Below, one piece after another: positions 1 through 64,000 of a DNA stretch of 64,000 nucleotides (the first letter of the stretch is position 1; every line of letters starts with the position of its first letter). The notes below the pieces were generated by a model. That model ran no database searches, had not been told where the DNA came from, and was given only the letters and a program-made list of their open reading frames with translations. Both the position numbers and the translations under genes were made by a program. The stretch is taken from contig CAZGFG010000005.1 of assembly GCA_964524895.1 (NCBI GenBank), forward strand, positions 5,976-69,975. Direction: 5' to 3'. The stretch is from an uncultured Gammaproteobacteria bacterium (GTDB lineage: Bacteria; Patescibacteriota; Microgenomatia; Daviesbacterales; UBA10151).

Positions 1-627
1 GAGATGTAATTGTGTCAAAATCCTGGTGGTTCTGCCATTTCCATCGGTAAAAGGATGAATGGAAGCAAATTCCAGATGCAATATACCGGCGGTAATAACA
101 GGATGCAATCCCTCTTTTGAGGCTTTTTCCAGCCACGCCAATAGTTCTTCAATTAAGACAGGTACCTTTTTTGCCGAGGGAGGCCGGTACATAACATGAT
201 CCACCCCCTTCATGCTGTTGACAACATAAACAGTCGAAGGGCGGAAATGCCCTGATTTATTATCGGTCAGAACCCCTTCCGTTACTTTCTTTTGGATATT
301 TAAGATATCGTCTATATCAAAGCTCTTTTTTTGCTCCGCTATCTGGTCCATAAGCAGTAGGGCATTTTGGTAATTCTTGACCTCCCGAATAGATTTAGGA
401 TCAGCCTTGACAGGCTCGTTAGATAAAACCTTATGTACTTGATATTCAGCCAATTGATTACCTTCTATAGAAGTAGATGTGTGCACCATCCGGATGACAG
501 CTTGTCGTCTTAGTTCGATCTCCCTTTTTGGCAGTACCCGGGATCTTTCAATTATTGTCTTAATCTCGGTAATTTGGCTAATTTTATCTAATATTGATGG
601 GGTTATAGTAAACTTAGGCTCAAACAT
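1..627 (-). CDS. Fic/DOC family protein (AMPylase-like); 5' end complete, C-terminus runs off the window
   Basis: Minus-strand translation from ATG (+625-627) gives MFEPKFTIT...; near the window start it reads HPFTDGNGRTTRILTQLHL = canonical Fic motif HxFx(D/E)GNGRxxR. Not in the ORF track because no stop lies within the window. Confidence 0.75.
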   Translation of the reverse strand, partial: MFEPKFTITPSILDKISQITEIKTIIERSRVLPKREIELRRQAVIRMVHTSTSIEGNQLAEYQVHKVLSNEPVKADPKSIREVKNYQNALLLMDQIAEQKKSFDIDDILNIQKKVTEGVLTDNKSGHFRPSTVYVVNSMKGVDHVMYRPPSAKKVPVLIEELLAWLEKASKEGLHPVITAGILHLEFASIHPFTDGNGRTTRILTQLHL

Positions 628-758
628 GGATGTATTATACCATAATCACGAAATAATCGCGCAATAAATCGCGAATCATTTCTTATCTCTATCTTTACTC
701 TAATATAAAAAAATAAAATTGGCAATCTTTTATTCAAAACAGTGTTACAATTTTTAGG

Positions 759-2474
759 ATGCTCACCAAAATCTTACTTTTAGTGTTTGTCCTTTCTTTT
801 CTCATTAGGTCAGACCTATCCTTTGACCAGGATTTGGGTAGGCACCTTAAGCTGGGGGAGATAATAACCCAAACCCATACAGTACCCAAAGTTAATCTTT
901 TTTCTTACACAAATCCAAATTTTCCATTTATAAACACCCACTGGCTGTTTGAAGTCTTGGTTTTTATGGGAAGTAACTCTCTGGGTCTCTATACTCTTTT
1001 GATCTTGAAAGTAGCCATTATCTTAATCTCGGTTTGGTTAACCTTAAAGATCATTGCTAGGAATAACTCTGCTTTGCTTTTGCCTGTTGGATTTATCTTT
1101 TTACATGTACTGCGCGAAAGGACAGATTTAAGGCCGGAAATTTTCTCCTTCTTGTTTACAGCATTAACTTTTTATATTTTGGATAAATACGAAAAGTTTG
1201 GCACAAAACTCATTTTTTCCCTTCCGCTCATCCAGCTGATTTGGGTTAACACCCATATCTACTTTCCTATAGGACTTATCCTACAGGCCATATTTTTAAT
1301 TCATATCGGTCTAACGCATCTACGTTTCCACCCCCGAGGTGGAAAGCTAAGGATGCTGGGAATAGTTTTCGTTCTATCGGTTATAGCAAGTTTAATTAAC
1401 CCTCATTTTTTAAAAGGCTTTTTGTATCCCTTAAATGTCTTTGATAACTACGGCTACACAATTGTAGAAAACCAAACCATGTTTCTCTTAGAAAATATTG
1501 GATTTTCCGACCATAACTTTCTCTTTGTCAAACTGGCAGGCGTAATTATCCTATTTTCCATAGTTGTATCCATAATCCGGCGACATATCAATTTGAAATC
1601 TATCTTGCTATCTCTGCTCGGGTTAGGATTGGCTTTAGGCAATGTCCGCAGTTTTCCTTTTCTGGTTCTGATTTCTTTACCGGCTGCCTTAATAAATTTC
1701 GGCCCTATTAAACCTTCACTTTGGACCAAAATTTTATCATTTATAACCGTTACTTTATTGATCGGGGAGTCCTGGTTTTACCTAAACGGGTCATATTACA
1801 CACAAACAGATAGCCAATATAGACCGGGTCTGGCTTTTGAGCAAAATGCTAAAGGAGCTTTGGACCTTGTTTTAAGCCAGAAAATTTTAGGCCCTATTTA
1901 TAACAATTTTGATATAGGCAGCTATATTATTTATAGGGGCTATCCAAATTACCGGGTCTTTATAGACGGCAGACCGGAAGCCTATCCAAAGGAATTTTTT
2001 CAGCAAGTCTATATACCTTCACAATATGATTACCAAAAATTTGAGGATCTTGAACAAAAATATAACTTCCAAACAGTTATATTTTCCCATACCGACCAAA
2101 CTCCCTGGGGGAAAGCTTTTCTGCAATCCATTACCCACGATAATACATGGAAAACAGTTTATCTTGATGACACCATGATAGTTTTAGCAAAGAATCCAAG
2201 TCCTGCTTTGAAGGGCGTAGACCTTACCTCCCTTGACCCCACCCAATACCAATTCTTAAATCATGTGTCCTATTTAAGGATGGGAATATTTTTGATAAGT
2301 ACGGGTTATACCCAAAGCGGGCAGAAGTTTATTCTAAAGTCCCTTCAGTTAAATCCACAAAGCCCTTTGGCAAATCTACTTATGGCCAATATCGAGGCAA
2401 GCAAGGGGGATTTCTTAAATCGGATTGAAGCCTCCAAATATCAACAAAAAGCAAAAAACCTCTTCTTTTGGTAA
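759..2474 (+). CDS. Multi-pass integral membrane protein with C-terminal TPR-like soluble region; possible GT-C-type glycosyltransferase
   Basis: 571 aa with >10 hydrophobic segments and a C-terminal repeat-like region (GYTQSGQKFILKSLQLNPQSPLANLLMANIEASKGD). The architecture resembles PMT/ArnT-like membrane glycosyltransferases, but no catalytic motif was verified. Confidence 0.4.
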   Translation: MLTKILLLVFVLSFLIRSDLSFDQDLGRHLKLGEIITQTHTVPKVNLFSYTNPNFPFINTHWLFEVLVFMGSNSLGLYTLLILKVAIILISVWLTLKIIARNNSALLLPVGFIFLHVLRERTDLRPEIFSFLFTALTFYILDKYEKFGTKLIFSLPLIQLIWVNTHIYFPIGLILQAIFLIHIGLTHLRFHPRGGKLRMLGIVFVLSVIASLINPHFLKGFLYPLNVFDNYGYTIVENQTMFLLENIGFSDHNFLFVKLAGVIILFSIVVSIIRRHINLKSILLSLLGLGLALGNVRSFPFLVLISLPAALINFGPIKPSLWTKILSFITVTLLIGESWFYLNGSYYTQTDSQYRPGLAFEQNAKGALDLVLSQKILGPIYNNFDIGSYIIYRGYPNYRVFIDGRPEAYPKEFFQQVYIPSQYDYQKFEDLEQKYNFQTVIFSHTDQTPWGKAFLQSITHDNTWKTVYLDDTMIVLAKNPSPALKGVDLTSLDPTQYQFLNHVSYLRMGIFLISTGYTQSGQKFILKSLQLNPQSPLANLLMANIEASKGDFLNRIEASKYQQKAKNLFFW

Positions 2475-2497
2475 ATCTGATATGATATCTTAAAGCT

Positions 2498-3433
2498 ATG
2501 AAAATACTTATTACTGGTGGAGCGGGTTTTATTGGTTCCCATATACAGGACAAGTTCTTGGAGTTGGGTCATGAAGTGGCGGTTTTAGATAACTTGAGGT
2601 CCGGCAAAAAAGAAAACTTAAATCCCAAAACCACATTTTTTGAAATAGATATTACTAATTTAGACTCCTTTAGAAGTGCAGTCTTAAAGTTTACCCCGGA
2701 AGTTATTTTCCACTTGGCTGCCCAAAATGAAGTGCCGTATTCTATGGAGCATCCCTTTGAAGATGAAAAAATAAATATCGTGGGAATGATGAATTTGATG
2801 GAGGCTGCAAAAGAGAGTGGGGTTAAAAAAGTTATTTACTCCAATACCGGAGGAGCTTTTTATGGGGATGTGCCGGAGGAGAATTTACCCATTAAAGAGG
2901 ACCAGCCCGTTAACAAGCCGACTTCTTTCTATGGAGTATCTAAATTATCAGCAGAATATTACTTAAAACTATATGGAAATTTGCATAATATAGGGTGGAT
3001 CTCCCTGCGTTATTCGAATGTTTATGGCCCCAGACAGGCAGGCAATAAAGAAGCAGGAGTGGTAGCTATATTTACTGAAAAACTTATGAGAAATAGTCAG
3101 CCAACAATCTTTGGAGAAGGGCACCATACCAGGGATTATATATATGTTGCAGATGTAGTTGAGGCAAATATTAAAGCATCAGACTTTGTCGGGTCGGACT
3201 ATTTTAATATATCTACAGGGGTAGAAACGGCAACGCAGACGGTTTTCGATACTATCGAGCATGCTTTACACACCGGTATTAAACCGGAATATGCCCCCAA
3301 CAGGCCCGGGGATGCATTTAGGGTCTGTTTAGATCCAAACAAAGCCAAGGAAAAATTGAATTGGGAAGCAAAGGTAGATTTTTCCGAAGGAATAGAGAAA
3401 ACAATAAAATTTTACCAACAAAGTTTAGGATAA
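2498..3433 (+). CDS. NAD-dependent epimerase/dehydratase (UDP-glucose 4-epimerase-like, extended SDR)
   Basis: N-terminal MKILITGGAGFIGSH Rossmann GxxGxxG motif; catalytic YxxxK (YGVSKLSAEYY); ~310 aa as in GalE-like enzymes. Confidence 0.85.
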   Translation: MKILITGGAGFIGSHIQDKFLELGHEVAVLDNLRSGKKENLNPKTTFFEIDITNLDSFRSAVLKFTPEVIFHLAAQNEVPYSMEHPFEDEKINIVGMMNLMEAAKESGVKKVIYSNTGGAFYGDVPEENLPIKEDQPVNKPTSFYGVSKLSAEYYLKLYGNLHNIGWISLRYSNVYGPRQAGNKEAGVVAIFTEKLMRNSQPTIFGEGHHTRDYIYVADVVEANIKASDFVGSDYFNISTGVETATQTVFDTIEHALHTGIKPEYAPNRPGDAFRVCLDPNKAKEKLNWEAKVDFSEGIEKTIKFYQQSLG

Positions 3434-3444
3434 AACCTTAAGAC

Positions 3445-3942
3445 TTATTGATTATTCTTATCGGCCGTAGAGAGTTTCTCCAGATTTCCATTTAGATAGT
3501 TGATATCATCCAATACATATTTCCATTCATCATTGTTAATATTTTTAGGGTAATAGACATAGAGGGCATAAAGGGCTCTTTGGTGGTTCCTAAATTGCTC
3601 GGTCACTACAGGGATTTTATCCTTTAAATTATTGGCAATAATGTAATCTGTTAAATTACCGGCAACTGCCGCATATCTCAAACTGGAGGACCAAAGATAT
3701 GTGTATTGTTGGGATTTTACCAGATGGTCTAATTCAGCAAGTCTTTGGTCCAGTAAATATTGCTGATAGTCGGCTTTGGCAGTGGGGGAAGTAGAAATTG
3801 CCGAAAAAAGTTTTTCCTGCAAGCGTTTTAAATTATAAAGTGGAGGAAAATCCGGGTTGGATCTTGGGGATAAAAATAAGGCAACTACAAAAATTGCCAG
3901 AAGTACGATCAGGATTCTTTTGATATCTTTAGAACTTGGCAT
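3445..3942 (-). CDS. Hypothetical protein with N-terminal membrane anchor/signal
   Basis: 165 aa, N-terminal hydrophobic stretch (ILIVLLAIFVVALFL); no recognisable catalytic motif. Confidence 0.35.
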   Translation of the reverse strand: MPSSKDIKRILIVLLAIFVVALFLSPRSNPDFPPLYNLKRLQEKLFSAISTSPTAKADYQQYLLDQRLAELDHLVKSQQYTYLWSSSLRYAAVAGNLTDYIIANNLKDKIPVVTEQFRNHQRALYALYVYYPKNINNDEWKYVLDDINYLNGNLEKLSTADKNNQ

Positions 3943-4054
3943 AACGGATAACTTAATACCATACTTTTTATAAAAAGATCAATAGTGTAAATTATAAGCT
4001 TCCGCGGGCCTAGGACTTTATATCTCTGGTTATATGTTGTAAAATTAAGCACAT

Positions 4055-4127
4055 GCCGAAGTTGCCAACGTGGTCAAGGCGGGCGCCTGAAGAGCGTCTT
4101 ATCGGTGTTCGATTCACCGCTTCGGCA
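4055..4127 (+). tRNA. tRNA-Phe (anticodon GAA)
   Basis: Hand-folded cloverleaf: acceptor GCCGAAG/CTTCGGC, anticodon stem GGCGC/GCGTC with loop CTGAAGA (GAA), T-arm CGGTG-TTCGATT-CACCG, discriminator A; 73 nt. Confidence 0.8.
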
Positions 4128-4136
4128 CACCATTTT

Positions 4137-4197
4137 GCGGCGGTAGTTCAGTGGTAGGCTAGTCTTCCAGACTGGTCCTGCCACTTCCTCCCTCCGC
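4137..4197 (+). pseudogene. tRNA-like fragment: degenerate duplicate of the 5' part of the adjacent tRNA-Gly
   Basis: First 21 nt (GCGGCGGTAGTTCAGTGGTAG) are identical to the start of tRNA-Gly 72 nt downstream. The remainder (GCTAGTCTTCCAGACTGGTCCTGCCACTTCCTCCCTCCGC) lacks a proper anticodon arm and T-arm. Confidence 0.5.
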
Positions 4198-4208
4198 TTG
4201 TTATACTC

Positions 4209-4280
4209 GCGGCGGTAGTTCAGTGGTAGAATGTCTCGTTGCCAACGAGAAGGTCGCCGGTCCAAATCCGGTCCGCCGCT
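4209..4280 (+). tRNA. tRNA-Gly (anticodon GCC)
   Basis: Acceptor GCGGCGG/CCGCCGC, D-arm GTTC-AGTGGTA-GAAT, anticodon stem TCTCG/CGAGA with loop TTGCCAA (GCC), T-loop TCCAAAT; 72 nt. Confidence 0.8.
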
Positions 4281-4308
4281 CTTATAATCCTGAGCGAAGT
4301 CGAAGGAC

Positions 4309-4367
4309 AATTGACAGTTATCGACATAAATATACATAAATTGACAGAAAAGTTACAATAATTGACA
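4309..4367 (+). promoter_or_regulatory. Three direct repeats of AATTGACA (consensus -35 hexamer TTGACA) immediately upstream of the 456-aa ORF
   Basis: AATTGACA at ~4309-4316, 4339-4346 and 4360-4367 (spacings 30 and 21 nt); the last copy ends 1 nt before the ATG at 4369. Could be stacked promoter elements or a direct-repeat regulator binding site. Confidence 0.35.
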
Positions 4368-4368
4368 T

Positions 4369-5739
4369 ATGGATGAACAGTTAAAACCAAATCAAATAGA
4401 GGCTGATATAAGACACAAAGAAGCATGGGGCGGAGTTACTGACCCAAAAGAACATCAAGACAACCACTTTCGTTATCTTGTCTACGCATTTAAACCATAT
4501 GCTGCAATTGGTCAAAGAATAGTGAGTGTTAATGTTGCTAAAGCAGATTTAGAAACAAGACAAACGGGTAGTGTAGTAGATTTATTAAATAATCCTGACA
4601 AGATTAGTAAAAGAGAGTTTATAAGCCTATCATTGATAGACGAAAAACATCGTGCCACTTGGGGAAATTATGGATTAGTCGTCGAGGTTCCTAAAGTCAA
4701 TGTAATTTTGGTTTCTACCAGCGATGCCGGCTCGGTACACGCTTCTACTGATGTTTTAAAGCAACAAGCACAAGAACATCCACCAATAAGCTGGGATCAG
4801 CTTTTAGCAAACTCTTCACCCAATACCTATAATGAGGTTGTTGCCTTAGGGAGTAGCGGGCAAGGTGAGGCAAAAGTTGTAGGATTTTTTGCCAAAATTG
4901 ATGAGGGGGGGTATTTAGATCGGTCCCAAGTATATAAGTTGAAACAACATGCAGAGCGTTTAAATTTGCCTTTTATCGAGATAAAAGCAGAAAATCCCTA
5001 TGAACAAGACTCATTTGAATTTACATCAAATGGAGACGGAGTTTATGTTACCCATGCAGGGAAAAGATATATCTTGCGCTCAGGTGGTAAACCCGAATTT
5101 GATATTCTAAACTCGCGCAGAAAGAACCATTTTATGTCTCCCACCGAGGCAGACGAATTTTTTAAGTTTTTTGAAGCGGCTATTAATAACGGACAGACAT
5201 CAATAGGAAAAGCTATCTTGGATAATTTGAGAAAAGAGTATGAGTTGCTAAATAAAACCAGAAGATCTCCATCATTCAAAGTTGATAAGGATGGTAATGT
5301 TGAAAGTTTCAGTTTTTTTACCGGATATGATACTCAGGAATTTGAATATGCTATCAATCAGCATGGTGCTCATAAGATCAATACTACAGGATTAAAAGCA
5401 GAAATGGAAAAGAGCTTAGTAGAGGGTGATTCTTACATTCATCCAAATGACATCTCACATTACCAAGTTCGAGTTAGTCCTGAAGAAATAAAAAAATTAT
5501 TGAAAGATATTTCTGGGTTTGCTGATCCTGAAATAGTTAAAAAAGCAAACGAATTTATCGATGCCCACAGAGAACAAATGCGTGATACATATAATCAAGA
5601 AGTCAGGATGCGTAATAAAGCATCAAAAATAACCACTAGTTTTTATGCAGTTGATTACGGAAAGTTTCTGAGTGACATCAAGCCATTTTCGAGTGATATA
5701 GAATTTAAGCCCAAAGATAAACCTACAGACGGAGATTAG
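4369..5739 (+). CDS. Hypothetical protein (456 aa), no recognisable domain
   Basis: Long ORF with ordinary protein-like composition and an ATG start directly downstream of the tRNA-Phe/Gly cluster; no motif I can name. Confidence 0.5.
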   Translation: MDEQLKPNQIEADIRHKEAWGGVTDPKEHQDNHFRYLVYAFKPYAAIGQRIVSVNVAKADLETRQTGSVVDLLNNPDKISKREFISLSLIDEKHRATWGNYGLVVEVPKVNVILVSTSDAGSVHASTDVLKQQAQEHPPISWDQLLANSSPNTYNEVVALGSSGQGEAKVVGFFAKIDEGGYLDRSQVYKLKQHAERLNLPFIEIKAENPYEQDSFEFTSNGDGVYVTHAGKRYILRSGGKPEFDILNSRRKNHFMSPTEADEFFKFFEAAINNGQTSIGKAILDNLRKEYELLNKTRRSPSFKVDKDGNVESFSFFTGYDTQEFEYAINQHGAHKINTTGLKAEMEKSLVEGDSYIHPNDISHYQVRVSPEEIKKLLKDISGFADPEIVKKANEFIDAHREQMRDTYNQEVRMRNKASKITTSFYAVDYGKFLSDIKPFSSDIEFKPKDKPTDGD

Positions 5740-6105
5740 TGCTAATCCTTATAACGAAGTTTGCTGGAAGATGCGAAAGACTGTACGCCCAAATGTGTTC
5801 ACACCCCAGGGGTGTAAACCTAAACAGGGAGCTATTTAGAAAAGTACCATTTCCAAACCAAATATACACCGGAAGATCCGGAGAAGATGGCAAAGATCCT
5901 TTTAACAATAGTGCCGAAAAAAGACTCTAATATATCAAAACCAACAACCCCCTCTATACCAAAATTAATGGCTGCAATAATAACTAAAACAGTAGCAATA
6001 GTATCTACTAAAAAGTATAGGGGTCAATACAAAAAAAGTAAGCCATCTCCTAAATGGAAGAGTGCCCGTTGACATAATAACTTACTTTATGTTAATTCTG
6101 CCAAA

Positions 6106-7191
6106 GTGGAGGAGTTATGGTTTAGGGTAAAGCTTTGGTTGATGAAATTGGCCTATGTCAAAAAAAGAAGCAGGCTTAAAAGATATGGTCTTCCACTTGT
6201 ACTCGTACTAATTACATTCTCTTTTGTTATCCTCTCACCCAAAACATATTTCCATTTATTCCACGGTCAAACCACCGCATTTTTAACATTAACTTTTATT
6301 GTAACTTTGAGTTCTTGGTATGGAGGATTTGGTCCGGGTATTTTTGCAACGGTTATAACAGCAGCACTTAACTACTATGTTATCTTAAGGGCAGACCCTT
6401 CTTATCAACCTTTACAGGGAGACCTACTGCTTACCTTTATTTATTTATTAGAAGGAATTGTTATCAGTATCCTTTCAGAAGCCAGATATGAAGCAGACCT
6501 TAAAAAAGATGAATTCATCGGTATTGCTGCCCATGAGTTAAAAACACCCTTAAGCACCATCAAAGGTTTTGCAGAACTTCTTGCTAAAGCCTCCAGGAAA
6601 TTAAGCCAAAAGAAAATAATTTCATATGCATCGGAGATAGAACTTCAATCAGACAGACTTCTAAGTCTGGTTGAAGGCCTTTTAAATGTCACTAAAATAG
6701 AGATAGGAAAGTTCGAATATAAAGATGAGCCATTTGATTTAAATGATTTGGTAAGAGAAGTTATCAGTTACCAAAAACTCATAGAAAAAAACAGAAAAAT
6801 TACTCTTGTAGGTAAATGTAAAAAAATTATCTGTGGTGATCGCTATCGGATTGGACAAGTAATAACCAATCTTCTAACAAATGCTATCAAATATTCTCCC
6901 CCAAAGAGTAAAATAGAAATTAGAATAAAGGAGAAGGGTAAAAGTGTTTTTTTAAGCATTAAAGATTATGGTATCGGAATCCCAAAATCCGACCAGAAAC
7001 ATATCTTCAGTCAATATTACCAAGCTAAAAAAGCCCATGATGGCACAACAGAAGGATTAGGTATGGGACTATACATCTCATCCCAAATTATTAAAAACTA
7101 CCATGGGAAACTCTGGGTAAAGAACAACCGGGGAAAGGGTTCTACCTTCTTTCTGGAACTACCCAACAGTAACTCTAGATCATGGACTTAA
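6106..7191 (+). CDS. Sensor histidine kinase (HisKA + HATPase_c) with N-terminal transmembrane segments
   Basis: H-box AAHELKTPLSTIKGFAELL; N-box NLLTNAIKYS; G-boxes DYGIGIP and GLGMGLYIS. Track start is GTG. No adjacent response regulator gene is visible. Confidence 0.85.
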   Translation: MEELWFRVKLWLMKLAYVKKRSRLKRYGLPLVLVLITFSFVILSPKTYFHLFHGQTTAFLTLTFIVTLSSWYGGFGPGIFATVITAALNYYVILRADPSYQPLQGDLLLTFIYLLEGIVISILSEARYEADLKKDEFIGIAAHELKTPLSTIKGFAELLAKASRKLSQKKIISYASEIELQSDRLLSLVEGLLNVTKIEIGKFEYKDEPFDLNDLVREVISYQKLIEKNRKITLVGKCKKIICGDRYRIGQVITNLLTNAIKYSPPKSKIEIRIKEKGKSVFLSIKDYGIGIPKSDQKHIFSQYYQAKKAHDGTTEGLGMGLYISSQIIKNYHGKLWVKNNRGKGSTFFLELPNSNSRSWT

Positions 7192-7213
7192 ATGAGTCTG
7201 GTAGAATACTTGC

Positions 7214-8662
7214 ATGTATTATGCAAGCCGATATTTACTGTTTATTTTAATTTTTTCCCTTTTTTCTTTCACAATCCCATCATATAAAAATATTCTTTTT
7301 TCCACCAAATTTGTTGATGAAGAAGAAAATTTTGCTGTCGGAAAATATATAATCCGCGGAGAGATCTTTTATGAGGATATTGCAACTAACCACTTACCAC
7401 TGGCTGGTTTATTAAGCGGACTTATCCAAAAGCGAGATAATCCAGCTACCACCCATGATCTTATTGAGACTCAAAGGACATTTATTACCACATGGTCCTT
7501 GATCTGGGCCACTGTCTTGGTATTCTACTTTGGTCTGGCGGGCTTATTGTTTTCTTTTATCTTTGAGCTTACCAGAATCCATTTTTACGGCAATTTATTT
7601 TTGGCAGAAACCTTCACTGCATACCCTTTAGCTTTTCTAGCTGGACTTATAATTTTTAAGAAAGGTCCACTGAAACCATTTGAATTATTCTTTGCAGGAA
7701 CCCTGCTTGCTTTTCTGGCTTTAACTTTAGGTCCAATTTGGCCTGCGCTATTTCTCTTAACTATTTTATTGGTGGTAAAACAGCCTCTAAGAGATTTGCC
7801 GCTCGCTTTTCTGGGTGCACTATTGGTTTTCCTGCTGGTGCTTCCTTTTGTCAAAATATCCGGATACTTCCAATATTACATTTATGGGAATTTACAAAAT
7901 ATGGTTCCAAAAACATTAGATTATTGGATCCCGGCTTTAGGAAAATCATTCTTCTCTCCTATACTTTCCTTTGAGGGCCAAGCTCTTGATGACAATCTAA
8001 GATTAATCAGAACTCTTTCGGTAATACTAATTGTAAACCTTGCTTACCTTATCCTTCAGAAAAAATTTAGTTTGGCAGCTGCAATTTTTACCTTTTTGGG
8101 GTTACTAAACCTAAGATCTGTCCCTATAAGTGAAGGACATGCAGACGGTTTCCATCTATTGCCTTGGTATGCTTCCTTAGTATTTATTGCCTCTTCTTTA
8201 TTCGCCCTACAGCTCAAAAGTAAATCCTCTTATTTATTAAAAATCACAAATATTGGTGTATTAATTCTGGCTTTGTTTTTTTCTATTCAATATGCAAGGC
8301 AAAACCTTTTTATCAAGAAAGATGCACAAGCAGATTATCAGGTATTTTTCTCAACCCATACCAAAATAGGGGAAAGCATTAAAAGTATGAAAAAAGAAGG
8401 GGATACCTTATTTGTTTTTGCGGATGCTTGGCTTGTTTACTGGCAATCTGATGCAAACCACATACCTAAACTTTTTGGCTACTACACCTGGATGGCAGGG
8501 GTACCGGAAATCCGCCAGGCAGTAAATAAAGCTTTTGTAGAATATCCTCCCACTTACTTTTATTGTGAGGGTTGTAAACATACCGATTTATACCAATATT
8601 TGGAAAAATATAAAGAAGCAGCGGGATACGAAGGAAAACAGAACCTTTTTATTCTCCGGTAG
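7214..8662 (+). CDS. Multi-pass integral membrane protein (hypothetical; GT-C-like architecture)
   Basis: 482 aa, many hydrophobic helices plus a C-terminal soluble segment; the same general architecture as the 759, 16498 and 17985 membrane proteins. Confidence 0.45.
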   Translation: MYYASRYLLFILIFSLFSFTIPSYKNILFSTKFVDEEENFAVGKYIIRGEIFYEDIATNHLPLAGLLSGLIQKRDNPATTHDLIETQRTFITTWSLIWATVLVFYFGLAGLLFSFIFELTRIHFYGNLFLAETFTAYPLAFLAGLIIFKKGPLKPFELFFAGTLLAFLALTLGPIWPALFLLTILLVVKQPLRDLPLAFLGALLVFLLVLPFVKISGYFQYYIYGNLQNMVPKTLDYWIPALGKSFFSPILSFEGQALDDNLRLIRTLSVILIVNLAYLILQKKFSLAAAIFTFLGLLNLRSVPISEGHADGFHLLPWYASLVFIASSLFALQLKSKSSYLLKITNIGVLILALFFSIQYARQNLFIKKDAQADYQVFFSTHTKIGESIKSMKKEGDTLFVFADAWLVYWQSDANHIPKLFGYYTWMAGVPEIRQAVNKAFVEYPPTYFYCEGCKHTDLYQYLEKYKEAAGYEGKQNLFILR

Positions 8663-8711
8663 AACTATCCTCAAAGGATAAAAATTGATATAATTCTCAC
8701 GGCTCAACTAT

Positions 8712-8782
8712 TGCGGGGTCGTTCAATGGTAGGACGACAGACTTTGGATCTGTCTATCATGGTTCGAATCCATGCCCCGCAG
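8712..8782 (+). tRNA. tRNA-Gln (anticodon TTG)
   Basis: Acceptor TGCGGGG/CCCCGCA, anticodon stem ACAGA/TCTGT with loop CTTTGGA (TTG), T-arm CATGG-TTCGAAT-CCATG. Confidence 0.8.
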
Positions 8783-8830
8783 CACAGCTTGTTCTGACAA
8801 CCTAAACTAAATCTCTGATATACTCAGGAT

Positions 8831-10075
8831 ATGGACAAGACGATTATACCTAATTACAAATTACCAAGTTTATTAAACGTTCCTTCAACTTTCTTAAAAT
8901 TATTAGGTGCAAACCCTATCAAGAATATACTCCCTGAAAGTTACTATAAAAACTCAATAGGTTGTGAAAAGGTAGTATTTTTTCTTCTGGATGGATTCGG
9001 CCATAATCTATATCAAAAAGTTGGCCTGAAGTATCCTTTCTTTAAGAAGTATGCAGAGAAAGGAATCTATAACCCCATTCAAACTGTTTTTCCCTCCACA
9101 ACCGCAGCAGCTATTTCAACAATAAATAGCGGTTTGTCTCCTATTGAGCATGGCTTACCAGAATGGTATCTCTACTTTCAGGAGTTAGATGCAATCCTAG
9201 AAAGCTTACCGTTTACACCAGCTTTTAAGGAAGATCTAGATAAATTAAAAGCAGCTCCACCTAAAATATTATTCAATCAAAAGACAGTTTATGAGTACTT
9301 AAATGAGGTTCATGTGCCTTCTTATATATTTTTAAATAGGTATTTAGCGGAAAGTTTTTATAATATCCAAGCAAATAAGGGAGCGGTTGTTATTCCTTAT
9401 AATACATATCCCAATCTAATGGTTCAATTACGGAAATTACTCAATAAATCAAAAGGTAAGGCCTATATTTATGTATATATTTCTGCTATTGATAGTGCTG
9501 AGCATGAATTTGGTCCATGGGCTGAAGAAGTAGAGGTTGAAATATCGTCACTCTCCTACCTTTTAGAGGCTGAATTTGTTAATAAGATTGACCAAAATAT
9601 AGCGAATCAGATTGCTTTATTTATGACTGCAGATCACGGACAGATTGCTACTGATCCTAAAGAAACATTTTATCTGGATACCATACCCGGATTTAAAGAA
9701 TTTTTTAAGGTAGGTGCCGACGGTGAACCTATATTACCAACAGGAAATGTTAGGGATGTTTTGCTTAATATTAAACCTGAAAAGCAAGATGAGGCGATAG
9801 GATTACTAAAATCTAAATTGCCCAGTGGAACTCAGATATTAAAAATTACCAACTGTATAAAGCAAGGATGGTTTGGAAGCGGTAATACTCATCAGGAATT
9901 CCTTAATAGAACAGGTGATTTGTTAATATTACCGAATGGTGCAGATACTATTTGGTATCACTATACTCCGGAAAGCAGTTACAAATTTAAAGGAAATCAT
10001 GGTGGACAGAGCGAAGATGAGACTCTAATACCTTTTGTAAGCGCAAAATTATCTGATATGCAGAATAATTATTAA
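8831..10075 (+). CDS. Alkaline-phosphatase-superfamily metalloenzyme (type I phosphodiesterase/nucleotide pyrophosphatase- or iPGM-like)
   Basis: VVFFLLDGFGHNLY near the N-terminus, MTADHGQ, and C-terminal GNHGGQSEDETLIPF; these are typical metal-ligand motifs of the AP superfamily. Confidence 0.5.
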   Translation: MDKTIIPNYKLPSLLNVPSTFLKLLGANPIKNILPESYYKNSIGCEKVVFFLLDGFGHNLYQKVGLKYPFFKKYAEKGIYNPIQTVFPSTTAAAISTINSGLSPIEHGLPEWYLYFQELDAILESLPFTPAFKEDLDKLKAAPPKILFNQKTVYEYLNEVHVPSYIFLNRYLAESFYNIQANKGAVVIPYNTYPNLMVQLRKLLNKSKGKAYIYVYISAIDSAEHEFGPWAEEVEVEISSLSYLLEAEFVNKIDQNIANQIALFMTADHGQIATDPKETFYLDTIPGFKEFFKVGADGEPILPTGNVRDVLLNIKPEKQDEAIGLLKSKLPSGTQILKITNCIKQGWFGSGNTHQEFLNRTGDLLILPNGADTIWYHYTPESSYKFKGNHGGQSEDETLIPFVSAKLSDMQNNY

Positions 10076-10230
10076 ACCATAACTATTCATTAAACAGGTT
10101 CTAACTTGGTCCAAGCCCTGCAGCCATTCGACTCTGGTTCGGCTACGCTCACCATCGCTCACGGCCATGGCCCTGAGTTTATCGTAGGGCTATAACCAAT
10201 ATCGACAAAAGTAGAAGGTGTCAACGTAGA

Positions 10231-10249
10231 CCACCTTCCAGGTGGGATT
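10231..10249. repeat. REP-like palindromic element, copy 1 (CCACCTTCCAGGTGGGATT)
   Basis: Hairpin CCACCT/AGGTGG with a short loop followed by GATT; near-identical to the copy at 58661 next to the RAYT gene. Confidence 0.45.
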
Positions 10250-10352
10250 GGAATTACGAAAAGTCTTTTTTAATGTGTGTTAAGTTGTTAACTTCTTGAG
10301 GCTAAGTTACAAATAGTATTCTTAAAAAGACAAGATAGTATATAATCTGGCT

Positions 10353-11228
10353 ATGCCAAGACCTAAAAAAATAACTTCAGAATCAATACCTCAGCAAATA
10401 CCTAATCCTCAACCCAGTCAAGTCACACCCAATAAAAAGATTAAGGTTTTATTCTTTTCTGTTTGTAACTCTTCAATTTCAAACCCACATCTTATTCAAG
10501 CTAAAGATCAAGTTTTAGGAAAAGATGACGACTTAATTTACCTTGTTATTCACACTTATGGGGGAGATGCCTATTCAGCAGTCAGAATTATGAGAATACT
10601 TCAAAAAAGATTTAAAAAAATAGCTGTAGTAGTACCGGATATGGCTATTAGTGCGGGAACTTTAATGGCACTAGGGAGTGATGAAATATGGATGGATCAA
10701 GAATCAAGATTAGGACCACTAGATCTTCCAATAGAGCATCCTTCAGATGGTAGTAGAATATCGTCCTTAGATGTTACTAACACATTAACTAACTTAGCAT
10801 CATTTTATACATCTACAGCTTTAAATTTATATACTAGAATCAGAGATGAGATTGGTCTTAAAAAATCAGAAGCTGCAAAACTAGCATTTAGTTCTACGGC
10901 AGAAATAGTAGAGCCGGTTGCTAGACAGATTGACCCCTATCATCTACAGAAAAGTTTTCGAGAAATTAAAATCGCTCTTTATTACGCTATTGATTTATTA
11001 ACTGCTAGAATGATGAAGACTAACTTCCCTCAAGCAATGAAAACAAGCCGATCTCTGGTAAATGATTATCCGGCACATGAGTACGCAATTTTTAGAGATG
11101 AAGCTAAAGACTTACTAAATTTGAACATTAATCACATTGAAAATTTAACAGAATGGTCTACCATTAAACCAGAATTTGATAGATTACTTAGTAGTAAGAG
11201 AGATGCTATTATATTTAAGGAGCTATAA
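10353..11228 (+). CDS. ClpP/SppA-fold serine peptidase (S49/'serine dehydrogenase proteinase'-like)
   Basis: YGGDAYSAVRIMRILQ... AISAGTLMALGSDEIWMDQESRLGPLD resembles the Clp/crotonase-fold protease core (Ser nucleophile in GxSAG-like context). Confidence 0.55.
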   Translation: MPRPKKITSESIPQQIPNPQPSQVTPNKKIKVLFFSVCNSSISNPHLIQAKDQVLGKDDDLIYLVIHTYGGDAYSAVRIMRILQKRFKKIAVVVPDMAISAGTLMALGSDEIWMDQESRLGPLDLPIEHPSDGSRISSLDVTNTLTNLASFYTSTALNLYTRIRDEIGLKKSEAAKLAFSSTAEIVEPVARQIDPYHLQKSFREIKIALYYAIDLLTARMMKTNFPQAMKTSRSLVNDYPAHEYAIFRDEAKDLLNLNINHIENLTEWSTIKPEFDRLLSSKRDAIIFKEL

Positions 11229-11231
11229 TTT

Positions 11232-11474
11232 ATGCCAAATGATCCAATTAAAAAAGATAAAAATGAAAAAGAAGACGTTAAAGATACAAAGGTAAAAGTT
11301 AGCGAAATTATAGATTTTGGACAAAAAATCAGCAATGATTGGTTAGAGGCTGAAACCCAACGAAAAGTTCAGGTGAAACAACAGAAACAGCAAAACAAAA
11401 ACCAAGATCAGGAACCAGAGGAGGAAGAACAACCTCCAGTAGTCCAGAACCCCCGTTCATATAATTATTACTAA
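11232..11474 (+). CDS. Small highly charged protein (80 aa): K/E-rich N-terminus, acidic tract EPEEEEQPP, C-terminal ...RSYNYY
   Basis: Start lies 3 nt after the protease stop (tight coupling). Low-complexity charged sequence, a candidate substrate/precursor peptide for the downstream ATP-grasp protein (inference). Confidence 0.35.
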   Translation: MPNDPIKKDKNEKEDVKDTKVKVSEIIDFGQKISNDWLEAETQRKVQVKQQKQQNKNQDQEPEEEEQPPVVQNPRSYNYY

Positions 11475-11528
11475 ATTAATTCCTGGTTACTTCGTTAAAG
11501 TTGAGTAATTCCCATATTAATCCTATAG

Positions 11529-11557
11529 TTGACGGTTGTTGGCAATCATGTTATACT
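11529..11557 (+). promoter_or_regulatory. Sigma70-like promoter (TTGACG-17 nt-TATACT)
   Basis: -35 TTGACG at ~11529-11534, 17-nt spacer, -10 TATACT at ~11552-11557, upstream of the 11724 gene leader. Confidence 0.4.
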
Positions 11558-11681
11558 AAAAAAAGTTATGAATATTAACTACAGCAATAATTATTGGTTT
11601 TTCTTTCATCCTCTCCAAAGGGAGGCTGTGCTGTAATGCTTAAATAAGCAAAACAGTTTTACAAGGAAAACCTTGTTACAG

Positions 11682-11705
11682 ACCTCCTGAAAGGGAGGTT
11701 TTTTG
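11682..11705 (+). terminator. Intrinsic-terminator-like hairpin (ACCTCC-TGAAAG-GGAGGT + TTTTTT) in the leader, 18 nt before the start codon: candidate attenuator
   Basis: 6-bp GC-rich stem plus U-tract. The upstream GGGAGG at ~11620-11625 could pair with the terminator 5' arm as an antiterminator; a second hairpin ACAAGG-AAAA-CCTTGT lies at ~11661-11676. Confidence 0.4.
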
Positions 11706-11723
11706 TGGTTAAAAAGGAAAAAT

Positions 11724-14258
11724 ATGAGCAAAGAAATTGAAAACGGAAATCTAAATATTGAATCAAACGGAATAGTGGCTACTAATAGTGCTGAAAAACG
11801 CATAGGGTTAGTTGCTTCTGTTCAAAAGTTAGGTGATTTAGTAGAATTTATAGAAGGAGGAGAAAATGCGCCCGGAGCTTTAGCAACCGAGGATGCTCTA
11901 TTTGCCAACATTCCACCCCTCAGCTTTCTCGCGGATGGATCTATTAAGAATGCCAGAGGTGGTAAACTTGTCAAAAACTCAGGTCTTGAAGCCCGTTTTG
12001 CCTCATTGTCCCCAAAGCAAATAGATCAGATTCAAACCCAAATTGACCTGTTTCTAAACACCGTATCAGTTATTGGTAATCTTGCTTCCGCCAGGCGATT
12101 AGAACCTTACTTACCAGTTGTGCTTCCCAGTACTCAAGCAGGATTTAAAACTTTAAGGAAGATCGCTGAGCAATATACCAAAGCAATACCTATTCCTGAA
12201 GGAAATAGCTTAGGAGATATTCCTGCTACGTTGAAAGCATTAACAAATCTTGATGAACAATTAAAAGCTACTGGTTTAAAAGACCCGGCAGTTATTGAAG
12301 CTTTAAGTGCCTCTGCAAAACAACAAGCAGAAGTTAGATTGGAAAAATCAAAAATAGATGGTTCCAAACAGGTTGCTCAAATTAGGGCAGAACTAGCAGA
12401 GCAGAAGATTTATGATTTGAAAAGAGAGCTTGTGGAAGAACCGGGCCCACGCATATTTTCAAGGTATCAAGCATTGGTAGATCAGATTATTGCGGATGCC
12501 ACCAAACTTAACAATGATGAGTTATCAGTTGTTCGCGGGGTAGGAATCCCGAAAATTTCAGATGAACGTTCTATATATAAATTTGCTGGAAATAAATTAC
12601 GAAAGCAATTAGAGGATGAGGTTACAGATGATGAGATTATGCCAGTCCTTACTAAAGCGTTTATCAAGGAAATACTCTCCAGCAGAGCACCAGAAGTAAT
12701 AGATACTGCTATAACACAACTTGGAGTTGAAAGAGAGGCCGTACTGAAAGACCCTAACAAGCTTGAACAATTAGAAGGTGAGATAATTGCTCGTGGATTA
12801 GAATTTCTAATCGCTAGCTCACTAGAGGAATCAAATACAGAAAAAGCACTTACCATAACAGACGCTGAGCGAAAAAGGCTGAGGGAAGCTTCACTAGCTT
12901 TATTTAGAGAACAAGAGTTAAACAGAAGTGCCTCATCTTCAGAGACTAGGTTGCTTTTGGATCAAAGTATTGAAACTCCTAACACTGCTAGTTTAGGTGC
13001 GATAAGTTTGAGAAGAGATATTAAATCTACACTAGGCCCATTCCAAATTTATCCAGAATATAAGACTACTTACCCACCTGTTGTCCTACAGGCTTTGGGG
13101 AATTTATATGCAGAATATAACCAGGCTTTTCGTCGCTTGGTGGCAGCTAATAGAGAGTATGCAACAGATTATCAATATTGTCTGACACCGGATGGAACTC
13201 CAATTAACAGCTTCATTCAAATTGACATGGTTGGATTACCAACTGGGTTTTTAGAGCAAGCAACAACTTTAAGAGAAGAAGATATAAGCGAAGCTTTAAG
13301 AGGTAGGATCTTTGAAATAGAAAATTCTATAGCAATGTACTCGCTTCTAGAGTACTTCTTTTCAGATGGAACTCAAGATACTCTTTTTAAGAGGCAATTC
13401 CGTGCTGGTTTAGATAATATAAGGCGAAGGTACGGACGACCAATTGCTTTACTCGCTGTTACTGACCAAAAATATCAGGCAATGAGAGAGACTGAATTCG
13501 GTAAAAGAGATTGTGAGCCATTAACTGATGGTGAGGTGAGGGAGTATTCAGGATTTGATAAGTTTTTCTCTCCGGAGGAGTTCAAAAAATATTTAGAGGA
13601 CAATGGTGGTAACTCTGATTATCTTTTATACGTTCGTTCTTCTGACCCTGTAGCTAAAATGAAAAGGCCAGAGTTGCTAGTGAGGGAGCCGCTATTAGCA
13701 GATGATGAAATGAGAAGAATAATTAAAGCTAATGCTCTCACTTTTAACATTGATAACCCCAACTTGCCAATTGGAGATAGCAGGCGTATAAATGATACAA
13801 AGGAATACCTTGGGGCAATGGGTATGGCTTTCCCAGTCTATTATGGTGAAGATTTAACCTCTGAAGAATTTGGCTCCTATTTAAGATCACAAGGTGTAGA
13901 TCCATCAAGAGTTAGATCTGGAGAGTTACTATTGCGTGCTAAACCGATGAAAGGAACTTATGGAGGATATGGTCATTTTCGTGGTACCTTAGGAGATTCA
14001 AGATTTAGACGAGAACTACGAAATGCTCTATTAAAAAGAGGCTCGTACATTGTCCAACCTGAATTACAAAATCCTACGATAACAAATCAGGATGACGGGC
14101 GCTCCTATATGTATATAGATAGGGTCTTTTTCTCCAACGATGGTCAGAATTACAGGTTTATGGGTGGTGAAAGAACACTAATGCCTATTGATTCTAATGA
14201 GGCCCAAAATAATAGGGTTCACGGAAATAGTTCCTCAGTGTATGCTGAGATAATATAA
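11724..14258 (+). CDS. Large protein (~845 aa) with C-terminal ATP-grasp-like ligase domain and an uncharacterised ~500-aa N-terminal region
   Basis: C-terminal LLLRAKPMKGTYGGYGHF (KPxxGxxGxG-type ATP-grasp P-loop-like), YIVQPELQ (xVQE-type motif) and MYIDRVFF. Track start 11703 is TTG; the in-frame ATG at 11724 is preferred. Confidence 0.5.
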   Translation: MSKEIENGNLNIESNGIVATNSAEKRIGLVASVQKLGDLVEFIEGGENAPGALATEDALFANIPPLSFLADGSIKNARGGKLVKNSGLEARFASLSPKQIDQIQTQIDLFLNTVSVIGNLASARRLEPYLPVVLPSTQAGFKTLRKIAEQYTKAIPIPEGNSLGDIPATLKALTNLDEQLKATGLKDPAVIEALSASAKQQAEVRLEKSKIDGSKQVAQIRAELAEQKIYDLKRELVEEPGPRIFSRYQALVDQIIADATKLNNDELSVVRGVGIPKISDERSIYKFAGNKLRKQLEDEVTDDEIMPVLTKAFIKEILSSRAPEVIDTAITQLGVEREAVLKDPNKLEQLEGEIIARGLEFLIASSLEESNTEKALTITDAERKRLREASLALFREQELNRSASSSETRLLLDQSIETPNTASLGAISLRRDIKSTLGPFQIYPEYKTTYPPVVLQALGNLYAEYNQAFRRLVAANREYATDYQYCLTPDGTPINSFIQIDMVGLPTGFLEQATTLREEDISEALRGRIFEIENSIAMYSLLEYFFSDGTQDTLFKRQFRAGLDNIRRRYGRPIALLAVTDQKYQAMRETEFGKRDCEPLTDGEVREYSGFDKFFSPEEFKKYLEDNGGNSDYLLYVRSSDPVAKMKRPELLVREPLLADDEMRRIIKANALTFNIDNPNLPIGDSRRINDTKEYLGAMGMAFPVYYGEDLTSEEFGSYLRSQGVDPSRVRSGELLLRAKPMKGTYGGYGHFRGTLGDSRFRRELRNALLKRGSYIVQPELQNPTITNQDDGRSYMYIDRVFFSNDGQNYRFMGGERTLMPIDSNEAQNNRVHGNSSSVYAEII

Positions 14259-14267
14259 AATGAAACT

Positions 14268-15338
14268 ATGTTAAATAAAATTATAGCTTTAACCAAAGAA
14301 TTTATTTCTATTAAATCGAACTCTGAAGATACATCCGAGTTAGATAAGATGTTAGGAATTGCTTTATCAAACTTAAAGGAGTTTACTATTGAGCGATTTG
14401 AAAATAAAGGTGTTAAGAGCGCCTTAGTTTACAATGCTAAAAAAAGACCAAAAAAATTTAGGATTATACTTAATGGACATTTAGATGTAGTTCCAGGTAA
14501 GGACTATCAATATTTGCCAAAAATTAAAGGTGATAAGCTTTATGGAGTTGGGTCAATGGACATGAAGGCCAGTGTTGCTTGTCTTATTATGGTCTTCAAA
14601 GAAGTAGCAAACAAAGTTGATTATCCGCTTGCTCTGCAATTGGTTACCGATGAGGAAATAGGAGGTTTTAATGGCACAAAATATCAAGTAGAAAAGGGTG
14701 TAAAAGCAGATTTTGTAATCGCTGGTGAAAGCACTGGTCTTCAGATTGCAAATAGGGCGAAAGGGATTTTACAAGTAAAGATTTCTACTAAGGGTAAAAC
14801 TGCTCATGGAGCCTATCCATGGAGAGGAGTAAACGCAATTTGGAAAATGAACCAATTTCTCAACTCATTATCAAAACAGTATCCAATTCCTTCTCAACAA
14901 GAATGGGTAACAACTGTTAATTTGAGTAAGATCGAAACAACAAATAAGTCTTTTAATAAGATTCCGGATGACTGTGAAATCTTGCTTGATATTCGATATA
15001 TTCCAGAGGAAGCAGATACTATAGTTAATGATATAAAAGAACTGCTACCCAAAGGGTTTAAGTTGGATATTGTCGAAAAAGAGCCGGCTTTGTTTGTTGA
15101 TGAAAATAACCAATACCTAAAAACACTTCAGAGTGTGGCTGAACAGGTTACCAAGAACAAGGTGCGCTTTTATGGTGCGCAGGGTTCTTCTGACGCTAGA
15201 CATTTTACCAGAGTAGGTACTGATGGAATTGAATTCGGACCAATAGGTGAGAATATTGGAAGTGATGATGAATGTGTAAGCATAAAAAGTTTGGAGCAAT
15301 ATTATCAGACCCTTAAAAACTTTCTATTAGCAATATAA
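14268..15338 (+). CDS. M20 family metallopeptidase (ArgE/DapE/acetylornithine deacetylase-like)
   Basis: ILNGHLDVVPG (HxD metal site), GVGSMDMKASVACLIMVF, LVTDEEIGG (metal-binding EE). Start lies 9 nt after the upstream stop. Confidence 0.8.
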   Translation: MLNKIIALTKEFISIKSNSEDTSELDKMLGIALSNLKEFTIERFENKGVKSALVYNAKKRPKKFRIILNGHLDVVPGKDYQYLPKIKGDKLYGVGSMDMKASVACLIMVFKEVANKVDYPLALQLVTDEEIGGFNGTKYQVEKGVKADFVIAGESTGLQIANRAKGILQVKISTKGKTAHGAYPWRGVNAIWKMNQFLNSLSKQYPIPSQQEWVTTVNLSKIETTNKSFNKIPDDCEILLDIRYIPEEADTIVNDIKELLPKGFKLDIVEKEPALFVDENNQYLKTLQSVAEQVTKNKVRFYGAQGSSDARHFTRVGTDGIEFGPIGENIGSDDECVSIKSLEQYYQTLKNFLLAI

Positions 15339-15593
15339 ACTTAGGCAGGTTATAAAAATGGATCAGCTAAATTCTTAGGTAGAGCAATAGTTTATTTATA
15401 AAGAATTTGTTGCATGTAATTGAAGCTATAATCTAATGGTTGGTATGGTATAGTCCATTCATAGGTTCTGAATGTATTGAGCAGAGCCAGCACTTCTTCG
15501 CCCTACTTCGTCGGTCTCATCAGTGCCTTTGGCCCTTCCGATAAAAGGCGAAGAAGTCCCTGAGGAGTCTGCGACGAAGGGTATAATGAATTA

Positions 15594-15836
15594 ATGCCTT
15601 TCTTTGTGTATATCTTAGAATGCTCGGATAAAAGCTATTATGCCGGTTGTACTAATAATTTAGAACACCGCCTAAAACAGCATAATGACTCTAAATGGGG
15701 TGCTCACTACACTAAAATCCGAAGACCCGTGATTCTTAAATATTTTGAAAACTACCCAACTCTTTCAGAAGCCAGAAGAAGGGAGTCTGAAATTAAAGGT
15801 TGGAGAAGAGAAAAGAAAGAAGCCCTTTGGAAATAG
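15594..15836 (+). CDS. GIY-YIG nuclease superfamily protein (UPF0213/YhbQ-like)
   Basis: MPFFVYILECSDKSYYAGCTNNLEHRLKQHN matches the GIY-(x10)-YIG signature; 80 aa. Confidence 0.8.
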   Translation: MPFFVYILECSDKSYYAGCTNNLEHRLKQHNDSKWGAHYTKIRRPVILKYFENYPTLSEARRRESEIKGWRREKKEALWK

Positions 15837-15968
15837 TGCCAACCTAGACCACTCTTCGAGTTCCTCGAATCTGAATGATCTCGGAATCGAAGACCCCCCA
15901 GGTGTGATAGGATGACACATAAACCTATAGTTTGTAATACCACCTAGAGACTGCTATAATAAAGTTCT

Positions 15969-16505
15969 ATGCTCGAACGCCTAGATGCTTACAAAACTTA
16001 CCAATCTGACAATATATACCACGCCTTTCGATACCTGGTGGAAAATGTAACAATTGACACCCCCAGATTAAGCCAAGAGTTAGCAACTTTCCCAGGAGGT
16101 AGAGAAAATACATATAGATTACTGCTGGGAGTTTTATTGGCTGATGGAAATGTAGCCTGGTCTCCTGATGCTCCTTCACATCCTGCAATACTGCAGGCTG
16201 AAGGAAAAGGCCGCGGAGATACTTTAGCCTACTTCCAGATCGGCTACCCTGTTTGCCCGGGTCCAAGCAAAATAATCATTACAGGCTTGGATGAAGTAGG
16301 GACAAAAGCATTAACCGAATATATAGTAGCAGCTCGTCCTGACCCTAGGAGTTCATTATTCGTACAGCAAGTAGACAATCTGCCGGACGTAGGTCAGATA
16401 AGAAAAATCTTTCAAGGTACAGTAAGGCGTTATGAATTTTTAGAAAATCTAAGAAGAGGTGCGCCAATACTTGCAGCAAGGATTTACCATTTTATGCCTA
16501 TATAG
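15969..16505 (+). CDS. Hypothetical protein (178 aa) in a locally GC-enriched segment
   Basis: ATG start, TATAAT 8 nt upstream; ~45% GC versus ~37% in the surroundings; no recognisable motif. Confidence 0.4.
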   Translation: MLERLDAYKTYQSDNIYHAFRYLVENVTIDTPRLSQELATFPGGRENTYRLLLGVLLADGNVAWSPDAPSHPAILQAEGKGRGDTLAYFQIGYPVCPGPSKIIITGLDEVGTKALTEYIVAARPDPRSSLFVQQVDNLPDVGQIRKIFQGTVRRYEFLENLRRGAPILAARIYHFMPI

Positions 16506-17970
16506 CATCAGTTTTGGAAATTTTGTAGATGGTAATATCTCCGGATTTATAAACTTCTCTATTTATAAAATATTTTCTGCCAAATTCCTCCGTTGCCCAC
16601 ATTTTAAATCTGTCAATATCATAGTAGGGAGTTTCGGAAAAAATTAGCAACTCTTCTGCAGTTTTATAATCATATTCGGATTTAGGTTTAAACCCATATT
16701 TTCTAAAGAAAAACCTTAAGTCATAACCCGTCGTAACCAAAGCATAAGCATCAGAGACCTCTATAAGATTAAAGGAGGCCTTTTTATTTACTAACCCATT
16801 ATCAACAGCATATTTGACTGCACTTTCTACATCCTGAAAACGTTTTACCGAATCCTGGTAAAGATATTTGGGGAAAAACATAATTTCTAAAAAAACTATT
16901 AAAAAAATTAAAATCCAAAAACGGGATACCAATAAGATTAAAACTGCTGCAAATGGAATGAAAAAAGCCAGTGGGAAAAGATAATGGTCTTCGTAGTGAG
17001 TGTGTAAAATTAAAGCCAGTAAAGCAAGACCTAATAGGGAGCTTACAAAAAGAAACAATGACCTCTTAAAATATAAATCCATTTTTATTTTCTTAAGAAA
17101 TTTAAACTGTAACAATATCACCCCAAACATCAAAGCAAATAAGGTAAGCGGTTCAAATAGAGTAAACTCCTTCAGTTTGGAAGATATAAACAGAAAAATG
17201 CTTATTGTAGGACTATTGTTTAATGCCAGTTGCGGTTTACTTTTGCTGGCAATAAAAGAATTAAAAGATTGGTTTACAAAAGTATCTTTGGTCATCACAA
17301 AATCATGTTTTATTTCAAATAGAGCCAAGGGTATGAGGGTAATGATTCCTCCTAACAGGAAAAGAAGGAATATTTTCTTTTTCTTAAGAGAAATGAACAA
17401 GTATACAGCCAGTGGTAGGAGCACAAATATGCTGATAGGATGAATATTAAATATAAATCCTGCCAAAAGCCCTAACAAAAACAGAGATGTTTTTTTCTTA
17501 AAGTTGTAAAAAAGGATTAAAGTAGAGAGTATTAACAAAAAAGGGAAGTAAGTATATCCGTTGCTTGGATGCCTTGCACTTAAAATAAAAAAGGGTAGCA
17601 ACCCTATTGCCAGGGAAGTAAGCAGGGCTTTGTGGAGTCCATATTTTTTAAAGATTGTCCAACAAAAAAATCCTATCGAGACGGAAAAAAGCAAGGCATG
17701 GAAATAGAGCAGGACAGAAATATTGTAACTACCAAATAAAAGTATCGGTGCAAACAGGTAATATATATACGGCCCACTGTAATATCCACCCAAATTCATC
17801 TTAGGCCCAATTAATACAATGTCACCTTGAGCTATTCTAAGGGAGTGATATATATCCCTGCCAAAATCAGTAGTCAAAACAAATGCATCATTTAGCCGGT
17901 AAGAGTAAATTAGAAATAGAATAAACCCGACCAAAAAAGAAATAATAAACTCTTTTTTTAAGAAAAACAT
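16498..17970 (-). CDS. Integral membrane protein, GT-C-type glycosyltransferase-like (family 39/83-like architecture)
   Basis: 490 aa, >10 TM helices at the N-terminus followed by a soluble C-terminal domain; in an operon with the YfhO-like gene (14-nt gap). Confidence 0.5.
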   Translation of the reverse strand: MFFLKKEFIISFLVGFILFLIYSYRLNDAFVLTTDFGRDIYHSLRIAQGDIVLIGPKMNLGGYYSGPYIYYLFAPILLFGSYNISVLLYFHALLFSVSIGFFCWTIFKKYGLHKALLTSLAIGLLPFFILSARHPSNGYTYFPFLLILSTLILFYNFKKKTSLFLLGLLAGFIFNIHPISIFVLLPLAVYLFISLKKKKIFLLFLLGGIITLIPLALFEIKHDFVMTKDTFVNQSFNSFIASKSKPQLALNNSPTISIFLFISSKLKEFTLFEPLTLFALMFGVILLQFKFLKKIKMDLYFKRSLFLFVSSLLGLALLALILHTHYEDHYLFPLAFFIPFAAVLILLVSRFWILIFLIVFLEIMFFPKYLYQDSVKRFQDVESAVKYAVDNGLVNKKASFNLIEVSDAYALVTTGYDLRFFFRKYGFKPKSEYDYKTAEELLIFSETPYYDIDRFKMWATEEFGRKYFINREVYKSGDITIYKISKTDAI

Positions 17971-17984
17971 AGAGAAATTTGCAT

Positions 17985-20210
17985 CTAAGATAACTTTAGT
18001 CTCTTAAGATACAGCGGGGAAAGTAGTAATACAATAATTGTTGAAATGGAAATCAGAATTCCATATTGTAAAGATTTAGGCCGGTAATAAAAATCAACTA
18101 CATGCTTGCCCGCAGGAACCTCTACAGCCCGGAATGTATAATTTACTTTACGGATTGGGGCAGGTGCAAAGTCAACAGCAGCTTCCCATCCGGGGTAATA
18201 ATTGTCCAGCACTACCAAAACAGAATCAACTTCTGCCTCTGTTTTAATTTGTACGTGATCATTACTAATCTGCCGATAGGGGGATTTTTCATAAGATTCA
18301 CTACTTCCAATTGTCTGGTAAGCCCGGGGTAGAGCAGATAAGTTTTCCAAAACAACAACACTCCCGCTCTCAAAGACCTTCTTAAATCTTATTTTATCCA
18401 GCTTTGGATCTATAATCCCATCAGGTTTGATATTATTTTCCTCATCTCTTTTGGGGACAATTATGAGATTTGTACCCGCAATATTTAAAAGAGGAGAGGT
18501 AAAATTAGTTGATACCCCGTTTTTGGTTTGGGGATCTGCATTGGGATCATTTGAATTGGCTACGGCAATTAATTTTGCTATTCCCAAAGGATAGTAAGCA
18601 TCATAACCTGCTAAAGATTGCAGACGGTAGGGAACCCACATATTAGGAGGCAGTATGGGCATTTCGCTGACAAACCTGGAATTTACTTGACCCTTTAAAA
18701 AATCTGTCAAAGGAGTGGGCGGATAAAGATACCTGGAGGGGGTAAAGGGGTTAAACTTCCAGCCAAAACGGAATAATTCCGCAGTTAACAAAACCAGCAA
18801 CCCAATGGCAACTACCTGTTTGGGGATCTTAAAAATCTTGCTAAAGAAAATAATAAGCAAACCGGTTAAAGATATTATTAAAGGAAAGATTAGATTCTTT
18901 AAACTAATATTAAAACCAGGCTGCCAGTCTTTTAGCAAATAAACTATGGCTCCCATAACTAGCAAAATGCCCAACACCCCCAAAAAGCTTTGCAGATAAG
19001 ATTTAAAAGATTTATCTCCCAATAGATTAAGTCCAACTCCAGAAAGCAGTGCAACAGCAAAATTTACTAAAAACAAAGCACGGTTCATAGTTACAGAGGG
19101 ACCGCCCCAAAGGTTCCACTGATATAAAACTTTTGCTATTGGGTTAGGAGTAACAATAATCAGTGTAATAACCAATATCACTGCCAGAGGATATACAACC
19201 CTTAAACGAGATCCGCCTAAAAATCCGACAATAGCCAAACCTACAGCTGTAACTCCACTATAAAATGCCGCGTTAAGATAATTTTCAGGCCCCCAAAAGT
19301 TACCGGTTGAGGGGTTACCGAAAAAGTCAGGAGATAAAAAGGTCAGTAGATATTCATATGGGACAAAGCTTCCTTGTAAACCAATTACCTCATATATCCT
19401 CTGGGAATTTTGGAAAAGTTCCAGACTTGGAAGAAGTAAAATACTGCTTAGTCCTAATCCTGCCAATATAAAAAAAGTAAGCTTTAAAAAATTTCTAACA
19501 GATGCTCTGAAGAGAAACCAAATCCCCATAGCTATAAGTGAAAATAAGGTGACCGGGAAATATCCGCTAAAAATCTGCAATGCCAATGCAAAGCTCAAAA
19601 GAATACCCCACCTAATGTTTTTACTGGTAAGGAGTAAATCCTCAAATAAGATCAGCAGAGGCAAGAAAGCACTGGAGGCAGCCTGGGTATTCCACTCCAA
19701 CCAAATGAGTGAAAAACCGCCAAAACCATAGCTGATGGCTGCAAACAGACTTGCCCCTTTATTTAGACTAAGATGCCTTGCCAAAGCATACATAAACCCC
19801 CCGGCCAAAAGCGGTTGAAGCATTACTTGAAGGGTCCAAGCTAAAGAAGAAGAAAAGATCAGATAAAAAAGGATGCTTGGAAAATACAACCCTACCGGTT
19901 GGCTACCGATTATTGGGTAACCGGCAAACATTAGAGGATTCCAAAGTGGAATTTGGCCTTCTTTGATTAAATCGGTAGCATACGAGCGAAGAGGATAGAT
20001 GATTGATACCGCATCCGTAATAAGGGGATTTTTAACCGGTACACCTACCAAATTACCCCATTTATAGTCTACCCAAGGATAATAACTCCCTACAATTAAA
20101 TCTGCAGGGATAGGAATTAGTCCTAAAAAAACTTTGTAAAAAAACAGTAAAACCAAAAGAAATAAAATTAGGGGAGGAAAAAAGTTAACTTTTCCCAGAA
20201 GTGATTTCAT
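17985..20210 (-). CDS. YfhO-family membrane protein (putative glycosylation enzyme)
   Basis: 741 aa polytopic membrane protein; N-terminal YYPWVDYKWGNLVGVPVKNPLITDAVSIIYP...PLWNPLMFAGYP resembles the YfhO family. Confidence 0.55.
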   Translation of the reverse strand: MKSLLGKVNFFPPLILFLLVLLFFYKVFLGLIPIPADLIVGSYYPWVDYKWGNLVGVPVKNPLITDAVSIIYPLRSYATDLIKEGQIPLWNPLMFAGYPIIGSQPVGLYFPSILFYLIFSSSLAWTLQVMLQPLLAGGFMYALARHLSLNKGASLFAAISYGFGGFSLIWLEWNTQAASSAFLPLLILFEDLLLTSKNIRWGILLSFALALQIFSGYFPVTLFSLIAMGIWFLFRASVRNFLKLTFFILAGLGLSSILLLPSLELFQNSQRIYEVIGLQGSFVPYEYLLTFLSPDFFGNPSTGNFWGPENYLNAAFYSGVTAVGLAIVGFLGGSRLRVVYPLAVILVITLIIVTPNPIAKVLYQWNLWGGPSVTMNRALFLVNFAVALLSGVGLNLLGDKSFKSYLQSFLGVLGILLVMGAIVYLLKDWQPGFNISLKNLIFPLIISLTGLLIIFFSKIFKIPKQVVAIGLLVLLTAELFRFGWKFNPFTPSRYLYPPTPLTDFLKGQVNSRFVSEMPILPPNMWVPYRLQSLAGYDAYYPLGIAKLIAVANSNDPNADPQTKNGVSTNFTSPLLNIAGTNLIIVPKRDEENNIKPDGIIDPKLDKIRFKKVFESGSVVVLENLSALPRAYQTIGSSESYEKSPYRQISNDHVQIKTEAEVDSVLVVLDNYYPGWEAAVDFAPAPIRKVNYTFRAVEVPAGKHVVDFYYRPKSLQYGILISISTIIVLLLSPLYLKRLKLS

Positions 20211-20248
20211 TTCCTAAAGAAGTTAAGAAAAACCATAAAACTATTGTA

Positions 20249-21997
20249 TCACCTAACCACTACACTTTTGGCCAAATTCCGCGGCTTATCCGGATCAAGA
20301 CCTTTTTTTACTGTGAGGAAATAAGCCAAAAGTTGGGCAAATACTATGTGGGGGATAACCGAGCTGGCTCCCGTATCTCCGACTTCAAAGAAATAGTCAA
20401 AGACCGGGTTATTCTTAAACCCAACGCCAATTACAAAAGCCCCTCTGGATTTAACTTCCATCGCATTGGATATTGAAGCCTCATATGTCTCATCATTGGG
20501 AGCATAAACTATCACCGGTGTGCCTTTTTCCATTAAAGCGATAGTCCCGTGTTTTAATTCACCACCGGCAAAACCTTCGGCATGAATATAAGAAATTTCT
20601 TTAATTTTTAAGGTTGACTCCAAAGCCACAGCATAGGATAAACCTCTGCCTAAAACATAGATATCTTTTGCCTGAAAAATTTTGTCACTTAATTTTTTGA
20701 TTTCGTTTTGTTTCTTCAATACTCTTTTGACCTCTTTTCTGCTTTTTTCCAGTATTTCTACCGCCTCCTTTTCCTTGCCAACCATCATAAATGAAAGTAA
20801 AACCATATAGGAGACCATGGCAATTACTGCTTTAGTTGAGGCTACTGCTTTTTCTACTCCGGCAGATAAAAGTACACTCTGATCCGCTACTCTATACAAG
20901 GATGAGCCTAAAACATTAACCAAAGCTACAATTTTTGCCCCCCTCTGTTTGGCCGCTATTACGGGCTCTAAGGTATCAATACTCTCTCCGCTTTGAGAAA
21001 CCGCGATAAGTAAACTTTTATCGGTTAAAAAATCCTGCAAGTAATTAAATTCAGATCCAATAGCAAAATTGACATGCTTTTTGGCAAACTTGGAGAAAAG
21101 GTAAGTCCCCAGTAAACAGGTATAAGAGGCAGATCCGCAGGCGATAAAATAGGTGCCAAAAGCTTTTTTAATCATTGCCGAAACTTTCTTGACTTGCTCA
21201 AGATTACCTAAAATTTCCTTAATAACATCGGGCTGCTCATAAATCTCTTTGAGCATAAAGTGGGGATATCGGTTTTTGGAGGAGAAATTATATTTCCACT
21301 CAACTTTGGTGAATTTAGGCTCGATTTTTACCATATTTTTAACCTTAAAAAGTTCAATCCGGTCATTTAACTCAACCAGTTGCCCGTCTTCAATAAACAT
21401 TAAATCTTGAGTATAGGGAAGCAGGGCATTAGGGTCAGAAGCTAATATAAAACCTTTATTAAGCTTCCCTACAACTAGGGGAGAGCCAATTTTGGCGGCT
21501 ACAATATTTTTTCCGTCAGAGACAACAATTACACTCAAACCCTTAAGCCGGTTAAATACCTTTGCTACAGCTTCTATTAGTTTTGAAGTTTTCTTGTATT
21601 CTTCCTCAATTGCATGAATAACAACTTCCGTATCAGTCTCTGATTTAAAAACATGGTTTTCTTGTAGACTTCTTTTTAATTCCAGGTAATTTTCAACAAT
21701 TCCATTATGAACCAAACTCAACTTGCCGTTGCAATCCAAATGAGGGTGTGCATTATCTTGGGTAACACCTCCGTGTGTTGCCCAACGGGTGTGTCCAATG
21801 GAGACAGCCGAGGATGGAAGGTGGAAGGTAGCGGGTAGAAAACCCACCTTCTTTTCTATTTTCCACTTTCTATCTTCTATTTTCCAATACGCTACTCCCC
21901 AGGAATCATAACCTCTATATTCAATATCCTTTAGGCCTGAAAAAACTAAGCTGGCAGCGTTGTTATCTTGTCCTATCAATCCAAATATTCCACACAT
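20249..21997 (-). CDS. glmS: Glutamine--fructose-6-phosphate aminotransferase
   Basis: N-terminal MCGIFG (Ntn class-II amidotransferase Cys1) followed by two SIS-like domains; 582 aa. Confidence 0.9.
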   Translation of the reverse strand: MCGIFGLIGQDNNAASLVFSGLKDIEYRGYDSWGVAYWKIEDRKWKIEKKVGFLPATFHLPSSAVSIGHTRWATHGGVTQDNAHPHLDCNGKLSLVHNGIVENYLELKRSLQENHVFKSETDTEVVIHAIEEEYKKTSKLIEAVAKVFNRLKGLSVIVVSDGKNIVAAKIGSPLVVGKLNKGFILASDPNALLPYTQDLMFIEDGQLVELNDRIELFKVKNMVKIEPKFTKVEWKYNFSSKNRYPHFMLKEIYEQPDVIKEILGNLEQVKKVSAMIKKAFGTYFIACGSASYTCLLGTYLFSKFAKKHVNFAIGSEFNYLQDFLTDKSLLIAVSQSGESIDTLEPVIAAKQRGAKIVALVNVLGSSLYRVADQSVLLSAGVEKAVASTKAVIAMVSYMVLLSFMMVGKEKEAVEILEKSRKEVKRVLKKQNEIKKLSDKIFQAKDIYVLGRGLSYAVALESTLKIKEISYIHAEGFAGGELKHGTIALMEKGTPVIVYAPNDETYEASISNAMEVKSRGAFVIGVGFKNNPVFDYFFEVGDTGASSVIPHIVFAQLLAYFLTVKKGLDPDKPRNLAKSVVVR

Positions 21998-22021
21998 AAA
22001 TTTAAGGAGGCTTATTAAAGT

Positions 22022-22095
22022 GTGGAGTCATGTGGACTCGAACCACAGACCTTCTCGGTGTAAACGAGACGCTCTAGCCAACTGAGCTATGACTC
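22022..22095 (-). tRNA. tRNA-Val (anticodon TAC)
   Basis: Reverse complement reads GGAGTCA-TA-GCTCAGTTGGCTAGAGC-G-TCTCG-TTTACAC-CGAGA-AGGTC-TGTGG-TTCGAGT-CCACA-TGACTCC-A. Confidence 0.8.
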
Positions 22096-22140
22096 CACTG
22101 GGGTATTTTAACAGATTTTGGGGAAATTTCTCCAGTTTAA

Positions 22141-22605
22141 CTAACCTCTGGGGGTAATTCCATAAATCTTGATCTGGGTATTCATATCTATCCAGTTATA
22201 CAAAACAGCCATATTGGTAGTACTAACATTTATGCAACCATGACTCATAGGAACTCCAAAATTGTTATGCCAATAAGTTCCATGAATTGCATAGCTTTTA
22301 TAAAAATAAACAACAAATGGCACATTGGGCAGATCATAGTAAGTTCCCAGCCTCCGATCTCCTCCGATCATCCGGTCGTACCTTAATTTAGTCCAAGGTT
22401 TAAATTCACCGGTTGGGGTAGGCCACCATGCTTTGCCGGAGGAAATAGGGAAGTTGTAAACTAATTTATCTCTTTCAAAGGCATATAAATGCTGGTTGGT
22501 AAGATTTACCTCTACCCTTTTGGAATAAGTCTGGGCCAAAACTACCGGAGGAAGAAACAAAAACAGTATAATTAATGCTGCAAGAGATGAAATAGCTTCT
22601 CTCAT
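22141..22605 (-). CDS. L,D-transpeptidase (YkuD domain), secreted
   Basis: Signal-peptide-like N-terminus; catalytic HG...SHGCINV motif (IHGTYWHNNFGVPMSHGCINV). Confidence 0.8.
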   Translation of the reverse strand: MREAISSLAALIILFLFLPPVVLAQTYSKRVEVNLTNQHLYAFERDKLVYNFPISSGKAWWPTPTGEFKPWTKLRYDRMIGGDRRLGTYYDLPNVPFVVYFYKSYAIHGTYWHNNFGVPMSHGCINVSTTNMAVLYNWIDMNTQIKIYGITPRG

Positions 22606-22676
22606 TCTACTGCAAACATAATAGCTAAAATACTAAAAATCGGGATTAGGAATAAGTAAGAGGTAGGTAAATAATG

Positions 22677-22759
22677 TGCGGATGAGAGGAGTTGAACCTC
22701 CACGCCCTTTCGGGCACTACCACCTCAAGGTAGCGTGTATACCGTTTCACCACATCCGC
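22677..22759 (-). tRNA. tRNA-Leu (anticodon GAG), long variable arm
   Basis: Reverse complement: GCGGATG...CTACC-TTGAGGT-GGTAG-TGCCCGAAAGGGCGT-GGAGG-TTCAACT-CCTCT-CATCCGC-A. Confidence 0.8.
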
Positions 22760-22780
22760 GCGCAAAGCAATCCTAGATTG

Positions 22781-22863
22781 TGCCGAAGAGAGGAGTTGAA
22801 CCTCCACCCGATTGCTCGGACAGCGCTCTGAACGCTGCGTGTCTACCATTCCACCACTTCGGC
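22781..22863 (-). tRNA. tRNA-Leu (anticodon CAG), long variable arm
   Basis: Reverse complement: GCCGAAG...CAGCG-TTCAGAG-CGCTG-TCCGAGCAATCGGGT-GGAGG-TTCAACT-CCTCT-CTTCGGC-A. Confidence 0.8.
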
Positions 22864-22947
22864 ATTCCCAGCTTCATATTGTAGCAATTACCCCTGTATT
22901 TAGCAAAATCTGATATTAAAAAACCTAAATGTTATAATTAGATACTT

Positions 22948-23976
22948 ATGTCCGATGACAAAAACTCATCAGGGTATCCTTATGCCCAAAAAATAGTTAC
23001 TTTGGGTGGAGGCACTGGTCACTTCTCACTTCTACGTGGGTTGGTAGAACAAAATCAGCCTGACTTAATTACAGCTATTGTTGGTACCTGGGATAGCGGA
23101 GGAAGTTCCGGAAGGCTGCGGACTGAAATGGGGGTATTGCCACCCGGAGATATACGCCAATGCTTACTTGCCTTAATGGAAGACCCATTGCAGCGACAAG
23201 TTGCCCAAAAACTATTTGATGATAGATTAGCAGAAGTTACAGGCCCCCTGCAAGGCCATAGCCTGGGAAATCTTATTACTGCCAGGTTAGACCATATTTA
23301 CAAAGGCGGGGACAGGGGAATAGAGGCTGAAAGGCTGCTATTTAGAATCAGAGGGAAAGTTATTCCGGTGAGCCTTTCTGATTTAAACCTTATTGCAAAA
23401 CTGGAAAACGGCAGCGAAGTAGAGGGGGAAACCAATATAGATTTACGTGGTTCCAAGTCAAAGATTGGGCCGGGGGAAAAGATCTCCAGGATATACTTTG
23501 ACAGCAGCGCCGATCCTAATCCGGAAGCTATCTCGACCCTTTCGCAGGCAGAAAAAATAGTCTTTGCACCGGGTGATCTTTTTACCAGTGTCCTGCCTCA
23601 CCTTTTGGTAAACGGAATCAAAGAAGCTATACTTTCTTCGAAAGCCAAAGTAATTTTAGTGCTAAATCTTATGTCAAAAGGCGGGGAAACCGACAACTTT
23701 AAGGCTTCCGATTTTCTAAAGGCTTTTAACTACTACTTGGAGGATAACGGTAGAATCAATTACCTGATAGCAAATTCAAATGGCCTGGACAAAGAAGTTC
23801 TAAAGGTCTACAAGGGAGAAAACCAGATGCCGGTAGAGATAGATGAAAAGGTTTGTCAAAAAGTTTCTCCCAAAACGAAAATAGTTTCCTCTTCACTGGG
23901 ACGATATCACCTAAAAGAGCATCTTTTCCGTCATGATCCGGATATATTGGGAAAGATTATACTTGATCTAAATTAG
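22948..23976 (+). CDS. YvcK/CofD-family protein (gluconeogenesis factor / 2-phospho-L-lactate transferase-like)
   Basis: GGGTGHFSLLRGL and ITAIVGTWDSGGSSGRLR match the UPF0052/CofD family signatures. Confidence 0.8.
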   Translation: MSDDKNSSGYPYAQKIVTLGGGTGHFSLLRGLVEQNQPDLITAIVGTWDSGGSSGRLRTEMGVLPPGDIRQCLLALMEDPLQRQVAQKLFDDRLAEVTGPLQGHSLGNLITARLDHIYKGGDRGIEAERLLFRIRGKVIPVSLSDLNLIAKLENGSEVEGETNIDLRGSKSKIGPGEKISRIYFDSSADPNPEAISTLSQAEKIVFAPGDLFTSVLPHLLVNGIKEAILSSKAKVILVLNLMSKGGETDNFKASDFLKAFNYYLEDNGRINYLIANSNGLDKEVLKVYKGENQMPVEIDEKVCQKVSPKTKIVSSSLGRYHLKEHLFRHDPDILGKIILDLN

Positions 23977-24062
23977 CTTGTTGTAACAATCTAATCCAAT
24001 CCCACTGAACCCGCTACTTAACTTGACAAACTGTAAAAATTAAAGCTACTATCTTCTAAACT

Positions 24063-24644
24063 TTGCAGATGGACACAAAAGTTAACTTTTTATTGGGTTG
24101 GTTTGGAACAACCATTTCTACGCTCGCATTTTCTATTACCTTCTTGGTCTATTTATCGACCGATCATTTTGTCCAACCCAGTTCCCAAAATTTTCAACTA
24201 TATGCGGCTTTGCCGGAGGCAGGGGTAACAGCAAAAGACGATATCGGTCAAGCCGATGCCAGAGAAAAAATCATCCGTAACTTCTTCAAAGGTTATGAAT
24301 CCATACTGGCAGACTATAGTAATGTGTTTCTTCAGGTGGCTGAAAAATACAAACTGGATTACCGTCTGCTACCTGCTATTTCCATGCAAGAGTCAAATGG
24401 TGGTAAGCGGGTAATCAAAGGCTCCTATAACCCTTTTGGCTACGGTATTTATGGCAGTAAGGTACTACGTTTCAATTCTTGGGAAGAAGCTATAGAAAGG
24501 GTCGGACGGGGACTAAGGGAGGATTATCTTAACATTGGACTCACCGAGCCAAACACAATCATGGCTAAATATACCCCTCCTTCTCTGGCTAAAGGTGGAG
24601 CTTGGGCCAAAGGTGTAAATAGCTTCATGGAAGAGCTTCGCTAA
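24063..24644 (+). CDS. Membrane-anchored protein with glucosaminidase-like (peptidoglycan hydrolase) domain, paralog 1
   Basis: N-terminal TM segment; LLPAISMQESNGGKRV... resembles the FlgJ/LytD glucosaminidase core (AQAALESGWG-like); paralogous to the 24775 gene. Confidence 0.5.
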   Translation: MQMDTKVNFLLGWFGTTISTLAFSITFLVYLSTDHFVQPSSQNFQLYAALPEAGVTAKDDIGQADAREKIIRNFFKGYESILADYSNVFLQVAEKYKLDYRLLPAISMQESNGGKRVIKGSYNPFGYGIYGSKVLRFNSWEEAIERVGRGLREDYLNIGLTEPNTIMAKYTPPSLAKGGAWAKGVNSFMEELR

Positions 24645-24713
24645 TAGCCGAACCCATTTTATAGAGCCTATAGAGTTTGACTTTTCGCCTTAAGTTTGGT
24701 ATCATTACACACT

Positions 24714-24752
24714 AATCCTGATATTTGTCCCCTCAAGTATCAGGATTTTTTT
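24714..24752 (+). terminator. Rho-independent terminator
   Basis: Perfect 10-bp stem AATCCTGATA/TATCAGGATT, 14-nt loop, then a T7 run. Confidence 0.55.
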
Positions 24753-24774
24753 GTGGGCAAACAGCCTGCAAAAT

Positions 24775-25359
24775 ATGTTATACAAAAAGATTCTGGTTCT
24801 ACTTTTAATCTCCTTTATCCCATACCTGGCTTATGCACAGGAGGCCAAAGCTGCGCAGATAGCCGTGGAGATTGAAGGTAAACTTATGGATAAAAGGGCC
24901 GAAATTCTGGCCAGCTATCTTGCCCAATATGGCTCACCCTTGCAATATCATGCCCAAGATTTTATCGATGCTTCGGATGAATACGGAGTAGATTGGAAAT
25001 TGGTTCCTGCCATTGCCGGAACAGAATCTACTTTCGGTAAATTTATACCGGGCGGATATAACGCTTGGGGTTGGGGGGTCTATGGCACCCAGGCTATTTA
25101 TTTTGACTCTTGGAGGGATGCTATCTTTACTGTTACCAAAGGCCTAAAAGAAGGCTACATCAACAAGGGTTTAACTAACCCTTACACTATGAATAGGGTA
25201 TACGCTGCCTCTCCAGCTTGGGGTAGACATGTAGCTTACTTTATGAACGACTTAGACAAGTATGCTTTAGAATATGACTCAAAAAATACCTCATTGGTAC
25301 ACAGCCTAATAACCAAAAGTGCCGGAAGCTCTGCTCAATTAACCTTGGCCTATTTTTAA
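24775..25359 (+). CDS. Glucosaminidase-like domain protein, paralog 2 (signal peptide/TM)
   Basis: WKLVPAIAGTESTFGKF...GYNAWGWGVYG parallels paralog 1. Track start 24751 is TTG; the in-frame ATG at 24775 is preferred. Confidence 0.5.
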   Translation: MLYKKILVLLLISFIPYLAYAQEAKAAQIAVEIEGKLMDKRAEILASYLAQYGSPLQYHAQDFIDASDEYGVDWKLVPAIAGTESTFGKFIPGGYNAWGWGVYGTQAIYFDSWRDAIFTVTKGLKEGYINKGLTNPYTMNRVYAASPAWGRHVAYFMNDLDKYALEYDSKNTSLVHSLITKSAGSSAQLTLAYF

Positions 25360-25381
25360 GCTGTTGATATATAATGGCTTA

Positions 25382-26629
25382 ATGAGAACTCAAGCTGCCG
25401 TTGCTGCAGGTAAACTAATTTGGGGGGCCAGCCGCAGACTAAAAATTGGAGGAGGGTCTTCAGCTCCCGGATTGTATGCCTTAAAGGTAGACCCCAATTT
25501 AATCTCCAACTTAAGTAAGTTTATACACAGAAATATTATTATTACCGGAACTAACGGCAAAACTACTACTGCCAAACTCCTTGCTTGCTTTGCTAAAGAA
25601 AACAACTTATCTGTGATCAGAAACTCGACCGGATCTAATTTAGAGAGGGGGATAGCTTCAGCTCTAATTCACCATATAGGTCTGGGTAAGAAAAAATACG
25701 ACCTGGGAATTTGGGAACTGGACGAAGCTGCTTTTAATACCGTTGCTCCAAAATTAAACCCCCGGGTTGTAATATTCCTCAATGCTTTCAGAGATCAGTT
25801 GGACCGGTACGGAGAAGTCGATACAGTGGTCGAAAACTGGCGTAAAACATTGCAAAACGTTGGTAGAGATACTCAAATAATCGTTAACGGTGATGACACC
25901 AATACTGCAAAACTTATTGCCTCTTTGGGAAAACCCCAAACTTTTGGACTGGAAGAATTAAAAATTTTCGGAGAGGGTGGTAGGGTTAAAAAAGCAGAGC
26001 CAAATCTATTGGCTAGAAAGATCCAAGTTTTGGATTTAAAAGGGAGCTCTTTTGAGGTAGACAATCAGAAAATTTACTTGCCTTTACCTGGGATTTATCA
26101 TATTTATGATTTTCTAGGAGCCTTTGCTGTTGGAAAAGTTCTAGGCTTTTCCGTTAAGAGTATGGTTAAATCCTTAAAAAGATACAGACCGGCCTTTGGT
26201 CGGGTAGAAAAATTGGAGTTTGGATATATCTTTTTGATTAAAAACCCTGTTGGGGCTACGCAGGTTTTGAAAACAATTGTGCCAAATCTGGATGGAAACG
26301 CGAGTTTACTGATAGCACTAAATGATAACTTTGCCGATGGGACAGATGTCTCTTGGATTTGGGATACTGAATTTGAGAACCTTGCCGGGATTAAAAATAA
26401 AATCTATTGTAGTGGCATCCGGGCAGAGGATCTTGCTTTAAGGCTAAAATATGCCGGAATAGAAAGTGAGCAGCTTAAAATAGAGGCTGATATAAAACAT
26501 GCCTTAAAAGAGGCCAGGGAAGAAACTAAAGGCAGGCTGTTTGTTCTGCCTACCTATACCGCTATGCTCAAGCTGCAGGAAATATTGACAAAAGAAGGAT
26601 TGAAAAAGCCTTACTGGGAGGAGGAATAA
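25382..26629 (+). CDS. murT: Lipid II isoglutaminyl synthase subunit MurT (Mur-ligase fold)
   Basis: IIITGTNGKTTTAKLL Mur-ligase P-loop; ~415 aa; immediately followed and coupled (stop/start adjacent) to a GATase partner. Track start 25364 is TTG; ATG 25382 preferred. Confidence 0.75.
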   Translation: MRTQAAVAAGKLIWGASRRLKIGGGSSAPGLYALKVDPNLISNLSKFIHRNIIITGTNGKTTTAKLLACFAKENNLSVIRNSTGSNLERGIASALIHHIGLGKKKYDLGIWELDEAAFNTVAPKLNPRVVIFLNAFRDQLDRYGEVDTVVENWRKTLQNVGRDTQIIVNGDDTNTAKLIASLGKPQTFGLEELKIFGEGGRVKKAEPNLLARKIQVLDLKGSSFEVDNQKIYLPLPGIYHIYDFLGAFAVGKVLGFSVKSMVKSLKRYRPAFGRVEKLEFGYIFLIKNPVGATQVLKTIVPNLDGNASLLIALNDNFADGTDVSWIWDTEFENLAGIKNKIYCSGIRAEDLALRLKYAGIESEQLKIEADIKHALKEAREETKGRLFVLPTYTAMLKLQEILTKEGLKKPYWEEE

Positions 26630-27400
26630 ATGAAAATTACCATCGGCTACTTATATCCAGATCTCATGAATATCTATGGTGATACCGGCAATATTATTGC
26701 CTTAAAAAAGAGGTCCCAATGGAGAGGAATAGAGGTTGAAGTTAGGTCAATAAACACCGGAGATGAACATAAGGCAAGTATAGTTGATCTCTACTTTTTT
26801 GGTGGAGGTCAGGACCAACAACAAGAGTTGGTAGCAGGAGACTTGGTAGAAAGTAGTAAGGGTAAGGTAATAAAACAGGATGTGGAAAGGGGGGTACCAC
26901 TGCTTTCTATTTGTGGGGGGTACCAGCTCCTGGGTGAATATTATCAACCTCACCAAGGAGCCAGATTAAAGGGGGTGGGGTTATTCCCAGCTTATACTGT
27001 GGCAAGTTACGACAGAATGATAGGCAACATAGTGATTAGGGTACAGGGTATAGGGTATAGTGATAAAAATACTAACCCCCAAACCCCAAACCCTAAACCC
27101 TACCTAGTTGGTTTTGAAAATCACTCCGGAAAGACTTATCTAAAATCGGGGGCACAACCCTTGGGAAAAGTTATTAAAGGTTTTGGTAATAATGGTGAGG
27201 ATCAAACAGAAGGCTGCATATACAAAAATGCCATCGGCTGCTATATGCACGGATCACTTCTGCCCAAAAATCCAAGGCTGACTGACTGGCTGCTTCAAAA
27301 AGCTTTAGAGGTAAAATATGGAAAAAAGATGGAGCTTGAGCCACTGGATGATTCCCTAGAAAACAAAGCCCACAAAACAATTATCAAGAGGCTTATTTAA
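26630..27400 (+). CDS. gatD: Lipid II isoglutaminyl synthase glutaminase subunit GatD (class I glutamine amidotransferase)
   Basis: SICGGYQLLG nucleophile-Cys elbow; ...CYMHGSLL His region; 256 aa; directly follows murT. Confidence 0.75.
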   Translation: MKITIGYLYPDLMNIYGDTGNIIALKKRSQWRGIEVEVRSINTGDEHKASIVDLYFFGGGQDQQQELVAGDLVESSKGKVIKQDVERGVPLLSICGGYQLLGEYYQPHQGARLKGVGLFPAYTVASYDRMIGNIVIRVQGIGYSDKNTNPQTPNPKPYLVGFENHSGKTYLKSGAQPLGKVIKGFGNNGEDQTEGCIYKNAIGCYMHGSLLPKNPRLTDWLLQKALEVKYGKKMELEPLDDSLENKAHKTIIKRLI

Positions 27401-27559
27401 TCACAGGTAACCACTACCGCTCTATAACCGTACCATCAAAACTACCTCTGTGATAAAATTACGTTACAAAATTGCTATGCAATTTTGAGAGGAGGAATCG
27501 CGAAAAAGTTCGAGTTGCGAGTATGCGAGTAACCGAACTTATAAAGCTAATTCCGACAT

Positions 27560-27642
27560 GGCCAAGTGGTGGAATGGTAGACACGCAGGATTTAGGATCC
27601 TGTGCTGGAAACAGCGTGGAGGTTCGAGTCCTCTCTTGGCCA
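27560..27642 (+). tRNA. tRNA-Leu (anticodon TAG), long variable arm
   Basis: GGCCAAG-TG-GTGG-AATGGTAG-ACAC-G-CAGGA-TTTAGGA-TCCTG-TGCTGGAAACAGCGT-GGAGG-TTCGAGT-CCTCT-CTTGGCC-A. Confidence 0.8.
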
Positions 27643-27682
27643 CACTAAAAATTGCAAGGTCCTAGGACCTATTGTCAGTAAT

Positions 27683-27714
27683 GACGTGCAGGTTCGAGTC
27701 CTGTCCCCGGCACA
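27683..27714 (+). repeat. tRNA 3'-end-like fragment (T-arm + acceptor-like) 40 nt downstream of tRNA-Leu(TAG), preceded by 12-nt palindrome GGTCCTAGGACC
   Basis: GACGTGCAGGTTCGAGTCCTGTCCCCGGCACA parallels the 3' end of the adjacent tRNA (GCGTGGAGGTTCGAGTCCTCTCTTGGCCACA); there is no matching 5' half. Confidence 0.4.
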
Positions 27715-27782
27715 AAATTTAAGGCATTCTTACCTGGTTTAATTTGACTTCTTGCATTAAAGTAGTAGAATTACACTCAATT

Positions 27783-28406
27783 ATGCCAGATTCTTCATCA
27801 CCTAAAACTAGAATATCTCCAGCCCAAGTCATAGGGGGAATCCCAGGCCTGATTGAAGGCGAGGATTGGGTAAAAAGCGGAGGACAGTTTATTAAAGAAT
27901 CACCGGGTGATTTTCTTGCTGCAACAGCAGATTTATTTAGTTTGGAAAAAACCACCCATGTCTCAAACCCTACACCGGAGCAATCCGTTGAAAGACCTAA
28001 AAGCTCTGGGACAATAGAGAATTTTAGTCAACCTCGGTTGGCACAAGAAACTAATCCACAGCTTGCTATTAACAAGCTGCAGGGGGAGCTGAAAGATGAA
28101 CATATGCAAACGATAACCCAGCAACCGGTGGAAGACAAAAGAATAAAAATTAATAGCCTGAACGATCTCCAAGCACTATATATGGGTAGTGTTGACAACG
28201 CTGGAAATGTTACCGCATACCATGGAGCTAATGCAGATAAAAAGCAGTTAGAACTGGAAGAGCAGCAAAGGGATGCAGATAGAGCAGAAGCATTCGCCCG
28301 GGCAACCAAAAAACAGGCTAAGGCAGATAATTCTATGAGGTTGGATGAACAGGAAGGTGCAAGTATGGTTTCTTCCGGTGGTGCTGCAGCAGGAAGAGTA
28401 GGCTAA
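27783..28406 (+). CDS. Hypothetical protein, low-complexity/Q- and A-rich, between two tRNA loci
   Basis: Track start 27744 is TTG; ATG at 27783. No domain recognised. Confidence 0.35.
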   Translation: MPDSSSPKTRISPAQVIGGIPGLIEGEDWVKSGGQFIKESPGDFLAATADLFSLEKTTHVSNPTPEQSVERPKSSGTIENFSQPRLAQETNPQLAINKLQGELKDEHMQTITQQPVEDKRIKINSLNDLQALYMGSVDNAGNVTAYHGANADKKQLELEEQQRDADRAEAFARATKKQAKADNSMRLDEQEGASMVSSGGAAAGRVG

Positions 28407-28458
28407 TCTCCTCCTTGCCTAGAATAAATCACTCCTATAACTTAAAATAATCAAGTTT

Positions 28459-28482
28459 GGGCAGTTAGCTCAGTTGGTAGAG
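28459..28482 (+). repeat. Copy of tRNA 5' half (acceptor + D-arm) forming a direct repeat with tRNA-Val(GAC) ~750 nt downstream
   Basis: GGGCAGTTAGCTCAGTTGGTAGAG versus GGGCGGTTAGCTCAGTTGGTAGAG (23/24); homology continues weakly to the anticodon loop (CTTGA) and then stops. Confidence 0.55.
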
Positions 28483-28521
28483 AGACTACTTGAATATTTC
28501 GAACCCCACTATTATACTTGG

Positions 28522-29241
28522 TCCATGAAATCTAAATGGTACGGGTTTAAACCACAAGCAATAGAGTTGCGAAGAAATGGGAACTCATTAAGAAATGTGG
28601 CAAAAGTCTTAAATATTCCTAAATCTACTCTCAGCGGATGGTTCAGAGACATTACACTAACTCCTGAACAACAACTAGTTTTGAGAAAAAACTGGCTCGA
28701 GAACCTAAGAAATGCTAGAAGAAAGGCGGTAGTTTGGCATAACCAGCAAAAAGTGGCCCGACTAAAAGAAGCTGAGCAGTTAGCAATGAAGACGTTAGAA
28801 AGTATCAATATTAGCAACTTGAATATCTTAGAGCTTGCTTTAGCTATGTTATACCTAGCCGAGGGAGCAAAATCAGCAGGAACACTCCTAGGCAACTCTG
28901 ATCCCTTAATCCTTAAATTCTTTGTGGCAGCTCTTGAAGGTGTTTATTGTATCGATGTTAGCAAAATATCAGCCGAACTCCATTTAAGAGCAGACCAAAA
29001 TCCAGAAGAGATGAAAAGATACTGGTCTCGGGAGTTAAATCTCCCTCTAGATAACTTTAAATCTGTAAGTATTGACAAAAGAACTGCTGGATCACCCACA
29101 TATCCTACCTATAAAGGGGTCTGTGTGTTGTACTGCGGTAATATTGCTCTTCAACGAAGATTAGTGTATCTTAGTAGAGGTTTCTGCGAGAAAATTGCTA
29201 ACCTAAGGGCGGTTAGCTCAGTTGGTAGAGCGTCCGCTTGA
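28522..29241 (+). CDS. HTH + LAGLIDADG-like homing endonuclease candidate (single-motif type)
   Basis: N-terminal HTH (NVAKVLNIPKSTLSGWF); ELALAMLYLAEGAKS resembles the LAGLIDADG motif variant GLYVAEGDK (as in I-DmoI motif 2), followed by ~115 aa, the length of a homodimeric LAGLIDADG core. The ORF begins inside the tRNA 5'-half copy (track TTG at 28474; first ATG 28522) and terminates at a TGA inside the anticodon loop of tRNA-Val. Confidence 0.45.
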   Translation, partial: SMKSKWYGFKPQAIELRRNGNSLRNVAKVLNIPKSTLSGWFRDITLTPEQQLVLRKNWLENLRNARRKAVVWHNQQKVARLKEAEQLAMKTLESINISNLNILELALAMLYLAEGAKSAGTLLGNSDPLILKFFVAALEGVYCIDVSKISAELHLRADQNPEEMKRYWSRELNLPLDNFKSVSIDKRTAGSPTYPTYKGVCVLYCGNIALQRRLVYLSRGFCEKIANLRAVSSVGRASA

Positions 29242-29280
29242 CGTGCGGAAGGTTCACAGGTTCGAGCCCTGTACCGCCCA
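29207..29280 (+). tRNA. tRNA-Val (anticodon GAC)
   Basis: Acceptor GGGCGGT/ACCGCCC, anticodon stem TCCGC/GCGGA with loop TTGACGT (GAC), T-arm ACAGG-TTCGAGC-CCTGT. Confidence 0.8.
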
Positions 29281-29378
29281 CTAGAGGTTCAATTCCTACA
29301 CAGTCGGAGGGTTTATTGTCCTCTCGAGTCCACACACCTCTTTACACATTCTCTACCTCTTAGGTATGATAAATACTA

Positions 29379-29627
29379 GTGGAAGAAAGCACTCCTCAAA
29401 TTGAGAAACACTTAACAGCCGGGATGAATTTAAAAAAGCGCCAGATTATTGTTGCCAACTTTTTAGGAGGAATTGCTTGGGGAGTGGGTACGGTAATTGG
29501 GGCAACAGTGGTAGTAGCCCTATTCTTCTCCCTAATTAGGGTTTTCAATTTTTTGCCTTTAGTCGGAGACTTAACAAAACAGCTGCCGGAGTCCGGCAAT
29601 ACCAGAAGTATTCAACTAAACAGATAA
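29379..29627 (+). CDS. Small membrane protein (hypothetical)
   Basis: 82 aa with one long hydrophobic segment (IIVANFLGGIAWGVGTVIGATVVVALFFSLI). Confidence 0.35.
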   Translation: MEESTPQIEKHLTAGMNLKKRQIIVANFLGGIAWGVGTVIGATVVVALFFSLIRVFNFLPLVGDLTKQLPESGNTRSIQLNR

Positions 29628-29833
29628 TCAATTGACAATCTGTCCAGCAATATCTAAACTATACTTGAAAGCATTGATGAAGACTCACCAACTTCGGAGC
29701 TTTCCGCCAGAATCTGCGTTAAGATCAAAGAGTCATCCAAAGGATGATCAGCCTTTGGCTGAAAATAAAGGGTGGAACCGCCCAATCCGGGCCCCTAAGA
29801 ATATCATTGGATATATCTTGAGGGGCTTTTAAA

Positions 29834-31078
29834 ATGGATAAAAATATGAAAGATCATAAACAAATAGGTCAAGAGTTGGAGTTATTCTTTACGGATGATA
29901 TTGCCCCTGGGGCTCCTTTTTGGCTTCCAAAGGGAATGGTCATTTTTAAAGAGCTAGAGAAATTCATCCGAGAATTAACTTTAAAGGCAGGTTACCAGGA
30001 AACCTCTACTCCGATAATGGTCAAAAGTGAACTATTTAAACAATCCGGCCACTGGGAAAAATTCGGTGAACACAATATGTACAATCTGGCACTCTATGAA
30101 GATGAGGAGATAGCCAAAGGTAAAGAGCAGGAGTTACCTCAAGCTAATTACTCTCTAAAACCTATGAACTGCCCGGAGTCAACAATTCTCTATCGATTCC
30201 GTCCCAGAAGCTATCGGGAATTACCTCTACGTTATGCCGAAATAGGACGTCTTCACCGAAGGGAAAAATCCGGAGAAGTAAACGGATTATTACGGGTGCG
30301 GCAAATCACTATGGATGATGCCCATATTTATACTAGAGAGGATCAAATTTTTGAGGAGGTTTCCAAGATTTTAGACATGATGACCGATTTTTATAAAAGG
30401 TTTGGTTTAGAGTATGAATTTAGATTTGCTACCAGACCGGAGCAACGGGCCGGAACAGATCAGATGTGGGACAAAGCAGAGGAAGAACTGGCTGAAGCTT
30501 TAAAGAAAAAAGGTATCAGAGCAGGTGATAAAAAGGGTGATGGTGCTTTTTATGGTCCAAAAATCGATATGCATATTAAAGATTCTCTAGATAGAGAATG
30601 GCAGTTGGCAACAGTTCAGTTAGATTTTCATATGCCTCAAGCCTTTGATTTAAAATACACGGATGAAAAGGGTGAGCAGCAAAGACCGGTGATGATCCAC
30701 AGGGCTATTTTTGGCTCCTTTGAAAGGTTTATCGGTATACTGACAGAACACTTCCAGGGGGCCTTTCCTGCCTGGCTTGCGCCTGTTCAGGTACAAATTG
30801 TACCCATTTCAGAAAAGCAGAAAGAATATGGACAAAAATTACTCGAACAATTAAATGATGCAGAAATAAGAGCGGAGCTAGATGATAGATCAGAAACCAT
30901 GCAGGCAAAAATCAGGAATGCCCAACTACAAAAAATTCCTTATATGCTAATTATTGGAGAAAGGGAACAGGCAGATAACACGGTTTCGGTGCGTACCAGG
31001 GACGAGCAAAATTTAGGTGCAATAGGTTTTAATGACTTTTTGAGTCAAATCAAACAGGCAATTGAATCAAAAAAGTAA
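29834..31078 (+). CDS. thrS: Threonine--tRNA ligase, catalytic + anticodon-binding domains only (N-terminal TGS/editing domains absent)
   Basis: Begins KDHKQIGQELELFF...PKGMVIFKELE, corresponding to the start of the E. coli ThrRS catalytic domain (RDHRKIGKQLDLYH...). Class II motifs present; 414 aa versus ~640 for full-length bacterial ThrRS. Confidence 0.85.
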   Translation: MDKNMKDHKQIGQELELFFTDDIAPGAPFWLPKGMVIFKELEKFIRELTLKAGYQETSTPIMVKSELFKQSGHWEKFGEHNMYNLALYEDEEIAKGKEQELPQANYSLKPMNCPESTILYRFRPRSYRELPLRYAEIGRLHRREKSGEVNGLLRVRQITMDDAHIYTREDQIFEEVSKILDMMTDFYKRFGLEYEFRFATRPEQRAGTDQMWDKAEEELAEALKKKGIRAGDKKGDGAFYGPKIDMHIKDSLDREWQLATVQLDFHMPQAFDLKYTDEKGEQQRPVMIHRAIFGSFERFIGILTEHFQGAFPAWLAPVQVQIVPISEKQKEYGQKLLEQLNDAEIRAELDDRSETMQAKIRNAQLQKIPYMLIIGEREQADNTVSVRTRDEQNLGAIGFNDFLSQIKQAIESKK

Positions 31079-31080
31079 TT

Positions 31081-31090
31081 ATGCTAGAAT
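31081..31090 (+). promoter_or_regulatory. Extended -10-like element ATGCTAGAAT upstream of infC
   Basis: TGnTAGAAT-type extended -10; the identical 10-mer recurs upstream of pheS (33480-33489). Confidence 0.35.
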
Positions 31091-31137
31091 TTAGCACTGT
31101 GTTAAAAGGATTTTTGAAAAGAGGAGGGTTAAAGTAA

Positions 31138-31683
31138 CTGGCTAAGTTCTACCGCATAAACGAACATATCCAGGCACCAAAACTTAGAGTTCTGGATCCC
31201 CAGGGAAAACAACTTGGAATTCTTTCCCGGGATGCAGCTTTAGAAAAAGCTAAGGACCAAGGAATGGACTTGATAGAGGTAGCTGCCAATGCAGACCCTC
31301 CGGTTGTTAGGATATTGGATTTTCAAAAATTCAGGTATGAGGAAAATAAAAAGGCGCAGGCTGCAAAAAAAGGGTCAAATGAAGGGGGATTAAAAGAGCT
31401 TTGGCTTTCTCCCAGGATAGCTGAACATGATTTGCAGGTTAGGTTGAGAAGGGCCGAGGAGTTTATTGGTGAGGGATATAAGGTAAAATTGACTGTAAAA
31501 TTTAAGGGTCGGGAAATGGCCCACCCGGAGTTGGGGCATGAAGTTTTAAATCAAGCTTTAACTTCTCTGGGAGATAAAGTAGCCGTGGAAAGGGAGCCTA
31601 AATTTGAGGGCAGAAAGCTGGCTATCATACTAATGCGCGGCAAAGGTAACGTAAAGTTAACAGAAAATACGCAGAAAGTTTAA
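31138..31683 (+). CDS. infC: Translation initiation factor IF-3, likely non-AUG start
   Basis: In-frame translation from 31138: LAKFYRINEHIQAPKLRVLDPQGKQLGILSRDAALEKAKDQGMDLIEVAANADPPVVRILDFQKF..., aligning with E. coli IF3 ([42 protein letters not shown]). An in-frame stop lies at 31135, so the start must be CTG (31138) or ATA/ATC just downstream; strong SD GAGGAGGG sits 9 nt upstream of 31138. The ORF track reports only the C-terminal 139 aa from the internal ATG. Confidence 0.75.
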   Translation: MAKFYRINEHIQAPKLRVLDPQGKQLGILSRDAALEKAKDQGMDLIEVAANADPPVVRILDFQKFRYEENKKAQAAKKGSNEGGLKELWLSPRIAEHDLQVRLRRAEEFIGEGYKVKLTVKFKGREMAHPELGHEVLNQALTSLGDKVAVEREPKFEGRKLAIILMRGKGNVKLTENTQKV

Positions 31684-31687
31684 AAAA

Positions 31688-31885
31688 ATGACAAAACAAA
31701 AGACAAAAAAAGCTTTTTTAAAAAGATTAAAAATTACCGCTACCGGTAAGGTTCTAAGACGCCATCAATTAGGCGCAGGACATCTTAAGCGTAAAAAAAG
31801 CAAAGGTGCTTTGGAGAGACAAAAGAAGTCGGTAGAATTATTTAAAGGAGGCTCAAAGGGCATTAAAAGCCTACTGGGACTTTAA
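31688..31885 (+). CDS. rpmI: 50S ribosomal protein L35
   Basis: MTKQKTKKAFLKRLKITATGKVLRRH...; 65 aa, basic; classic infC-rpmI-rplT order. Confidence 0.85.
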   Translation: MTKQKTKKAFLKRLKITATGKVLRRHQLGAGHLKRKKSKGALERQKKSVELFKGGSKGIKSLLGL

Positions 31886-31887
31886 CT

Positions 31888-32235
31888 ATGGCAAGAGTTA
31901 AAAGAGGTGTTGTTGCACACAGAAAACATAAAAAAGTATTAAAACTTACCAAGGGTCACAAGGGAGGCCGAAGTAAGTTAATCAGAGAAGCAAAATCTTC
32001 TCTTTTGCATGCAGGAGAATATGCCTTCGCCGGACGGAAACTGCGCAAAAGAGATATGCGCAGGCTTTGGATAGTACAACTGGGTAATGCTGTTAGGGCA
32101 GAAGGTTTAAGCTATTCTAAATTTATAGCCGGGATGAAGAAGAAAAATATCAATTTGGACCGTAAAATCTTAGCGGATCTAGCAGTTAACCACCCACAAG
32201 AATTCAAAAAAATTGTCTCCGAAGTTTCTGCCTAA
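31888..32235 (+). CDS. rplT: 50S ribosomal protein L20
   Basis: MARVKRGVVAHRKHKKVLKLTKGHKGGRSKL...RKRDMRRLWIVQ is a typical L20 sequence. Confidence 0.9.
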   Translation: MARVKRGVVAHRKHKKVLKLTKGHKGGRSKLIREAKSSLLHAGEYAFAGRKLRKRDMRRLWIVQLGNAVRAEGLSYSKFIAGMKKKNINLDRKILADLAVNHPQEFKKIVSEVSA

Positions 32236-32257
32236 TGTGTTATCCTAAAAGAGGATA

Positions 32258-33463
32258 ATGTTTTACCGGTCTATCATTCACCACCGCCAATTTAGATATT
32301 TAGGAGCATTTTATCTCCACTCTATTGCCAGGCTTTTTGCCGTCTCAATTTTCCAAATTTTTAGCGGTTTGTATATCTTTCAGGTCTTAAAGGATACCGG
32401 ATTTAACAACCAACAATCTTTAGGTGCTACAGCTTTACTATTTGCCTTAATCTTTGCTGTCCAGGCTTTAGCCACCGCTCCTTCGTTGTGGTTGATCAGC
32501 AAAAAAGGGTTACGGTTTTCCGTATTTTGGGGAAATATATTTTTGGTCGGTTTTTTTGCAATTATGTTTTTGGCAAAATATGACCCGATCTTTTTACTAT
32601 TGGCTGCCATCTTGAGCGGTCTGCAAATAGGCATGTATTGGACTGCCTTCCACATTTATTTTGCCGAGCTAACTGACGACAAAGCGCAAGGTGAGGAAAT
32701 TGCCCTTAGTACTTCTTTATCGGCCATAGCAGCCATCGGAGCCCCGGCTTTTGGGGGACTTATTATTAGTTATGGGGGGTTCGGTGCTACTTTTTTGGTT
32801 ATGACCATTGTAGTTATTTTGGCTAACTTACCCTTAAAGTATCTGCCTAAACAAAAAGATATTATCTCAATCGACATCGTAAAAACTGTTTTAGCTCTTG
32901 CCCCAAAAGAAGAAAGAAAAAGCTATCTTGCTTTACTGGGTGCAGGGGTGCTAGATCAAGTTACGGCCCTATTTTGGCCTATATTTGTATTCCCTATCCT
33001 TGCCGGATATATTGGGGTTGGGTTCATGGGGTCTTTGATAGCACTGATTGCTACGGTTACAACTATAAGTATAGGTATGCTCATAGACAAATTTGGTGCC
33101 AAGAGAATCCTCACTATTTTCTCTTCTCTGGATAGCATTGCCTGGATATTCAGGGCTTTTGTAGCCACCCCGATGCATGTATTTGTAACTTCCGGAATAG
33201 GGGCTTTAACAGGAGCAGGACAACTTATTTCTATGGATTCACTGATTTATGAAAGAGCCAGACATGTCAATTTGGTAGCATTCATTGTGCAAAGAGAAAT
33301 CGGTTTGGCCGTAGGAAAAACTCTATTTTTACTCACAACGGGTGCTCTTTTGTGGTTTGGGTTACCACTTCCTGCAGTATTTATTATGACCGCCGCTTTG
33401 GCGCTTTTAACCAGACTATACCCGGATGGTGATCCGCCAATCAAAATGCCCTCTAAAACCTAG
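32258..33463 (+). CDS. Polytopic membrane transporter (MFS-like, ~12 TM)
   Basis: 401 aa with ~12 hydrophobic helices arranged in two halves; inserted between rplT and pheS. Confidence 0.45.
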   Translation: MFYRSIIHHRQFRYLGAFYLHSIARLFAVSIFQIFSGLYIFQVLKDTGFNNQQSLGATALLFALIFAVQALATAPSLWLISKKGLRFSVFWGNIFLVGFFAIMFLAKYDPIFLLLAAILSGLQIGMYWTAFHIYFAELTDDKAQGEEIALSTSLSAIAAIGAPAFGGLIISYGGFGATFLVMTIVVILANLPLKYLPKQKDIISIDIVKTVLALAPKEERKSYLALLGAGVLDQVTALFWPIFVFPILAGYIGVGFMGSLIALIATVTTISIGMLIDKFGAKRILTIFSSLDSIAWIFRAFVATPMHVFVTSGIGALTGAGQLISMDSLIYERARHVNLVAFIVQREIGLAVGKTLFLLTTGALLWFGLPLPAVFIMTAALALLTRLYPDGDPPIKMPSKT

Positions 33464-33479
33464 TTCAAATCCGGCCAAT

Positions 33480-33489
33480 ATGCTAGAAT
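33480..33489 (+). promoter_or_regulatory. Extended -10-like element ATGCTAGAAT 6 nt upstream of the pheS ATG (leaderless-type arrangement)
   Basis: Same 10-mer as upstream of infC; TAGAAT ends 6 nt before ATG 33496 and there is no SD. Confidence 0.35.
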
Positions 33490-33495
33490 CTTCTC

Positions 33496-34548
33496 ATGCA
33501 GGATAAGCTTAACAGTATCCAAAGCAATTATTTGGAAAAAATCAACCAGGCCAAGTCTTTAAAAGAGCTCGACAATCTCTTTTTGGCTTTATTTGGCAAA
33601 AGCGGTGAGCTAGCTTTACTCCCAAAGGATTTCGCCTCGTTACAAAAAGAAGAATTGAAAAAGGTCGGACCCCTTTTTAATCAAGTTAAGCAAAAACTGG
33701 AGCAGGCTATAGAGGAGCGGCGTCAAGCGGTCAAAGAGCAAAGTTACCAAAAACTGCCTGATGAGCCGTTGGACTTACAGCCTACAGAAATAAAAAAACG
33801 CCAAGGTCATCTGCATCCGATTACTGAATTTGAGCAAGAAATAATTGAGTTATTCCAAAAATTGGGATTTTCCCAATTTGCCGCCCCTCATATTGACACC
33901 GATGAATATAATTTCGAACTTTTGAATATCCCCAAAGGCCATCCAGCCAGAGATCTCTGGGACACCCTTTATATAGAGACAAATAGCAAAAATCCAAGCT
34001 CAAGAGTCAGCCCGGGAGAACTGCTTCTAAGAACCCACACCTCTAATGCCCAGGTAAGGGCAATGAGACAACTGGGAACTCCACTTCGAGTGATGATTTT
34101 AGACCGTTGTTTTAGATATGAAAATTTGGACGCCAGGCATGAGCATACATTTGAACAATTCGAGCTTATTTACATTGACAAAGGGGTGAATATGGCCAAT
34201 TTACAATACCTTTCCGAATACTTTTTTAAAGCCATTTTGGGAAAAGATATCAAAGCCCGCTTAAGGCCAAAATATTTCCCTTTTGTTGAACCCGGAGCCG
34301 GTGTAGACGGATTGTGCATTTTCTGCAAGGGGAAGGGATGTAAAGTCTGCAGTGGGGTGGGGTGGTTAGAGTTAGCCGGGGCAGGCATGATTCACCCTCA
34401 AGTTTTGAGAAACGGGGGAATTGACCCAAATGTTTATACCGGAATTGCCTGGGGCTTTGGGCCGGAAAGAATGGCCATGTTAAGACACGGAATTGAAGAT
34501 ATCCGTTTGTTCAAAAGCGGGGATTTAAGGTTTTTGGGGGGATTCTAA
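33496..34548 (+). CDS. pheS: Phenylalanine--tRNA ligase alpha subunit
   Basis: FPFVEPGAGVDG...WLELAGAGMIHPQVL...GIAWGFGPERMAMLRHGIEDIRLF. Contains an inserted Cys4 knuckle, LCIFCKGKGCKVCSG. Confidence 0.9.
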   Translation: MQDKLNSIQSNYLEKINQAKSLKELDNLFLALFGKSGELALLPKDFASLQKEELKKVGPLFNQVKQKLEQAIEERRQAVKEQSYQKLPDEPLDLQPTEIKKRQGHLHPITEFEQEIIELFQKLGFSQFAAPHIDTDEYNFELLNIPKGHPARDLWDTLYIETNSKNPSSRVSPGELLLRTHTSNAQVRAMRQLGTPLRVMILDRCFRYENLDARHEHTFEQFELIYIDKGVNMANLQYLSEYFFKAILGKDIKARLRPKYFPFVEPGAGVDGLCIFCKGKGCKVCSGVGWLELAGAGMIHPQVLRNGGIDPNVYTGIAWGFGPERMAMLRHGIEDIRLFKSGDLRFLGGF

Positions 34549-34578
34549 CAGTATATATCCCGAGGTGTCATCGTATTT

Positions 34579-34612
34579 CCACCTCGGAGGTGGGATATAG
34601 AGGTGGGATATA
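34579..34612. repeat. REP-like hairpin variant (CCACCTCGGAGGTGGGATA) plus tandem GAGGTGGGATATA x2 in the pheS-pheT spacer; nested within hairpin CCCGAGGTG...CACCTCGG
   Basis: Same CCACCT-nnn-AGGTGG-GAT architecture as the copies at 10231, 57913 and 58661. Confidence 0.4.
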
Positions 34613-34616
34613 AGAT

Positions 34617-36350
34617 ATGAGAGTAAGCATCAATTGGCTACAAGAATTAGTTGATCTTAAGGTTCCTGTCGAGGAGCTTATCCGCCTATTGCCTCTTCGG
34701 ACAATTGCTGTCAAGGACACCACTAAGGACTATATTGAGCTGGATATGAAAGGTTACAACCGAGCCGATTTACTTTCCCTAAGAGGGGTGGCTTATGAAA
34801 TCGCGGCAATCACCAATTCCCAAATTAAATTTGAAGATTTGAATATCTCTGAATCAGAGCTGCCTAAGAATAGCTCGGAGAAGATTAAACCACCTGTAAA
34901 AACTGTTGTGGAAAATCCCGATGATTGTCTGCTTTACTTTTTAGTTCGGATAGAAGGATTAACGATTGAGCCGGCACCCCTGGGGTGGCAGGCTAAGTTG
35001 GAGAACTCGGGTATTAGGTCAATTAATAATGTCACCGATGTGACAAATCTAGTCATGCTGGAGTATGGCCAACCGCTTCATGCTTTTAACTCATCTTATG
35101 TAAAAGACCAAACAATAATAGTCAGATCTGCCAAAGCAGGTGAGAAGCTAACTACCTTGGATCAAAAAAACAGATCCTTAGAGCCGGGAGATATTTTAAT
35201 TACAGATCAGGAGAAAATTCTGGGCCTTGGAGGCATCATGGGTGGCAAGGATAGCGAGATCCCGGATAGTGGTGAAGTTACGGTACTGCTAGAAGCTGCC
35301 ATTTTCAACCCAATACAAATTAGAAAAACCGCTGCCAGATTAGCATTGCAATCGGAAGCTTCCAAGAGGTTTTACCATGGTTTGACCAAAAGAAGGTTAA
35401 TAAAAGCACTTGATGTGGCACTAAGGATGTACCAGCAACTTGGTGGGCAAGTTACAACCATATCAAGAACCGGAAAAATTGAGGATGAGCCGTTACCGAC
35501 TATCAAACTAAGTTCGGAAAAAATTAATCAATTAATTGGCATCGAAGTTACTGCCAATGAGGTTGAAGGATATTTAAAAAAGCTGCATTTTAATCTTGAG
35601 CCCAATACTGAAGGCTGGATAGTGACCCCTCCATATTGGAGGTTAGATATTAGTATTGAAGAAGATTTAATTGAAGAAATTGCCAGGATGTATGGCTATG
35701 AGAAAATTCCCGCCAACCCTTTAAAAGGAGAGCTTCCTTCAAAAATTGACCAATCGCTCTTTGAAACAACTTCAAAAATAAAAAACAAACTGGTGGATTT
35801 AGGGTTAACCGAACTGCAAACATACTCATTTTTCAGTACCCGTGTTTTAACAAGTCTGGGTTGGGATAAACAACCGAAGCTGTTGGTCAAAATTGCCAAC
35901 CCAATCTCTAAAGAAACCGAATATCTAAGAATGAATATATGGCCAAATCTGGTAGAAGTAATTGCCAAAAACAGGGAGTTTGAGGATGTGGGTATTTTTG
36001 AATTTGGCAAAGTCTTCAACCCTATAGCAGGCGATAAACCTAAAGAGAGTTATGTATTAAGTATCGCTTTAAGTAATCTCACGGACAATCCTTTGGCAGA
36101 GCTGTATCAAATAGCACAAAAATTGTTCGAACAAATTAATCCCTCAATTAAAATCAGCAGGGAGAAACCGCCCGTAGAGATACCATTATTCCACCCCAAC
36201 CGTTTGTTACCCGTTATGCTTGGTGATAAAAGAATCGGGGCAGTAGGAGAAGTCCATCCAAGGATTTTGGATAAATTCGGTATACAAAAAAGGGTTGCAG
36301 TTTTGGAAATAGATCTGGAAGAATTAATTAAGGTAGAATCCGGGATCTGA
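34617..36350 (+). CDS. pheT: Phenylalanine--tRNA ligase beta subunit (short form, 577 aa)
   Basis: MRVSINWLQELVDLKVP... B1 N-terminus and B3/4, B5 and core-like regions. ~220 aa shorter than E. coli PheT, so some appended domains (e.g. C-terminal anticodon-binding) are probably absent. Confidence 0.85.
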   Translation: MRVSINWLQELVDLKVPVEELIRLLPLRTIAVKDTTKDYIELDMKGYNRADLLSLRGVAYEIAAITNSQIKFEDLNISESELPKNSSEKIKPPVKTVVENPDDCLLYFLVRIEGLTIEPAPLGWQAKLENSGIRSINNVTDVTNLVMLEYGQPLHAFNSSYVKDQTIIVRSAKAGEKLTTLDQKNRSLEPGDILITDQEKILGLGGIMGGKDSEIPDSGEVTVLLEAAIFNPIQIRKTAARLALQSEASKRFYHGLTKRRLIKALDVALRMYQQLGGQVTTISRTGKIEDEPLPTIKLSSEKINQLIGIEVTANEVEGYLKKLHFNLEPNTEGWIVTPPYWRLDISIEEDLIEEIARMYGYEKIPANPLKGELPSKIDQSLFETTSKIKNKLVDLGLTELQTYSFFSTRVLTSLGWDKQPKLLVKIANPISKETEYLRMNIWPNLVEVIAKNREFEDVGIFEFGKVFNPIAGDKPKESYVLSIALSNLTDNPLAELYQIAQKLFEQINPSIKISREKPPVEIPLFHPNRLLPVMLGDKRIGAVGEVHPRILDKFGIQKRVAVLEIDLEELIKVESGI

Positions 36351-36627
36351 TTTGAGTTAGTCGGGTAATCGAACTCCCTTTTGCATTCCTTCCGGTCTCT
36401 TCTGTCAACCATTCATATACTTCAGGATATTTATGTTCAGTTCTATTAAGCAGAACGGTCACTTTACCTATAGCTTCTCTAAGAGGTCTTTTATTGAGTT
36501 TTACTTGAAACAAATAGGCTTCTATCCTGGCGGGGACACGAACAAAAGGATCCTTAACGGCCCTATCTAAAACTACACGAAGCGCCTCTTCGTAACTTCT
36601 TGATTCTTTTACTTCTCGCTCTGCCAT
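36328..36627 (-). CDS. Hypothetical small protein (99 aa) downstream of the PBP gene; overlaps the pheT 3' end by 22 nt
   Basis: ORF only; basic/helical composition; no motif recognised. Confidence 0.3.
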   Translation of the reverse strand: MAEREVKESRSYEEALRVVLDRAVKDPFVRVPARIEAYLFQVKLNKRPLREAIGKVTVLLNRTEHKYPEVYEWLTEETGRNAKGSSITRLTQIRSRILP

Positions 36628-36704
36628 AAATCAAATAACCTGCCTTCTGGGCAGGTCCTTGAGCTCATGCTAGCAAATGTTTATCATAAAAGCAACTGGC
36701 CAAA

Positions 36705-39317
36705 TTAAAGCGCAACAGTTACCCCAATGGCTGTAGAAAAATTGCCACCATTGTTATCTTCCAGCGTTGCAGTGATAGTGTGTGAACCTTTATCTCCTAC
36801 TGGAAACTCTACATGTAGGGCAAACGGCTCGGAGGATAGAGTAGATTTCACCGCACCATCTATTGACCAGGTTACTTTTTTCACTCCTGCAGGGGAATTA
36901 ACCGCAGCCAGCACATCAAACACTCTCGGTACATTGGCTCCATTTCCAACATTTACTATTTGAATTGCTCCGCCTCCGGCACTAAATCCGGGAACTCCCG
37001 CACAACCTTTGGTAGCTCCTACAAAGCGAGCATCAGGCGCAGTCAGTACCCAAGAATCTATCCCCACCTGCCATTTATTTGCACCCGTAGGATCATCTTC
37101 TTTGAGGACAATGACATCTTTATCATCTCCCTCCTCATTATCATTTGCCAACCGGTGAGGGTTGTTGCGGCAAACTTTGGCACGTTGATAAAAGGCAGAT
37201 TCACCATTCGGTTCCGTACCTCCAATAAAATACTCCTTCCTGGTTGGAGAACCTGGATGAGATTTACCGGACATCAATCCGTCTACCTCCAGTTGAACCA
37301 CATTTCCGGGTTTTTCAAAGGGTTCGTTCGGCTTATCCTTGATTGCTTGCCGCATAATCTTATTCCAAATTGGAGAAGCACCGGTAACACCAGAGGCAAT
37401 GGTCGTACTCATTTCCGAGTTATCGTTATTACCAACCCAAACCCCGACTACAATCGAGGGCGTATAACCAATTGTCCAGTTGTCCTTTTTTTGATCGGTT
37501 GTACCGGTTTTGACTGCTACTGTCTTACCTGGGATATTTAGAACCGAATTTGAGCCAAAGGCGGCGGTTCTAGCACCATTATCAGCGAGAATATCGGAAA
37601 TAATAAAGGTCACACTTTCATCTAATACTTTCCTGCCTTCGGAAGGTTGATACTCAAATAAAGTTTTTCCCTTGGAATCGGTAACCTTAAGAATTGAAAC
37701 CGGGTCTATCTGTTTTCCTTTATTAGCAAAAACCTCAAAAGCCGAAGTTAGATCCATCAATCTTACCTCCCGACCTCCTAAGGTTAAGCTCAATCCAACC
37801 GAATTGATATTTTCCGTCGAAGGCTCCCAACTGGTTAACCCCATCCTGTAGCCTAAATCCATAACATCTCTCACCCCTACTAAAGCAAGTGTCTTGACTG
37901 CAGGGATATTGAAAGAGTTACCCAATGCATAACGAATCTGGACAGGACCGTGGAATTGCCCGTCATAGTTTACCGGAATATAGGCAGGTTGATCACCACC
38001 AGGAAATTCTGTCTTAACGTCCATCAAAGTGTAGTTGGCTGTGTAACCTTTTTCCAAAGCCCGGGCATAGGTAATAGGTTTGGTAGCAGAACCCGGTTGG
38101 CGGTGTGAAAGTACGGCGTTAACGTTTGACTCAAAGGTACAGGTCTCACCCTCGACACAACCTGCAGGTTCGGAATCGGCGAAATAATCCTTGCTACCAA
38201 CCAATGAAAGGATTTGGCCGGTTTTGGCATCCAGCACTACAGCTGCTCCGTTACCGGCCTTGGCGCTTTTGAGTTTGTCTACCTCACTCTTGACTATCTC
38301 CTCGGCTTTTTTCTGCAGCTGGTAATCCAAGGAGGTAGTAACTCTTAAGCCTCCTTGTTCAACCATCTTGTCCCCAAACTGCTCAATCAGTTTTTGTTTG
38401 ACATATAAGACAAAGTGGGGCGACTTAAATCCGATCTCTTTTTGAGAGGTACGGTATTTAAGTTCTTCATTTGCGGCAGAATCAGCTTGGGCTTGAGTAA
38501 TATAGTCATCTTCTACCATCCGGCGCAAAACTTCTTTTTGCCTAACCTTGGCCAGCTCCGGCCTAGTTCCGTAAGGCGAATAAACAGATGGGAGTTGGGG
38601 AAGGCCCGCCAAAAGTGAAGCTTCCGCCAAATCCAAATCCTTGGCTGACTTGCCAAAATAGAGGTTGGCAGCAGCTTCTATTCCGTAGGCGGTCCCCCCA
38701 TAAGGAATCTCATTTAAATACATCTCCAGAATCTGGTCCTTGGGATAAGTCCGCTCTACCTGAATAGCTAGTATAAATTCCTTCATCTTCCGCGGGAGGG
38801 TACGTTCACCGGAAAGTAGGGCATTTTTAACCAGTTGCTGGGTAAGAGTGGAGCCACCTCCCTCAACTTTTCTGTGGATGATTAAATCAAAAGCGGAACG
38901 GGCTATACCTACTATAGAAAAACCCGGGTGTTTATAAAAATCCTTGTCTTCTATAGCAATTGTTGACTGTTTAACAACCTCCGGAATTTCATCTAATTTA
39001 ATGGGGGTGCGGTTTTGATTTTGGTAAATATCATAAAGCAGCTCACCGTTCCTGTCGTAAATTTTGGTAGATTGGGCTACATCTCTGTTGGTCAAACTTT
39101 GCGGAGAGGGTATTTGGACTGCAAAAAAGACTATAGATGAAAACAGGATCAACAGGAAAACCAAAAACACAGTCATCATTCCTGTTGATAGATTGGATAA
39201 AAATTTAAAGCGCCAGAGGCGGGAATTTTCACGGCGCAATTTCCAGGATCTAAAAGCCATAAGGAAATTATATCTTAGATAGAGGGCAGGTACAACGCTA
39301 ACAAGTACCAGAGTCAA
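36705..39317 (-). CDS. Class A penicillin-binding protein (bifunctional glycosyltransferase GT51 / transpeptidase) with ~200-aa C-terminal extension
   Basis: GT51 motifs (IEDKDFYKHPG, RKMKEFILAIQVERTYPKDQILEMYLNEIPYG); transpeptidase SxxK (GSATKP), SxN (GNSFN), KTG (KTGTT); N-terminal TM anchor. Confidence 0.9.
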   Translation of the reverse strand: MTLVLVSVVPALYLRYNFLMAFRSWKLRRENSRLWRFKFLSNLSTGMMTVFLVFLLILFSSIVFFAVQIPSPQSLTNRDVAQSTKIYDRNGELLYDIYQNQNRTPIKLDEIPEVVKQSTIAIEDKDFYKHPGFSIVGIARSAFDLIIHRKVEGGGSTLTQQLVKNALLSGERTLPRKMKEFILAIQVERTYPKDQILEMYLNEIPYGGTAYGIEAAANLYFGKSAKDLDLAEASLLAGLPQLPSVYSPYGTRPELAKVRQKEVLRRMVEDDYITQAQADSAANEELKYRTSQKEIGFKSPHFVLYVKQKLIEQFGDKMVEQGGLRVTTSLDYQLQKKAEEIVKSEVDKLKSAKAGNGAAVVLDAKTGQILSLVGSKDYFADSEPAGCVEGETCTFESNVNAVLSHRQPGSATKPITYARALEKGYTANYTLMDVKTEFPGGDQPAYIPVNYDGQFHGPVQIRYALGNSFNIPAVKTLALVGVRDVMDLGYRMGLTSWEPSTENINSVGLSLTLGGREVRLMDLTSAFEVFANKGKQIDPVSILKVTDSKGKTLFEYQPSEGRKVLDESVTFIISDILADNGARTAAFGSNSVLNIPGKTVAVKTGTTDQKKDNWTIGYTPSIVVGVWVGNNDNSEMSTTIASGVTGASPIWNKIMRQAIKDKPNEPFEKPGNVVQLEVDGLMSGKSHPGSPTRKEYFIGGTEPNGESAFYQRAKVCRNNPHRLANDNEEGDDKDVIVLKEDDPTGANKWQVGIDSWVLTAPDARFVGATKGCAGVPGFSAGGGAIQIVNVGNGANVPRVFDVLAAVNSPAGVKKVTWSIDGAVKSTLSSEPFALHVEFPVGDKGSHTITATLEDNNGGNFSTAIGVTVAL

Positions 39318-39464
39318 TAATAGTCCGCTTAGTTAACGATAGTCGCACCTTGATACCATTTTTGGGCTTTGAAGAGTTAAATGTATATCGACAATTAACT
39401 AATTAATCTGTCTTCTGAGAATAAATCAGTGAATTTAGATGATATACTAACCTTAATTTGATAT

Positions 39465-39965
39465 ATGACTGATTTACCATCAAAATCATTTAATCCATTT
39501 ACTCTGATTTATTTAACTCAAAATAATAAGGTTTTACTTATGAAGCGTAACTCCTCAAAAAAACTTCTCGCCTCTAAATTAGTTGGGCTGGGTGGAAAAA
39601 TAGAGAAGGATGAAGATATACTTACTTCCGCAAAGAGAGAGTTTTTAGAAGAAACAGGATTGGAACTATTAAACCCAATCTTTAAAGGGACATATACCTG
39701 GATCGATAACAATTTTATTGGAATCTCTCATTTAATCGTATCTAAGGAATATAAAGGAAGGCTTTTAGAAGAAAGTTCCGAAGGGATACTTGCTTGGTAT
39801 AAAATTAATGAATTAGATGATCTACAGGATTTAGCTGCTTATCAAAAAAACTTTTTGCCGGAAATTCTTAAAACTGATAATTATGTTTATACAGGAATTG
39901 GAATTTTTGATAATGATACTTTAATTACTTATACCGATACAAAAGAATATTTTAGGAAAAAATAA
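39465..39965 (+). CDS. NUDIX hydrolase
   Basis: Nudix box GGKIEKDEDILTSAKREFLEETGL (Gx5Ex7REUxEExGU). Confidence 0.8.
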   Translation: MTDLPSKSFNPFTLIYLTQNNKVLLMKRNSSKKLLASKLVGLGGKIEKDEDILTSAKREFLEETGLELLNPIFKGTYTWIDNNFIGISHLIVSKEYKGRLLEESSEGILAWYKINELDDLQDLAAYQKNFLPEILKTDNYVYTGIGIFDNDTLITYTDTKEYFRKK

Positions 39966-40346
39966 AATTATTGAGGTAGCCAAAGATTTCTGGGAAGAGT
40001 GAACGGTGTTGGAAAAGGAAGTGTTTCTGAATTTTTATTAGCCGATTCTGAATTAAATTTGACACGAGGTGTTCGCTATACCTCATGACCACCTGGGATG
40101 ATTGAGACAAATGGGAAAATGGAACACTAGAGGAAAAAAGGACAATTTTAAACGCAATTGGAGTTAAGATTGTCTTAAGGAACAAAACCCTGGATATTTA
40201 CCCACGCTCAATGATGAGTAAGCTACAAGAGCACAATGCTTTACCCTCTTCGGGTTCGATTATTGAGAGTTCTGTCCGCCTGGTAGACGCTGTTCGAACC
40301 CTGATCCCTGGTTTACCATTTGAAGAATTAGCAATATATAGACAAC

Positions 40347-40928
40347 TTATTTATTGATTAGGGGTTTCTTTATTCGATAAACAGTATGACCGTTTCTCTT
40401 TTTTACTTCCTTCATATTTAATTCGTTCTTACGGCCAACTTTTGGAATTAAGCGATTTAGAGCATTTATCACCACAATCCAAAGCTCTCCTCCCGGGTTA
40501 AGGTGTTTATATGAGGTTAAAATAAAATCCTGAGTGATCGCCTCGTCACCAATTTTGGCTGGGATGTTAGACATGATAAGATCAAAGGTTTTATCCATAA
40601 CTTGCTCCATCCCTACACTCCCACTAACAGTTGCATTTTTAACATTATTTTTCTCTATATTATTTTTGGTATAGCGGACAGCAAGTAAGTTGACATCTAG
40701 CATAGTAACTTGGGCTTGAGGATTTTTTCTGGCGAGGATTATTCCTATTGGACCATAACCACACCCCAAATCAAGAATAGTCTTAGGTCTATTTGGAATT
40801 AGAGCACGCAGCAATATATCGGTTCCATGATCCATCTCAAAGGTTGAGAACAATGTATTTGCCACATCAAATTTAAACTTTTCCCCTTGAAAAGGATAAA
40901 CAATTTCTTTTTTAAAATACATATCCAT
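40347..40928 (-). CDS. Class I SAM-dependent methyltransferase (RsmC/RlmG-like small-domain rRNA methyltransferase)
   Basis: ILDLGCGYGPIGIILA (motif I GxGxG) ...MLDVN (motif II) ...SNIP-type motif IV (IMSNIPAKIG). Confidence 0.7.
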   Translation of the reverse strand: MDMYFKKEIVYPFQGEKFKFDVANTLFSTFEMDHGTDILLRALIPNRPKTILDLGCGYGPIGIILARKNPQAQVTMLDVNLLAVRYTKNNIEKNNVKNATVSGSVGMEQVMDKTFDLIMSNIPAKIGDEAITQDFILTSYKHLNPGGELWIVVINALNRLIPKVGRKNELNMKEVKKRNGHTVYRIKKPLINK

Positions 40929-40977
40929 GCGGAAATTATAACAGGAATAAAGTTAATTCATCAACTATAGGGTGAAG

Positions 40978-41060
40978 TCCAGAGGGAAGGATTCGAACCT
41001 TCGAAGGCATAAGCCAGCTGATTTACAGTCAGCCCCCGTTGGCCACTTGGGTACCTCTGG
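40978..41060 (-). tRNA. tRNA-Tyr (anticodon GTA), long variable arm
   Basis: Reverse complement: CCAGAGG-TA-CCC-AAGTGGCCAAC-GGG-G-GCTGA-CTGTAAA-TCAGC-TGGCTTATGCCTTC-GAAGG-TTCGAAT-CCTTC-CCTCTGG-A; unusual C1-G72 first pair. Confidence 0.7.
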
Positions 41061-41185
41061 TTGATATGATGAATTATATCAAATATCTTTGATATCAAGG
41101 TAAGGAGTTATTGCAATTGACTACTCTGCCACCTCCGGTCGTATATTATCTTGGGTATTATACCTTAAATTAAGGTTGGATTAAA

Positions 41186-41335
41186 CTAACGAAGGTGAGA
41201 TAAGGCTGCCATTAAAAATACCAGGACAAAAGATGCTCCAAAAGCTACCAATCCGCTTTTTCGAAACTCTATTTTCCCAACTAATTGGTTTAAAGACAAG
41301 GTAATTATTTTGGGGGAGAAGTCCTTTTTAGACAT
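41186..41335 (-). CDS. Possible 49-aa small membrane protein between atpC and tRNA-Tyr
   Basis: ATG...TAG ORF: MSKKDFSPKIITLSLNQLVGKIEFRKSGLVAFGASFVLVFLMAALSHLR; one hydrophobic helix; below the 60-aa ORF-track cutoff. Confidence 0.25.
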   Translation of the reverse strand: MSKKDFSPKIITLSLNQLVGKIEFRKSGLVAFGASFVLVFLMAALSHLR

Positions 41336-41382
41336 TTATTTATTATTCCCACAATATGTTGGAGAAGTCAAGTAGAAGTACA

Positions 41383-41793
41383 TCAGCGGACCCGGTGGCG
41401 CCGTTTAATCCTAAGTTGTGCCAGAGATTTTTCCAAAACAGCTAAAGTTTCCGCATACTCTTCATCGGATAATTTTTGTTCCAAAGCAGCCTCCGCTCTC
41501 TTTTTTGCTTCCTCAACAACCCTCTCATCTATGTCTGCAGCATAGGTTGCCAAATCTGTCATGACAGTTAAGACATTATCCGTCATTTGCAAAAATCCCT
41601 CCCCCACAGCCATAGATTCTACTTTATCACCTTTTTTTATCTTCAATTCACCCGGGACAAGCTTAGCCATCAAGTTGGCATGGTGGGGAAGTATCCCAAG
41701 CTCACCATCTGCAGAAGGAACTGTTACCATATTAACCTCACCACTGAAAACTTCTTTCTCCGGAGTTACAATCTTTAAATTCATCTGACTCAT
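41383..41793 (-). CDS. atpC: ATP synthase F1 epsilon subunit, separated from atpD by a 3.4-kb insertion
   Basis: MSQMNLKIVTPEKEVFSGEVNMVTVPSADGELGILPHHANLMAKL is a typical epsilon N-terminal beta-sandwich; 136 aa. Confidence 0.85.
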   Translation of the reverse strand: MSQMNLKIVTPEKEVFSGEVNMVTVPSADGELGILPHHANLMAKLVPGELKIKKGDKVESMAVGEGFLQMTDNVLTVMTDLATYAADIDERVVEEAKKRAEAALEQKLSDEEYAETLAVLEKSLAQLRIKRRHRVR

Positions 41794-41853
41794 GAAAAGT
41801 ATTATACCTTATTGGGCTTGATCAGATAAAGGAATTGTTATAATATCTGCGTC

Positions 41854-42219
41854 ATGGCACACACATGTAAGGGATTTATAGCCACCTGTATAGACTATAG
41901 ACTTCAACAATACCTGGAAGACTGGGCACGCAAACAGTTTGGTGAGAAAAATTATGACAGGGTAACTTGGGCCGGAGGAGTTCAAGATCTGGATGGAATT
42001 TTGAAACAGCTTTCAATTTCAGTCAAACTCCACCATATTAATAGAGCTGTGTTTGTAAACCATGAAGACTGCGGAGCCTATCGGGAAGCGGGGACAGAAG
42101 AAAAACATGCACAGGATTTGAAAAATGCAGCTGCAGAAGTTAAAAAACAGTTTCCAAATCTGTCTGTAGAAACCTATTATCTTAAGCTTGACGGCACCTT
42201 CCAACCTATTTCTTCCTAG
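41854..42219 (+). CDS. Small beta-carbonic-anhydrase-like protein (121 aa)
   Basis: Contains CIDYR (CxDxR) and HEDCGA (HxxCG) at the spacing expected for beta-CA zinc ligands, but is ~80 aa shorter than canonical beta-CAs. Confidence 0.4.
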   Translation: MAHTCKGFIATCIDYRLQQYLEDWARKQFGEKNYDRVTWAGGVQDLDGILKQLSISVKLHHINRAVFVNHEDCGAYREAGTEEKHAQDLKNAAAEVKKQFPNLSVETYYLKLDGTFQPISS

Positions 42220-42894
42220 ATCCTTACCTGTTTCTGCCTATTTATTTTGATTTTATCTTAAATTCCTGCTAAAATATGCATTCAAAATCGCATTAAAAAA
42301 TTATGACAGTTTTAGAACTAGAAAGACCAGTAGTTATAGAGGGACAGAGGCCTGACAGGGTGGGGCTGCCACACGCTGCAAATCCTTTCCCTGGTGCTCC
42401 CAGGACCAAGTTTGTTGATATAATACACCCTCAAACCAGAAGAGAGTTGTGTATATCTCAACACCATCAACCCCTTGTACCTAGTGATCCGGATTATCTG
42501 CAAAGCTGCATGGATAGCCCTTGCTTGGAAACAGCCAAACCCTATAACCCAAATAGCTCCTCTTGATACAACCAGTTCATAGATTGTATCTTGAAATTCT
42601 CCTTTTAAAGGTGCAGATTAGACATTGGAATGAATGAAATAAAAAAATTGAAGGGGATATTTTGGAAATTGCCACAAAACACAGATTGAAGAGGAAAAAG
42701 GAGGCTCCACAAAAATTGGGAGAGATTTTAGATGAAGGAGAATCTTGGTATAAGCTTAAACCTACCAAAATAGAATTAATCTATGAACCAAAATGGGGAT
42801 TTACCAAACAAATCCTTAACCTGAAACCTTGACATCAAAACTACGCTACCCTATAGTTTGATTTCCAGTTATAATATTGCTACAATCATAAGTT

Positions 42895-43395
42895 ATGGGC
42901 CTAGAGATTAGAACTACACCAGATCCAATATTATTCATCCGACAAGATCCAGTCACCGCAGAACAATTGGCTTCTGATAAGGTGCAGAAATTAATAGGAG
43001 ATATGGTAGACTTTGTTATAGATTATTCTGGAATAGTAGGACTCGCGGCAAATCAAGTAGGCTACAATTTAAGAATTATAGTTGCCTATTCAGGTGAGTT
43101 TGATTTTACAGCTTTTATAAATCCGGAAATTATTGAAAGATCGAGTTTGCTTAGAGCAGATTTTGAAGGGTGCTTAAGTCTACCTGGCCAACGGCTCTTG
43201 ATCCCCAGACCTGAAGCTATAGTTCTTAGAGCACTAGACAGAGACGGAAGATTGGTTGAAGGTAGATACCGGGATTTCCCTGCAAGAGTCATCCAACATG
43301 AGACAGATCACATAAATGGAATTTTGATCAGTCAACGTGTAGTGAATCCAAGATTACAATTTGCAGAGGATTTAACCCTAAGCTTGCCTTCTTAA
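42895..43395 (+). CDS. def: Peptide deformylase
   Basis: All three PDF motifs: GLAANQVG, EGCLS, QHETDH. Confidence 0.9.
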   Translation: MGLEIRTTPDPILFIRQDPVTAEQLASDKVQKLIGDMVDFVIDYSGIVGLAANQVGYNLRIIVAYSGEFDFTAFINPEIIERSSLLRADFEGCLSLPGQRLLIPRPEAIVLRALDRDGRLVEGRYRDFPARVIQHETDHINGILISQRVVNPRLQFAEDLTLSLPS

Positions 43396-43487
43396 AATCC
43401 TCTTGCTTCCCATCTTACAAAAGTGCAAATTCCGAATGCTGCACTGCGCAAAGGTATAGATTCCTTTTCCTCTGGTTACAACAACTC

Positions 43488-43498
43488 GCTATAGCGTT
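43488..43498. promoter_or_regulatory. Palindrome TCGCTATAGCG ~48 nt upstream of the PaaX/Cas2-fold gene (candidate operator)
   Basis: Perfect dyad; a longer copy, ATCGCTATAGCGAT, abuts the stop codon of the same gene at 44102-44115. Confidence 0.35.
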
Positions 43499-43544
43499 AC
43501 GTTGTCCCCGGAAAGTGCTATTATAAAATTGATACCTAATAAAT

Positions 43545-44102
43545 ATGAATGTCCGCACCCGGGATGTTCTGAAAGTAATCGGAGCCGCTACTTTGGTGGT
43601 TAGTGCCGTAACAATACCAAATTTACCCATAGCCTTAATGGCCACCTACAAAGCTTGGCAACAGTTCAATAAAAAAGACCTGGGTAGAATTATTAAAAGG
43701 CTGGAAAAACAGGAGATGATCTCTATTAAAGAGAATGGAAATAAATTATCAATTGAAGTCACTGAAAAGGGTAAAAGAAGACTTTTGGAATATGATATTG
43801 AAAATATTGAGATAAAATCTTTAAAAAGGGATGGAAAATGGAGATTAATTATTTTTGATATACCTGAAGAGAAAAGAAATAATAGGGATACCTTTAGAAG
43901 GAAACTATTACAGCTAGGTTGTATCAGGTTGCAGGATAGCATCTTTGTTTGTGCTTATCCTTGTAAAAATGAAGTTGATTTTTTGTGTAATTACTTTGAA
44001 ATATCTGATTATGTAACTTTAGTAGTAGTTGATAAAATTGAAAGGGGAGAACAATTAATTTTTAAGGAATTTATTGACTACCCGGAAGATGGGTACAGTT
44101 GA
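43545..44102 (+). CDS. wHTH + Cas2/VapD-fold protein (PaaX-family-like transcriptional regulator)
   Basis: N-terminal winged-helix-like region (LGRIIKRLEKQEMISIKENGNKLSIEVTEKGKRRLLEY). C-terminal WRLIIFDIPEEKRNNRDTFRRKLLQLGCIRLQDSIFVCAY closely parallels the Cas2 core (LVLVSYDV...RRRRKVAK.CxxFGQRVQYSVFEC) and is also found in the PaaX C-terminal domain. Confidence 0.5.
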   Translation: MNVRTRDVLKVIGAATLVVSAVTIPNLPIALMATYKAWQQFNKKDLGRIIKRLEKQEMISIKENGNKLSIEVTEKGKRRLLEYDIENIEIKSLKRDGKWRLIIFDIPEEKRNNRDTFRRKLLQLGCIRLQDSIFVCAYPCKNEVDFLCNYFEISDYVTLVVVDKIERGEQLIFKEFIDYPEDGYS

Positions 44103-44115
44103 TCGCTATAGCGAT
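44102..44115. promoter_or_regulatory. 14-nt perfect palindrome ATCGCTATAGCGAT at the 3' end of the PaaX-like gene
   Basis: Second copy of the dyad (see 43488). The flanking 36-nt imperfect direct repeats (43401-43436 and 44138-44173, ~72% identity, shared core AAAAGTGCA) bracket the gene. Confidence 0.35.
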
Positions 44116-44230
44116 TTAATGTACAAATAAGTTCTAACCTTGCTTCTCCTTTTCCAAAAGTGCAGACTCGAAAGTTAACAGCTATCTAAAGCTTCCCAAC
44201 TAAAACAAATAAATCCAAGCCGTTTAAAAA

Positions 44231-45250
44231 CTATATTACAGCAGGTGCATAAGCCACAATAACATCAATTATCCCTTCTTGATCCTTAATCGCTTTTATA
44301 AAATCGGTTGGAACATGGTCTCTGCTATAAACGAACACGAGAATCCCGTCAAATTTATCCTTGTTATTTTTAAGATAAGAGGGTATATCTGCTAATATCT
44401 CTTCCTGAATTCTTGGTAGCTCTTTCTTTGAAGGCACAAATTTATTTTCTATAAAAATTTTTATGCTGGGTATCGCAAAATCTGGTTTAGGGTTTTTTAC
44501 TCCAAAACGACTTAAATATTCTTCGTCCACAAGATCTGGGTACATTGGCTTTAATATTTTGTAAACATCAGCCCTTACTCCATCCTCATCTTTAATTGGA
44601 TCCTTATCATATTTTTTATAATCATTAAATCGCCTTAATGTATCTTTTATATCTATTTGGTTTGTCGGCAAGGTATTCAGAGGTTGCTTCTTTAAACTGG
44701 TTGCAACAATTGTCTCTAATTCCTTTGTTGTTTTTTCTTGAATACGGTCCAGCAATTCCGAAAGATTTTTTTTACTGATGGTATGAGTTTCATAGACTGC
44801 CACTCCACCAGGACTGGCAATTTGGTTACCTATAAAAACGGCAGATCCTTCTGCCAAACACGATTCTATTTTTGGAACGCCCATATACAGGTTATAAGCT
44901 TCGAAAGTACTAGAGGTTAACTTACCTTTGTTAGCTGTGTAGTAATCTGTTGGTAAACTACGGCTGTATGTATAAGATAAAACTGCTTCAACAATACGAT
45001 ATGGGGGTAACTGATCATTGGAACTGTATCCACTGATTTCTTTATCGATCCACTCGACCACCTCTTCTATTTCAACCATTTTTGCAACTAATCTTGCCCT
45101 CCTTAAAATTGTTAGGGTAGAAGATTGCCGTGTGTAAATCTCCTGCAATAGCTCAACAGCACGAGTATATACTTCCACATCAACTTGAGAATCTGGCATA
45201 CTCGGAATATACCGCTTTATGCGTTTTTTGGCAATTGGCACGAATATCAA
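44231..45250 (-). CDS. Hypothetical protein (339 aa) with C-terminal PD-(D/E)xK-like nuclease motif, immediately downstream of atpD in atpC's usual position
   Basis: C-terminal ...NPKPDFAIPSIKIFIENKF... gives PD-x11-ExK, consistent with a restriction-endonuclease-like fold; the N-terminal ~230 aa are unrecognised. The 10-nt gap after the atpD stop implies co-transcription with the atp operon. Confidence 0.35.
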   Translation of the reverse strand: MIFVPIAKKRIKRYIPSMPDSQVDVEVYTRAVELLQEIYTRQSSTLTILRRARLVAKMVEIEEVVEWIDKEISGYSSNDQLPPYRIVEAVLSYTYSRSLPTDYYTANKGKLTSSTFEAYNLYMGVPKIESCLAEGSAVFIGNQIASPGGVAVYETHTISKKNLSELLDRIQEKTTKELETIVATSLKKQPLNTLPTNQIDIKDTLRRFNDYKKYDKDPIKDEDGVRADVYKILKPMYPDLVDEEYLSRFGVKNPKPDFAIPSIKIFIENKFVPSKKELPRIQEEILADIPSYLKNNKDKFDGILVFVYSRDHVPTDFIKAIKDQEGIIDVIVAYAPAVI

Positions 45251-45260
45251 ATAGAGAATA

Positions 45261-47553
<2,293 letters not shown>

Positions 47554-47556
47554 AAC

Positions 47557-49113
47557 TTATTTCGCGGACTTTTTGTATAACTTCAAAATCTCTTCCGTTG
47601 CCTTTTGAAGTTCCTTGATCATTTTTTCATCCAGCTCTTTCTTCTCTCTAATTTCTTGGAGCAGCTTTTTATTTCTAAGCCTTAGGCTGGCTATATACTT
47701 TTGTTCAAAATCCCGCAACCTAGCAACCTCCAGCTCGTCCAAATAACCATTAGTTGCAGCCCAAAGAATGACCACCTGCTCCTCCATAGGGACAGGAGAA
47801 TAGGGTAGTTGTTTCAATACTTCCGTAATTCTTTTGCCCCTCTCTATTTGAGAGCGGGTTTGAGGGTCTAAATCGGAAGAGAATTGAGCAAAGGCTGCCA
47901 ATTCCCTAAATTGGGCCAAATCCAATTTAAGCCTTCCGGCCACAGATTTCATAGCTTTGGTTTGAGCAGTCCCACCAACCCTGGAAACAGACAAACCAAC
48001 GTTAACAGCCGGTCTAACACCCGCATAAAATAAATCCGATTCCAAATAAATTTGCCCATCAGTAATGGAAATAACATTAGTCGGAATATAGGCAGATACG
48101 TCTCCGGCTTGGGTTTCAATTACAGGTAAAGCAGTTAAAGACCCGCCTCCAAAATCTTTATTCAACCTGGCTGCCCGTTCGAGCAATCTGGAATGTAAAT
48201 AAAAGACATCCCCGGGATAGGCCTCTCGCCCGGAAGGCCTACGAAGTAAAAGGCTCATCTGGCGGTAAGCGTTGGCGTGCTTGGACAAATCATCATAGAC
48301 AATTAAGGCATCTTTACCCTGATCCATAAAATATTCCCCCAAAGCACAACCGCAATAGGGAGCCAGATATTGCATTGGTGCAGGATCAGAAGCAGAAGCT
48401 ATAACCACGATTGTGTGATCCATTGCTCCCAAATCTTCTAATTTGGCCACAATTTGAGCAACTTTAGAAACTTTTTGGCCGATGGCCACATAAATACAGG
48501 TTACACCCGCTCCGCCCGCACCCGCTCCGCCGCCAGACGAGGAGCGAGGCGAGTCTTTCTGGCTGATGATAGTGTCTACGGCAATAGTGGTTTTACCGGT
48601 GTTTCTATCCCCAATAATAAGCTCTCTTTGGCCCCGTCCTATCGGGATTAAGGCATCAATTGCCTTGATACCAGTTTGAAGGGGAGTGTTGACCGACTGC
48701 CTGGTAATAACACCGGGAGCAACCTTTTCAACCGGGTATCTTTTGTCGGCCTTAATCGGTCCTTTTCCATCTAACGGTAACCCCAGCGCATCAACTACAC
48801 GACCGACAAACGCATCGCCAACCGGAACCTGCAATACTTGGCCTGTGGTTTTAACTGTTGAGCCTTCCTTAACCTTGGTAAAATCTCCCAAAATAACCGC
48901 GCCAACACTATATTGCTCCAAGTTTAAAGCCAATCCGTAAACTTTATCCCCAAAATCAATAAGCTCTGATGACTGGACATCAGAGAGGCCTTCTATCCGG
49001 GCAATCCCGTCTCCAACCTCTACCACTCTCCCAATGTTTTCTTTACCAGCCTTAAGCTGTAAATTTTTAATCTGTTTTTCAATCTGGTCAACTACATCAC
49101 TAGCCATTGGCAA
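47557..49113 (-). CDS. atpA: ATP synthase F1 alpha subunit (with Gly/Ala-rich insertion near the P-loop region)
   Basis: GDRNTGKT P-loop, CIYVAIGQK; the insertion ...[31 protein letters not shown] is absent from typical alpha subunits. Confidence 0.95.
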
Positions 49114-49498
49114 TTGTTCCTTTCAGTTGGTTAATTCTATTCTTAATGGAGAAATCTATCACATCATCACCGATTTTAACCCTAAAACCCCCGTAAAGAG
49201 AAGGGTTTAAAATAAAATAAGAATTTAGAATACGGGTTGCAGGTTGCCATTTTTTTAGGACTAGGCTGCGCTCGCTTTGAGAAAGGGGAGTAGCGGATTC
49301 CACAACCGCAGTTTGTTTGGAAAGTTCCCTCTTAAGTCCTTTTACATAGCCTGTAAGAGTATATATAGCTTTTCTGGTGGGCAACTTCTTAAATTCCAGC
49401 ACCAACTTATTTACAACCTTTACCTGTAATTTCCCGGTCTGAAAGCTTGAGTGCACTGCCTTTTTGACTAAACTGTCTAAATATCTGTTTCTTTTCAT
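49100..49498 (-). CDS. atpH: ATP synthase delta (OSCP) subunit, short form
   Basis: Position between atpF and atpA; C-terminal [23 protein letters not shown] resembles the delta consensus; 132 aa. Confidence 0.65.
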
Positions 49499-49995
49499 AT
49501 TTTTAAGTCTTTAACGCTTTTTTCTATCAAATCCTTCTGATCTTTCTGGGACAAAGCTTTCCCTACTACCTTCTCAAGGGAAACAACCACCAGATCTGCC
49601 AATTCCGTTCTTATTTCCTGGAACATCTTTTCCCGTTCTAACTTAATGCTTTCTCCGCCTTTTTTAACAATTTTTTCCATCTCTTGGGTTGCTTTTTGCT
49701 TGGCATCCGCAACCAACAAACCTGCAGATTTGGTAGCCTCATCCAATATCCGTTGAGCTTCCGAGGCAGCTTTGGCTAAAGCCTTTTCTCTTTCTTCTTC
49801 TGTCTGGATTAGCTTTTTTTCTATCTCTTGGGCATTTTTAAGGCTTTCTGCTATCCTTCTCTTACGTTCCGCTAAAACCTTCAGGATTGGACGATATAAA
49901 ACTTTTTTCAGGATAAAGAGAAGGATTAGAAAATTAACCGCCTGCGCGGCAAGTAAAATAGGTTGAACCCCAAATTGTTCCAAGATCTTTTCCAT
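49495..49995 (-). CDS. atpF: ATP synthase Fo subunit b
   Basis: N-terminal TM helix then a long charged coiled coil (EKKLIQTEEEREKALAKAASEAQ...). Confidence 0.8.
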   Translation of the reverse strand: MEKILEQFGVQPILLAAQAVNFLILLFILKKVLYRPILKVLAERKRRIAESLKNAQEIEKKLIQTEEEREKALAKAASEAQRILDEATKSAGLLVADAKQKATQEMEKIVKKGGESIKLEREKMFQEIRTELADLVVVSLEKVVGKALSQKDQKDLIEKSVKDLKI

Positions 49996-50174
49996 AAATT
50001 AGCTACTTCATTCCAATAAAGAGCAGCAAAGTCTAGGCCAGTCAAAGTATGTAGTGCAGTCCGACTTAAATCTTATTTAATGGTTCGACCATTCACTACG
50101 GCGTCGGACAAACTTCAAGCGAGGCTACTGGTAGGCCAAGCGATACTTTGCAGCCAGACGAGCTGATCTGGCAC

Positions 50175-51144
<970 letters not shown>

Positions 51145-51203
51145 TGTGGGTATTGTACAGAAAAAGTGAACCTCCGGTCAATCCGTTTTGATATAATTCG
51201 ATT

Positions 51204-51788
51204 ATGAACAAAAAGAACCTACAAGATTTGGCGATTTGCCTGAAAAAAGGTGGGATAGCAGTCATCCCTACGGATACAATATACGGAATAGTCGGCTCTG
51301 CCCTAAATCCTGATACGGTGGGAAAAATTTACAATCTAAGACAAAGGGCTGGCAGCAAACCCCTGATAATCCTGATCTCTTCCCTGAAAGATCTGGAAAA
51401 ATTCCACATTAAGCTGCCTTTAAGGCAAAAAAGATTCTTAACAAAAATTTGGCCAAATCCTGTGAGTGTAATCTTACCCTGCAAAAACGACGACCTGGAA
51501 CATCTTCACCGGGGAACAAACAGTCTAGCCTTCAGAATTCCCAACCTTCCCTGGCTTCTTGATTTGCTAAAACATACAGGACCCTTGGTGGCTCCCAGTG
51601 CCAATCCGGAAGGTAAAATACCGGCAAAAAATATCACAGAGGCCAGGAATTATTTTACAGACAGAGTAGATATTTATGTGGATACTGGTTCAAAAATAAA
51701 AAGCGCATCCTCTGCAGTAATTCGTCTGAAAGGGGACAAGATAGAGGTATTGCGGGAAGGTATCTTTTCTGTACCGGCAACTTTTTGA
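51204..51788 (+). CDS. tsaC: L-threonylcarbamoyladenylate synthase (TsaC/YrdC/Sua5 family)
   Basis: IAVIPTDTIYGIVGSALNP...KIYNLRQRAGSKPLIIL is the YrdC domain signature. Confidence 0.85.
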   Translation: MNKKNLQDLAICLKKGGIAVIPTDTIYGIVGSALNPDTVGKIYNLRQRAGSKPLIILISSLKDLEKFHIKLPLRQKRFLTKIWPNPVSVILPCKNDDLEHLHRGTNSLAFRIPNLPWLLDLLKHTGPLVAPSANPEGKIPAKNITEARNYFTDRVDIYVDTGSKIKSASSAVIRLKGDKIEVLREGIFSVPATF

Positions 51789-51790
51789 TT

Positions 51791-53365
51791 CTAATCCAGC
51801 TTTTCCCGTTGGGTCCTTAGATAGAGAAACCACTGTTCAAAAAAGGAAAATAAACTTTTGAAGGGAGCTTCAATTAGCATGTCAAATATAGACAATAAGA
51901 TATTTAATTGGGAGATCCCCATAGTCAGATTCTTGCCTATCTGAATAAAAGGCATAAAGAAAAAATCAAACAATACTGCCCCTACATTTTCTCTATCCTG
52001 CTTTATTGTATACATATTGGCCGTTTGGTTAATCCGGTAAGAAAGAAAAGATACTATAGCCAAGAAGAATAGGAAAATTGCCATGCTTAAAATGTTAAAG
52101 TGCAGTTTAGACAGAATAAAGACAATCGCCCCAAAACCCAGAATTACCGCTACAACCCAAAGCCCAATAAAAAGTAAACTTAACAATGGATCTGTTTTAC
52201 TGGATGTTTTTTTGACTACTAAAGGGCGCTCTAAAACCGGATTTTCCTCAAATAAAATAGTTTTAATTTGTCCCAGAATACGGTTAGAATTATCCTTTCC
52301 CGGAGTTTTAATAAACATACCAACCACTACCATCAAAAGGGGAGGGGTAAGTGTATTTATAACCATAGATCCCCACAAAACTTTGCCATAAAGTAAGTTT
52401 TCAAAAGTGCCTTCAACTGCCAAAGCAAATAACGCTTTGGTAAAAAATAGAAAGATTACACTTCTTACAATTGCCCTTTTAACCCTCTCCATAATACCTT
52501 TATACCGGTTAGAACAGGCTTCCAAAACTGCCAAAGCCAGTTTCTCTTCCTCTTCCACTAAAGCTTTGGCCTCAAGAGGATATTTCTTTAACACATCCTC
52601 CAAAATAAAGAAGGGGATGATTTGTTTTTTTATGTAGCCGTAAATTTTATCTTTGATTGGATATTGTAACTGCTCCTGGATTTCGGTATAGCCTTCTATA
52701 AAGTGATCGGCAATATTATCCAATCGCTGCTCATTTAAATCCCCGAAATATTGCAAAAAAAGATGAAACCGCAAAAGCGGTAAGTCCTCTTTTGCATAAG
52801 CGCGCCTTACTGCAATGAATGTCTGTACATCGCGATTTTTTTCCAGATCATCGGAGATTGTAATAGTACTTCGAAAAATGTGGTAAATAAAATTACTCAT
52901 TAATTCTTTTTGATGATCCGGTTTTAATGTTCTCTCAATATCGGAAGACATTAGGTTTAGAATCCATTCCCGAACCGTACTTTTAGATAATTTATTTTTG
53001 GAAAAAATCAACTCCTGCAACCTTAAGTAGAGATCAATCTTTTTTTCCACCTCTTCCACTATAGTTTCCGGAACACTACTGTCCGGGAAATACCTGGCCC
53101 AAACCAGCTCCCGGATCAATGGAGCAGCCACGCTCTTACCGCTTCCTCCCAATAACAGTCTTCTTTTTAGAATTCTCTCTATAGAAGAGCGCAAAATTAC
53201 TTCTTCCTCACGGTAATCCATAGCCGTGCGCAGCTTTTCATACCAACTAGCAACTTCGGCAACTACCGGGTTTACCGAAATAGTTTTTTCTTGTGTTATT
53301 AACTTATTCCTATCGAATGCTGATATTAAAATAGACGAAATTTTGGATAAAGACCTTTGCGCCAT
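51791..53365 (-). CDS. Hypothetical membrane protein (N-terminal soluble region + C-terminal multi-TM domain)
   Basis: 524 aa; ~300-aa helical N-terminal region, then 5-6 hydrophobic helices. Confidence 0.4.
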   Translation of the reverse strand: MAQRSLSKISSILISAFDRNKLITQEKTISVNPVVAEVASWYEKLRTAMDYREEEVILRSSIERILKRRLLLGGSGKSVAAPLIRELVWARYFPDSSVPETIVEEVEKKIDLYLRLQELIFSKNKLSKSTVREWILNLMSSDIERTLKPDHQKELMSNFIYHIFRSTITISDDLEKNRDVQTFIAVRRAYAKEDLPLLRFHLFLQYFGDLNEQRLDNIADHFIEGYTEIQEQLQYPIKDKIYGYIKKQIIPFFILEDVLKKYPLEAKALVEEEEKLALAVLEACSNRYKGIMERVKRAIVRSVIFLFFTKALFALAVEGTFENLLYGKVLWGSMVINTLTPPLLMVVVGMFIKTPGKDNSNRILGQIKTILFEENPVLERPLVVKKTSSKTDPLLSLLFIGLWVVAVILGFGAIVFILSKLHFNILSMAIFLFFLAIVSFLSYRINQTANMYTIKQDRENVGAVLFDFFFMPFIQIGKNLTMGISQLNILLSIFDMLIEAPFKSLFSFFEQWFLYLRTQREKLD

Positions 53366-53482
53366 AAGCGTTCAAATATATAGACTAAAGTCAGACAAAA
53401 TTCAACCGAGCAGATTGATGGAGATAATACTTGCGTCTGCTGTTTTTCGTAAGTACAATAAGCATAAGTTAACTAAACTAGA

Positions 53483-54583
53483 ATGACTACAGAGGAAAAG
53501 ATTAAGCTAATTACCAGAAATCTGGAAGAAGTTCTAACAGAAGAAGAATTAAGATCCCTCATAGAATCTAATACTCCCCTAAAACATTATATTGGCCTGG
53601 AGATCTCCGGGAAAGCCCATATGGGATGGATATATATGATGATGAAAATTAAAGACTTCCAAGAGGCAGGAGTAGAAGTCAACATTTTACTGGCTGACTG
53701 GCATACATGGCTTAATAAAAAACTAGATGGTACATTGGAAACTGCCAAAAGGCTGGCTCGGGATTATTTTGAGGAAGCTCTTAAAGCTGCAGGGATAGTA
53801 GCTGGATGCGATACCCAAAAAATAAATTTTGTTTTGGGGAGTGAGCTTTATGCGCAGTTGGGCACCGACTATTGGGCTTTGGTGATAAAGGTTGCAAAAG
53901 CTACCACTTTATCCCGCATGATTCGTTCCACTACTATAATGGGCCGTAAAGAAAGCGAGATTTCTGATACGGCTATGTTAATCTACCCTGCCATGCAGTC
54001 CGCAGATATTTTTGCTTTAGGAGTCAACTTGGCACATGCTGGGATGGATCAAAGGAATGTACATGTCGTAGCACGGGAGGCAGCAAAACAGCTAGGACAT
54101 GAGAAACCAGTAGCTCTTCACCACCATCTGTTACAAGGATTAATGCAACCTGTCGTTGTCACAGATGAGACCGGGAAGCAAACATTGGATGTGGAAGCTG
54201 CCAAAATGAGTAAGTCCAAACCAAACAGTGCAGTTTTTATCCACGATTCCGAAGAGCAGATCAGAGAAAAAATTACAGCAGCTTATGCACCGGAAGGGAT
54301 AGTGGAATTTAACCCCATTTTGGATTGGACTAAACATTTAATTTTTTATAATGAAAATACGACCTTTATTGTCAAAAGGGAGGAGAGGTGGGGAGGGGAT
54401 TTAACCTATACTTCTTATCAAGATTTGGAGAAAGATTATGCAGATAAAAAACTGCATCCACAGGATTTAAAAACTGCCGTGGCAGATTGGCTGATAGAAA
54501 AGCTTGAACCGGCCAGGGAATATTTTGAAGACCCCAAAAGAAAAGCCGCCCTGGAAGAGATGGAAAGATTAACTAAAAAATAA
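53483..54583 (+). CDS. tyrS: Tyrosine--tRNA ligase, archaeal/eukaryotic type
   Basis: Near-colinear with M. jannaschii TyrRS: EISGKAHMGW (HIGH variant), ...IYPAMQSADI..., KMSKSKPNSAVFIHDSEEQIREKITAAYAPEGIVEFNPIL..., REERWGGDLTYTSYQDLEKDYADKKLHPQDLKTAVADWLIEKLEPAREYF. Confidence 0.85.
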   Translation: MTTEEKIKLITRNLEEVLTEEELRSLIESNTPLKHYIGLEISGKAHMGWIYMMMKIKDFQEAGVEVNILLADWHTWLNKKLDGTLETAKRLARDYFEEALKAAGIVAGCDTQKINFVLGSELYAQLGTDYWALVIKVAKATTLSRMIRSTTIMGRKESEISDTAMLIYPAMQSADIFALGVNLAHAGMDQRNVHVVAREAAKQLGHEKPVALHHHLLQGLMQPVVVTDETGKQTLDVEAAKMSKSKPNSAVFIHDSEEQIREKITAAYAPEGIVEFNPILDWTKHLIFYNENTTFIVKREERWGGDLTYTSYQDLEKDYADKKLHPQDLKTAVADWLIEKLEPAREYFEDPKRKAALEEMERLTKK

Positions 54584-54711
54584 AAGTATGTATTCTAAGA
54601 AATTCAGAGTTGTTTGGATTATACTTTCGGTAATTGCAGGCATTGCTATTTTACTCTTTTCTTTCCTGCCTCTTTTGACCGCGCTTTAAGACTCTGCGAT
54701 AATACCTCCAA

Positions 54712-56781
54712 ATGAATTTAAACACCAAGCTCTCCGAGCTTACCGGTATCGGGTCTTCTTTATCTTATAAATTGAGCAAACTTAATATTGTCACTGCCGG
54801 GGATTTAATCTATCATTTTCCCTTCCGTTATGATGATTTTTCTCAAGTTGTAAATGTTTTAGAGGCAAAGATAGGGGAGAAAGTCACTCTAGTAGGTGAG
54901 ATTTGGAGTATCAAAAATATTTTTACCCGCTCCAGAAAAGTCTTAACCAGGGCTATTTTTAATGACGGTACTTCTCCTATAGAACTTACCTGGTTTAACC
55001 AAAGCTGGTTAACAAAACAGATCCAGACAGGAGACCGGCTGCAAATCTCCGGGAAGGTGAACAAATATAAAAACAGGCTCTCTATTATTGCCCCAACTTG
55101 GGAAAAGCTGGCACCCGACTCACTGACACACCGATCCACTGATAGATTGATTCATACCGGCAGATTAGTACCTATTTATCCTGAAACTTTTGACCTTAGT
55201 TCTAAATGGATCAGGACTAAAATTTCACAAATCTTCCCTCAAGTTAAAAACCAAATAAAAGATCCCTTACCGGATTCTATCCGGGGCCAAATGCTTCTAC
55301 TGCCGGAGGCTTTAGAACAAATACATCTTCCCAAAGATTGGCAAGCAGTAGAGAAGAGCCGGGAAAGGCTGGGGTTTGATGAGATGTTCCTTGTTCAGCT
55401 GGCTACTCAAAAGGTAAGGCAAAAGTGGCAGCAAAGAAAATCTGTTAAACCTTTAAGGGTTGATCAAACCAAGTTGGATAATTTTATCAAAGGCCTGCCC
55501 TTTCAACTAACAACAGCCCAACAGAAGGTCATCAATCAGATATCCACAGATCTGCAGCAACCATATCCTATGAATAGGTTAGTCCAGGGAGAAGTAGGCT
55601 CGGGTAAAACAGTCGTTGCTACCACCATAGCTTACCTGACTCACCTAAACGGCCTCAAGACACTGTTTATGGCCCCTACCGAAATACTGGCCTTCCAACA
55701 TTTTGAAACTATATCCAAGCTCCTGGGACCATATGGAATTAAAATAGGAATTTATACCGGCAGCAAAAAGTTTAATAAGGGAAAAAGGTCTACTACTAAA
55801 GCCCAAACCCTAGACCCTATACCCTCTATGATCATTGGTACACATGCCCTTTTATCGGATAAACTTGCCATAGATAATGTTGGCCTAATAGTGATCGATG
55901 AACAACAAAGATTTGGTGTGGAGCAAAGAAGTTTACTTCGGTCTCGGGCCAAAGTACCTCATTTCTTAACCATGACGGCTACCCCCATCCCCAGAACCGT
56001 AGCCCTAACAATCTACGGTGATTTGGATCTATCTATTATAGATGAACTTCCGAAAAACAGGCAAAAAATAAAAACATATGTTGTACCGTCCAAAAAAAGA
56101 ACAGATGCTTATGGGTTTATCCAAAAACAAATAGAAGAGGGGGGGCAGGCTTATATTATTACTCCGCTGATTGAACAATCTGAAACTTTAACCTCTGCCC
56201 GGGCAGCCAAAGAGGAATTCGAGAGGCTATCTAAAAAGATTTTTCCTAAACTTAAGCTTGGGCTTTTGCATGGCAGGTTGAAACCCAGGGAAAAAGAGGC
56301 GGTAATGAAAAATTTTAAAGAAGGAGAGATAAATATACTGGTTTCCACCTCGGTCGTAGAAGTAGGTGTAGATATCCCAAATGCCACCGTTATGGTAATT
56401 GAGGGGGCTGAAAGGTTCGGGCTTGCCCAACTACATCAGCTACGGGGTAGGGTTGGACGGGGGAGTAGACAATCTTTCTGCCTGCTGTTTAGTGAAAATG
56501 ATCTGCAGCAAAATATATCCAGACTAAAACATTTGGAAAGAACTGATAATGGAATGGGGTTGGCAGAACTGGATTTAAAGATTAGAGGCAGTGGGGAAAT
56601 TTTTGGTAAAAGACAATCCGGCAGGTTTGAGTTTAAGATTGCTTCTTTTTCAGATTTGAGTTTGATTGAGAAGACTAGGAAAGCTGCTCAAAAATTACTA
56701 CAAGATAATCCTACGCTTGACAAATACCCCTTTCTCAAGGCACAATTAGCTGCAAAGACAGGCGAAATAATGCCTGACTGA
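54712..56781 (+). CDS. recG: ATP-dependent DNA helicase RecG
   Basis: Wedge/OB N-terminal domain, Walker A GEVGSGKTVVA, DEQQRFGV (DExH), helicase C-terminal motifs; 689 aa. Confidence 0.9.
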   Translation: MNLNTKLSELTGIGSSLSYKLSKLNIVTAGDLIYHFPFRYDDFSQVVNVLEAKIGEKVTLVGEIWSIKNIFTRSRKVLTRAIFNDGTSPIELTWFNQSWLTKQIQTGDRLQISGKVNKYKNRLSIIAPTWEKLAPDSLTHRSTDRLIHTGRLVPIYPETFDLSSKWIRTKISQIFPQVKNQIKDPLPDSIRGQMLLLPEALEQIHLPKDWQAVEKSRERLGFDEMFLVQLATQKVRQKWQQRKSVKPLRVDQTKLDNFIKGLPFQLTTAQQKVINQISTDLQQPYPMNRLVQGEVGSGKTVVATTIAYLTHLNGLKTLFMAPTEILAFQHFETISKLLGPYGIKIGIYTGSKKFNKGKRSTTKAQTLDPIPSMIIGTHALLSDKLAIDNVGLIVIDEQQRFGVEQRSLLRSRAKVPHFLTMTATPIPRTVALTIYGDLDLSIIDELPKNRQKIKTYVVPSKKRTDAYGFIQKQIEEGGQAYIITPLIEQSETLTSARAAKEEFERLSKKIFPKLKLGLLHGRLKPREKEAVMKNFKEGEINILVSTSVVEVGVDIPNATVMVIEGAERFGLAQLHQLRGRVGRGSRQSFCLLFSENDLQQNISRLKHLERTDNGMGLAELDLKIRGSGEIFGKRQSGRFEFKIASFSDLSLIEKTRKAAQKLLQDNPTLDKYPFLKAQLAAKTGEIMPD

Positions 56782-56787
56782 AAAAAT

Positions 56788-56988
56788 ATGTCACAAGAAC
56801 CAAAGAGAAGACATTCTAAGGCAAGAAAAAGGACCAGGAGAGCATCAATATTGCTTCGGGCTGCTGCAACTATTAATTGTAAAAATTGCGGCAAACTAAC
56901 CCTACCACACATTGTATGTAAGGAATGTGGTTTTTATGGCGGAAAAGAAATTTCCAAAACCCAAAAAGTCACTGTCACTAAAGCTTAA
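56788..56988 (+). CDS. rpmF: 50S ribosomal protein L32 (zinc-ribbon form)
   Basis: ...KRRHSKARKRTRRAS...NCKNCGK...CKECGFYGG resembles B. subtilis-type L32 with CxxC..CxxC. Confidence 0.75.
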   Translation: MSQEPKRRHSKARKRTRRASILLRAAATINCKNCGKLTLPHIVCKECGFYGGKEISKTQKVTVTKA

Positions 56989-57165
56989 ACAATCCCTCTA
57001 TCTTTTGACTTCTTTGGTGCAACCTTTTCCACAATACCTGCCTAAGAGTTCTGCGGGGGTGGTTTGATTTGAAGTCTTTCAGGACCTTGCTTGATGTCCA
57101 TTAGCTTGATTTTAACATAAATAAGTTGATTGCCCAGCTCTTCATTACTGTGCTAAAATCAGATC

Positions 57166-57672
57166 ATGCTTACTAAAGACCAGAAAAATTATTTGAAGAA
57201 AATACCATCCGATAAAAAAGTAAAGATTTACCCATTTAGTAACACAGCTACAAAAACGGCTGAGAAAATAATTGGATCTGTTAAAGAGATATATCCAAAT
57301 TTGGAAATTAACCAAATGGGGGCTTCTGCTCTGGGGATTTCAGGTCAAAAAGAGTTGGATGTTTATGCTTACTCTAATCCGTCAGATTTTAACAAGTATC
57401 TTCCAGGACTTATCAGACTTTTAGGAAAACCTCTAAATAGACACAATACCTTTGTAGAGTGGAAATCTAATAAAAACGGTTTTGAAGTGGAGTTCTATCT
57501 AACTGCGCCAGATTCCGAAACAATGAAACAACAAATTATGGTATTTGAAATTCTGAGAGCCAATAAAAGACTGCTCAAAGAATATCAGGAGTTAAAATCA
57601 AGGATGAATGGTGAATCGTTAAGAAAATATCAAAAGAAAAAGTATGAGTTTTACAATAAGATTCTCAAATGA
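57166..57672 (+). CDS. Hypothetical protein, possibly GrpB-like/minimal nucleotidyltransferase fold
   Basis: MGASALGISGQKELDVYAY loosely fits hG[GS]-x9-13-Dh[DE]h; weak. Confidence 0.3.
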   Translation: MLTKDQKNYLKKIPSDKKVKIYPFSNTATKTAEKIIGSVKEIYPNLEINQMGASALGISGQKELDVYAYSNPSDFNKYLPGLIRLLGKPLNRHNTFVEWKSNKNGFEVEFYLTAPDSETMKQQIMVFEILRANKRLLKEYQELKSRMNGESLRKYQKKKYEFYNKILK

Positions 57673-57673
57673 G

Positions 57674-57943
57674 TTACTTTCTAGACTTCGAAATAAGTTT
57701 TTGTTTTTGAACTTGGGATATTCCTTTAAGTACAAATTCAAACATTCCAACCCATTGGTCGAAAGTTAACTCACTCGGCATGTCGTTGACTCTAAATCCG
57801 AGATCTTGAGCTAAACAATTAAGCTGGTTAGAAGTAAATATATCTGAGAGGTTTTGTTTTAATCTCCCACCTCCCCCAAAACCTCTAGTAACAAAAAGTT
57901 CATACAACGCCAAGCCCACCCTCCAGGTGGTTCGAATTGACAC
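57674..57943 (-). CDS. Hypothetical small protein (89 aa); possibly not coding
   Basis: ORF only; its 5' end overlaps the REP-like hairpin. A degenerate MNT-like GFGGGGRLKQNLSDIF is noted but not convincing. Confidence 0.2.
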   Translation of the reverse strand: MSIRTTWRVGLALYELFVTRGFGGGGRLKQNLSDIFTSNQLNCLAQDLGFRVNDMPSELTFDQWVGMFEFVLKGISQVQKQKLISKSRK

Positions 57944-57946
57944 CTG
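57913..57946. repeat. REP-like hairpin (AAGCCCACCCTCCAGGTGG, inverted orientation) plus second hairpin CAGGTG-GTTCGAATTGA-CACCTG, upstream of the RAYT gene
   Basis: Left flank AAGCCCACC approximates the reverse complement of GGTGGGATT in the downstream copy, giving inverted REPs around the transposase as expected for RAYT/REP units. Confidence 0.45.
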
Positions 57947-57963
57947 CTACTTTTTAAATTATA

Positions 57964-58644
57964 TTGAGGCTAATGCCCAATCCAAGAAAAATTCCTTTTG
58001 CCACTGATCACTTTTATCATGTTTACAATAGGGGAATAGAAAGAAGGCCAACCTTTATAGGGAAAAGAGAGATTAGGAGGGCTTTGGAAACTTTAAAATA
58101 TTATAGATTCACAAAGCCTCCGGTAAAACTATCCAAATTTTTATCATGCTCTGATGAGGAAAAAAACAAAATAATTCAGCAATTCAACCAAAACAACAAG
58201 CTGGTGGAAATCATAGCATTTTGTCTAATGCCCAATCATTTCCATTTTTTATTAAAGCAACTGAAAGACCAAGGAATTTCCAAATTTATTTCCAACTTTA
58301 CTAACAGTTACACCAAGTACTTTAATACTAAAAACGAGAGGGAAGGTCCTTTGTTTCAGGGTACCTTTAAAGCTGTTCTCATAGAAACAGACGAACAACT
58401 AGTTCATTTATCCAGATATATTCATTTAAATCCTATTGTTGCTGGAATAGTGGAAGAACAAAAACTGGGGGAATATATTGCCTCTTCTTATCCCGAGTAT
58501 TTAGGACAAAACACAAATGTTATTTGCCAAAGAGAAACAATTTTAAGCTTTTTTAGATCTAGGATAGAATACAAAAGATTTGTTCATGATCAAATATCTT
58601 ATGCGAAGGAGTTAAAAAGGATCAAACATCTGGCACTAGAGTAA
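57964..58644 (+). mobile_element. REP-associated tyrosine transposase (RAYT; IS200/IS605 TnpA-like HUH Y1 transposase)
   Basis: HUH motif in LMPNHFHFLL; catalytic Tyr motif YIHLNPIVAG (compare E. coli RAYT LPEHMHCIW and YIYINPVKHG); 226 aa; flanked by REP-like hairpins. Confidence 0.7.
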
Positions 58645-58660
58645 CAGGTGCCAAGCTATT

Positions 58661-58679
58661 CCACCTTCCAGGTGGGATT
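58661..58679. repeat. REP-like palindromic element (CCACCTTCCAGGTGGGATT) downstream of the RAYT gene
   Basis: 19/19 identical to the copy at 10231. Confidence 0.45.
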
Positions 58680-58736
58680 CAGCGCAAATATCAATACTCT
58701 AGACATTATCATTAGTTCTAAGTTAGACTAAAAATT

Positions 58737-59102
58737 ATGAAAAGGAAAACTGATCCAAGACATATCAATAGGATAAAGGTAATGCAGGAATTATTTTCCT
58801 GGGAATTCCAATCCATCCGGCTTATTAATCCTAAATCCAAAGAGATTGTAAAAAATCTAGATGTAATTGATAAACTAATTGCCAAATCTGCTCCGGATCG
58901 GCCGATAGAACAAATCAACAAGATAGATTTAGCCATCTTGCGTTTAGCAGTATTTGAGTTAATAATTAAAAAGGAGGCACCTCCTAAGGTAATTGTTGAT
59001 GAGGCTATTGAATTGGGCAAAGAGTATGGTTCCGATTCCTCACCTGCATTTATAAATGGGGCTCTCGGTCAAGCTATTAAAACAACCAAAATAAAAATAT
59101 AA
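58737..59102 (+). CDS. nusB: Transcription antitermination factor NusB
   Basis: ...DRPIEQINKIDLAILRLAVFEL...VIVDEAIELGKEYGSDSSPAFINGALG is the NusB consensus. Confidence 0.85.
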   Translation: MKRKTDPRHINRIKVMQELFSWEFQSIRLINPKSKEIVKNLDVIDKLIAKSAPDRPIEQINKIDLAILRLAVFELIIKKEAPPKVIVDEAIELGKEYGSDSSPAFINGALGQAIKTTKIKI

Positions 59103-59104
59103 AT

Positions 59105-59341
59105 ATGCCAACAGCCAAAGACATCACACAAGCAATCGGTGAACATTTAGGCTTATCTGCCGAAGATTTGGACCGACAAAGTCTGCTCCGAGAGGATTTG
59201 GGGCTTGGACCTATTGAACTAAATGACCTGCTAAATTACCTTTCGGAAAAATATGATCTTAGTTTCACTGCTCAAGATGTAGAAGAGCTGAAAACATTAG
59301 ACGACCTGGTAGCACTTATTGAGGATAATTTGATAGGGTAG
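59105..59341 (+). CDS. Acyl-carrier-protein-like small acidic protein lacking the phosphopantetheine-attachment serine
   Basis: 78 aa acidic four-helix-like; DLGLGPIELNDLL occupies the position of ACP DLGADSLDTVEL, with GP replacing the DS(L) Ser site. Sits upstream of rnc, as acpA-rnc does in Firmicutes. Confidence 0.5.
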   Translation: MPTAKDITQAIGEHLGLSAEDLDRQSLLREDLGLGPIELNDLLNYLSEKYDLSFTAQDVEELKTLDDLVALIEDNLIG

Positions 59342-59343
59342 TT

Positions 59344-60057
59344 ATGGCAAAAGATAATTTCGATGACCTCTTAAGATCTTTGGGACTTCAATTCAAAAAC
59401 ATAAACTTACTCACCCAAGCTTTTATCCACCGCTCATATCTGAATGAGGTAAAACTTAATATGCAATCCAACGAGAGGCTGGAGTTTTTAGGAGATGCCA
59501 TACTATCTTTTGTAGTATCCAACCATCTCTTTAGAAACCGTACCGCAGATACCGAAGGGGACCTAACTAATTTAAGGGCCTATATAGTCAAAACCAAATC
59601 ACTGGCTCAAGCAGCCGGGAAACTTCACCTCGGAGACTATTTGAGCTTATCCAGGGGAGAAGATGCTTCCGGAGGGAGAGAAAATCCACAGCTTTTGGCA
59701 AATACTTACGAGGCGCTGTTGGGAGCGGTTTTTTTAGACCGCGGTCTGGATTCGGTAACCAAAGTTATAGAAAATACTTTATTGCCCTTATTTGAGAAAG
59801 AGATTAAGAGCGGTCCTCCCAAAGACTCCAAAAGCCTACTGCAAGAAGTATTGCAGGAGCGTTTTAAGCAATCACCTCAATACAGAACTTTACAAACATT
59901 TGGCCCGGACCATGCTAAAGAATTTAAAGTCGGAGCTTTTTTAAAGGGCAGAAAGTTGGGTGAGGGAACTGGTACCAGCAAACAAGATGCCGAAGAACAT
60001 GCAGCAAAAGATGCATTAAGGACTTTAACAGGCCCCAACCAAAAAGATTTACTTTAG
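59344..60057 (+). CDS. rnc: Ribonuclease III
   Basis: RNase III signature ERLEFLGDAIL; C-terminal dsRBD (...QEVLQERFKQSPQY...GPDHAKEF...). Confidence 0.9.
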   Translation: MAKDNFDDLLRSLGLQFKNINLLTQAFIHRSYLNEVKLNMQSNERLEFLGDAILSFVVSNHLFRNRTADTEGDLTNLRAYIVKTKSLAQAAGKLHLGDYLSLSRGEDASGGRENPQLLANTYEALLGAVFLDRGLDSVTKVIENTLLPLFEKEIKSGPPKDSKSLLQEVLQERFKQSPQYRTLQTFGPDHAKEFKVGAFLKGRKLGEGTGTSKQDAEEHAAKDALRTLTGPNQKDLL

Positions 60058-60105
60058 GGATTGTTACTTAAGCTATAATCTGATAAAATCCTCAAGCCAA
60101 ACAAT

Positions 60106-60495
60106 ATGTTAAAGATAAGATTAATGCGGATCGGTACTAAGAAAAAGCCATTCTATCGGGTGGTCGCGGTTGATGAGCGTAAAAAACGCACCGGCAGTTA
60201 TATTGAGTCAGTGGGTACATATAATCCCCTTACCCAACCTAAGGAGATAAACTTAAAGCAGGATAGGATTGATTATTGGCTAAAACAAGGTGCTCAAGCT
60301 TCTGTTGGTTTTTTGAGGATTATTGGCAAAGCCCCTCAAAAACTACCGAGAAAACCTCGCAAACAACAACCAGAGTCGCCTGTCAAGACTGCAACGCAGG
60401 AGCAATCCGCCACACCAGAGGCTACTACCGAGCAAACGCAACCACCAGAGGAGACACCTGCAGAGGAAGGAAAGACAGAAGAAGTAAAGGCATAA
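60106..60495 (+). CDS. rpsP: 30S ribosomal protein S16 with P/E/T-rich C-terminal extension
   Basis: MLKIRLMRIGTKKKPFYRVVAVDERKKRTGSYIESVGTYNPL is a canonical S16 core (~80 aa), followed by a ~45-aa low-complexity tail. Confidence 0.9.
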   Translation: MLKIRLMRIGTKKKPFYRVVAVDERKKRTGSYIESVGTYNPLTQPKEINLKQDRIDYWLKQGAQASVGFLRIIGKAPQKLPRKPRKQQPESPVKTATQEQSATPEATTEQTQPPEETPAEEGKTEEVKA

Positions 60496-60500
60496 GTACT

Positions 60501-60746
60501 ATGAAAGACTTACTGGAATACATTATCACAAATCTGGTATCCAAGCCCGATGCTGTGGAAATTAAAGAGAACCAAGAAGAGGGAACTGTTGAATTTGAGT
60601 TGAAGGTAGATCCGGAAGATATGGGACTGGTGATCGGCAAAAAAGGGCAAACAATCAGGGCTATCCGTAAATTGCTAACAGTCAGGGCTATAGCCGAAAA
60701 CGTCCGGGTAAACCTAAATCTGGTTGAAACGCAACAACTGGCATAA
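60501..60746 (+). CDS. KH-domain RNA-binding protein (YlqC/UPF0109-like)
   Basis: MKDLLEYIITNLVSKPDAVEI...VDPEDMGLVIGKKGQTIRAIRKLL with the GxxG KH loop; in the conserved rpsP-KH-(rimM)-trmD position. The track ORF 60276..60746 is an artefactual upstream extension overlapping rpsP. Confidence 0.75.
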   Translation: MKDLLEYIITNLVSKPDAVEIKENQEEGTVEFELKVDPEDMGLVIGKKGQTIRAIRKLLTVRAIAENVRVNLNLVETQQLA

Positions 60747-61442
60747 ATGGAGATTACTGTTATTACTCTTTTCCCCGAGGTTTTTGAACCTATTTTAAAC
60801 TCCAGTATTCTTAAGCGTGCCCAGAAAAAGAAACTGGTAAAATTCAAGCTAATTAACCTGCGGGACTTCGGCGTGGGAACTCACAAAACAGTCGATGATA
60901 AACCTTACGGAGGGGGAGTGGGTATGATCTTGAAAGCAGATGTGTTGGCTAAAGCTCTAAAGTCGGTAGCACGCCAGAAACCTTTTACAATTTTGATGTC
61001 GGCAGCCGGTACAACTTTTACTCAAAAAAAGGCTAAAGAACTCTCCGGTAAAAAGAATCTGGTTATAGTCTGTGGACACTACGAAGGGGTAGACCAAAGA
61101 TTTGCCGATAAGTACGCAAGGGAAGAAATTTCAATCGGAGAATATGTTCTAACAGGCGGGGAGGTGCCTGCTATGGCGGTAATAGATGCTATAACGAGGT
61201 TAATTCCAAAAGTCTTGGAAAAAAGTGAGGCAGTTGAGATAGAGTCTTTTAGTAACAATTTATTGGAATTTCCTCAATATACCAGGCCGGAAGTTTTTGA
61301 AGGGAAAAAAGTACCCAAAGTTTTATTATCCGGTAATCACAGTATGATAGCCAAATGGAGAAGGGAACAAGCGCTTAAGAGGACCAGGAAACTGCGCCCT
61401 GAACTACTCGAAGAGAAGCTCCGCTTACTCAAAAGGGTTTGA
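60747..61442 (+). CDS. trmD: tRNA (guanine37-N1)-methyltransferase
   Basis: MEITVITLFPEVFEP...GRYEGVDQR-like motifs (CGHYEGVDQRF); SPOUT fold; 231 aa. Confidence 0.9.
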   Translation: MEITVITLFPEVFEPILNSSILKRAQKKKLVKFKLINLRDFGVGTHKTVDDKPYGGGVGMILKADVLAKALKSVARQKPFTILMSAAGTTFTQKKAKELSGKKNLVIVCGHYEGVDQRFADKYAREEISIGEYVLTGGEVPAMAVIDAITRLIPKVLEKSEAVEIESFSNNLLEFPQYTRPEVFEGKKVPKVLLSGNHSMIAKWRREQALKRTRKLRPELLEEKLRLLKRV

Positions 61443-62126
61443 TTTACCTCTCGGGCTTAAGGTAGTAGTCGTAGGAGGGGTAGCCTCAACGATACTGCTA
61501 AGTTTTATCAGTAAATCTTCATCTTGCTTGGAAAGTTGGGGTAGGGGGGCATCAATAGACCCTATTTTTGTGGGAATCATAGAGTAATAAACCTTAACTT
61601 GAATAACCGCATTGATGATATTGGGGTCTTTTCCCGAAGTAATCAGTATCGTATTTACCCTCATAACCCGAGAAGTATTTTCAATTCCCGCCAATAAATT
61701 ATTGAGTCCGGCTTTGGGGCCTATTACCTCTATAGCAATATTGTATGCAGAGCTTGCGCTAGCAGTTGCTTGTTCTTCGGAAGAAGTCAGATCCAAGGAA
61801 ACTAGATTAAAGCTGTTTTGGCTGGAGATTTGTTGAACCAAACCGATAACCTCACCAAAATCTTTGTCACCCGGTAAGGCTGCAAGGGCAAGGTTTAGCT
61901 TCTTGGATAAATCCGCTTCATTTACATTCTGCAATTCTGAAGCCTTGGCTTCCAGAAATTTAGACCGGCTAAGCAAAGCTCCTTGAGCATTATTGTTGCC
62001 TATCAACTTTACAATCTGCGGATAAATTACAAAAACTATTAAAATCAGGCTGGATACCCCTATTACTAAAGGGATAATATACAATTTATATTTACCATAT
62101 AATTGTTTCAGGTTTTCATTCATCAT
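61425..62126 (-). CDS. pilO: Type IV pilus assembly protein PilO-like
   Basis: N-terminal TM helix, coiled-coil, C-terminal alpha/beta domain; third gene of a pilM-pilN-pilO-like triplet. Confidence 0.55.
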   Translation of the reverse strand: MMNENLKQLYGKYKLYIIPLVIGVSSLILIVFVIYPQIVKLIGNNNAQGALLSRSKFLEAKASELQNVNEADLSKKLNLALAALPGDKDFGEVIGLVQQISSQNSFNLVSLDLTSSEEQATASASSAYNIAIEVIGPKAGLNNLLAGIENTSRVMRVNTILITSGKDPNIINAVIQVKVYYSMIPTKIGSIDAPLPQLSKQDEDLLIKLSSIVEATPPTTTTLSPRGKSNPFE

Positions 62127-62695
62127 GGCTCAAGAGTCTTGGATTCCACTTTTAGATTGGCCCGGTAAAAACCATCCCTAGATCTGTTTAAACTATCTAT
62201 AGAGACCTTATCTATAATATCCGAATCGGCCACCGCCGATTCCAATAAACCATTAATAAAGTTGTCCAAACTTGATGCATCCGCAGCTATCAGGGTGATT
62301 AAAACATTGCCAAAGCTGTTAATTTCTACAGTGGTAACACTGACCTGTGGTGGCAGGTTTTTGTTAACTAATTCGTAAACAGCCAGCTGTTTAGACTTTT
62401 CAGATGAAAATTCATTAATGACTTCCAATCTATTTTTTAAAATGAATAAAGTGGCCTCTTTGCTTTTTAGGTCCGAAACTCTGCCTTCTGCTTTATCTAA
62501 TTTTGCCTCAACTTGCTTAATATTTTGGCTTTGTAAAATACGCAGAGCAAACGTGAAAGATGCTAAAAAGGCTAAAGCCAACAGGGTGATCGTGCCAAAC
62601 TGCTGGACTTTGTATAATCTATCTACTTTGGCCTTCTGATTGGCATATTCAGCAGGCAAAAGATTTATAGACATGACCTGTCTTTGGCTACTCAT
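62123..62695 (-). CDS. pilN: Type IV pilus assembly protein PilN-like
   Basis: 190 aa; short cytoplasmic N-terminus (INLLP motif: MSINLLPAEY), single TM, periplasmic coiled coil. Confidence 0.6.
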   Translation of the reverse strand: MSSQRQVMSINLLPAEYANQKAKVDRLYKVQQFGTITLLALAFLASFTFALRILQSQNIKQVEAKLDKAEGRVSDLKSKEATLFILKNRLEVINEFSSEKSKQLAVYELVNKNLPPQVSVTTVEINSFGNVLITLIAADASSLDNFINGLLESAVADSDIIDKVSIDSLNRSRDGFYRANLKVESKTLEP

Positions 62696-63767
62696 TTCTT
62701 AAGGCTAAACCTACGGCCACAGAATAGGAAGGTGCATCTTGGGCTAACTTAACTGCCAATTGTTTATCTTTAGTAATAGAAAACCAGGGATCTGCTTCCT
62801 GAACTTCGAGTCCTAGGGAATTAGCAAAATAAATCACTATTCCGGGCATTTTAGCACCACCACCGCTTAACACTAACCTCTTGATCTGGTTACTGGGGTA
62901 TTTTGTTTGAAAAGCTTGGATTACTCTCCTGCTTTCGTTCACTATCACATCTATAATGGGTTTCAACTCTTCAAATACCTTTCCCTCGAGTTGATCTTCC
63001 AATAAACCATAAGTTTTTTTGTATTCTTCTGCCTGCATCATTTCAAAGTTGAATTGCTGGGCCACTGCCCGAGTTAAAGCTTGCCCGCCGGTCGTAATTG
63101 ATCGGGTCAACCATACCAATCCTTTGGAAACTACTGCCAAATCAGTAGCACTGGCACCTATTTGAACAATTAAGGTACTGGGGGAGATAACATTATTGCC
63201 AACTAAAGACCGGGTTGCAGCTATAACTTCCGTTTCCAAAGCTCTAGGTTGCAAACCGGCCATAGCTAAAACTTTTATATATTTACTGACTATATTTTTA
63301 GGGGTAGCAACCACAAATACCACTGTTCGGGCATTTTTATCTTTCGGGTCAGACCGGAATAAAGTTTGCCAGTTAAGATTTACTTCGTTTAAAGGTAAGG
63401 GGATAAACTCTTCTGCGGCATACCCAATTGCGGAAGAAAGCTCCTCATCGTTTAAATATGGGAGATCATCGATCACTCTGGTGAATACTTTAGACTCCGG
63501 TAAAGCTGTTACCACTTCCTTGCCTTCTATCCTGGTCGCTGCCAAAAGTTTTTTGATGGCAGTTGCGACTGTTTCTAAATCCAAGTCCGAATCAGAGATC
63601 ATTCCTGGGTGGGGGGCAGCAATGGAGCCCAGAGAAACTAGACGAGCTTGGTCTTTATCCAAAGCCAACTCAACGACTTTGATAGAGGAAAATCCGATAT
63701 CTAAACCAACATTAAATTTGGGCATACTTTTATTGTAATCACTGCCGCGCCCAATAATCAATGCCAA
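62688..63767 (-). CDS. pilM: Type IV pilus assembly ATPase-fold protein PilM (actin-like)
   Basis: VGLDIGFSSIKVVEL actin-fold phosphate-1 motif; 359 aa; start overlaps pilN. Confidence 0.8.
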   Translation of the reverse strand: MALIIGRGSDYNKSMPKFNVGLDIGFSSIKVVELALDKDQARLVSLGSIAAPHPGMISDSDLDLETVATAIKKLLAATRIEGKEVVTALPESKVFTRVIDDLPYLNDEELSSAIGYAAEEFIPLPLNEVNLNWQTLFRSDPKDKNARTVVFVVATPKNIVSKYIKVLAMAGLQPRALETEVIAATRSLVGNNVISPSTLIVQIGASATDLAVVSKGLVWLTRSITTGGQALTRAVAQQFNFEMMQAEEYKKTYGLLEDQLEGKVFEELKPIIDVIVNESRRVIQAFQTKYPSNQIKRLVLSGGGAKMPGIVIYFANSLGLEVQEADPWFSITKDKQLAVKLAQDAPSYSVAVGLALRNE

Positions 63768-63789
63768 TCAAAACTTGGGATTCTCCGAA

Positions 63790-64000
63790 TTATTTATTTA
63801 TATCCCCGACAGAAAAGATTGCGTAATCAAAATAGGGAGGAACTACTTTATCCAGCTTAAATACCTGTATCCGACGCCTGGTAGACCCGGACACACCGGT
63901 GGAAACAATTACTCGGGCTTGCGGAGGGAGTGAACAGGAAAACCCCTCGCAACCCCCCACGGGAGCAATAGCCAAAGGTTGACTGGTTATATTATAAAGA
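63790..64000 (-). CDS. C-terminal fragment of an unidentified protein (open through the window end)
   Basis: Reading frame continues upstream past position 64000; the track 'start' at 63975 is TTG; no motif recognised. Confidence 0.25.
   Translation of the reverse strand, partial: LYNITSQPLAIAPVGGCEGFSCSLPPQARVIVSTGVSGSTRRRIQVFKLDKVVPPYFDYAIFSVGDINK

Follow-up and report, generated by a model that had tools for sequence, protein, structure and literature searches.

The region between 10353 and 15338 very probably consists of two independent modules that merely adjoin, the conserved operon being that of the ligase and M20 genes. Module 1 (10353-11474) pairs an SDH-type ClpP-fold protease with a small, conserved partner protein of its own, and module 2 (11529-15338) is a self-contained operon made of a promoter, a predicted leader-peptide transcription attenuator, an ATP-grasp ligase and an M20 deacylase (Table 1). 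The best reading of module 2, to which we give a probability of about 0.6, is that it encodes two enzymes for the ligation and hydrolysis of an amide and is induced by starvation for aromatic amino acids.

Table 1. Features of the two modules; positions refer to the window, which is the whole 64-kb stretch of DNA that was analysed.
Feature	Position	Strand	Remarks
SDH-type ClpP-fold serine protease, 291 aa	10353-11228	+	PF01972 match
80-aa partner ORF of the SDH protease	11232-11474	+	3-nt gap after protease; conserved core, variable tail
Putative sigma-70-type promoter, TTGACG + 17-nt spacer + TG + TATACT	11529-11557	+	10/12 positions, extended -10
Predicted leader-peptide ORF, 22 codons, MNINYSNNYWFFFHPLQREAVL*	11568-11636	+	kept in relatives
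Attenuator region 1, CCTCTCC	11610-11616	+	forms predicted 1:2 hairpin with region 2
Attenuator region 2, GGGAGGCTGT (pairing stretch GGGAGGCUGU)	11620-11629	+	also 5' arm of predicted antiterminator
Attenuator region 3, ACAGACCTCCT (pairing stretch ACAGACCUCC)	11678-11688	+	antiterminator 3' arm = terminator 5' arm
Predicted intrinsic terminator, GACCTCCTGAAAGGGAGG + T6	11681-11704	+	terminator scan; regions 3 and 4 span 11678-11704
Ligase ORF, 844 aa	11724-14258	+	
Ligase N-terminal all-helical extension, residues 1-404	11724-12935	+	lineage-specific, no known relatives
Predicted ATP-grasp acid-amine ligase domain, residues 405-844	12936-14258	+	YgiC/GspS/GSH-synthetase-like fold class
M20 (DapE/ArgE-like) metallo-deacylase, 356 aa	14268-15338	+	PF01546 + PF07687; 9-nt gap after ligase

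The four same-strand ORFs are present where the original prediction had placed them; it had taken them for a single unit, and this did not hold. Both the protease and the 80-aa ORF were missing from 88 of 88 unique related ligase loci, including L008, from a close relative in Daviesbacteria whose leader is identical, and the proposed gene order (protease, small ORF, ATP-grasp ligase, M20 peptidase) was found in none of them. On three other contigs, an ORF of 58-69 aa lies within 5 nt of the protease end or overlaps the protease; two of these ORFs were translated (L100 and L101) and align with the window 80-aa ORF over its conserved core (..VSEII..G..IS.DWL..E..KK). The division into two modules is supported by these two observations, the absence of the protease and its small ORF from ligase loci and their pairing on other contigs. 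The low-complexity tail of the small ORF is variable: the acidic EPEEEE...YNYY tail is found in the window ORF only, and the L100 and L101 homologues end Lys-rich.

The identity of the ClpP-like protease at 10353-11228 was confirmed by a match to PF01972 (9.3e-15; 54.8 bits, above the Pfam gathering score of 31.3, with partial coverage); the protein scores below the NCBIfam equivalog level (67 versus 250), and 112 homologues were found in CPR. A role of the protease module in defence received no support, PADLOC having found nothing, and a phage origin was not retained, the PHROG matches being families of unknown function and, weakly, head-maturation proteases.

The length of the ligase (844 aa) is counted from an ATG that homologues also use. 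Sequence searches (Pfam, NCBIfam, PADLOC, PHROGs, PDB phmmer and PDB profile) were all empty, and neither the curated Pfam models GSP_synth, CP_ATPgrasp and ATP-grasp_x nor those of NCBIfam matched the window ligase. When 65 members of the family were compared with sequence models, a single match was obtained, to CP_ATPgrasp_2 (E 0.18), and the family profile gave no match among PDB sequences. The ligase belongs to a family that no sequence model covers, which comprises about 190 clusters at 50% identity, has no Pfam model and is spread almost entirely in CPR.

The fold was approached by structure prediction. A full-length AF2 model made with 23 sequences was poor in the C-terminal half (pLDDT 68); the stand-alone C-terminal domain, modelled from the 65-sequence alignment, reached a pLDDT of 94.8, and Foldseek matched it to 3n6x (E 3.5e-6). 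The C-terminal 440 aa of the ligase are predicted by this model to form an ATP-grasp fold of the GspS/YgiC/eukaryotic-glutathione-synthetase-like class. The ATP-grasp assignment made from motifs was therefore upheld by the predicted structure, for a domain of ~440 aa instead of the ~300 aa proposed. The nearest folds are GspS, trypanothione synthetase and the peptide-spermidine ligases YgiC/YjfC; identity to these, to eukaryotic glutathione synthetase and to the fungal Cp1B of the E-64 pathway is only 10-16%. Small-molecule ligases resemble the fold more closely than RimK, TTL or LysX do, and the closest structural relatives are not in the tailing group (RimK, TTL/TTLL, LysX/ArgX, graspetide ligases). 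Residues K740-P741 (KPMKGTYGGYGH), Q778 (VQPE), E531/E533/N534 (FEIENS), D501, R638 and K693 are invariant in the 65 sequences, as are the motifs K-P-x-K-G..G and QIDMVG. Some of them may correspond to the nucleotide- and Mg-binding positions of ATP-grasp enzymes (Lys of a K-P..G loop, hinge Q/E, acidic/Asn Mg ligands). By analogy with its nearest structural relatives (YgiC/YjfC, glutathionylspermidine synthetase, glutathione synthetase, Cp1B), the ligase would use ATP to phosphorylate a carboxylate for coupling to an amine. It differs from the GspS/YgiC group by the lack of any Pfam or NCBIfam model or PDB sequence that detects it, by its almost exclusive occurrence in CPR, by an M20 deacylase as partner instead of a CHAP amidase, and by the ~400-aa helical N-terminal extension, which was found in Levy- and Daviesbacteria and partly in Roizmanbacteria.

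The M20 peptidase, correctly located 9 nt downstream of the ligase in the original prediction, contains both expected domains, PF01546 (Peptidase_M20, 91.4 bits) and PF07687 (M20_dimer, 70.2 bits). Among family models, the protein scores highest with those for DapE, and the nearest named relatives in the PDB are likewise DapE enzymes; the model scores lie below the equivalog or subfamily cut-offs (DapE, 188.6 versus 381; TIGR01910 DapE-ArgE, 183.9 versus 217.6; ArgE, 108 versus 297.7). All 53 orthologues have H71, D98, E129/E130 and E154; the position of the fifth metal ligand (DapE His349) is occupied by Gly331, a Gly in 51 of the 53, and D333 and H312 are conserved nearby. The canonical set, which comprises the general-base Glu and the metal ligands His, bridging Asp, Glu, Glu and His, is thus incomplete, and the subfamily is an atypical one that lacks the usual second-zinc His. 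The enzyme would hydrolyse an amide of the N-acyl-amino-acid or dipeptide type.

Across Patescibacteria, an M20 gene is present within 300 nt downstream of the ligase in 51 of 58 informative loci, its product showing a median identity of 62% across CPR classes. It is the sole recurrent neighbour, and the M20 deacylase is the obligate partner of the ligase. No ATP-grasp + M20 pair in CPR was reported in the literature searched. Elsewhere, LysX/LysK is an established pairing of this kind; in the aminoadipate lysine/arginine pathway (LysX/ArgX, LysK/ArgE, LysW), an M20 enzyme likewise removes what an ATP-grasp ligase attached, an analogy already present in the original prediction. A further precedent is carnosine synthase (ATP-grasp) with the carnosinases CN1, CN2 and PepV (M20), by which one dipeptide is made and then hydrolysed; these enzymes are eukaryotic or lactic-acid-bacterial, with no operon and no attenuation, and the likeness considered here is one of activity.

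Other neighbours of the ligase are sporadic. In L017 and L062 the ligase is immediately preceded or overlapped by a lysA-like gene (TIGR01048, 295.8 bits for a cut-off of 297.9), and L077 has the order lysA-dapB-ligase with abutting stop and start codons; these three of the 88 loci represent one lineage, and no M20 gene was found in the 700 nt downstream of the L017 ligase. This lysA/dapB context points to diaminopimelate/lysine and speaks against an aromatic function. A spermidine-synthase-domain gene lies nearby at one locus (L032), and no consistent linkage of polyamine genes to ligase loci was observed.

All control elements from the promoter to the ligase sit in the 249-nt gap that separates the latter from the 80-aa ORF. 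The promoter is the top promoter-like site within 10000-15700, and its -10 element is kept in the alignment of relatives; the terminator, too, is the top site of its kind in the region. About 10 nt separate the -10 box from the leader ATG, so that the transcript would be nearly leaderless. The leader ORF, which is predicted to be translated, is conserved among relatives with indels that are multiples of 3. No other such ORF of the window precedes a T-run, and no second aromatic leader was found there, for example before pheST at 33496. The regulatory codons of the leader ORF are Tyr-Trp-Phe-Phe-Phe-His (YWFFFH, 11592-11609).

The leader RNA has a folding z-score of -4.4. Pairing reaches 90.5% for the 1:2 helix and 98% for the terminator; the antiterminator helix is 98.6% paired in seven sequences, three pairs being changed on both sides (compensatory), compared with only 36-50% pairing in slid controls. 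When masking by the ribosome was reproduced as a folding constraint, the antiterminator gave way to the terminator in the window as well as in at least 10 further loci, and a crude fold-switch test was passed by only 13 of 28 loci. The top Rfam match of the leader RNA was Phe_leader (RF01859), over the full model length and below threshold (24.5 bits versus a gathering score of 55, E 0.06). This in silico evidence for pairing and switching makes it highly probable that an aromatic-codon leader-peptide attenuator controls the ligase operon, of which the promoter and the attenuator-like leader noticed earlier in this gap (11529-11557 and terminator 11681-11704) are parts.

When charged tRNA-Trp, tRNA-Phe or tRNA-Tyr (and tRNA-His) is scarce, a ribosome translating the leader would stall at YWFFFH and mask region 1; region 2 (GGGAGGCUGU) would then pair with region 3 (ACAGACCUCC), the terminator would not form, and both enzymes would be transcribed. 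When the supply is adequate, the ribosome would reach the leader stop codon and mask region 2, so that the terminator hairpin with its U-run would form and transcription would end. As in the E. coli trp, pheA, pheST/pheM and his attenuators, the regulatory codon run lies just 5' of the 1:2 hairpin, the 2:3 antiterminator precludes the 3:4 terminator and vice versa, and the U-run is directly upstream of the structural genes. However, classical attenuators use the codons of one amino acid and control biosynthetic enzymes or an aminoacyl-tRNA synthetase, whereas the window leader mixes Trp, Phe and Tyr (and His) codons and precedes a ligase and a deacylase in a CPR host. The literature searched contained no report of leader-peptide attenuators in CPR.

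Leaders rich in Trp, Phe or Tyr recur upstream of the ligase in distant lineages. Aromatic-rich leaders were detected in 16 of 72 upstream regions of homologues, compared with none of the 72 reverse complements and 2% of shuffles; by the criteria of this analysis, only ~40% of upstream regions carry a clear aromatic leader. Trp accounts for 4.3% of leader residues, versus a background of 1.0%, and 27 of 29 leaders contain it. Because codons for Phe and Tyr are rich in A and T, part of the Phe and Tyr enrichment could be compositional; the Trp and His enrichment is not explained in this way. The leader peptides of different lineages have only the run of aromatic codons in common and vary in their termini, in the rest of the sequence and in length (16-44 aa). 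One genome carries two paralogous operons, one with an F/Y-type leader and the other with a W-type leader; a clean correspondence between ligase clade and leader type (W versus F/Y) was only suggestive, as most leaders mix W, F and Y.

Regulation appears to be ensured differently at some loci. A TrpR-family gene (PF01371, 68-83 bits) adjoins the operon in five loci devoid of an aromatic leader, which suggests that a repressor takes over regulation there; PF01371 also holds YerC/YecD-type proteins of unknown ligand. No T-box or riboswitch was found at Rfam gathering thresholds upstream of homologues that have no clear leader. In a Levybacteria genome the operon lies between rplT and pheST, which is the place of the pheM leader in E. 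coli. Linkage to pheST was not retained as a general trait; it was seen only in L001/L005, with an additional opposite-strand case in L015.

CPR bacteria generally cannot make Trp, Phe or Tyr. That the operon serves aromatic amino-acid supply seems to us an even bet. The enzyme pair would form and cleave an amide conjugate containing an aromatic amino acid, and might in this way provide more usable intracellular Trp, Phe or Tyr. For example, imported aromatic amino acids could be trapped or salvaged as a conjugate by ATP-driven ligation and freed by the deacylase; this specific mechanism is rather doubtful. Induction of an ATP-consuming ligase together with a hydrolase in starved cells is not obviously economical, and a plain make-and-break cycle would be futile.

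Other functions for the pair were considered. It could set the level of a regulatory or protective conjugate, such as a peptide- or amino-acid-polyamine amide, during starvation or in stationary phase, and not be a supply route. The closest folds (GspS, trypanothione synthetase, YgiC/YjfC) and the spermidine-synthase-domain gene at L032 are in keeping with this proposal, and E. coli glutathionylspermidine synthetase/amidase, which has opposing ligase and hydrolase activities, provides a precedent for their co-expression. However, polyamine genes are not consistently linked to the ligase, the amidase is here an M20 enzyme and not a CHAP domain, and the different aromatic leaders of paralogous operons in one genome suggest amino-acid-specific substrates instead of a single global conjugate; we consider this function unlikely. 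A protect/deprotect branch of diaminopimelate/lysine or other amino-acid biosynthesis is less likely still. The ligase would there N-acylate an intermediate, replacing the acyl-CoA-dependent DapD/DapH step, and the M20 enzyme would be the DapE-type deacylase of the organism, by analogy with LysX/LysK, which lends this scheme its precedent. DapE models are the top M20 matches (188.6 bits), the closest named PDB relatives are DapE enzymes, and the lysA and dapB genes of L017, L062 and L077 fit this scheme, but such genes adjoin only 3 of 88 ligases in one lineage, L017 has no M20 gene within 700 nt downstream, the M20 protein falls below every DapE/ArgE equivalog cut-off and its canonical fifth metal ligand is gone. 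Moreover, this pathway would account neither for the Trp/Phe/Tyr leaders nor for the TrpR-family neighbours.

Two further proposals make a small protein the substrate of the ligase. In RiPP operons, a leaky terminator commonly follows the precursor gene and precedes the enzyme genes, and a small ORF with a ligase and a peptidase directly downstream is a typical arrangement; the 11568-11636 ORF could by this account be a precursor or substrate peptide, the carboxylate of which the ligase would cap or extend with an amine before trimming by the M20 enzyme, the hairpin only setting the precursor:enzyme stoichiometry. The nearest characterised relatives of the ligase, YgiC and YjfC, are also favourable to it, as they join the C-termini of peptides to spermidine (Pederick et al., 2023, as cited in PMC12568646). 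Nevertheless, the peptides resemble each other only in the aromatic codon run, with variable length, termini and remainder; both the aromatic codons immediately before region 1 and the conserved, covarying antiterminator in competition with the terminator are what ribosome-mediated attenuation specifically predicts; and a TrpR-family gene adjoins the operon in five loci that have no aromatic leader. We regard a RiPP-like function as very unlikely. Finally, the original prediction proposed a four-gene peptide-tailing, carrier-protein or RiPP-like system. The acidic/Tyr C-terminus of the 80-aa protein would there receive amino acids from the ligase, with processing by the protease and the M20 enzyme. 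The tight spacing of the four same-strand genes, the ATP-grasp fold and the acidic tail made this plausible. It becomes extremely improbable when related genomes are considered: the protease and small ORF accompany none of the 88 ligases, near-identical relatives included, which leaves the small ORF without support as a ligase partner; it travels with the protease elsewhere; and the tail, its presumed tailing substrate, is not kept in homologues. In addition, between the two gene pairs lie a strong promoter and an attenuator, and the ligase fold resembles that of small-molecule ligases more than that of RimK, TTL or LysX. The appearance of a peptide-tailing operon was the product of an accidental gene adjacency.

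In conclusion, this ATP-grasp ligase family and its atypical M20 deacylase, placed under an aromatic attenuator in CPR, may be new. CPR bacteria form a large part of bacterial diversity, are mostly uncultured and possess many conserved unannotated genes. A family of hypothetical proteins is turned here into a testable unit, with a confidently predicted fold, an obligate M20 partner and a putative regulatory cue, the shortage of charged Trp-, Phe- or Tyr-tRNA. Gene regulation in this lineage has hardly been explored, and the presence there, as judged in silico, of a textbook case of ribosome-mediated attenuation would also offer a natural label for the CPR genes that are used when aromatic amino acids run out. 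We propose, tentatively and against the odds as we see them, that CPR/Patescibacteria have an unrecognised two-enzyme route for the acquisition or conservation of aromatic amino acids, with paralogues tuned to Trp or to Phe/Tyr and control exerted by attenuators or TrpR-family repressors. If the enzymes trap or salvage aromatic amino acids, this would bear on how auxotrophic episymbionts obtain nutrients from their hosts, and such a route, if true, would be a new answer to how they cope with the scarcest building blocks.

The region holds an unannotated ligase/deacylase operon under aromatic amino-acid attenuation, almost entirely restricted to CPR bacteria. The original prediction, whose observation was right for the most part, placed four same-strand ORFs in one operon at 10353-15338. 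All four ORFs are present there (see table), and they make up two modules, protease with small ORF and ligase with M20 gene, instead of a single operon. A tblastn screen of 88 unique ligase loci found no protease and no 80-aa ORF in any of them (0/88). Of the predicted synteny of protease, small ORF, ATP-grasp ligase and M20 gene, only the M20 gene recurs beside the ligase, as its sole recurrent neighbour. Among the 58 loci with sufficient sequence, 51 have it on the same strand no more than 300 nt downstream; in four it is one gene further off, and in three it is missing. Full-length homologues of the 844-aa ligase number 22, all from Microgenomates-type CPR bacteria (for example Levy- and Daviesbacteria), and its last ~440 aa form a stand-alone protein of 430-490 aa throughout Patescibacteria.

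Features of the region and of related loci (positions without a handle are those of the window; L-numbers are homologous loci in other contigs)
Feature	Position	Strand or context	Remarks
ORF1, SDH-type ClpP-like protease	10353-11228	same strand as the other three ORFs	291 aa; PF01972 above threshold
ORF2, small ORF	11232-11474	same strand	80 aa; starts 3 nt after ORF1
Promoter-like site	11529-11557	249-nt gap before the ligase	TTGACG-17-TG-TATACT; best in region
Leader ORF	11568-11636	between promoter and terminator	MNINYSNNYWFFFHPLQREAVL; 22 codons
Aromatic codons of the leader	11592-11609		adjoin region 1 (CCTCTCC)
Intrinsic terminator	11681-11704	same 249-nt gap	best in region
ORF3, ligase	11724-14258	same strand	844 aa; ATG at 11724 supported by homologues
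ORF4, M20	14268-15338	same strand	356 aa; 9 nt after ORF3; Peptidase_M20 and M20_dimer match
Protease + small ORF modules	window 10353-11474; L100 1494-2578; L101 3501-4615
TrpR-family genes (PF01371)	L056 859-1125; L075 62-394; L099 335-655; L098 4891-5214; L102 4384-4695

The surroundings of the operon vary. L008, from a Daviesbacteria relative whose leader peptide is identical, has unrelated genes upstream. In a groundwater relative (L002 3180-7755; also L003 and L004), the operon lies directly 3' of type-IV-secretion/conjugation-like genes (TrbC/T4SS pilin, TraC-like, VirB4-type ATPase). The window M20 gene is followed by a stand-alone GIY-YIG nuclease ORF of 80 aa (15594-15836), beyond which ORFs overlap on both strands (15745-16505) and no Rfam family matches.

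The 80-aa ORF belongs with the protease, because it recurs beside protease homologues, which are common in CPR, and in none of the 88 ligase loci. In the three contigs examined, an ORF of 58-69 aa starts no more than 5 nt after the protease homologue or overlaps it, and a core, ..VSEII..G..IS.DWL..E..KK, is common to the window ORF and both translatable counterparts (L100 and L101). Sequence comparison thus points to a real protein that is a partner of the protease rather than of the ligase. Both translated counterparts end in Lys-rich sequence, and the window ORF ends EPEEEE...YNYY; the acidic/Tyr tail that had suggested a tailing substrate is not kept in homologues and is a lineage-specific low-complexity tail. 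The peptide-tailing interpretation is not supported. In CPR genomes, protease and small ORF (58-80 aa, outside known families) form a conserved pair of genes with coupled translation.

Searches of Pfam, NCBIfam, PADLOC, PHROGs and PDB sequences gave no family match for the 80-aa ORF or the 844-aa protein. The ATP-grasp fold anticipated for the C-terminal domain of the ligase was confirmed in silico: the AlphaFold model of residues 405-844, built on a 65-sequence alignment, was very confident (pLDDT 94.8, pTM 0.93), and Foldseek matched it to 3n6x (E 3.5e-6), so that the domain is modelled as a GspS/YgiC-like ATP-grasp fold. All of its nearest structural relatives are acid-amine ligases whose substrates are small molecules or short peptides; YgiC/YjfC are cited as ligating peptides to spermidine, and Cp1B couples epoxysuccinate to an amino acid (PMC12568646). 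Among the invariant residues are KPxKG..G..G, VQPE, FEIENS and QIDMVG, which are plausible candidates for nucleotide/Mg motifs. When 1.84 billion representatives were searched exhaustively with a profile, only 190 clusters came up, with hardly any weak tail, and 0/65 family members matched a Pfam model; the family is therefore sharply bounded and lacks a sequence model.

The first ~400 aa of the window ligase are all-helical and confined to a few lineages, and no structural match was found for them. At about 12470-12500 (residues about 250-260), this extension lacks an in-frame segment of ~115 aa that every other long homologue (about 950-965 aa) has. N-terminally extended ligases with a total length of 600-1190 aa were also observed in other lineages (L075, L083-L085, L098, L056, L090, and the representative proteins P0143, P0170 and P0203). 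In the five locus groups, tblastn with the window N-domain gave nothing, so the extensions of these loci are not homologous to that of the window. N-terminal extension of the ligase domain thus appears recurrent.

The M20 partner is better conserved than the ligase (median 62% identity across classes). It matches DapE/ArgE models only below equivalog cut-offs, and its closest solved relative is the uncharacterised M20 protein 2rb7, with DapE enzymes next. Across 53 orthologues, four metal/catalytic positions never vary (H71, D98, E129/E130, E154), and 51 of these orthologues have Gly where DapE has His349, the canonical fifth metal ligand (window Gly331, about 15258-15260). Asp333, two residues on, and His312 (in GSSDARH) are conserved nearby and might stand in for the missing ligand. 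By these sequence features, the ligase-linked M20 proteins are classed as a subfamily of their own, neither standard DapE nor ArgE.

The promoter and attenuator-like leader proposed upstream of the ligase were upheld, the gap before this gene containing both signals together with switching folds. The leader ORF is kept in relatives, where indels are multiples of three. Among the attenuator arms, region 2 (GGGAGGCTGT) has two possible partners, region 1 and region 3 (ACAGACCTCC), the latter doubling as the terminator 5' arm. The leader RNA folds far more stably than shuffled sequences (z = -4.4). When the first 48 nt were masked, mimicking a ribosome stalled on the aromatic codons, the 2:3 antiterminator folded and the terminator did not; masking up to and including the stop codon allowed the terminator to fold. 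The same switch was observed in L001, L006, L007, L008, L010, L018, L024, L051, L059 and L087. Across 7 distinct sequences, pairing in the antiterminator helix reaches 98.6%, and three of its pairs have changed in both partners (slid controls 36-50%); the terminator is 98% paired. The top Rfam match was Phe_leader, over the full model length and below threshold (24.5 vs 55 bits). In silico, the leader is a ribosome-mediated attenuator with textbook architecture. Its ATG has no Shine-Dalgarno and lies only about 10 nt 3' of the -10 hexamer (11552-11570; L007 and L010 show a similar distance), and the transcript from which the leader peptide is translated is probably almost leaderless.

An aromatic leader, defined as a small ORF with at least 5/7 residues F/W/Y/H no more than 350 nt upstream of the ligase, was found in 16 of 72 distinct loci, compared with 0/72 on the reverse complement and 2% in shuffles. 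Recognisable W/F/Y clusters occur in many further loci (FFWFYFF, AWYFYF, YWHWY, FYFWFF, VWW). Trp makes up 4.3% of leader residues (background 1.0%) and is present in 27 of 29 leaders; Phe makes up 12.6% (background 4.8%). A Jorgensenbacteria contig (JAZDPW010000024.1) carries two paralogous ligase-M20 operons (L102 1161-4113 and L103 2714-5311), one leader being F/Y-rich without Trp (..LFLVYFF..) and the other containing WW without Phe (MNIRYRTSVWWNSYPV), which hints at amino-acid specificity. A TrpR-family gene (68-83 bits) directly adjoins the operon in five loci devoid of aromatic leader (upstream in three, downstream in two), suggesting that repressor control stands in for attenuation there. 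In one Levybacteria genome (L001 3523-11632), the leader-ligase-M20 unit lies between rplT and pheS-pheT, the place corresponding to that of the pheM leader in the rplT-pheST interval of E. coli; pheS begins 34 nt past the M20 stop, and the aromatic attenuator may therefore govern pheST as well. In conclusion, promoter, attenuator, ligase and M20 gene are, in silico, one conserved operon under aromatic-codon control.

Expression would rise as charged tRNA-Trp/Phe/Tyr falls. The ligase would form an amide by way of an acyl-phosphate, the M20 enzyme would cleave an N-acyl-amino-acid or dipeptide-type bond, and together they would serve aromatic amino-acid supply. The most likely concrete mechanism, to which we give roughly one chance in four, is an ATP-driven aromatic amino-acid conjugate, for trapping or salvage, released by the deacylase; however, inducing a ligase and a hydrolase together offers no obvious economy. 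A DAP/lysine-type protect/deprotect role is kept alive because lysA or lysA-dapB is fused upstream of the ligase in one lineage: a lysA-like gene lies directly 5' in L017 (2339-3586) and L062 (1219-2472), and lysA plus dapB precede the ligase in L077 (178-2470). These three loci have no aromatic leader, and in L017 no M20 gene was found within 700 nt downstream. That the leader ORF encodes a RiPP precursor is unlikely, because nothing beyond the stretch of aromatic residues and the RNA switch is conserved.

No prior description of the ligase/M20 operon was found in the searchable literature. The operon combines known kinds of parts in a new way, and it lends itself to direct testing.

Follow-up and report, generated by a model that had tools for sequence, protein, structure and literature searches.

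In the DNA analysed here, a window of 64,000 nucleotides, the resident tRNA-Val(GAC) gene has very probably been knocked out and replaced by a mobile cassette of about 0.79 kb. The cassette consists, in this order, of a conserved spacer with a -10 box, an apparently leaderless open reading frame (ORF) for 238 amino acids and a complete tRNA-Val(GAC) gene. We propose that insertion is driven by the cassette protein. The full reading, in which a mobile tRNA-replacement cassette encodes its own mobility enzyme, is one that we accept and doubt in about equal measure, and the idea that this protein is an endonuclease driving a homing-like spread is offered tentatively, with doubt somewhat ahead of belief. 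The features discussed below are collected in Table 1.

Table 1. Features of the tRNA-Val(GAC) locus (nucleotide positions in the window; aa, residues of the ORF protein).
Feature	Position	Strand	Remarks
Promoter-like sequence of the resident tRNA-Val	28415..28443	+	TTGCCT, 17 nt, TAACTT, ~15 nt leader; colinear with L094; putative function
5' stump of the resident tRNA-Val(GAC)	28459..28494	+	tRNA positions 1-36, with C25>A and C36>A
Cassette promoter	28490..28518	+	-35 TTGAAT (28490-28495), 17-nt spacer, -10 TATACT (28513-28518)
Cassette left end (conserved promoter spacer)	28496..28512	+	family consensus ATTCGTACCACTGAT; candidate operator or end-recognition site
ORF	28525..29241	+	238 aa + stop; N-terminal transposase-type HTH, long helix, C-terminal alpha/beta domain
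HTH	28555..28647 (aa 11-41)	+	Pfam
Long helix	aa 47-93	+	AlphaFold model
C-terminal alpha/beta domain	28807..29220 (aa 95-232)	+	AlphaFold model; no recognised fold
Intact tRNA-Val(GAC)	29207..29281	+	ARAGORN call; Rfam 66 bits
Possible decayed 3' remnant of the resident tRNA	29283..29310	+	T-arm-like, AGAGGTTCAATTCCTACAC; marginal

A stump and a whole tRNA gene

The first-pass annotation of this DNA had described a tRNA-Val(GAC) preceded by a copy of its own 5' half, with homology lost at the anticodon loop. ARAGORN and Rfam agree on the tRNA, which overlaps the final 35 nt of the ORF and appears from its sequence to be complete and functional. The copy is also present. The sequence GGGCAGTTAGCTCAGTTGGTAGAG at 28459-28482 corresponds to tRNA-Val(GAC) positions 1-24 with 23/24 identity, and 100 dinucleotide shuffles of the window yielded no match of this kind. 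When the upstream copy is aligned with the intact tRNA, positions 25-30 are unlike, CTTGA (31-35) is alike again and similarity stops at position 36; the limit is therefore the anticodon loop, as the annotation had it.

The origin of the copy is another matter. At L094, a syntenic site without the ORF, the intact tRNA is identical to the copy at 24/24 positions, including the diagnostic A5, and the copy is the 5' stump of the orthologous resident tRNA and not a duplication. The window is colinear with L094 from 28330 to 28494, through the end of the upstream gene, the promoter region and tRNA positions 1-35; colinearity stops after CTTGA and the two sequences then diverge. In the anticodon of the resident tRNA, position 35/36 is the last before the cassette. 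The stump has a chimeric look, perfect at positions 1-24 and poor at 25-30. Comparison of the acceptor stems is informative about the tRNA on the other side of the ORF: it has GGGCGGT/ACCGCCC and L094, which represents the stump's lineage, has GGGCAGT/ACTGCCC, so that both strands are unlike. By this comparison the downstream tRNA belongs to a different sequence type and was imported as a whole. Since it is complete and of foreign type, there is no intron and splicing would be needless. The annotation had likewise seen no group I intron here, and in agreement with this no Rfam intron was found in 27000-30500 at E values up to 10; a full tRNA, and not a 3' half, follows the insert.

Upstream of the stump lies a promoter-like sequence (Table 1) that was not among the matches of a consensus promoter scan. 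Its counterpart in L094, TTGAAT-17-TACAAT, stands upstream of the intact tRNA. On the right side of the cassette a 3' remnant of the resident gene is marginal in the window. The sequence at 29283-29310 scores 16 against a panel of 122 tRNA-Val 3' halves, for which the null maximum is 14; against the 3' half of L094 alone its score is not significant, being reached by 405 of 2000 shuffles. No terminal inverted repeats, direct terminal repeats or target-site duplication were found at the cassette, and no repeated or shared core was seen at the right junction.

The ORF stop codon, TGA at 29239-29241, coincides with U33-G34-A35 of the intact tRNA. The annotation had pointed to this coincidence, which is real in the window. 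However, among 77 homologous loci the tRNA may start as much as 32 nt ahead of the point where the protein match ends or as much as 55 nt beyond it, and the stop within the tRNA is therefore incidental and not conserved.

Empty and filled sites

The annotation had suggested that relatives be compared for presence of the insert, and we made this comparison. A search of metagenomes, for which the 82-aa membrane protein encoded downstream served as query, yielded tRNA-Val(GAC) sites at the same synteny of which 5 were filled and 37 empty and assessable, an occupancy of 12%. Most relatives with this gene order thus have an uninterrupted tRNA-Val(GAC) and no ORF.

Other loci present comparable pictures. 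In L001 the stump comprises positions 1-36 of a tRNA type that is intact at the empty sites L126 and L132; homology stops exactly after C36, and the register to the -10 box and the ATG is the same as in the window. The L001 3' remnant is not significant against the expected resident type in a shuffle test. In L069 a perfect 3' end (15/15) of a GCGCGxT-type tRNA lies directly after the cassette's own GGGCGGT-type tRNA, a match obtained in 0 of 2000 shuffles, and an 11-nt match to the 5' end of the GCGCGxT type is found about 80 nt upstream of the ORF. Among the 3' remnants examined, only that of L069 appears clean. To judge from these sequences, a resident tRNA that was disrupted and not rebuilt, together with a complete tRNA of the same anticodon on board, is common to the window, L001 and L069. 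The stumps of L005 and L020 are closer to the tRNA-Val types of other loci than to the neighbouring tRNA. A recognisable 5' stump is present at only about 8 of about 85 filled loci, and some stumps in Parcubacteria carry 15-30 extra nt before the -35 box, so that the junction is not uniform.

For a few loci and one host marker, the element appears discordant with its host, as horizontal spread would produce. The hosts of L064 and L083 are close, with a flanking protein that is 88% identical, and yet their ORFs are only 62-63% and their tRNAs 83% identical; L083 has its best match in L005 for both the ORF (69%) and the tRNA (96%), and L084 is empty though 88% identical to L064. Globally, there was no correlation between ORF identity and tRNA identity (Spearman about 0). 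No consistent sequence difference separates ORF-linked from empty-site tRNA-Val(GAC) genes, and no self-immunity is visible. Remains of cassette promoters were also sought at the empty sites by regular expression, with an overly strict pattern, and none was found.

The cassette promoter and its protein family

The longest reading frame extends from 28474 to 29241, and the conserved start is the ATG at 28525. The promoter of the cassette matches the consensus at 9 of 12 positions in the scan. Its -35 box is composed of anticodon-loop positions 32-36 of the stump, with TTGA among them, and of the first base of the cassette. The register TTG (-35 to -33), TATAAT (-12 to -7) and ATG (0) is kept across 77 loci. 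Because the -10 box is only 6 nt away from the ATG and a Shine-Dalgarno sequence is lacking, the mRNA is probably leaderless. The tRNA in the cassette probably depends on the promoter of the ORF; weak promoter-like sites may lie within the 3' end of the ORF.

Column conservation in the 17-nt spacer reaches 82% over the 77 loci, which belong to very different hosts. This is far above what a promoter spacer needs, and makes the spacer a candidate for an operator or for a site at which the cassette end is recognised. In sequence it is similar to an inverted D-arm (TACCACTGA versus TCAGTGGTA) and to a T-loop (TTCGxACC). Locus by locus, this likeness to the tRNA barely exceeds that of shuffles (mean 5.9 versus 5.1; the 95th percentile is exceeded at 27% of loci), and its interpretation as a terminal repeat is unproven.

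The ORF belongs to a family of 1552 homologues, all unnamed, within a superfamily of 2318 clusters (50% identity) at E<=0.001 that are annotated as hypothetical and whose members are 28-40% identical. Hundreds of further ultrasmall (CPR) bacteria have a member of the family ahead of a tRNA gene. ARAGORN finds a tRNA directly 3' of the ORF in 77 of 80 genome loci and Rfam adds L015 and L057; the one remaining locus ends at a contig edge. The ORF lies directly 5' of tRNA-Val(GAC) whatever the flanking genes, and these contexts are highly diverse. Distant members of the superfamily are located at tRNA-Val(GAC), tRNA-Ala(GGC) and tRNA-Ile(UAU). In the literature we found no description of the ORF family or of the ORF-tRNA arrangement, and neither relatives of the protein in the viral contigs of IMG/VR, nor a vector, nor a match to a defence system in PADLOC was found.

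The annotation had also recognised an HTH in the ORF. In the single sequence this is a weak match (HTH_23, E 0.0011, aa 11-41), and it is consistent across the family, with HTH_SB in 27 and HTH_23 in 23 of 30 members. The matching HTH families are of transposase and resolvase types. Pfam detected only HTH families in the window protein and the 30 members, and NCBIfam and PHROGs likewise gave matches to HTH families alone. Two AlphaFold models, one of the full length (pLDDT 92.6) and one of the C-terminal domain (pLDDT 93.9), are confident, with a predicted C-domain topology of a-b-a-b-a-b-b-a. When both were compared with the PDB by Foldseek, no match fell below E 0.001 and TM-scores reached 0.39 at best; no solved structure convincingly resembles the C-domain as modelled. 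In the superfamily as a whole, G114, W167, D184, R186, Y196 and G198 are invariant and E113, K116, R155, D157, Q158 and C200 nearly so.

Mechanism, alternatives and known systems

A mechanism that accommodates these observations may be outlined as follows. The ORF and the tRNA would be co-transcribed from the cassette promoter and the tRNA would be freed by RNase P. The transposase-like HTH would bind the DNA of the tRNA-Val gene, and also the conserved spacer of its own promoter (autoregulation). The C-terminal domain, with D184, R186 and Y196 and with E113, K116, R155 and D157, would break DNA around the anticodon loop, and the break would be repaired by copying of the cassette from a donor, for which the two tRNA gene halves would provide the only arms of homology that unrelated genomes share. 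With a spare tRNA on board, the host would survive an insertion into this essential gene, which is probably single-copy. Once the cassette is fixed, stumps would decay or be deleted, which would explain why most loci have none. An enzyme that cuts DNA in the anticodon loop should also cut the tRNA gene of its own cassette, a consideration that speaks against homing. In its widest form, to which we incline slightly less than to disbelief, the proposal is that the ORF family is an unrecognised superfamily of tRNA-gene-specific mobility enzymes, with one tRNA gene per subfamily (Val-GAC, Ala-GGC, Ile-UAU), that has spread through CPR bacteria as minimal knock-out-and-replace cassettes, breaking the anticodon loop and supplying their own copy; in the Val case TTGAC of the broken loop would furnish the -35 box.

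Two alternatives accept that something has been inserted and assign the protein another role. First, the cassette may be real and its protein a passenger, a transcription factor that autoregulates its promoter and controls the output of tRNA-Val(GAC), the whole having spread by DNA uptake and homologous recombination at a conserved tRNA without a dedicated nuclease. The absence of a recognised nuclease or recombinase fold, the operator-like conservation of the spacer and the probable dependence of the tRNA on the ORF's promoter would all suit a regulator, and where no cutting occurs a missing immunity polymorphism is harmless. However, a 130-aa C-domain with invariant or nearly invariant E, K, R, D, Q, D, R and Y looks enzymatic, and a regulator explains neither the repeated, site-specific capture of three tRNA genes nor the sporadic occupancy of 12%; we consider this explanation unlikely. 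Second, the protein may be a site-specific recombinase or transposase of a new type, which excises the cassette as a small circle and, in the manner of integrases that target tRNA genes, inserts it at the anticodon loop (attB) without recourse to double-strand-break repair. An N-terminal HTH like those of transposases or resolvases, an invariant Y196 with conserved R155, R186 and K116, a conserved left-end sequence and a left junction that is exact and repeatable, after C36 in both the window and L001, are what such an enzyme might be expected to leave, and anticodon loops are well known as att cores (Islander, PMC4383910). Against this, Pfam, NCBIfam, PHROGs and Foldseek against the PDB disclosed no resemblance to recombinases of the tyrosine or serine type or to transposases of the DDE or HUH type, the right junction has no visible repeated core or target duplication, there are no inverted terminal repeats (the likeness of spacer and tRNA is discussed above), and the chimeric stump fits a homologous crossover better. 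We judge this possibility, too, to be improbable.

The first-pass annotation had favoured a LAGLIDADG homing-endonuclease ORF, inserted like an intron in the anticodon loop with the 5' exon half duplicated. A mobile, ORF-bearing insert at that position is indeed what we find, and the motif LAMLYLxEGxK, which closes helix 1 with a conserved acidic residue, is LAGLIDADG-like. In addition, the top geometric match in the BFVD is a Bodo saltans virus protein named 'Homing endonuclease', a weak similarity (TM 0.42, rmsd 3.5 Å, E 0.31), with a LAGLIDADG entry at rank 47. It is the LAGLIDADG identity that is not supported. Pfam matched no such family in the window protein or the 30 family members at E values up to 10, hhalign gave a probability of 0.2% against I-CreI, no LAGLIDADG chain was among the top 50 PDB matches in Foldseek for two confident models, and searches of PDB sequences, whether by the single protein or by a profile, lent no support. 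The predicted topology appears to differ from a-b-b-a-b-b-a, and the 5' copy is the resident stump, as argued above. This reading is very improbable. Scarcely credible is an ordinary vertical operon of a regulator and tRNA-Val, in which the 24-mer would have arisen by local tandem duplication of part of the tRNA, or would be a pseudogene that lies there by chance: the universal ORF-tRNA linkage and the conserved promoter would fit, but the idea is contradicted by the 37 empty and 5 filled sites in one synteny, by divergent or absent ORFs in close hosts, by a stump that matches the tRNA of the resident lineage and not the adjacent one, and by the finding of only 190 tblastn-confirmed stretches in a collection of 185,579 species genomes.

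A tRNA-replacement cassette with its own mobility enzyme would have several implications. It offers a concrete, testable role for a large unnamed family. Genes for tRNA-Val(GAC) may move horizontally in CPR bacteria, which bears on the use of tRNA sequence and synteny as markers, and cassettes may account for truncated tRNA fragments in CPR genomes. Because tRNA genes are the only long sequences common to distant genomes, the cassette would show how deep phylogenetic distances can be crossed with arms of about 35-40 bp. Should the protein prove to be a DNA enzyme with sequence specificity and a new fold, it would be a candidate for use in targeting. Selfish elements in essential genes spare their hosts by splicing (introns, inteins) or by rebuilding the end of the gene (integrases). 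If our reading is true, replacement by an on-board copy is a third way, and we know of no smaller autonomous example than this one, with 0.8 kb and one protein.

Comparison with known systems brings out both likenesses and differences. I-TevI is a bipartite homing endonuclease that represses its own promoter through an operator; a long linker ties its catalytic domain to a DNA-binding HTH domain. By analogy, in the cassette protein a long connector separates an HTH from what may be a catalytic domain, and the conserved sequence in its own promoter is a candidate operator; the two domains stand in reverse order, and the one that may be catalytic is not related to GIY-YIG. Free-standing homing endonuclease genes, such as the seg and mob genes of T4 (PMC2988022), are likewise small selfish genes beside their targets, and SegB lies within a tRNA gene cluster (PMC13096335). 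They copy themselves and their flanks into alleles that lack them, occur sporadically and leave relics that decay, in all of which they may be likened to the cassette, and the presence/absence polymorphism at one conserved target that characterises them is seen here (5 filled, 37 empty). Unlike the cassette, they do not split an essential gene and supply its replacement, and their carriers are immune through a target polymorphism of a kind that comparison of the cassette tRNAs did not reveal. None of the known families (GIY-YIG, HNH, LAGLIDADG, His-Cys box, PD-(D/E)XK, EDxHD; PMC2988022) was detected in the ORF protein.

Group I introns with homing endonucleases in bacterial tRNAs (PMC3984707) share the anticodon-loop position and the ORF within the insert; the cassette has no ribozyme core and no 3' exon after the ORF, and relies on replacement instead of splicing. 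The LAGLIDADG-bearing insertions in CPR rRNA genes (PMC11270868) are selfish ORFs in structural RNA genes of the same group of organisms, and differ in protein family, in target, which here is a tRNA, and in the way that the host gene is spared. Tyrosine-integrase islands and prophages (Islander, PMC4383910) also target tRNA genes, often at the anticodon loop, and a displaced fragment marks one end. They restore the 3' part of the gene and leave a 3' fragment at the far end, whereas the cassette displaces the 5' part, supplies a whole tRNA and a new promoter and has no recognisable integrase or recombinase; its tRNA is imported and not regenerated, and no shared core is seen at its right junction. 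In the tRNA-dependent lysogeny of actinobacteriophages, described by Guerrero-Bustamante and Hatfull (2024; PMC10865867), a host tRNA gene is similarly invaded and not rebuilt, and a complete tRNA of the same isotype, carried by the element, compensates. Those elements are whole phages of tens of kb with a tyrosine integrase and a core of about 10 bp. The cassette, in contrast, has 0.8 kb, a single unclassified protein and no phage genes; its spare tRNA lies directly at the junction, and the broken anticodon loop is reused as a -35 box.

A tRNA-Val(GAC) gene interrupted at its anticodon

The feature at positions 28459-29281 is a compact tRNA-replacement cassette of a large, unnamed, tRNA-linked protein superfamily. 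The first-pass annotation had described a partial tRNA-Val copy upstream of an intact gene, an ORF between them that terminates within the anticodon loop, and a loss of homology at that loop, and each of these was recovered. The copy (GGGCAGTTAGCTCAGTTGGTAGAG) matches nucleotides 1-24 of the downstream tRNA at 23 of 24 positions, and no second match to this 24-mer was found in any shuffle of the window. The six bases past position 24 are unlike, CTTGA (31-35) is common to both, and the divergence that follows is lasting. The stop codon of the ORF, TGA, corresponds to U33-G34-A35 of the tRNA. This coincidence is not conserved, since among 77 homologous loci the start of the tRNA ranges from -32 nt to +55 nt relative to the end of the protein match.

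Positions of features in the window
Feature	Position	Remark
Possible tRNA 5' fragment or decayed tRNA-Gly(UCC)	4137-4200	
tRNA-Gly(GCC)	4209-4281	
Partial tRNA-Val(GAC) copy	28459-28482	
ORF promoter	28490-28518	TTGAAT-17-TATACT by consensus scan
ORF	28474-29241	from ORF listing; 238 aa from the conserved start, ATG at 28525
ORF stop codon	29239-29241	
tRNA-Val(GAC)	29207-29281	ARAGORN and Rfam
Possible 3' remnant of resident tRNA	29283-29310	marginal
Promoter-like sequence of membrane-protein gene	29341-29370	TTTACA-18-TATGAT
Membrane-protein gene, 82 aa	29379-29627	
T-box-like match	29665-29799	41 bits, gathering score 93 bits
ORF, 414 aa	29834-31078	putative threonyl-tRNA synthetase; follows the T-box-like match, a weak leader match

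The membrane protein whose gene follows the cassette, here and in several other loci that contain the ORF, was used as bait and yielded 80 related metagenomic loci. Five of these are filled, with the ORF beside tRNA-Val(GAC), and 37 are empty, with tRNA-Val(GAC), flanks sufficient to judge and no ORF. Empty sites possess promoter-like sequences of their own, for example TTGAAT-17-TACAAT followed by a leader of about 20 nt. Positions 28330-28494 are colinear with one empty relative, L094. The shared stretch takes in the upstream gene's end, then the promoter region, then positions 1-35 of the tRNA, and in the window the cassette follows. The upstream copy is identical to the L094 tRNA (24/24, A5 included). 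The acceptor stem is GGGCAGT/ACTGCCC in L094 but GGGCGGT/ACCGCCC in the window's functional tRNA, a difference on both strands. The identity with L094, together with the differing stem, marks the upstream copy as the resident gene's stump and the downstream tRNA as a complete import. The earlier idea that the 5' half had been duplicated is therefore abandoned; that of a mobile element at the anticodon loop holds. A promoter remainder, the ORF and a complete, imported tRNA lie inside the resident tRNA-Val(GAC) at its anticodon, and relatives differ in whether this site is filled.

Other filled loci carry comparable traces. In L001 the stump (GGACTCGTAGCTCAGT(T)TGGTAGAGCGACCCCTTGAC) is the same as nucleotides 1-36 of the tRNA that stands intact at the empty sites L126 and L132; it ends exactly after C36, and the functional tRNA of this locus is of the GGGCGGT type. 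In L069 the last 15 nt of a GCGCGxT-type tRNA (TCCTGTATCGCGCAC) are preserved without mismatch 12 nt past the locus's own GGGCGGT-type tRNA (0/2000 shuffles), and an 11-nt match to the GCGCGxT-type 5' end lies upstream of the ORF. The stumps of L005 and L020 are closer to tRNA-Val types of other loci than to the adjacent tRNA. A recognisable 5' stump is kept in about 8 of ~85 filled loci, and in four close relatives of the window (L064, L078, L002 and L083) the stretch from the upstream stop codon to the -35 is entirely lost. Between L064 and L083 the flanking membrane protein is 88% identical, the ORF 62-63% and the tRNA 83%; the best match of L083 for both ORF (69%) and tRNA (96%) is L005. 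L064 and the empty locus L084 share 88% in the membrane protein and 79% in the tRNA. These values, from one host marker and a few loci, give qualitative support to horizontal transfer.

Further tRNA fragments were seen. Beginning 8 nt past tRNA-Phe, GCGGCGGTAGTTCAGTGGTAG matches the start of tRNA-Gly(GCC) at 21/21 positions and precedes a hairpin resembling an anticodon arm, CTAGT-CTTCCAG-ACTGG (anticodon TCC), with no T arm and no ARAGORN call. The sequence may represent either another tRNA 5' fragment or a tRNA-Gly(UCC) in decay, in this case ahead of an intact tRNA and with no ORF. At L026 (1610-1820) several truncated tRNA 5' fragments (GGACGGTTAGCTCAG..., GGACGATTAGCTCAG...), each followed by a repeat of about 60 nt (GTGGGCGAAACG...CGTTTCGCGGGA), lie upstream of an intact tRNA-Val(TAC); the repeat has the look of another small element, lacking an ORF, that truncates tRNA genes. 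L115 and L116, which have no ORF of this family at tRNA-Val(GAC), carry the intact tRNA and, 18 nt on, a 3'-half fragment (GTCGCAAAGGTCACAGGTTCGACTCCTGTACCACCCACCA), the typical signature of integrase-type elements, here at this same gene.

Partner tRNAs and transcription of the ORF

A scan of one genome per species (185,579 species genomes) gave 190 tblastn-confirmed stretches, so that the ORF family is rare, yet it is present in very distant CPR lineages. ARAGORN placed tRNA-Val(GAC) directly 3' of the ORF in 77 of the best 80 of these stretches, which were kept as loci; Rfam added L015, as well as L057, whose contig ends with the beginning of a tRNA, and the one remaining locus is at a contig edge. 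The genes neighbouring the pair vary widely, with arrays such as Ile(tat)-ORF-Val(gac)-Leu-Val(tac)-Phe-Gly, Thr-Thr-ORF-Val-Trp, ORF-Val-Met and ORF-Val-Pro, and one metagenomic locus has ORF and tRNA inverted together with respect to their neighbours. The ORF therefore tracks the tRNA and not the neighbourhood.

In an exhaustive search with a C-domain profile, 2318 clusters (50% identity) scored E<=0.001, and 610 of them E<=1e-10. Fifteen distant members were looked up, one of which (P0311) gave no DNA. The adjoining gene was tRNA-Val(GAC) for P0186, P0204 and P0307, tRNA-Ala(GGC) on the same strand for P0200, P0207, P0219 and P0239 and on the opposite, converging strand for P0233, and tRNA-Ile(UAU) for P0312; for P0178 and P0193 the contig ends within tRNA 5' sequence. 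Linkage to tRNA genes is thus a superfamily-wide trait, and at least three tRNAs serve as partners. At L169 (1501-2280) a distant member converges on an opposite-strand tRNA-Ala(GGC), which the ORF 3' end overlaps, so the ORF-then-tRNA polarity is not universal.

Alignment of 77 loci on the start codon (ATG at 0) revealed TTG at -35 to -33, TATAAT at -12 to -7 and a strongly conserved spacer with the consensus ATTCGTACCACTGAT. The mRNA is probably leaderless, since only six bases separate the -10 from the ATG and a ribosome-binding sequence is absent. In the window the -35 bases TTGAA are positions 32-36 of the upstream tRNA copy, and in L001 tRNA-copy bases serve as the -35 in the identical register. 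Co-transcription of ORF and tRNA is likely, because a promoter dedicated to the tRNA would hardly fit, if at all, in the gap between them, and sequences ahead of ORF-linked tRNAs score lower as promoters than the ORF promoter does.

In 24/80 loci (e.g. L009, L018, L033, L004, L014 and L025) a DnaA-box-like 9-mer (TGTGGATAA or TTATCCACA, <=1 mismatch), in either orientation, lies shortly before the -35, some 50 nt 5' of the ORF start, against a background of 0.35 per kb. None is present in the window, and certain tRNA-Val genes at empty sites have similar boxes in their leaders; L094, for example, has TTATCCAAA. The promoter-like sequence of the membrane-protein gene ends 8 nt before a GTG start, and in its relatives at L064, L078 and L084 TGTGATAAT immediately precedes the ATG; leaderless starts may be common here.

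Protein family and fold

The family comprises 1552 database proteins of ~225-240 aa with 50-65% identity to the window protein, all 1552 annotated as hypothetical, and the named homologues belong to CPR lineages (e.g. Daviesbacteria, Microgenomates, Blackburnbacteria and Wolfebacteria). The first-pass annotation read the ORF as LAGLIDADG-like, and the searches do not support LAGLIDADG membership. Pfam, NCBIfam and PHROGs detect only an N-terminal helix-turn-helix of the transposase/resolvase kind (HTH_SB, HTH_23, HTH_7, IS3/IS1 N-termini), hhalign against I-CreI gave a probability of 0.2%, and no LAGLIDADG chain was among the top 50 PDB Foldseek matches. Confident AlphaFold models (pLDDT 92.6 for the full length, 93.9 for residues 95-232) place a 45-residue helix between the HTH and an alpha/beta domain ordered a-b-a-b-a-b-b-a. 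The fold is left without assignment: no PDB match had E < 0.001, the best TM-score was 0.39, and OmpA-like and IspF proteins ranked highest. The closest BFVD match by geometry was a Bodo saltans virus 'Homing endonuclease' (TM 0.42, rmsd 3.5 A, E 0.31), and a LAGLIDADG entry ranked 47. Adjoining a tRNA-Ile(UAU)-linked superfamily member, L173 (1-1816) contains an FtsH gene whose intein carries LAGLIDADG_3; Pfam thus readily detects bona fide LAGLIDADG genes here, unlike the ORF studied.

In distant relatives (28-40% identity) G114, W167, D184, R186, Y196 and G198 are invariant and E113, K116, P127, R155, D157, Q158 and C200 nearly so, a pattern that looks like an active site. We infer that the ORF product is the mobility enzyme.

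Spread of the cassette and comparison with known systems

We favor a model in which endonuclease-stimulated, homing-like recombination spreads the cassette, because the stumps are of the recipient's own type and that of the window looks chimeric, perfect up to position 24 and poor at 25-30. A homologous crossover between the recipient tRNA and the donor's old stump would produce such a chimera. The tRNA halves would be natural homology arms, as the sole sequences common to distant genomes, and the spare tRNA would allow the host to survive disruption of a probably single-copy gene. I-TevI represses its own expression through an operator, and by analogy the conserved spacer may be a candidate operator for the HTH. 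Self-immunity is the main difficulty for the homing-like model; no consistent difference was found between ORF-linked and empty-site tRNAs. Two rivals still compete with it: a site-specific recombinase with a circular intermediate, or a regulator that is only a passenger on a cassette that DNA uptake spreads.

No description of the ORF family or of this arrangement was found in the literature, and the cassette contains none of the defining proteins or RNAs of the lysogeny, homing endonuclease, group I intron or integrase families. The cassette is inserted where tRNA group I introns (PMC3984707) and integrase att sites (PMC4383910) also lie, and its distribution in populations matches free-standing homing endonuclease genes (PMC2988022). 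Tyrosine integrases and whole phages set tRNA-dependent lysogeny (PMC10865867) apart from the cassette, but the logic is the same, in that a host tRNA is broken and a replacement is brought.

Follow-up and report, generated by a model that had tools for sequence, protein, structure and literature searches.

A gene for a transposase-like protein, enclosed by two short hairpins, is found in a 64-kb stretch of DNA (in the following termed the window), and the question that this locus raises is whether protein and hairpins belong together as one module. A sequence-only reading had regarded the locus as a REP/RAYT system in what appeared to be a CPR-like genome; the host is indeed a member of the CPR, specifically of the Daviesbacteria/Microgenomates. 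Almost all work on REP/RAYT systems has concerned Proteobacteria and Cyanobacteria, and no link with the CPR/Patescibacteria was found in the literature searched. By analogy with characterized systems, positions 57910-58681 would probably constitute a REPtron/TIRtron-like module, that is, a single-copy class-2 RAYT-like Y1 HUH gene bounded by putative cognate units. The system is an atypical, low-copy relative of known REP/RAYT systems and not a new kind of system.

The Gene and Its Product

57973-58644, + strand: gene for a RAYT-like Y1 HUH protein of 223 amino acids (Pfam, profile, and fold matches)

The ORF of 226 amino acids that had been described initially is present as a TTG-started frame (57964-58644), but homologues and gene callers share the ATG at 57973, which gives a protein of 223 amino acids. 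The two motifs on which the assignment had been based are located at residues 88-94 (NHFHFLL) and 149-154 (YIHLNP). They contain the HUH residues H89 and H91 and the catalytic Tyr149, respectively, the latter within the class-2 Y motif Y-x-x-x-N-P (Y149-I-H-L-N153-P154); H89, H91, Y149, N153, and P154 are invariant among 29 homologues of 40-83% identity. By inspection against the published Table 1 (PMC6006769), the full motif set of subclass 2.1 is present, with NHFH at residues 88-91, FQ at 128-129, YIHLNP at 149-154, and SS at 171-172.

The Pfam family Y1_Tnp (PF01797) matches residues 62-151 with 41.3 bits against a gathering cut-off of 23 (E 2e-10). When Pfam was scanned with E values of up to 1 admitted, the only further match was a sub-threshold one to DUF7225, and a C-terminal HTH-like domain (Bac_DnaA_C, HTH_23, HTH_28) was not found. 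The best NCBIfam match is NF047646, REP_Tyr_transpos (E 6e-17); at 61.9 bits it stays under the equivalog cut-off of 80, and membership in the RAYT class is not confirmed by this model. A single-sequence search of the PDB sequences with the protein gave no match; in a profile search, the best match was 4er8_A, the E. coli TnpA-REP (E 0.0065). The same structure was the top Foldseek match (E 1.2e-5) of an AlphaFold model that had been built from an alignment of database proteins only (pLDDT 83.7, pTM 0.82), with 16% identity in the structural alignment and 165 amino acids in the E. coli protein against 223 here. The TnpA proteins of ISDra2, IS608, and IS200 followed at probabilities of 0.99-1.00. 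The Pfam score, the Y-x-x-x-N-P motif, and the first rank of E. coli TnpA-REP by both profile and predicted fold agree with the earlier naming of a RAYT-class enzyme and identify the protein as a Y1 HUH enzyme of class 2, the RAYT-like type.

The Terminal Units and the Promoter

57910-57955, + strand: left terminal unit (match to model R1, 48.4 bits)
58636-58681, - strand: right terminal unit, an inverted counterpart of the left one (match to model R1, 46 bits)
57937-57965, + strand: sigma-70-like promoter of the gene, TTGACA, 17 nt, TATATT (11 of 12 consensus positions in the scan)
57861-57874, no strand assigned: possible, weakly evidenced degenerate half-site AATCTCCCACCTCC, in direct reading, some 40 nt outward of the left hairpin

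Each unit of approximately 46 nt is composed of a palindrome, CCACCT-NNN-AGGTGG, followed after 6-7 nt by an inward-lying 9-nt foot, TTGACACCT, which repeats the 5' arm of the hairpin. In the left unit, the palindrome CCACC-CTCCA-GGTGG (57916-57930), the spacer TTCGAA, and the foot TTGACACCT (57937-57945) are followed by CTACTTTTT; the right unit, read on the + strand, starts with the foot AGGTGCCAA (58646-58654) and continues with the spacer GCTATT, the palindrome CCACC-TTCCA-GGTGG (58661-58675), and GATT. The gene is bracketed by hairpins, as had been claimed, and the two units represent terminal inverted repeats around it. Their opposite orientation, likewise claimed before, holds for the units as a whole, the feet of which lie inward on both sides, but not for the loops, which have the same reading on the + strand (CTCCA and TTCCA). 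The half-site AATCTCCCACCTCC resembles the 5' half of AATCCCACCTTCC in other genomes; it is not conserved in the sister genome locus L096.

The 5' GT[AG]G tag of canonical REPs is absent as such from the hairpins of the units. GTAG is found only at the copy at 10231, 1 nt away from the stem; the other copies in the window have GCTA or GTAT, and GCTAWT precedes the stem in the consensus of the clade. Folds of the hairpins as ssDNA are weak (-4.6 to -7.5 kcal/mol, z-scores -0.6 to -3.2) and mostly indistinct from those of shuffled sequences, and in the predicted ssDNA fold the foot competes with the hairpin; the case for the units rests on the comparative evidence.

The foot of the left unit is at the same time the -35 box (TTGACA) of the gene's own promoter. 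Since the ATG lies 8 nt past the -10 box, the mRNA would have little or no leader. The arrangement of TTGACA, 17 nt, a -10-like hexamer, and an ATG 6-13 nt further on is repeated in the related loci L016, L017, L019, L020, L032, L034, and L046.

Such an overlap with the promoter, together with the location of the right unit in the 3' untranslated region, might be expected if the hairpins were ordinary regulatory or terminator structures (insulating terminators, host-factor operators) that flank the gene by chance and on which the protein does not act; moreover, A and T runs often flank the same palindrome in other genomes. Yet the upstream hairpin, which lies outside the transcript, matches the downstream one, and none of the copies in the window has a T-tract or coincides with a called terminator-like site, so that the suggestion of copies serving as terminators is not borne out. 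With the co-variation of hairpins and protein and the insertion between pheS and pheT (see below) also standing against it, this explanation is very unlikely.

Copies Elsewhere in the Window

10206-10251, - strand: solo unit in the 277-nt spacer after a phosphodiesterase-family gene (R1, 53.2 bits, the best match of the window)
34549-34616, - strand: 68-nt insert from the pheS stop to the pheT start, holding a solo unit (34553-34599) and a tandem duplicate of GAGGTGGGATATA (34600-34612)

A search of the 64-kb window with model R1 retrieved exactly four full units, namely the two gene ends and the solo units at 10206-10251 and 34553-34599, each over the full length and with an E value of 8e-9 or lower. 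The first solo unit corresponds to the 19/19 identical copy that had been reported after an AP-superfamily gene. The 19-mer CCACCTTCCAGGTGGGATT occurs exactly at 10231-10249 and 58661-58679 and nowhere else in the window; 0.03 matches would be expected with up to 3 mismatches allowed, and two matches were obtained in none of 100 shuffles. The likeness extends beyond the 19-mer to 45 nt of 80% identity (10205-10249 versus 58635-58679). On the + strand, this solo unit consists of the foot AGGTGTCAA (10216-10224), the spacer CGTAGA, the palindrome (10231-10245), and then GATT, and it has CTACTTTT in common with the left end of the module. In searches against Rfam, tRNAs alone were matched in the window, with zero matches in 10050-10360.

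The variant between pheS and pheT, also noted earlier, contains the foot AGGTGTCA (34563-34570) and the palindrome CCACC-TCGGA-GGTGG (34579-34593); the tandem copies of GAGGTGGGATATA occupy 34587-34599 and 34600-34612. It was recognized by R1 with 32.1 bits (E 8e-9), even though it had been left out of model building. In two relatives of 75-76% PheS identity, the spacer between the two genes is 1 and 3 nt long, as opposed to 68 nt here. Because this unit sits in an insert, it can be concluded that units have moved. The claim of further copies dispersed in intergenic DNA is substantiated by these two full units, the latter of which is a demonstrable insertion; an mRNA-stabilizing role of the copies, on the other hand, is without support, one of them separating pheS from pheT, genes that normally abut.

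For the simpler pattern CCACC-N5-GGTGG, the window contains five exact matches, the fifth of which lies within a gene at 1328, and eight matches with up to 1 mismatch compare with 0.82 expected. It could be argued that the hairpins have arisen by chance or through coding from the Shine-Dalgarno-like words GGAGGTGG and CCACCTCC, which are common in this genome. The 3' arm GGAGGTG is Shine-Dalgarno-like indeed, the second duplicate at 34600 lies 5 nt before the ATG of pheT, AGGTGGGAT shows no enrichment when up to 1 mismatch is allowed (20 versus 13.8 expected), and the copy at 1328 is encoded by a conserved peptide. This notion is nevertheless effectively refuted by the exact recurrence of the 19-mer, the 45-nt repeat that joins two copies, the four full-length R1 matches, and, in related genomes, the comparison with control ORFs and the unrelated stems of other lineages.

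The Module in Related Genomes

A set of 80 metagenomic loci with homologues at 38-61% identity was used for comparison. Matching upstream and downstream hairpins were found at 33 of the 70 testable homologue genes, but at only 1 of 343 control ORFs. In these relatives, one unit precedes the start codon by 55-70 nt and the other follows the stop codon by 1-45 nt. The stems vary among lineages and match within a locus, and the last 5 nt of the foot follow the hairpin arm (CACCT, CACCC, CGATC); AACGATC and TTACGAGGC are examples of unrelated stems in other lineages. Throughout the clade, matches to the left unit fall on the + strand and those to the right unit on the - strand. The loops show no uniform relative orientation at the two ends (direct in 20 cases, inverted in 11, other in 4). 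The bracketing of the gene by cognate inverted hairpin units is an arrangement that recurs across the protein family and co-varies with it, as would not be expected of ordinary regulatory hairpins.

Exact CCACC-N5-GGTGG hairpins are concentrated at these genes, 22 of the 27 present in 737 kb of related DNA lying within 200 nt of a homologue. Stray units amount to about 4 in 802 kb of related loci, which, together with the 4 units in 64 kb of the window, points to a low-copy repeat family. When contigs of other genomes were scanned for the 19-mer, 12 loci in other MAGs were obtained, where the element takes the form of a perfect palindrome of 23 nt, AATCCCACC-TTCCA-GGTGGGATT; in MAG CAYHWU01, this palindrome flanks a homologue of 50-53% identity. 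In a distant subclade (L072, L074, L077, L080, L088, and L092), a third, co-varying hairpin is found in frame inside the gene.

Inheritance and Mobility

At the sister genome locus L096, a protein of 83% identity is encoded in the same L32...nusB-ACP-rnc context. Between the two loci, conservation in the flanks extends only from hairpin to hairpin, both hairpins marking its limits with their outer edges; the preceding gene of L096 has its stop codon overlapped by the left hairpin. The window shares the recG/nusB/rnc context with the sister genome and MAG CAYHWU01 only. Conserved synteny throughout the family was considered and rejected, this context being present in none of the 80 metagenome loci, and among relatives at 64% identity or less the position of the gene is not conserved.

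These observations, with unrelated gene contexts, sharply defined ends, and a hairpin intruding into a stop codon, could be taken to indicate that the segment from hairpin to hairpin, about 770 bp, is an autonomous, selfish insertion sequence of the IS200 type, and that the solo units are debris or miniature derivatives thereof. End hairpins are a hallmark of the IS200/IS605 family, and 3 of the 80 loci contain two paralogues. The paralogues have, however, diverged, none being near-identical; the window contains one copy of the transposase gene in 64 kb; and the sister genome has the same locus occupied. Identical proteins (P0001 and P0009) are each confined to a single genomic context across up to 14 contigs. 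Carriage by phages was rejected as well, viral contigs containing 2 weak relatives only (26-33% identity) and no close ones. Considering, in addition, the Y-x-x-x-N-P motif of class 2 in place of the Y-x-x-x-Q of IS200 and a length of 223 amino acids with additional N- and C-terminal parts, an IS200-type element is rather unlikely. The transposase gene appears to behave as a resident that is mostly vertically inherited over short evolutionary distances, although past mobility of the whole module is conceivable, given the position changes and the paralogue pairs.

Comparison with Known Systems

With the E. coli TnpA-REP (RAYT, YafM; 4ER8; subclass 2.2; PMC3479197, PMC3333891, PMC8266576), the protein shares the Y1 HUH fold, as predicted, and the HUH and Y-x-x-x-N-P motifs. 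The locus is arranged like the E. coli REPtron, with a single gene between inverted cognate palindromes and more copies in intergenic DNA. Unlike E. coli REPs, the hairpins are short perfect palindromes with a stem of 6 bp and a 3-nt loop, devoid of a bulge and of the GTAG tag and provided with the 9-nt foot on their inner side; the copies number a handful, compared with hundreds in E. coli, and the host belongs to the CPR rather than to the Proteobacteria.

Subclass 2.1 of the TnpA-Y1 proteins (Quentin et al. 2018, PMC6006769) is equivalent to Group 1 of Bertels (PMC5581495) and to the TIRYT/TIRtron of Di Nocera et al. 2013 (PMC3733652). The protein resembles this subclass in NHFH, FQ, YIHLNP, and the SS tail and in its length (223 amino acids, median 238; PMC6006769), the assignment being made by motifs only. 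As in the TIRYT/TIRtron, the gene is flanked by terminal inverted repeats at fixed distances. Repeat families of Group 1 are moderately abundant, with flanking 16-mers occurring about 12 times per replicon (PMC5581495). The differences are that subclass 2.1 has been reported without nearby REP-like hairpins (PMC6006769), whereas hairpins flank the gene here; that TIRYT repeats share GGGGWSAS (PMC3733652), whereas the flanks here consist of hairpin plus TTGACACCT; and that an HTH-like C-terminal Pfam match is missing. In subclass 2.4 of Cyanobacteria and Bacteroidetes, REPs are found in frame within the tnpA-REP gene (PMC6006769). The distant subclade with its own in-frame hairpin is comparable to these, but the gene of the window is not, lacking an internal copy. 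IS200 (IS200/IS605 family, subclass 1.1), finally, is alike in its size of about 0.7 kb, the single Y1 gene, and the end hairpins; Y-x-x-x-Q, a core-only protein of about 150 amino acids, and several near-identical copies set it apart, none of the three being found here.

Proposed Mode of Action

With E. coli TnpA-REP and the TnpA of IS608 as models, one would expect the hairpin to fold when the DNA is in the single-stranded state, for instance at the replication fork. Hairpin and foot would then be bound by the 223-amino acid protein, and Tyr149 and the HUH-bound metal would cut and rejoin the strand nearby, in the manner of a single-strand DNA endonuclease/ligase. Occasional copying of a unit to a new site may have given rise to both solo copies, the one at 10206-10251 and the one between pheS and pheT. 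Protein sitting on the left foot, that is, on the -35 box, would probably repress transcription, which would amount to autoregulation. Binding, cleavage, mobilization, and autoregulation are all predicted activities that we infer for the module.

Daviesbacteria and related Microgenomates, whose genomes are tiny and poor in repeats, thus possess a large RAYT-like gene family with co-evolving hairpin ends, which at least occasionally insert elsewhere, once between two normally abutting genes. The short perfect hairpin with a foot doubling as -35 box is a compact, testable model, which could reveal how RAYT-like enzymes recognize DNA that lacks a GTAG tag and in what way they might be self-regulated. 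As for annotation, the plain label "transposase" implies mobile DNA, whereas the gene is probably resident.

Hairpins within Genes

1325-1345, no strand assigned: in-frame palindrome TTTCCACC-CCCGA-GGTGGAAA in a membrane-protein gene, encoding RFHPRGGK; no foot

According to a more far-reaching proposal, domesticated Y1 HUH proteins would form a clade that extends throughout the CPR and has not been classified before, with 470 or more clusters at the 50% identity level. Protein, hairpin, foot, and the gene's own -35 box would evolve together in it and make up a single unit that regulates itself. Selection would also maintain this hairpin inside host genes (the loop at 1325-1345; the enzyme's own coding sequence in the distant subclade), and a host function at ssDNA or RNA rather than mere repeat spread would be served. 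We offer this tentatively and deem it unlikely.

The palindrome at 1325-1345 is of the same stem family; model R1 matches its hairpin part only (13.9 bits), and its membership in the repeat family is uncertain. An insertion of a REP into the gene, as another possible origin of the hairpin at 1328, was rejected, homologues having a loop of equal length. At the DNA level, the palindrome is kept in orthologues, once via compensatory changes.

The gene and its product

The ORF at 57964-58644 (TTG start, 226 aa) claimed in the sequence-only reading is present in the sequence; homologues and independent gene calls agree on a start at ATG 57973, for a product of 223 aa. Its identity as a Y1 transposase was borne out by the Pfam check (Y1_Tnp, 41.3 bits versus a cut-off of 23), and the top NCBIfam model is REP_Tyr_transpos at 61.9 bits, under the curated 80. 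From 29 aligned homologues (40-83% identity) came both a profile and the invariant residues, which include Y15, H16, N19, R20, P87-N-H-F-H91, Q96, Y149, H151, N153, Y168, and S171-S172; P154 is nearly invariant there (at least 90%) and invariant in the closer homologue set. The best PDB sequence by this profile is E. coli TnpA-REP (4er8_A, E 0.0065), spanning the HUH and Tyr motifs, and 4er8_A is also the top structural match (E 1.2e-5) of the AlphaFold model (pLDDT 83.7), followed by ISDra2, IS608, and IS200 TnpA. The homologue family comprises 470 clusters (50% identity) at E <=1e-30 and 7,574 at E <=1e-10.

Terminal units

The hairpin cores said to flank the gene are found as CCACC-CTCCA-GGTGG (57916-57930) and CCACC-TTCCA-GGTGG (58661-58675); no other G+C-rich hairpin with a 5-bp stem is as frequent in the window as CCACC-N5-GGTGG, of which there are five exact copies, each with a spacer of 5 nt. 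Upon flank alignment of close relatives, the upstream order is hairpin, 6-7 nt, TTGACACCT, and the downstream order is AGGTG(Y)CAA, 6 nt (GCTAWT), hairpin. Because these flanks mirror each other, the two ends of the gene are inverted copies of a ~46-nt unit with an inward 9-nt foot; as judged from the alignment, the flanks are composite inverted units, more than bare hairpins. The proposed opposite orientation holds for the whole unit and not for the hairpin loops, which read the same on the + strand. In predicted folds, the hairpins are weakly stable as single-stranded DNA, and the foot, which repeats the hairpin 5' arm, can pair with the 3' arm.

The promoter scan gives an 11/12 sigma-70 match in which TTGACA, part of the left foot, is separated by 17 nt from TATATT, itself 8 nt ahead of the ATG; relatives repeat this layout. 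The distance from the end of the -10 box to the ATG, 6-13 nt in the window (57937-57975) and in seven relatives, suggests that the mRNA would be leaderless or almost so.

A metagenome scan returned 80 loci with homologues at 38-61% identity. In nearly all of them, perfect-stem hairpins lie on both sides of the gene, 20-120 nt (mostly 55-80) before the start codon and 1-45 nt past the stop codon. Under a strict pairing rule (best hairpin per side, at least 5 shared stem bases beside the loop, equal loop length), pairs were obtained for 33 of 70 testable homologue genes versus 1 of 343 other ORFs of the same loci. Stems vary among lineages yet agree within a locus (CCACCT, CACCC, CCACTT, AACGATC, GAGGT, TTACGAGGC, CACTTGGCGAC), and the final five bases of the foot track the hairpin 5' arm (CACCT, CACCC, CGATC); such tracking is what co-evolution of the protein with its DNA site would predict. 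Of 27 exact CCACC-N5-GGTGG hairpins in 737 kb of related DNA, 22 are no more than 200 nt away from such a gene.

A subclade at 38-42% identity (L072, L074, L077, L080, L081, L088, L092) carries its locus-specific hairpin a third time, in frame within the gene, ~160-200 nt from its start, in a variable loop ahead of the HUH strand and in all three frame offsets; it co-varies with both flanking hairpins.

Dispersed copies

When a covariance model built for the unit was applied unfiltered to the whole window, it gave exactly four full-length matches and nothing else convincing.

Gene and model matches in the window
57973-58644, + strand: gene of the RAYT-like Y1 HUH protein
57910-57955, + strand: left end, 48 bits
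58636-58681, - strand: right end, 46 bits
10206-10251: solo unit, 53 bits
34553-34599: solo unit, 32 bits (E 8e-9), outside the training set

The 19-mer CCACCTTCCAGGTGGGATT had been reported at 10231 and 58661, and it is exact at these two positions only (expected number 0.03 even with 3 mismatches allowed); the 10231 copy has the foot and the subsequent CTACTTTT in common with the left end. The pheS-pheT variant at 34579, with tandem GAGGTGGGATATA, is as described earlier and also contains the foot. It is an insertion, since pheS stop and pheT start are 68 nt apart in the window versus 1 and 3 nt in two relatives (75-76% PheS identity). Over 802 kb of related loci, nearly all of 54 matches adjoin a homologue gene; only ~4 are strays (L020:3008, L031:1385, L086:13222, L099:8015), and the repeat family is therefore low-copy. 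In other MAGs the CCACC-type palindrome is present as a perfect 23-mer, which in one of them flanks a 50-53% identical homologue and occupies three further sites.

The outer hairpin arm, together with 8-13 nt of the flank outside it, is repeatedly found in tandem duplicate (for example GAGGTGGGATATA twice, CGAAGGTGGGTAAGACAT twice) at window 34587-34612, the right ends of L017, L020, and L029, and the left end of L017; such duplicates may be a footprint of a cutting and rejoining reaction. At 34587-34612 the second duplicate gives an unpaired Shine-Dalgarno-like GAGGTG ahead of pheT. The MAGs CAYHWU01 (L004, L006, L008, L011, L012) and CAYIGO01 (L007), labelled uncultured Gammaproteobacteria (G+C 38-40%), share with the window the homologue gene, the exact palindrome, and, by tblastn, a homologous recG/nusB/rnc/S16 neighbourhood; they are probably mislabelled CPR genomes.

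Probable residence of the gene

A sister genome encodes an 83% identical protein and keeps the L32 ... nusB-ACP-rnc context, with a different upstream neighbour. Its upstream flank is conserved inward from the hairpin and diverged outside, its downstream flank is conserved as far as the hairpin and diverged past it; thus, the functional unit extends from hairpin to hairpin. These sharp edges, together with the lack of shared gene context among relatives of <=64% identity, would fit past mobility of the whole module as an insertion sequence. That it is one is nevertheless unlikely, given its single copy in the window, the same locus being occupied in the sister genome, identical homologue proteins confined to one context each (up to 14 contigs), paralogues that are diverged where a locus has them, a Y motif of class 2, and no close relatives found on viral contigs. 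The same points favour a resident gene.

Most assemblies of the homologue P0009, carried by L107 and nine other contigs, break off 150-260 nt ahead of its gene; L107 has a DDE_3 (IS630-like) transposase gene at that spot, which is probably the cause of the breaks.

Proposed mechanism

With E. coli TnpA-REP and IS608 TnpA as models (PMC3479197, PMC8266576), the protein would bind hairpins folded in single-stranded DNA, and the strand would be cut and rejoined nearby via Tyr149; the foot may serve as second recognition element or switch. As the left foot coincides with the -35 box, the bound protein would probably repress its own gene. The suggested terminator or mRNA-stabiliser role of the copies found no support in a terminator scan.

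Relation to known systems

Flanking structures that depart from the usual type and REPs that are perfect palindromes both have precedents, and the locus is a well-delimited example, with some unusual details, of an established principle; no earlier description of such a system in CPR was found in the literature searched. It would work as a REPtron, and in modelled structure the protein is nearest to E. coli RAYT. Unlike canonical RAYT/REP systems, it is under the curated RAYT threshold, low-copy, and without GT[AG]G. By inspection, NHFH, FQ, YIHLNP, SS, and the protein's length agree with subclass 2.1, second motif line (Quentin et al. 2018, PMC6006769). Subclass 2.1/Bertels Group 1/TIRYT is described without REP-like hairpins and with GGGGWSAS inverted repeats (PMC6006769, PMC5581495, PMC3733652), whereas the window flanks carry hairpins and the protein is without an HTH-like tail in the Pfam scan. 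The in-frame third hairpin of the distant subclade resembles subclass 2.4 (PMC6006769).

Other features of the window

In the membrane-protein ORF 759-2474, the conserved protein loop RFHPRGGK is encoded by a 21-nt palindrome at 1325-1345 (TTTCCACC-CCCGA-GGTGGAAA), in G+C-rich codons (genome G+C 39%). Orthologues retain a DNA palindrome at this position: the 21 nt are identical in L104 (59% protein identity), the loop differs in L103, and L102 has TTACACCC-CG-GGGTGTAA with compensatory changes (F to L, G to V). This points to selection on a putative nucleic-acid hairpin, whose stem family is that of the hairpins flanking the RAYT gene.

Between a phosphodiesterase-family gene and the solo unit that follows it lies a G+C-rich island (10090-10195) with no counterpart elsewhere in the window; it matches nothing in Rfam at E <=1, and its RNA fold is not distinct from shuffles (z -1.7). 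Duplication of an integration site, or a tRNA split by an intron, could account for two tRNA-like fragments uncalled by ARAGORN or Rfam. One (27650-27714), just past tRNA-Leu 27560-27643, is a 3' part that covers the anticodon, variable, and T arms and the acceptor end and is 80% like the tRNA-Leu end; the other (28459-28493) is a 5' half, 86% like tRNA-Val at 29207.
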